Shown: one piece after another, positions 1 through 64,000 of the stretch
How the letters are laid out: each line of letters begins with the position of its first letter
Position numbering within the stretch: the first letter of the stretch is position 1
Assembly: GCA_950097015.1 (NCBI GenBank)
Contig: CATNEN010000009.1
Span: forward strand, 1,178,001-1,242,000
From: Macrostomum hystrix
Taxonomy: Eukaryota; Animalia; Platyhelminthes
Direction: 5' to 3'
Length of the DNA: 64,000 nucleotides
Position numbers and translations under genes: made by a program
The notes under the pieces: generated by a model
Database searches by the model: none
What the model was told of the DNA's origin: nothing
The model's input: only the letters and a program-made list of their open reading frames with translations

Positions 1-160
1 ACACCTGTGTGAGCGTGTGCCTGCGTACAGTATCTGTGTGCGTGTGTTGCTCAGGAGTCAGCGAAATGGGCAGAATTGCCTCCTCGCTGGCTGTGGGTCT
101 AGTGTCAACAAATGATGTGCCACTGCCCACAGCCCTCCTGCAATTAATATTACTATTATA
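1..160 (+). mobile_element. tRNA-derived SINE, 3' part (cut by window edge)
   Basis: Matches 27430-27590, ending cctgcaatt plus an AT tail. Confidence 0.8.
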
Positions 161-206
161 AGGACATTGCTTAGGGACGCCTGACATAGCGGTTTCTGAA
201 ACTCAC

Positions 207-534
207 CGAGCACCGGAATCGAACCTTGGCGCCGTCGTAGAATGAGCAGCCCACAATGCTCAGCTGCAGATGGACAGCCGAGCTGTTGCCGAGCCGCTGG
301 CTGAGCGGCTCCCTGGAGCTCCACAGGCAGCCGTAGTCACCGTCGGCCGGTGGCAGGCCGCCAGTGAGTCGCCGAATTTTCGCTTCGACTGCGTCGTCCA
401 GTGGCGACAGGCCGGCTGGAGACTCCAGCCAGAGCCGCGCCTCGCCGGAGTACTCGGAGCTGCCGGCCAGCGCAGCCGCCAGGCGCTGCCGCTGGGCATC
501 GAACTGGGCGAGCCAGACCCGCCGAATGTCGGCG
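207..534 (-). CDS. Internal exon of an unidentified gene
   Basis: Acceptor cccccgcag|C and donor TCG|GTGAGT; open frame ADIRRVWLAQF...LQLSIVGCSFYDGAKVRFRCS. Confidence 0.65.
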
Positions 535-1767
535 CTGCGGGGGGGGGGCATTAAGCAGATTGACAAATCCCCGCTGTGTGTTTTCCTCTCCTCATTGTAC
601 CAGTATTTCTCCCCTCTGCTCTCCCCTCTGCTCTACCCTCTGCTCTCCCCTGTGCTCTCCTGTTTGTCTGCCCCTGAATTCAGTGCTTCGGATTCCATAG
701 TTCATGTTGGACTCTCAGTAATGAAAGTCAGAAAAGTCTTCCATTCGTGTCTCACTGTAGCCACCAAAACATTAAGGCAATACTGTAAATTATGCTCAAA
801 AGTTGCGAAACTTGGATCAGAAAATTATGCACAGAATAATAATAGGGATAAATTTGAGGCTAGGCTCAATCGCCATGTGGGCACCTGTGCGATCGCTCGC
901 CCGGCCTAGTCGTGCTGTTTTCGTTTTTTTCTGCTGCGAAAAACACAGAGAAGAAGAAATCTCTCATCAATCTCTCGCCTCTCATGCCGCCCGCAATGCA
1001 CCGCAACGGCCCAATTCAAACAATGGCGCCCCCCCGCTCGGCAACCGGAAACCGGGCGGCGTCCATGCGGGCCTCGCTGAGCACACAGCTCCCCCCTCCA
1101 GGCCTCATCAACGTAGCAGCCGCCTGCTGCATCTCGGCTCCTCTTCCTGAGATCCGCCAGGAAATGCGAGACCGAAAATGAGGCGCAGGCTGTGGGGTGG
1201 ATGGCATTTTAGAGGCTGGCTGTCGCAGCAGCTGATGAAGAGAGAATTCCCCCCGGGACATTGTTCCCCGCTTTGTCTAGAGATCCCAGAGGGAAGCTTT
1301 TAGTTTGAGAAGTAAAACAGCAAAAAGTTCGGCCTGGCCAGAAGCCTTCAACACAGCGGGCTTTTTCTTCCTAAATTCTTCCCAAAACCAACAGCCCAGT
1401 GCTCGGATGGGATTTCAGCGGCTACCGGGGCGGAGGGGCTTGGAGCTCAGGAATTCAATGCCGCATGTTTGCTTGGCAACGCTCCGTGCGGTTGAATGCC
1501 TTCAGGGAAATTGGACAAAGTGTTTAACCTGAGGTACTCAGTGCTCGATCACGGTCTGGCAATGGACTGATGCTTTTCAATGCCTGCAGAACTTTGCTTT
1601 TAGCCGCGATTACTGCAGCAATTTCAAGCCCTGATTTCACAACACATCCTTATTAAATGAGCACAGATTTGTCTACTGAGAACGTCAATTGATAGTAACA
1701 ACGCTTCAACACAAAAATATGAGCAGATATGTTGTCTGCCGCTGTGTTCTCCGTCTTCTCCAATAAC

Positions 1768-1815
1768 CCGTCTCTGATCGAGAGGTCGGGAGTTCGAATC
1801 TCAGCCGGAGGGACA
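1768..1815 (+). other. tRNA-like 3' half (possible decayed SINE head of a second family)
   Basis: gaggtcgggagttcgaatctc B-box/T-arm motif; no A box visible. Confidence 0.3.
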
Positions 1816-2099
1816 CAAATTGGGTCTTTGATCAAGACGATTAATTCCCCATCCCTTTTATGAATTAAAAAAAGCTGCAAAATGTGTACCGGCATTAAAG
1901 TACAGGTAAGAACTTGGGTGTGCGTAGCTTGCCCTGTCCCAGTCCATGGACTGAACAGCTGTACACGGAAAGTGTTGAGAAATCTAGAACCCACTCTCGC
2001 TGGGAGGAGAGAAGTCTTTTGGTGCTTTTACCATGTCAGGAAATTTACGTCCATGAAGGCAAACCCCCATGCGAACATTGGCAGGTGTACTAAAGCCAG

Positions 2100-2152
2100 T
2101 AATCTGTTATGTAATCTATTATGTAATCTGTTATGTAATCTGTTATGTAATG
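2100..2152. repeat. 12-bp tandem repeat aatctgttatgt
   Basis: About 4 copies, directly visible. Confidence 0.8.
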
Positions 2153-2190
2153 TTAAATTATTACCACGTACAACAATCGCTCTCACTCAC

Positions 2191-2550
2191 TCGGAGTAGA
2201 AACCCACCGGCAAAGCTGCTGTGTATGCCTTCGGCGGGTCCAAGAGACCAGAGGCTGCCGCAGCCACTGCCGCCGCCGCCGCTGCCGCTGTGGTGGCCGA
2301 CGATGCGTCGAGAAAGACGTCTGGGCGAAGCCACGCCGACGCTGTCGAAAGCTGCTGCTGCTGCCACCAGTACTGCTGAAGGAGCAGCAGTTGGTGCTGA
2401 TGCTGCAGCAGAGCCAGTGGTGGCAGCGACTTTCTCTGCGGCTTCGCCACTCGACCCATCGAGACACCTCCGCCGCCGACGCGGCCCTTGACGACTGGTG
2501 CTTCGTCAGCCAGCGCGCGATCGCCGGAGTTCCTCCTGGGAGCCGCTGTC
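2191..2550 (-). CDS. Exon of the same unidentified gene (5' boundary uncertain)
   Basis: Q/A-rich frame ending GLLDPPKAYTAALPVGFYS; donor GA|GTGAGT, phase 2, compatible with the exon starting at 534. Confidence 0.5.
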
Positions 2551-2567
2551 CTGATTTTAGGTCTATT

Positions 2568-3492
2568 AAATGTGTTTCTGGCTCTGTTGAATGTGTTTCT
2601 GGCTCTGTTGAATGTGTTTCTGGCTCTGTTGAATGTGTTTCTGGCTCTGTTGAATGTGTTTCTGGCTCTGTTGAATGTGTTTCTGGCTCTGTTGAATGTG
2701 TTTCTGGCTCTGTTGAATGTGTTTCTGGCTCTGTTGAATGTGTTTCTGGCTCTGTTGAATGTGTTTCTGGCTCTGTTGAATGTGTTTCTGGCTCTGTTGA
2801 ATGTGTTTCTGGCTCTGTTGAATGTGTTTCTGGCTCTGTTGAATGTGTTTCTGGCTCTGTTGAATGTGTTTCTGGCTCTGTTGAATGTGTTTCTGGCTCT
2901 GTTGAATGTGTTTCTGGCTCTGTTGAATGTGTTTCTGGCTCTGTTGAATGTGTTTCTGGCTCTGTTGAATGTGTTTCTGGCTCTGTTGAATGAGTTTCTG
3001 GCTCTGTTGAATGTGTTTCTGGCTCTGTTGAATGTGTTTCTGGCTCTGTTGAATGTGTTTCTGGCTCTGTTGAATGAGTTTCTGGCTCTGTTGAATGTGT
3101 TTCTGGCTCTGTTGAATGTGTTTCTGGCTCTGTTGAATGTGTTTCTGGCTCTGTTGAATGAGTTTCTGGCTCTGTTGAATGAGTTTCTGGCTCTGTTGAA
3201 TGTGTTTCTGGCTCTGTTGAATGTGTTTCTGGCTCTGTTGAATGTGTTTCTGGCTCTGTTGAATGTGTTTCTGGCTCTGTTGAATGTGTTTCTGGCTCTG
3301 TTGAATGTGTTTCTGGCTCTGTTGAATGAGTTTCTGGCTCTGTTGAATGTGTTTCTGGCTCTGTTGAATGTGTTTCTGGCTCTGTTGAATGTGTTTCTGG
3401 CTCTGTTGAATGTGTTTCTGGCTCTGTTGAATGTGTTTCTGGCTCTGTTGAATGTGTTTCTGGCTCTGTTGAATGTGTTTCTGGTTCTGTTG
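2568..3492. repeat. 21-bp minisatellite aatgtgtttctggctctgttg
   Basis: About 44 near-identical units. Confidence 0.97.
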
Positions 3493-3610
3493 ATTGTCTG
3501 CTTTGGCTCTGAACTGAGCAACTCACCTTCACTCAACTCCAGAGCCTAGGGTGAATTCTGCAATCGATCTCGGCTGTGAAGTTGCGAGTCCCAAGAACAG
3601 CTGGTCTCAC

Positions 3611-3656
3611 CTGAGTAGTCACTGATCTGCTCGAGTTGATCAGCTTGAAAGCGATT
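3611..3656 (-). CDS. Possible 46-nt microexon (NRFQADQLEQISDYS)
   Basis: Strong acceptor ctttttcttag and donor CAG|GTGAGA; phase link to the next exon not resolved. Confidence 0.3.
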
Positions 3657-3884
3657 CTAAGAAAAAGCAGATCGCTTGCGGCTGATGAAGCCCAGCACCT
3701 GGCTGGCTGGGCGAATCGCTGCAGCTCAGCAGCACAAAGAGTCCTCAATCATGTGCATCTCATTGGCTCACCTGGACTCGCAATTTTCTGGCAATCGCTG
3801 TACAAAGTTTCGCAATGCACTACTTACCAAACAGTAGAGTAATTGTGTTTCCCAGTAAGCAGTGTTTAACAATATGTGATGAGA

Positions 3885-5480
3885 TGGTATGACATGGGAT
3901 TTCTGTTTGATGGGATGGGATTTCTGTTGATGGGATGGGATTTCTATTGATGAGATCGGATTTCTGTTGATTGGATTTCTGTAAATGGGATGGGATTTCT
4001 GTTTGATGAGATGGGATTTCTGTTTGATGGGAATGGATTTTTTATTGGTGGGATGGGATTTTTGTTGATGGGATGGGATTTTTGTTGATCGGATGGGATT
4101 TTTGTTGATCGGATGGGATTTCAGTTGATAGGATTTCTGTATATTGGATGGGGCTTCTATTGATGAGATGGGATTTCTGTTTGATGGGATCGGATTTCTG
4201 TTGATTGGATTTCTGTAAATCGGATGGGAATTCTGTTGATGAGATGGATTTTTTGCTAATGGGATGGGAATTCTGTTGATGGAATGGGATTTCTGTTGAT
4301 GGGATCGGATTTCTGTTGATGGGATCGGATTTCTGTTGATTGGATTTCTGTAAATGGGATGGGATTTCTGTTTGATGAGATGGGATTTCTGTTTGATGGG
4401 AATGGATTTTTTATTGGTGGGATGGGATTTTTGTTGATGGGATGGGATTTTTGTTGATCGGATGGGATTTTTGTTGATCGGATGGGATTTCAGTTGATAG
4501 GATTTCTGTATATTGGATGGGGCTTCTATTGATGAGATGGGATTTCTGTTTGATGGGATCGGATTTCTGTTGATTGGATTTCTGTAAATCGGATGGGAAT
4601 TCTGTTGATGAGATGGATTTTTTGCTAATGGGATGGGAATTCTGTTGATGGAATGGGATTTCTGTTGATGGGATCGGATTTCTGTTGATGGGATCGGATT
4701 TCTGTTGATTGGATTTCTGTTGATGGGATGGGATTTCTGTTGATGGGATGGGATTTCTGTTGATGGGATGGGATTTCTGTTGATTGGATTTCTGTAAATG
4801 GGATCGGATTTCTGTTGATGGGATGGGATTTCTGTTGATTGGATTTCTGTAAATGGGATGGGATTTCTGTTGATGAGATGGGATTTCTGTTGATTGGATT
4901 TCTGTAAATCGGATGGGAATTCTGTTGATGAGATGGATTTTTTGCTAATGGGATGGGAATTCTGTTGATGGAATGGGATTTCTGTTGATGGGATCGGATT
5001 TCTGTTGATGGGATCGGATTTCTGTTGATTGGATTTCTGTTGATGGGATGGGATTTCTGTTGATTGGATTTCTGTTGATGGGATGGGATTTCTGTTGATG
5101 GGATGGGATTTCTGTTGATGGGATGGGATTTCTGTTGATGGGATGGGATTTCTGTTGATTGGATTTCTGTAAATGGGATGGGATTTCTGTTGATGGGATG
5201 GGATTTCTGTTGATTGGATTTCTGTTGATGGGATGAGATTTCTGTTGATGGGATGGGATTTCTGTTGATTGGATTTCTGTTGATGGGATGAGATTTCTGT
5301 AAATGGGATGGGATTTCCGTTGATTGGATTTCTGTAAATGGGATGGGATTTCTGTTGATGGGATGGGAGTTCTGTTGATTGGATTTCTGTAAATGGGATG
5401 GGATTTCTGTTGATGGGATGGGAATTCTGTTGATGGGATGGGAATTCTGTTGATGGGATGGGAATTCTGTTGATGGGAAT
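3885..5480. repeat. Complex gggatttctgttgat satellite with a 369-bp higher-order duplication
   Basis: Variant landmarks recur at 4041/4410 and 4141/4510. Confidence 0.95.
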
Positions 5481-6035
5481 TGTATCACACACGCATGTGT
5501 ATTTCACGATGTGTAACAACTTTAATGTTTGTATATGCATCAAGCTCATTTTCTTTAGCTAAAAATTCTTAATGAGTTGAGCTCAAATTAAAGAAAAAAA
5601 GAAGATTTCATGCTTATCACTGCCCTAGAAAGTAGTGAGGCAGGCATGTAGCTACTGTTTAGTATCGATTTCCTCTGCAAATGAATCGAATAAGAAATAA
5701 TATCACTAACGCATGAGAATGCAGGTCTATATGAAAACGAATTCTTGTTACGCATGGCTAATTGAAAGAATTAATTTGTGTACAAGGAATTACCCTTCAA
5801 TTTGGCTTGCTACTGGAATAAAAATTTGGAAATGAGAACAATGGCGAGTGTCATTGGCGGATCATCAGAAAATGGATAAAACTCAACAGCAATTGAAATA
5901 ATCCTTTTGACTCTCATAGATATTTCTAAGGAAAGCTTGGACCAATTAGATAAATAATTGCTAATTAACAAAACAAATTGTTGAAACCAAGTGTCAATTT
6001 CTATTCTCGCCTGCACCTGCTAGACTCTTGAGAGT

Positions 6036-7100
6036 TCATTCCTCTCTGCTCGGGGTGAATCGAACCTCTGCCCAGATCGGAGCATGAGTCGTGTATTCCT
6101 CGACTTGCATCTCATTCATTATCTTCTTGGCGCCGAAGCTGGCCGATCCCTTAGATCGCTGATCAATCAGGGCGAAGTTGTCGATCACCTCAGTTTCGGC
6201 CTCGTTTGTATAACCTTCGATGAAAGCTAGCTTAGATTGGTCGATTGGGATTGTCAAATCCTTGAATTCATCTTCAATTTTCTGTGGCGTCATGTTCCAA
6301 TCGCCACCAATGATGACCAAGTCTGCATCCTTACAGCATTCCTTAATAGCTTTTTTAATGCAGCCATAAGCCGTTTGTTTGCCTTTCGTGCGTGGCAGAT
6401 GCACAGAGAAGTAGGCCAAGAGCATATTGTTCGCTTTCATCTTGAGCTTCGTTAAGAGATAGCGGCCTTCGTCGGAGGCGGGATAATTGGATTGCAATTC
6501 CCAGATATCTTTGTTGTAGGCTGTGACTATTCTATCTGCAGATTTATCATTGAAACAGTGCGAATGCTCAGTCCAACTTTTACCTAAATTTTCACAAAAA
6601 CTTGTTAGCGCAAGTCTGCCACTCCACTCAGAAATCGTAACTATGCTGGGTTGTACTTTATCGGGCACAAGTTCTGCCGCCTCCATCGCCTCCCGCATTG
6701 CAGTCTCGGAATGCTCTGTAGCACTTTTTGCTGCCTCCTGTGCCGCCTGCCATGACACTGAAGCCGCCTCCTTTGCTGCCTTGTTTGCCTTTTTCCATTT
6801 TGCTTTAACTGTTGCATCTTGTGCCGCAGTGGTCTCATTTGCTGCCTTCTTAGCAGCCTCAATAGCCTTCGTAGCAGCCTCGATAGCCGCCTTCGCCTGC
6901 CTGGACGCATGCTGTGAGACGTGCAAAGCCGTCAGGGCTTCCGCCTTCTTCGGCAAGGCTGCCTGCGCTGCCGCCAGCTTTGCAATTTCGTGCAGTCCAC
7001 CGGCCAGTTTGTCGCCTTTCAGTTGCTCTTTTCGTTTTGAAGCATCCGCGTTGATGGCCAGGGCCATGAACTTGACGTCTTTGCGTTCGCCGTCCGCCAT
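6036..7100 (-). CDS. Stand-alone EEP-superfamily (DNase I/APE/CCR4-like) nuclease/phosphatase with an Ala/Lys-rich helical insertion
   Basis: 354-aa intronless ORF with ordered EEP motifs: AIN, PSIVTISE, GRY, SVHLP, IIGGDWN, IDNF, TTHAPI. No RT ORF adjacent. Confidence 0.75.
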   Translation of the reverse strand: MADGERKDVKFMALAINADASKRKEQLKGDKLAGGLHEIAKLAAAQAALPKKAEALTALHVSQHASRQAKAAIEAATKAIEAAKKAANETTAAQDATVKAKWKKANKAAKEAASVSWQAAQEAAKSATEHSETAMREAMEAAELVPDKVQPSIVTISEWSGRLALTSFCENLGKSWTEHSHCFNDKSADRIVTAYNKDIWELQSNYPASDEGRYLLTKLKMKANNMLLAYFSVHLPRTKGKQTAYGCIKKAIKECCKDADLVIIGGDWNMTPQKIEDEFKDLTIPIDQSKLAFIEGYTNEAETEVIDNFALIDQRSKGSASFGAKKIMNEMQVEEYTTHAPIWAEVRFTPSREE

Positions 7101-7108
7101 CCTTCAAC

Positions 7109-7140
7109 CTTGATAATGATAAAATGCGGGTCAGTCAGGC
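7109..7140 (-). promoter_or_regulatory. 3' splice (or trans-splice) acceptor 8 nt upstream of the EEP ATG
   Basis: CTGAC branch-like motifs, T-rich tract, then CAAG|GTTGAAGG-ATG. Confidence 0.55.
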
Positions 7141-7145
7141 CGTCC

Positions 7146-7372
7146 CTGACCCCAGTCCCTGATTCCAGTCCCTGATCCCAGTCCCTGATCCCAGTCCCTG
7201 ATCCCAGTCCCTGATCCCAGTCCCTGATCCCAGTCCCTGATCCCAGTCCCTGATCCCGATCCCAGTCCCTGATCCCAGTCCCTGATCCCAGTCCCTGATC
7301 CCAGTCCCAGATCCCAGTCCCTGATCCCAGTCCCTGATCCCAGTCCCTGATCCCAGTCCCTGATCCCAATCC
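7146..7372. repeat. 13-bp minisatellite gatcccagtccct (array 1, intronic)
   Basis: Directly visible. Confidence 0.95.
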
Positions 7373-7377
7373 CTCAC

Positions 7378-7721
7378 CAAAGGCAGCCAGTCAGCAGGGC
7401 AGTCCACTCAGATTAGCTGTCAGCAATTGTCGACTCGGCACAGCAACTGGGAGTGTCCAGGCGCAGCTCAGAAGTGGCCAAGCGAATTCTGCCTGTTCGC
7501 TCATATACTCGCATACCCGCAGCATTTCGCCGCGCGGGACAGCTGAATCTTCACTCACGGCTGCAGCGCAGGAGAGGGGACGGTCGGAGACGGTCAGTCC
7601 CTCTGATCCAAGCCAGCGGGCAGCAGCTCGGCACAATAGCTGGGGCACCCAGTAGAGTAGTATTGAAGACTGGACTTCCTCGTCTTCCCCACTGCTTTCC
7701 AACTCCTTTAGTATTTTGTAG
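7378..7721 (-). CDS. Putative terminal coding exon of an unidentified upstream gene (stop at 7391-7393)
   Basis: Acceptor ttgtgttttatttctag|C; about 110 protein-like codons (YKILKELESSGEDEEVQSSILLYWVPQLL...); donor TTG|GTGAGG 13 nt after the stop. Confidence 0.45.
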
Positions 7722-8212
7722 CTAGAAATAAAACACAATTTCGGTGCGCGCAACTCAAAGCCAACCCGCGTTCCAAGCAGCCGCCAGCTGCTACCACAAG
7801 CCCCAAGTCGCCTTGCTGAAAATGACTGCCTTTACGAGCTTCCATGCAATCGATTCTCTCCATGCACTCGCTTGAAGCATTTTTTCCTTTGAAGCCGTCT
7901 AAGCACTTCCGTGTCCCTGGATCTCGCTGCTAACACAGTAACATCTTGAACTAGCAATCGCAGAATGTGAGCGGCGAGTCTCAGAGGGTCTCAGATGCGA
8001 TGCTGCAGGCCACTCGCTGTCTCAAAAGTGCACCAGAAGAAGGGGAGCATCGATCTAAGACAAATGACGAGTAACAGTCTGTGAGCTCAACAGAGCAATG
8101 CAGTACATCCAGTATGTGCAGGGCCCCACGTTGAAAGTCTGATGCCGTATTACTGGGGCTGGCGCTGAATGCAGTCCAGGGCGGCACCGAGTATCGCGTC
8201 GTGTGTCCGGCC

Positions 8213-8895
8213 CAATCCCAGTCCCTGATCCCAGTCCCTGATCCCAGTCCCTGATCCCAGTCCCTGATCCCAGTCCCTGATCCCAGTCCCTGATCCCAGT
8301 CCCTGATCCCAGTCCCTGATCCCAGTCCCTGATCCCAGTCCCTGATCCCAGTCCCTGATCCCAGTCCCTGATCCCAGTCCCTGATCCCAGTCCCTGATCC
8401 CAGTCCCTGATCCCAGTCCCTGATCCCAGTCCCTGATCCCAGTCCCTGATCCCAGTCCCTGATCCCAGTCCCTGATCCCAGTCCCTGATCCCAGTCCCTG
8501 ATCCCAGTCCCTGATCCCAGTCCCTGATCCCAGTCCCTGATCCCAGTCCCTGATCCCAGTCCCTGATCCCAGTCCCTGATCCCAGTCCCTGATCCCAGTC
8601 CCTGATCCCAGTCCCTGATCCCAGTCCCTGATCCCAGTCCCTGATCCCAGTCCCTGATCCCAGTCCCTGATCCCACTCTTTGATCTCAGTCCGAGATCCC
8701 AGTCCCTGATCCCAGTCCGTAGTCCCATTCTCTGATCCCAGTCCCCAATCCCAGTCCCTGATCCCAGTCCCTGATCCCAGTCCCTGATCCCAGTCCCTGA
8801 TCCCAGTCCCTGATCCCAGTCCCTGATCCCAGTCCCTGATCCCAGTCCCTGATCCCAGTCCCTGATCCCAGTCCCTGATCCCAGCCCCTGATCCC
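8213..8895. repeat. 13-bp minisatellite gatcccagtccct (array 2)
   Basis: Same unit and orientation as 7146-7372. Confidence 0.97.
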
Positions 8896-9377
8896 TGGAG
8901 CTAATCGAGGCAAGTAATAAACTAAACTTAGACCCAGATGGAGTTCAGATCATTTATTTAAAAAAAATATTTTATAAAACTCACCAAAATGAATTGCGCG
9001 AGTCCACTTAGAACGCTTTGGCAACAAGATTCAGAAGCAAGTCACAATTATGGCCTCCGTCTCAGCCCATAGTTTTATAGATCAAGCATGAAAAAATGTT
9101 CTTTTCTGAGCTGAAGTCCTGTCGCTATGGACTCAAGAGCAATTCTATTTAGCCACACTGGCGGAGGGCTGGGCCAGTAAGGCCAGCCCAGTTTCCTAGG
9201 CCAGTAAGGAAATCTGTTCGGGAGCCCAGAAAATGCTGCACAAGCTGTACACCGGGATGAGAAATCGGAGTGAGCTGAGCATCTTGTTATATTACACTGG
9301 TACTGTGAAAGGACTTGGAACCTCCCCTTTGCCGGAGGACTTGTTGCCCGGGCAACAGCCGGTCGCCTGGGCCTCTA

Positions 9378-11275
9378 TGTAGGATTCATGTAGGATTCTT
9401 GTAGGATTCTTGTAGGATTATTGCAGGATTCTTGTAGGATTCTTGTAGGATTATTGCAGGATTCTTGTAGGATTCTTGTAGGATTCTTGTAGGATACTAG
9501 CAGGATTCTTGTAGGATTATTGCAGGATTCTTGTAGGATTCTTGTAGGATTATTGCAGGATTCCTGTAGGATTCTTGTAGGATTCTTGTAGGATACTAGT
9601 AGGATTCTTGTAGGATTATTGCAGGATTCTTGTAGGATTCTTGTAGGATTATTGCAGGATTCTTGTAGGATTATTGCAGGATTCTTGTAGGATTATTGCA
9701 GGATTCTTGTAGGATTATTGCAGGATTCTTGTAGGATTCTTGTAGGATTATTGCAGGATTCTTGTAGGATTCTTGTAGGATTCTTGTAGGATACTAGTAG
9801 GATTCTTGTAGGATTATTGCAGGATTCTTGTAGGATTCTTGTAGGATTCTTGTAGGATTATTGTAGGATTCTTGTAGGATTCTTGTAGGATTCTTGTAGG
9901 ATTCTTGTAGGATTCTTGTAGGATTCTTGTAGGATTATTGCAGGATTCTTGTAGGATTCTTGTAGGATTTTTGCAGGATTCTTGTAGGATTCTTGTAGGA
10001 TTATTGTAGGATACTAGCAGGATTCTTGTAGGATTATTGCAGGATTCTTGTACGATTCTTGTAGGATTCTTGTAGGATTCTTGTAGGATTCTTGTAGGAT
10101 ACTAGCAGGATTCTTGTAGGATTATTGCAGGATTATTGTAGGATTCTTGTAGGATTCTTGTAGGATTCTTGTAGGATTCTTGTAGGATTCTTGTAGGATT
10201 CTTGTAGGATTCTTGTAGGATACTAGTAGGATTCTTGTAGGATACTAGTAGGATTCTTGTAGGATTATTGCAGGATTCTTGTAGGATTCTTGTAGGATTA
10301 TTGTAGGATTATTGTAGGATTCTTGTAGGATTCTTGTAGGATTCTTGTAGGATTATTGTAGGATTCTTGTAGGATTCTTGTAGGATTCTTGTAGGATTAT
10401 TGCAGGATTCTTGTAGGATTCTTGTAGGATTATTGCAGGATTCTTGTAGGATTCTTGTAGGATTATTGCAGGATTCTTGTAGGATTCTTGTAGGATTATT
10501 GTAGGATACTAGCAGGATTCTTGTAGGATTATTGCAGGATTCTTGTAGGATTCTTGTAGGATTCTTGTAGGATTCTTGTAGGATTCTTGTAGGATACTAG
10601 TAGGATTCTTGTAGGATTCTTGTAGGATTATTGTAGGATACTAGCAGGATTCTTGTAGGATTATTGCAGGATTCTTGTAGGATTCTTGTAGGATTCTTGT
10701 AGGATTCTTGTAGGATTATTGTAGGATACTAGCAGGATTCTTGTAGGATTATTGCAGGATTCTTGTAGGATTCTTGTAGGATTCTTGTAGGATTCTTGTA
10801 GGATTCTTGTAGGATACTAGTAGGATTCTTGTAGGATACTAGCAGGATTCTTGTAGGATTATTGCAGGATTCTTGTAGGATTCTTGTAGGATTCTTGTAG
10901 GATTCTTGTAGGATTCTTGTAGGATTCTTGTAGGATTCTTGTAGGATTCTTGTAGGATACTAGTAGGATTCTTGTAGGATACTAGTAGGATTCTTGTAGG
11001 ATTATTGCAGGATTCTTGTAGGATTCTTGTAGGATTATTGTAGGATTATTGTAGGATTCTTGTAGGATTCTTGTAGGATTCTTGTAGGATTATTGTAGGA
11101 TTCTTGTAGGATTCTTGTAGGATTCTTGTAGGATTATTGCAGGATTCTTGTAGGATTCTTGTAGGATTATTGCAGGATTCTTGTAGGATTCTTGTAGGAT
11201 TATTGCAGGATTCTTGTAGGATTCTTGTAGGATTATTGTAGGATACTAGCAGGATTCTTGAAGGATTATTGTAGG
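9378..11275. repeat. 11-bp satellite ttgtaggattc with variants
   Basis: About 1.9 kb array. Confidence 0.97.
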
Positions 11276-11796
11276 ACTTATGGGGGTATGGGCGGGGTGG
11301 GCGAACAGTTGGTGAAGGGGTGGCTGGGGAGCGGTCGTCAAGGTAAAATAATAAACTGGAAACAGAGTGGGGACATTGTAATCGGATGCAGGCAGAGGAT
11401 TGAGGTGGCTGAGGAGCGGTTGTCTAGGCGACACAACAGACGCATACAGAAGAGCGGGAAACCAGTTGGAAGAATCCTTGCCGCCCAAGGACAATAGCCC
11501 CATGTGAATAGGAGAGTGGGTTGCCTGTCAGCTTAGAAGACCATTGAGTCACACAGCATTTTGCTCTGGGCTGCGTTCTGGGAGCGGGAAAGAGGGAACA
11601 AATGAACCTGAGGAGAGGCCTGGCTGGCATCCATTATACTTAGCAATGTAAAGTACAGAAGTGTTGGCTGAAAGGCGGGATGAGCAAACGCTCTGCAACC
11701 TGTCACCATGGAAACGGGCATCCAGGGGAGAGAGGTGCCGCGCAGCCAGTCTTCTCCGTTTCCTGGGCAGCATTGTGACTGCCGTCCTTTCATCAC

Positions 11797-11901
11797 TGGA
11801 TATGCCCGGTACATCACAGGATATGCCCGGTACATCACAGGATATGCCTGGTACATCACAGGATATGCCCGGTACATCACAGCATATACCCGGCACATCA
11901 C
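11797..11901. repeat. 21-bp repeat ggatatgcccggtacatcaca
   Basis: About 5 copies. Confidence 0.9.
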
Positions 11902-12637
11902 ACGATTCATATTCAAAGATGCGGCCACAAGCCTTTACACATATTGAGAGCCCGTACTAGTAAGCTGAAACGAGACAAAGATTGGATGATGTAGGCAACA
12001 AACAATGAGAGGCTTGCCAGCCAGCCATTGTATGTGGCTTATTTGTCTGTTACTATGGACAGTGAACAGCCCTTTCTGCGGCAGTTTTCATTGTGTTAGG
12101 AGAAGCAGCCCATTGTCCGGACCGCTATAGGCTGACTGGCTGTCAGATGTCTTATAAAATTATTTGAAAACCTGGAACAAAGAAGTAAAAAAGAGACACG
12201 CATGATGTGGAAAATTAGTTTATAAAATGAAAACGCCACCAAAAATACAAAGCCTCATTTACAGAGAAGAAGCCAGAATAACAATGGGCCCTCCTGGAGG
12301 CCCGGCTGGAGATGAAAAGCGGTGGCAGAGCGAAGGCAACAGGCGGGGAGGTCAGCAGAAGTAAAGAACTGTGCCAATGCTTGTGTTGCTAATAGAGCCA
12401 CCCTACTGGGGAACTTTATTCATCTGTTCAGAAACATTCGCACACCTTTTACATTTTGTTCATCTTTCATTTTGTCTTACTAATCCCGATTAAATATCTG
12501 GAACGGACAATTGAAGTTGTTCATTGCGAGGTATTTCCTGAACAATTGACTTTTGGTCGTCACTCAATAAAACACAACGCATGAAAAATATATTTAGAAA
12601 ACCAAGAGGATCATGAGCCGTTTCGTCGTGAGCAGTA

Positions 12638-14545
12638 GGGATTCCCATTCTTCCCCTACCCCAAGGATTCCCATTCTTCCTTCACCTTCCCCAGGGATTT
12701 TCATTCTTCCCCTACCCCAAGGATTCCCATTCTTCCCCCTACCCAAAGGATTCCCATTCTTCTGCTACACCAGGGATTCCCATTCTTCTACTACACCAGG
12801 GATTCCCATTCTTCTCCTTACACCAGGGATTCCCATTCTTCTACTACACCAGGGATTCCCATTCTTCTACTACACCAGGGATTCCCATTCTTCTACTTAC
12901 ACCAGGGATTCCCATTCTTCTACTTACACCAGGGATTCCCATTCTTCTACTACACCAGGGATTCCCATTCTTCTACTACACCAGGGATTCCCATTCTTCT
13001 ACTTACACCAGGGATTCCCATTCTTCTACTACACCAGGGATTCCCATTCTTCTACTTACACCAGGGATTCCCATTCTTCTGCTACACCAGGGATTCCCAT
13101 TCTTCTACTTACACCAGGGATTCCCATTCTTCTACTACACCAGGGATTCCCATTCTTCTACTACACCAGGGATTCCCATTCTTCTACTACACCAGGGATT
13201 CCCATTCTTCTACTACACCAGGGATTCCCATTCTTCTACTACACCAGGGATTCCCATTCTTCTACTACACCAGGGATTCCCATTCTTCTACTACACCAGG
13301 GATTCCCATTCTTCTACTACACCAGGGATTCCCATTCTTCTTCTACACCAGGGATTCTCATTCTTCCCCTACCCCAAGGATTCCCATTCTTCTTCTACAC
13401 CAGGGATTCTCATTCTTCCCCTACCCCAAAGATTCCCATTCTTCTTCTACACCAGGGATTCCCATTCTTCCCCTACCCCAAGAATTCCCATTCTTCCCCT
13501 ACCCCAGGGATTCCCATTCTTCTACTACACCAGGGATTCCCATTCTTCCCCTACCCCAGGGATTCCCATTCTTCTACTACACCAGGGATTCCCATTCTTC
13601 CCCTACCCAAGGATTCCCATTCTTCTACTACACCAAGGATTCCCATTCTTCTACTACCCCAGGGATTCCCATTCTTCTACTACACCAGGGATTCCCATTC
13701 TTCCCCTACCCCAAGGATTCCCATTCTTCCCCTACACCAAGGATTCCCAATCTTCCTCTACCCCAGGGATTCCCATTCTTCTACTACACCAGGGATTCCC
13801 ATTCTTCCCCTTACATCAGGAATTACCATTCTTCTCCTTCCGCGGGGATTTCCGATTTTCTCCCTACCCCAAGGATTCCCATTTTTCCCCTACACCAGGG
13901 ATTAAAACTCTTCCCCTTCCCTATGGATTTCCATTATTCTCCTTCCCCAGTGATTCCCATTCTTCGCCCTACCCCAGAGATTCCCATTCTTCTGCTACAC
14001 CAGGGATTCCCATTCTTCCCCTACCCCAAGGATTCCCATACTTCCTTCTCCTTCCCCAGGGATTTCCATTCTTCTCCTTCCGCAGGGATTCCCATTTTTC
14101 TCCCTTCTTCAGGGATTCCCATTCTTCCCCTACCCCAAGGATTCCCATTTTTCTTCTACACCAGGGATTCCCATTCCTCTCCCTACACCAGGGATTCTCA
14201 TTCTTCCCCTACCCCAAGGATTCCCATTCTTCTGCTACACCAGGGATTCCCATTCTTCCCCTACCCCAAGGATTCCCATACTTCCTTCTCCTTCCCCAGG
14301 GATTTCCATTCTTCTCCTTCCGCAGGGATTCCCATTTTTCTCCCTTCTTTAGGGATTCTCATTCTTCCCCTACCCCAAGGATTCCCATTCTTCTCCTTCC
14401 TCAGGGATTTCTGTTCGGTTGTTCTCCCTACCCCAAGGATTCCCATTCTTCTACTACACCAGGGATTCTCATTCTTCTACTACACCAGGGATTCTCATTC
14501 TTCTACTACACCAGGGATTCCTATTATTCCCCTACGCCTGGGATT
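12638..14545. repeat. Variable 25-28-bp minisatellite accagggattcccattcttctactac
   Basis: Homogeneous centre, diverged flanks. Confidence 0.95.
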
Positions 14546-14604
14546 TCCCCAGCAGGTGAGGCAGGGCGGTCGAAATCCATCGAGGCAGCAGCGACGACAG
14601 GGCT

Positions 14605-14820
14605 GTTAGATATTGAAGTGTTAGATATTTAAGTGTTAGATTTCTAAATTTTAGATATTGAAATGTTAGATATTGAAATGTTAGATATAGAAGCTGCAGT
14701 TAGATGTTTTAGCTGTTATATAGTTAAGCTGTTATATATTTAGGCTGTTACATATTAAAGCCGTTAGATATTAAAGTTTTAGATACTGAAATTTTAGATA
14801 TTAAAGCTGTTAGATATTGG
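14605..14820. repeat. Degenerate gttagatattgaa repeat
   Basis: Directly visible. Confidence 0.7.
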
Positions 14821-14972
14821 AGTTTTTTAGTTTTTAAAGATAATTATTTTTACGTGAACTGTAGCATTGATCTGAATAAACTTCCGAAGTTTGGGTTTCA
14901 CTAATCATGCCTAATTCAACGCCCTCTCTGCAACTGGCCCAGAAGAAATTAACTCAGTCTGGATAAACTCAC

Positions 14973-15069
14973 GAGGCGTGTTTCAGTTCCATCGGAACCA
15001 AAATCCACAACTGTAAAAATGGCCAATTCTTCAAAGAATACTCGAACGCTGGCTGTGGTGTATTTGGGC
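14973..15069 (-). CDS. Possible exon of a gene head-to-head with Fat (PKYTTASVRVFFEELAIFTVVDFGSDGTETRL)
   Basis: Acceptor ttcagcag|G, donor CTC|GTGAGT, one protein-like open frame. Confidence 0.3.
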
Positions 15070-16739
15070 CTGCTGAATGGCTTATTCCAGGTCAATCATA
15101 GCTCGTATGTCTAGTTGCCCTGCAGCACCGGAATTTATCATATTCTGCAGCAGCAGAAAAATAAACGCTAAAGTACACTTGTACGAAAGGAGTTCGTAGA
15201 GTAAGCTACAATAACATGAATGTCTCCTAAGGAAGACTAAATTAACGCCTTCTTTAGCATTTCTAGTCCTCTTATTGTTCTTACTGTACATTACATACTG
15301 TTCGTAACAGTATAATATACGTTGATCCAAGAAAAGTCGAACTTTTTTACACAAAAGTAAATTAAAGTCCGTCTAAGTAAAAGTATCCTGGGATTACGTT
15401 ATGTTTAGTATTTAAAAGTATTTAGGACTCAACTATTTAGTATTTAGTAGTATACTTGAAAATTTTATTAACAATTCAAGTGTGCCTTTAAATTAAAAAA
15501 ATCTCAAGCGAAAATGTTCGTTAAAAGTTGTCGTGTTCATAGTTTAAGTTCTATAATTTTTATGTAAAAGAATTATGTACACAGAACAATGGAATTTTTG
15601 GTGCGAAAAGCGATAAAAAATATTTTATTTTGTATTATATACGTTTGCATAAAATAATTTGTTTTTCTATTTCCTTCTGAACTTTTTATCACTTTTTAAA
15701 TAGCGAAGCAGTTTTGACTCAAAAGGACTTGCTGGGTAAAACTCTATTACGCGACATAATTTTTACTTATACTTAACGCCTTGGCATAAATGCAGAGGAA
15801 ATTTATATCTCTGTAAGCTTACTTTTGATTTCTATAAAACAATTGAGTTATTTCGATCGAAGAACGCAAAAAGTTACTATTACTATTATATATTTTTTAT
15901 ACATGATAGAGGACAAAAGCAATTGCAATAAAAAATCACGGGTTTCATTTTTTACAGACTATGCAAAATTTATAAAAACACATATGCTATAAGTTTTTCA
16001 TACACATTGAAAAGCAAAATCTAGTTTATCTTAAACAAAGTTCTATGAAATAATCTGCAATTGGCCATGTCTGTTTAGATATTCTAGTCATGCACATTTA
16101 AATACCATGCTACATCAAGTATGGTTTAATTTAGTGGTGGTAAATACTTTTAACTTCTACAAATAAAATTTGTTCTAAATTATTTATTTTTTTACTTCAG
16201 CTTCAGAACAGTCAAGCTTGATAGGTTTATTAATCTGTGCTCGTTGCAGAATAAATTATATTTTAAATCGATACCATATTGACATTGCCAAGTTACCTTT
16301 TTAGTTAAGAAACTATCATGACTACATATAATTTCAGCTTATTTATGTAATTTTGTGTATAATGTATGCATAATATATATTTGTTTAATTAACCGTTTAA
16401 TTTATACCATTATAACAAAACACATCGAACTAATTTTCCCCATCTCTATATAGATAGAATACCACTCGTATAATCTTAATAATGAATTATTAAAACTCTA
16501 TAATTACGTGACTAAAATATTTGCCTGTATTATATTTTTAATTATACTGACGGTTATATATATTTATTTACCTTGATATAGAAAACATCATGGGGTTGGT
16601 GCGGCCCAGTGCGCCCAGCCAGCCGACTCAAAAGCCCACCTCAACTAGACTGAGATTCAGGGGTTTGGAGTGCAGCTGCACTAGCGCTGGCCTGTCGCGT
16701 ATTGTTAAGACATTTTTAAGACTCCGTTAAAGAATCTGT

Positions 16740-16759
16740 TAAAATTTTCCTAAACGCAG
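16740..16759 (+). promoter_or_regulatory. Splice acceptor 27 nt upstream of the Fat ATG
   Basis: aaaattttcctaaacgcag|AGT. Confidence 0.45.
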
Positions 16760-16786
16760 AGTGCGCCGATAGTGACAGACCTGGCC

Positions 16787-58939
<42,153 letters not shown>

Positions 58940-59295
58940 GTGAGACGTGAGACTGGGATTGGGACAGGTGAGACTGGGATGGGAACAGGGGAGTCGGGGA
59001 TTGGCACAGGTGAGACTGGGATGGGAACAGGGGAGTCGGGGATTGGCACAGGTGAGACTGGGATGGGAACAGGGGAGTCGGGGATTGGCACAGTTGAGAC
59101 TGGGATTAGGGCAGGTGAGACTGGGATTGGGACAGGTGAGACTGAGACTGGCACAGGTGAGAGGGGGACTGGCACAGGTGAGAGGGGAACAGGCACAGGT
59201 GTGAGGGGGACTGGCACAGGTGAGAGGGGGACTGGCACAGGTGTGAGGGGGACTGGCACAGGTGGGAGGGGGACTGGCACAGGTGAGAGGGATTA
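58940..59295 (+). repeat. 21-bp repeat containing CAGGTGAGA
   Basis: Starts at the exon 14 donor. Confidence 0.93.
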
Positions 59296-60249
59296 GGAGA
59301 AGGGAAAGGGAATGGGGAAAGGTAGTCAAATATTTTTCTGGCTACCAGCAGGAAGCAGTTTGTCAAGCAGCAATGGACCAAGTGTAATAGGACATTTTCA
59401 CACTCGAAATCTGCAATGGAGGATGTCATTGAACTGTTGAATTCTGCGAAGGTGTTTTTTAAAAGGCTGAAGTATTCAAGCCCCGGCACTGTCTCGGGGC
59501 CACTCAAGTCCCTCGCGGGAGCCTTGGCCGGATGCCATCCACAACTGTCTGACTGGCTGTGTTTTCCCACCCGATTGACAGCCGAGTTCGGGTCAAGAGG
59601 TTGCCCCGTCCTGCTCTCTGACTTTCCCTGCGGGGATAAATTCCCTTCTGGGAGGTGTTTTCTCACCTCCAGTCCTTGCAGCTGCGCCCGCCGCATTTTT
59701 CTGTGGCTCCGGCAGCGTGAAACAACTGTAGTTCGAGCTGTAGTGGCAAGTCCATCTAAGCGAATCCGCGGCAGTCGCTGTTGACACCGGCGGGCCGGGG
59801 ACGGGTCCGCGGGTTGGGATTTGGGAATGGGGAGCAGATCCCCAGAGGCCCAGATATCCCCTCCCCTCCCAGCGTAGATCTGCCAGGCGGGCAATGGGTT
59901 CCGCGGGCCCAGGAATAAACATCGTGCGCCCACCGCTGTGCCGACCCGCCATCAATTTCGATTCTCCCTCGTCAGCGAGTTTTCACCGTTTTTCCTTTCC
60001 TGTCGCTGCTTCGTTCGCGCGCAACTCTGCGGCTGCGGAAGAATTTGATTGTCATGCTGGCGAGCTGCGTCGTTAATTTTTTATGCGACTTTTAGCAGCT
60101 CCCGGCAACAGATTGCAAAATCCGCTCCTGGGAGCCACTTTGCCCTTTTAAGTGAACCAATATAAATGTACTTTAAGAGTGCAAACCATTGCCTCACAAA
60201 GTGGAAATCTTTTACGAAGTTTCCAATTTAACGAATTTCAGATTTAATG

Positions 60250-61115
60250 AAGCTTCGGGGCTACGTGAAGTTTCGGAGTTGGTGAAGTTTCGGAGTTGAT
60301 GAAGCTTCGGAGTTGGTGAAGTTTCGGGGTTGGTGAAGTTTCGGACTTGGTGAAGTTTCGGGGTTGATGAAGCTTCAGAATCGGAGTTGGTGAAGTTTCG
60401 GAGTTGGTGAAGTTTCGGAGTTGGTGAAGTTTCGGAGTTGGTGAAGTTTCGGGGTTGATGAAGCTTCAGAATCGGAGTTGGTGAAGTTTCGGGGTTGATA
60501 AAGTTTCAGGGTTGGTGAAGTTTCGGAGTTGGTGAAGTTTCGGAGTTGATGAAGCTTCAGAATCGGAGTTGGTGAAGTTTCGGAGTTGGTGAAGTTTCGG
60601 AGTTGGTGAAGTTTCGGAGTTGGTGAAGTTTCGGAGTTGGTGAAGTTTCGGAGTTGGTGAAGTTTCGGAGTTGGTGAAGTTTCGGAGTTGGTGAAGTTTC
60701 GGGGTTGATGAAGCTTCAGAATCGGAGTTGGTGAAGTTTCGGGGTTGATAAAGTTTCAGGGTTGGTGAAGTTTCGGAGTTGGTGAAGTTTCGGGGTTGAT
60801 GAAGCTTCAGAATCGGAGTTGGTGAAGTTTCGGAGTTGGTGAAGTTTCGGAGTTGGTGAAGTTTCGGAGTTGGTGAAGTTTCGGGGTTGATGAAGCTTCA
60901 GAATCGGAGTTGGTGAAGTTTCGGGGTTGATGAAGCTTCAGAATCGGAGTTGGTGAAGTTTCGGAGTTGGGGAAGTTTCGGGGTTGGTGAAGTTTCGGAG
61001 TTGGTGAAGTTTCGGGGTTGATGAAGCTTCAGAATCGGAGTTGGTGAAGTTTCGGGGTTGATAAAGTTTCAGGGTTGGTGAAGTTTTGGGTTTTGATAAA
61101 GTTTCGGGGTTGGTG
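60250..61115. repeat. 17-bp satellite gaagtttcggagttggt with periodic gaagcttcagaatc units
   Basis: Directly visible. Confidence 0.96.
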
Positions 61116-62364
61116 AAGTTTCGAATCTACATGTGCATGATGGTTACTATTCTCGGACTAATAGGTATATTGGACGAAATTGCCATAGACAGCTTTGACT
61201 GGTCGGCGGCAAAAACTTCGGTATTTGAAGAGGCCCACCTGCTGCGCAGCTTTGATGAAGCTGGCTCCGGTTGCTAGGCGGTTGCCGGGGGGGGTCAGCC
61301 GGCGCCGCGGGAAGGCCTTGAAGGAAGTGCTTACAGTGGGGGAGACTTTGAAAGGATCTGCCAATGTTGCTTCTGTCAACAGAGCTGACGGCAGGGCCAG
61401 ATCCTAAATTTATCGACTTTCGCTCAAAGATGAATTACCAAATCATTCAAATGGGATATTTTTCCTAAATCGATTTTGCCTAAATTATCTACTCTCGTAT
61501 CGGCAAAAATACGGCCAAAAAATACTTCCCGATAAGTGGTCATTTGCTTTGGGAGCTTTTCCTGGTTTCCTGGTTCTTTCTCCAGGTAAAATAATTATCC
61601 CTTAGCAAATGAGCAGGATTCATTGTGTCCATTGCAGGATTTGGTGTTGGGGAGAAATCACGCGCAAGTTTCAGGTCGCCAGATTTCCCCCAGAATTCTT
61701 GGCATTTCCCGCAAAGAGCATCGCGCTGGACTAAGTGGCAGTCGTCCCTTGGAGGCGCCCTGACGCTGAAGTTCTTGGGAGACGGACAGCCCGACCGCAG
61801 CATTCCTCGCGTCCCTACAGACTCCTCTGCAATCGCTCATTCCGGTCCCTGCCCTTTCAGCTGCTTTTTTTACCTGGCTGCGGCACTAGAAACGGCCCCC
61901 CTTTCGACTATTTTTGCTGCCTCTTTGCCGAAGCAGTCGCGGCTTCAACACCTGCCATCGGCCGTCTGATGGCGGTCCTGAATGACGGATAAGATCAACT
62001 GTTTGTCAGGTGGGCGAGCGCCAAGAAGCTTTGTTTGCCGGCCAGTCAACCCCCCCCCTCGGAGCGGTTCGACTGGGCTTTTTGTTCCTCTTAGTTTTTT
62101 GCCAAGCTTGGTTGCTACGCAGACTGGGCAATGGGGTGGCCTGCCCCGATTGTCGACCAAGTCGGCTGGGCCTGACAGACAATCTCCGCCCCGCAGTCAC
62201 TAGTTCGTCTCCCGCAGCGAGTGGCTGGTCTGTCTGTCTTCCGTTAACACAGATTGCGTTCGCCTGAACAGTTATCCCCTAATAAATTTCCTCATTTCCA
62301 CCCCAGCTTTGCGTGTTGCATTGTGTCTTTAGGTCACGTGACTTTAGTTTAATAACTCTAGAGA

Positions 62365-63016
62365 TAGGATGAGACAGGGTGAGACAGGATGAGACAGGAT
62401 GAGACAGGGTGAGACAGGATGAGACAGGGGGAGACAGGGTGAGACAGGGTGAGACAGAGTGAGACGGGGTGAGACAGGATGAGACAGGATGAGACAGGGT
62501 GAGACAGGATGAGACAGGATGAGACAGGGTGAGACAGGATGAGACAGGGTGAGACAGGGTGAGACAGGGTGAGACAGAGTGAGACGGGGTGAGACAGGAT
62601 GAGACAGGATGAGACAGGATGAGACAGGGTGAGACAGGGTGAGACAGGGTGAGACAGGGTTAGACAGGGTGAGACAGGGTGAGACAGTATGAGACAGGGT
62701 TAGACAGGGTTAGACAGGGTTAGACAGGGTGAGACAGGGTGAGACAAGGTGAGACAGCGTGAGACAGGGTGAGACAGGGTGAGACAGGGTGAGACAGGGT
62801 GAGACAGGGTGAGACAGAGTGAGACAGAGTGAGACAGTATGAGACAGGGTGAGACAGGGTGAGACAGTATGAGACAGGGTGAGACAGTATGAGACAGGGT
62901 GAGACAGGGTGAGACAGAGTGAGACAGAGTGAGACAGTATGAGACAGGGTGAGACAGGGTGAGACAGAGTGAGACAGGGTGAGACAGTATGAGACAGGGT
63001 GAGACAGGGTGAGACT
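62365..63016. repeat. 10-bp repeat gggtgagaca
   Basis: Directly visible. Confidence 0.97.
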
Positions 63017-63774
63017 CTAGGCGGTGGTAACTCTAGTCACAGACCCAGCAGGCTGCTGCTGCTGCTGCTGCAGGTTCATATTTTCTCAAGAACTGCGGTG
63101 CACTGATTCCCAGACAACAATTCCTGGCCGGCTGGCAAAATTTCCTAAAATTTCCTAAATGCATTGGCGGAGTGACATTGGGGACCGCAGCTGGTAGTTT
63201 ATGGCTTCTAGCAAAATTGCCGACCCCCGGGACCTTGCCTGGCCTTTGTTCAAAGCCTGGACTAAAATGCGCCTTCAGCCGATTCGGCATCTTATCCCGT
63301 CGGAAACTTTTGATTGCGTCTCCAAGCACGCTTGAAAGTGAGGTCTTCCGCTTTGTAGCTAAAAGAAAACTGGAACTGTCCTGGCTGAGTTCTGCTCACT
63401 CGGGCAGCTGCGGGCTACTTTTCTTGGCAGGGGAAGAGTCTGCCTCAAAAGGAGAAGGGCAGCGGCCAAAGTGGCGAGCCGTCTTTTGGAAGGCTCGGCC
63501 TCCGGACCTCCGTGGGCTTTGGGGCCGAACCGGTCACAGAGGGCAGCCGGTTGGCGACTTTGGACGGAGAAATTCACAAAGGACTGGATTAGCCCATTAG
63601 TTTCGCTAATTAGGGCCAAACCGTGAACTGGCTTATCGCCAGAAGAAGCAAATTACGAGAGGGGGCCTCCAAATTTTAGAAGGGAAGTTGGGTGAGGCTA
63701 CTTTTAGTAGGACAGTTTGCGAATTCGCATCAGTTATAGTGCTTAATGAAGTAGTCATATCATCATCACATTTC

Positions 63775-64000
63775 AATATTATCCCCTCAATTAGGATATT
63801 ATCCTCTCAGTTAGGATATTATCCCCTCGGTTAGGATATTATCCCCTCGGTTAGGATATTATCCCCTCAGTTAGGATATTATCCCCTCAGTTAGGATATT
63901 ATCCCCTCAGTTAGGATATTATCCTCTCAGTTAGGATATTATCCCCTCGGTTAGGATATTATCCCCTCGGTTAGGATATTATCCCCTCGGTTAGGATATT
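63775..64000. repeat. 20-bp repeat ttaggatattatcccctc(a/g)g (runs off the window)
   Basis: Directly visible. Confidence 0.95.

Follow-up and report, generated by a model that had tools for sequence, protein, structure and literature searches.

Members of the EEP superfamily (PF03372), among them ExoIII/APE1, DNase I, CCR4/nocturnin, TDP2, neutral sphingomyelinases and inositol 5-phosphatases, have a four-layer α/β sandwich and a motif order in common, and both are also found in the protein described here. An Asp residue before the catalytic His is common in these enzymes, although not strictly defining, as APE1 D308 mutants keep activity. At the position of APE1 Y171, LINE endonucleases have Tyr and TDP2 has His, the latter enzyme keeping its Asp-His pair. 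Another EEP, nSMase2, has a catalytic domain interrupted by a large insertion that is specific to its lineage. The window analysed here, a stretch of 64,000 nt from Macrostomum hystrix, contains a 354-aa open reading frame (ORF) at positions 6036-7100 of the minus strand. In the interpretation that we consider probable, it belongs to an expressed two-exon flatworm gene for a small EEP enzyme of a divergent subfamily, one copy of which gained an arm of ~105 residues. The EEP fold is already known; the new elements, namely the divergent subfamily and the insert in one copy, are real but modest.

Gene structure and transcript

The ORF is real and transcribed. The RNA-derived contig X1 (1,556 nt) is identical to positions 5629-7109, without a single difference or gap, and it covers exon 2 (5629..7108, minus strand), which contains 8 nt of the 5'UTR, the complete CDS (354 codons and stop, 6036..7100, minus strand) and at least 407 nt of 3'UTR (minimum extent 5629..6035, minus strand). 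The 75-nt loose end of X1 that continues past 7109 aligns exactly with 7379-7408 and further, and represents exon 1 of the 5'UTR (7378..7452, minus strand, at least 75 nt seen). The two exons are separated by a 5'UTR intron of 269 nt (7109..7377, minus strand; GTGAGG...TCAAG), defined by spliced contigs and by splice sites read from the sequence, with canonical GT..AG ends and a 13-nt satellite array detected by TRF in its interior (7142-7374). The same exon 1/exon 2 junction recurs in the related organism C (RNA contigs X9 and X10), and in the spliced mRNA an in-frame TGA is located 6 nt upstream of the ATG. The original observation that the ORF has no introns holds for the CDS, which is intronless here and in all other Macrostomum copies; the gene as a whole has one, in its 5'UTR, and the proposal that it was retroposed is weakened by the spliced 5'UTR intron.

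The GC content of the ORF is 49.9%, as compared with 50.4% for the window (57% in the insert described below and 46.8% in the remaining ORF), and both its GC and GC3 values are ordinary for the window. The low GC content attributed to it earlier does not hold: the ORF is low only by comparison with the Fat-like cadherin ORFs next to it (60-65% GC), and the 32% and 38% counted by hand belong to the two 60-nt lines of lowest GC (0.37 and 0.38). The gene is flanked by satellites, the nearest recognisable genes being cadherin exons, and neither a reverse transcriptase (RT) nor any other transposable element (TE) ORF was found within ~10 kb. The description of the ORF as stand-alone, with an intronless CDS and no RT partner nearby, was correct.

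Fold, catalytic residues and subfamily

Single-sequence searches of Pfam, NCBIfam and PDB with the ORF gave nothing significant; the best Pfam model was PF14529, with 12.3 bits (E = 0.16) where its cut-off requires 27.4, while PF03372 was not matched. The AlphaFold model (AF2) built from a 48-sequence alignment reached a pLDDT of 85.7 and a pTM of 0.79, superseding an earlier run with 5 sequences (pLDDT 66). All 50 matches listed by Foldseek were EEPs, with E values down to 3e-9, as were all ten clusters listed by the Atlas structure search. Comparison with 50 EEP entries gave Z scores of 19-23 and rmsd values of 2.6-3.6 Å over 200-231 residues, and the best VIA-align match, 3mpr (Z 23.0, rmsd 2.7 Å), extended over 223 residues, nearly all of the non-insert part, followed by nSMase2, TDP2 and nocturnin (Z 22.5, 22.2 and 21.7, respectively). 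The EEP fold claimed from the sequence is thus borne out by the model and by both structural searches, and the insert could be located within it.

The catalytic residues follow the canonical order, namely N17/D19 on strand β1, E158 on β2, H234, D267-x-N269, D307 and H339. Strand β1 with motif I (FMALAINADASKR; N17 and D19) corresponds to positions 7032..7076 (minus strand; model strand E9-17), and its Asn and Asp are kept in 47 of 47 aligned relatives. The rest of the catalytic core, residues 150-354 (6039..6653, minus strand), was delimited by the model, the structural matches and conservation; it includes E158, H234, D267, N269, D307, N308 and H339, and has pLDDT values of 90-97 through most of its length. 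The corresponding motifs are SIVTISE (E158), SVHLP (H234), GGDWN (D267/N269), IDNF (D307) and TTHAP (H339). These positions agree with those first proposed, except that the His of SVHLP is H234 and not H235. His234 occupies the position of APE1 Y171, an equivalence drawn from motif order and not from residue-level superposition, and is invariant in 48 sequences. In the window protein the Asp before the catalytic His is absent, T338-H339 (TTH) standing in place of SDH.

An exhaustive search retrieved 98 relatives, most of them without a taxon; the relatives are stand-alone proteins of 200-400 aa. Residues E158, H234, D267 and N269 are invariant, and at least 46 of 48 sequences keep N17, D19, D307, N308 and H339. 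The subfamily signature is [AI]N-x-D-x-[ST]NR, T-x-SE, SVHLPHK, GD[FW]N, IDN and [ST]-H-x-P. Ahead of the catalytic His, 23 of 47 sequences have Ser, 14 have Thr and one has Asp (Ser/Thr 37/47). The TTH substitution noticed earlier is present, but it is no oddity of this gene: judging from the aligned sequences, Ser/Thr-His is a trait of the whole subfamily and not a recent loss. PF03372 was matched at E<0.01 by 12 of 35 members (best E 1.8e-5) and PF14529 by two; none of ten tabulated relatives reached the PF03372 cut-off of 24.5, the highest of them scoring 22.1 bits. When run against PDB, the family profile matched EEPs alone. On these comparisons the protein belongs to a highly divergent eukaryotic EEP subfamily without a name, which differs from the superfamily in scoring below the Pfam gathering thresholds, in the replacement of Asp by Ser/Thr and in an invariant Asn after the dyad Asp (IDN); no characterised EEP is its 1:1 ortholog. 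The Atlas feature search also listed a haptophyte DUF8234 cluster, but Pfam searches with the family members gave no match to a model of that kind. Literature searches on the M. lignano gene identifiers and on EEP insertions or coiled coils returned nothing.

Descent from the endonuclease of a LINE-type retrotransposon, as a remnant or by domestication, was also considered, in view of the non-significant best match to PF14529, 'Endonuclease-reverse transcriptase', and of the L1 endonuclease among the structural matches (Z 19). TDP2, nSMase2 and Bacteroides EEPs nevertheless match the structure better, PF03372 is recognised by more family members than PF14529, and the Y171 position is occupied by His, not Tyr. 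Moreover, the 220-Mb genome contains only three copies (46-100% identity), one of them a pseudogene (L002), and no RT is found within ~10 kb of the gene. Largely refuted by these data, a LINE origin is very improbable, in agreement with the initial view that this is no ordinary LINE fragment. The related proposal of TE domestication is likewise unsupported, given the stand-alone relatives in protists and the weaker match to L1 endonuclease.

Named members outside Macrostomum are all protists (Mantoniella, Lapot gusevi, Euglena gracilis and Gloeochaete), Macrostomum being the sole named animal; a word search returned no named animal homolog except that of M. lignano. It is possible, if rather unlikely, that the Macrostomum lineage got the gene from a microbial eukaryote, with subsequent duplication and diversification, an origin that would leave the reading as an enzyme with a new arm unchanged. 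Such a transfer would fit the patchy distribution, the protist affiliation of the named relatives, the intronless CDS of all Macrostomum copies and the nesting of the Macrostomum clade among environmental and protist sequences, but that nesting comes from a quickly built tree whose root is arbitrary, a taxon is lacking for most of the 98 relatives, the nearest outgroups (P0003, from run SRR24908316, and P0004) could themselves be animals, and an ancient gene lost many times would explain the data just as well. The ordinary GC and GC3 values, the spliced 5'UTR intron and the age of the gene, at least that of the genus in view of its orthologs in M. lignano, argue against it too. The horizontal acquisition originally proposed has consequently lost its low-GC argument and retains the patchy distribution and the single named animal genus. 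No bacterial or viral link of the gene was found: a pattern scan with five Macrostomum sequences yielded 282 pattern matches in bacterial and archaeal species genomes and 36 in viral contigs, none confirmed in either set, both scans being pattern-limited and thus weak evidence of absence.

The helical insert

Residues 43-149 (6654..6974, minus strand) form a lineage-specific insert of ~100-107 aa, delimited by its absence from relatives and by the model, and containing 37 Ala, 14 Lys and 11 Glu residues. It brings the spacing of the catalytic Asn and Glu to 141 residues, whereas 46 relatives have 32-60 residues there, with a median of 38. Located at the junction of helix α1 and strand β2, it extends α1 into a predicted antiparallel helical hairpin (H29-90 and H96-143). 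The Ala/Lys helical insert announced between strand 1 and the Glu strand was thus rightly placed and rightly described as helical, its length of ~125 aa being an overestimate. The periodicity of the insert is strongest at 3.6-3.7 residues, both for Ala plus hydrophobic and for charged residues, which fits an amphipathic helix. Large hydrophobic residues number only 15 among 107, and one AIEAATK/AIEAAKK heptad pair is present; without a clear heptad (3.5) pattern, the term coiled coil is unsupported. As regards the geometry, the AlphaFold model has no homologs covering the insert, and the isolated hairpin gave a pLDDT <50 in ESMFold2. Homodimer prediction with residues 25-152 scored 0.00, a value that, obtained without controls, speaks neither for nor against self-association, so the suggested oligomerisation arm received no support from this complex prediction.

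The insert is kept in the mRNA, as documented by the exact spliced RNA contig, and is carried by the related organisms C and D, where the listed length differences remain in frame (138 nt, and 46 nt with 1 nt added) and those small indels that are listed cancel out or total a multiple of three. Paralogs L003 and L002, M. lignano P0001 and P0002, and all 43 more distant aligned relatives are insert-less. Being absent from every relative examined outside close kin, the insert is, as far as these sequences indicate, a new protein architecture, which distinguishes the window copy from the superfamily by a predicted ~105-aa helical hairpin between α1 and β2. In the tree, the sister of the window copy is L002, which has no insert (SH-aLRT 98; the reported phylogeny is a quick tree only, arbitrarily rooted), and because this sister lacks the insert, its gain is assigned by the tree to the window copy, after the most recent duplication.

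As to its origin, the insert is most likely local, new, slippage-prone low-complexity coding sequence. It contains a 21-nt direct repeat present 2.1 times (6844..6888, minus strand; TRF), which encodes AIEAATK/AIEAAKK, and its Ala codons include GCC in only 2 of 37 cases, against 10 of 23 in the rest of the ORF (p = 6e-4). Protein and DNA searches for a donor elsewhere in the genome matched only the locus itself. A retained or cryptic intron was rejected, as the exact RNA contig carries the insert and neither L003 nor L002 has an intron at that place. Equally rejected was the derivation of helix 2 as a diverged duplicate of helix 1, in forward or reversed orientation, the score being similar to that of shuffled sequences (80-87 of 500 reach it).

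Probable activity and comparison with known systems

By analogy with characterised EEPs, the window protein is most likely an active Mg2+-dependent phosphoesterase, because every canonical catalytic residue is present except the Asp preceding the His. If the scheme of APE1, ExoIII and TDP2 applies, Glu158, Asn17 and Asp19 would hold the metal, the His339-Asp307 pair would activate the attacking water, and Asn269, His234 and Asp267 would hold the scissile phosphate. As substrate, a nucleic-acid end or phosphodiester seems slightly more likely than a lipid or sugar phosphate. In the absence of the usual Asp, the chemistry may differ from that of classical EEPs or be weaker. The ~105 Ala/Lys/Glu-rich residues are predicted to turn the short α1 into a long amphipathic hairpin which, from general EEP topology, would stick out from that face of the sandwich which lies opposite the active site; if so, the arm could serve docking, localisation or spacing without blocking catalysis.

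A catalytically dead or re-purposed EEP scaffold, encoded by a drifting gene whose insert is a neutral low-complexity expansion without a function of its own, appears improbable. The loss of the metal-site Asp might be read in this sense, but it is a stable family trait, and eight further catalytic residues have been preserved throughout the family despite its very deep divergence. Between organisms A and C, the substitutions listed (an incomplete set) comprise 17 nonsynonymous and 7 synonymous changes, a ratio that suggests relaxed or diversifying selection, and drift would also be consistent with the variable length and low complexity of the insert and with the pseudogene state of the sister copy L002. 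Nevertheless, the ORF stays open in three organisms, the listed indels preserve the frame in sum, and the gene is transcribed and spliced. Equally low is the probability that we assign to a bolder reading, a new EEP class acquired from a microbial eukaryote, with a substrate unlike those of characterised EEPs and a newborn hairpin as targeting or assembly arm; here the modified site would consist of Ser/Thr-His instead of Asp-His together with the invariant Asp-Asn, and the arm would engage, for instance, membranes, lipid droplets or a partner protein.

Under the preferred reading, that of a small divergent EEP enzyme with a gained arm, an orphan flatworm ORF becomes a testable enzyme, with a clear fold, predicted catalytic residues named for mutagenesis and a natural insert-less version, paralog L003, for comparison. 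The subfamily, missed by current Pfam, has members in green algae, glaucophytes, euglenids, rhizarians and Macrostomum, and its replacement of a near-universal Asp-His pair by Ser/Thr-His bears on how EEP active sites diversify. The insert provides a well-dated, transcribed case of a large segment, structured according to prediction, arising inside a conserved catalytic fold; it is found in at least three close relatives, and its length is still shifting in frame. Current understanding stands, and the finding is a lead rather than a discovery.

Among known systems, the best structural matches are the Bacteroides EEPs 3mpr and 3g6s and the Bt3783 mannosyl-6-phosphatase 4c1r (Z 23.0, 22.8 and 21.5, respectively), which resemble the window protein in their minimal core size and in having no large elaborations for substrate binding. 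They are bacterial, have no insert and show only 13-15% identity, with no significant relationship at the sequence level (3mpr E = 0.093 with the family profile). TDP2, whose compact core has ~250 aa, provided the top Foldseek match (6ca4, E = 3e-9; Z 22.2), while no TDP2 chain in PDB was retrieved at E<=1 with the family profile; its identity to the window protein is 13-14%, and a UBA domain is not possible in the latter because the catalytic core starts at residue 9. Human nSMase2 (8j2f) aligned with Z 22.5 over 227 residues, and its sequence is weakly matched by the family profile in the GDFN region (E = 0.034). Its insertion lies elsewhere in the fold than that of the window protein, from which nSMase2 also differs by its N-terminal membrane segments. 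Finally, SDHAPVWATF of ExoIII resembles the C-terminal motif HAPIWAE.

A transcribed gene with a single coding exon, and its surroundings

The open reading frame at 6036-7100 on the minus strand encodes, from ATG to stop, a protein of 354 aa in a single exon, as read both from the ORF and from the spliced mRNA. Comparison of public-run contigs with positions 5480-7141 revealed a contig of 1,556 nt (X1) that matches 5629-7109 with 0 differences and 0 gaps, while its remaining 75 nt map from 7379 onward, skipping 7109-7377. This 269-nt segment is a canonical minus-strand 5'UTR intron, which starts with GTGAGG, ends with TCAAG and holds a 13-nt satellite array at 7142-7374. The splice junction recurs in two contigs (X9 and X10) of the related organism C, and since all three contigs skip the same intron, they are RNA-derived. 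A TGA lies in frame 6 nt upstream of the ATG in the spliced mRNA; the coding sequence is therefore fully defined and confined to one exon. The gene is real and expressed, has a 5'UTR intron, and retains its Ala-rich insert in the mature transcript. Contigs of organism C (about 96% identical) and of another relative, organism D (about 88-93% identical), span the ORF as well, and the small indels listed there total zero or multiples of three; the length differences listed for the insert in related organisms are likewise in frame (one of 138 nt, the other of 46 nt accompanied by a 1-nt addition). A second local divergence hot-spot besides the insert was observed at 6588-6618 (residues ~161-171, GRLALTSFCENLG, in the loop that follows the Glu strand), where compensating 1-nt indels and substitutions cluster in organisms C and D.

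The low GC content attributed to the ORF by the original prediction was not borne out, with values of 49.9% for the ORF (GC3 53.8%) and 50.4% for the whole window; the insert has 57% and the ORF minus insert 46.8%. The two 60-nt lines counted by hand at 32 and 38% proved to be the lowest two of eighteen (0.37 and 0.38). The ORF does lie below the Fat-like cadherin exons, long plus-strand ORFs at 17582-22491 with 60-65% GC (GC3 65-68%) and multiple cadherin domains, among them a FAT4-like N-terminal one, which had served as the GC reference in the original prediction, but it is low relative to those only.

Several repeats surround the gene. The GGGACTGGGATCA-type 13-nt satellite of the 5'UTR intron (7142-7374) also occupies 8215-8895, about 1 kb upstream, and in the pseudogene paralog L002, located on a different contig, it replaces the N-terminus, joining directly at codon ~13 (1250-1345); it either moved along with the duplicated segment or was repeatedly seeded at both loci. 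Just downstream of the 3'UTR, a 1.6-kb tandem array with a period of 20 or 55 nt (3894-5478) comprises about 83 copies of ATGGGATTTCTGTTGATGGG, is strongly GC-skewed and gives rise to long spurious ORFs (593 and 287 aa). An 11-nt tandem array is found at 9378-9495. Two long plus-strand ORFs of 430 and 228 aa at 12613-14609, with strongly negative GC skew and no Pfam matches, may stem from repeats, as do the spurious ORFs elsewhere in the window.

Fold, catalytic residues and distribution of the subfamily

As a single sequence, the protein yielded a best Pfam match to PF14529 at E = 0.16 and no meaningful match in a PDB search. An exhaustive profile search recovered 98 relatives at E ≤ 1e-3, and a PDB comparison of the family profile gave EEP matches only, all of them borderline: ExoIII reached E = 0.007, with weaker values for nocturnin, nSMase2, DNase I and CdtB. 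PF03372 was matched at E < 0.01 by 12 of 35 family members, and the scores of the ten tabulated relatives all fall under its gathering cut-off. An AlphaFold model built from an alignment of 48 sequences of these relatives reached pLDDT 85.7 and pTM 0.79, with 90-97 across most of the core. Its VIA-align comparison placed highest the Bacteroides EEPs 3mpr (Z 23.0, rmsd 2.7 Å over 223 residues) and 3g6s (Z 22.8), followed by human nSMase2 (Z 22.5), TDP2 (Z 22.2), nocturnin (Z 21.7) and the mannosyl-6-phosphatase Bt3783 (Z 21.5), then ANGEL2, PDE12 and CNOT6L (about Z 20) and L1 endonuclease (about Z 19). Only EEPs were among the matches listed by Foldseek, run with the first AlphaFold model, and by the Atlas structure search. 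The predicted EEP fold is secure; since the best-matching branches are effectively tied, the protein is not placeable in one EEP sub-family.

The motifs expected from the initial reading were all found, namely N17 (in ALAINADA, which also holds D19), E158 (SIVTISE), D267/N269 (GGDWN), D307 (IDNF) and H339 (TTHAP); the His of SVHLP is also present, at residue 234 rather than 235. E158, H234, G266, D267 and N269 are invariant in the 48-sequence alignment, and N17, D19, P236, D307, N308, H339 and P341 are kept in at least 90% of its sequences. Judged by these motifs, the protein has all canonical catalytic residues but the Asp preceding the catalytic His. The substitution of TTH for SDH is real, but it is no oddity of this gene: of 47 sequences, 23 carry Ser at this position, 14 carry Thr and a single one Asp, so that Ser/Thr (37/47) is a stable subfamily trait and not a defect. 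By analogy with APE1, ExoIII and TDP2, Glu158 with Asn17 and Asp19 would bind Mg2+, the His339-Asp307 pair would activate water, and Asn269, His234 and Asp267 would position the phosphate; the invariant Asn308 might, speculatively, compensate for the missing Asp. There is a slight, low-confidence leaning towards a nucleic-acid phosphodiester as putative substrate. A decaying or non-catalytic scaffold would agree with the at least 17 nonsynonymous to at least 7 synonymous changes among the substitutions listed between organisms A and C, and with the pseudogene state of the sister copy L002, but is quite improbable given the reading frame kept in three organisms and the deep conservation of the catalytic residues.

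The closest homologs outside the genome are Macrostomum lignano proteins, and the five Macrostomum sequences form one clade (SH-aLRT 98) in a quick, unrooted maximum-likelihood tree. Besides Macrostomum, the taxon-named members are all microbial eukaryotes (Mantoniella beaufortii, Lapot gusevi, Euglena gracilis and Gloeochaete wittrockiana). On long metagenome contigs bearing family members, prokaryote-style gene calls are very sparse, as expected of eukaryotic DNA, and pattern scans of bacterial and archaeal species genomes and of viral contigs gave zero confirmed relatives. Horizontal transfer from a protist, to which the patchy distribution and the intronless CDS would be congenial, is rather unlikely: the GC content is unremarkable, the gene dates back at least to the origin of the genus Macrostomum, and the tree is quick and unrooted, with nearest outgroups that lack a taxonomic assignment and could be animals. 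In eight listed sequences from seven distinct relatives of protist type (P0008, P0009/P0101, P0011, P0024, P0033, P0065 and P0075), the EEP core is preceded by a Cys/His-rich N-terminal extension, MVC-x-CCG...CSC...H-x-C, not recognized by Pfam. This extension might bind zinc, as a zinc knuckle or other small module, or serve as a site of acylation.

Paralogs and origin of the insert

The 220-Mb, 42-contig genome contains three copies of the gene: the window copy, L003 (an intact ORF of 321 aa, 46% identical to it) and L002 (a pseudogene with two frameshifts and a TAG, 50% identical). A LINE remnant is essentially excluded by this low copy number, the absence of an RT, a His where Tyr would be expected, the stand-alone relatives and the lesser structural similarity of L1 endonuclease. 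The link between alpha-1 and the Glu strand is short in the two paralogs (EIAK-QNPLL-SIITVWE in L002), in the two M. lignano proteins and in each of the 43 relatives that are more distant. In the window protein the motif-I Asn and the catalytic Glu are 141 residues apart, against a median of 38 (range 32-60) in 46 relatives; the insert therefore spans residues 43-149, lying where it had been predicted but measuring about 100-107 aa instead of ~125. In the same tree, the sister of the window copy is the insert-less L002 (support 98), so that the insert was gained after the latest duplication.

Protein and DNA searches of the genome found no second occurrence of the insert, which is unique to the locus. 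Its origin as an internal duplication of one helix was rejected on comparison of its helices; one 21-nt tandem repeat within it encodes AIEAATK/AIEAAKK. The Ala codon GCC accounts for 2 of 37 Ala codons in the insert versus 10 of 23 in the remaining ORF (Fisher p = 6e-4). Lineage-specific low complexity is also seen in the Lys/Glu/Ser-rich C-terminal tail of L003 (2100-2301) and the C-terminal (SEGAT)n repeat of the M. lignano protein P0002 (residues 255-296). The subfamily seems prone to acquiring low-complexity segments.

Predicted structure of the insert and comparison with known EEPs

In the AlphaFold model, native alpha-1 is prolonged as a single helix (29-90), followed by a turn, a return helix (96-143) and beta-2. 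The predicted AAK/AAE-rich coiled coil is helical in this model, but the hydrophobic and charge periodicity peaks at 3.6-3.7 residues, with a largely Ala apolar face, which is closer to an amphipathic helix than to the heptad pattern of a classical coiled coil. ESMFold2 is unsure of the isolated segment and no homologs cover it; helicity is plausible, and the packing of the hairpin is purely predicted. In EEPs, alpha-1 passes along the face opposite the active site to connect beta-1 with beta-2, both of which terminate on the active-site side; from this topology, an extension between alpha-1 and beta-2, and with it the arm, is expected to point away from the catalytic pocket. Such an arm would supply docking, localisation or spacing, leaving catalysis unblocked.

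No paper was found on the M. lignano homologs or a comparable insert. The EEP fold is already well known; new are an unnamed, sub-threshold EEP subfamily in which Ser/Thr-His replaces Asp-His, and, in one flatworm copy, a predicted helical insert of about 105 aa that is recent and transcribed. The core of the protein is compact, like TDP2 and the minimal bacterial EEPs. The finding is solid and testable, and it is in no conflict with current understanding.
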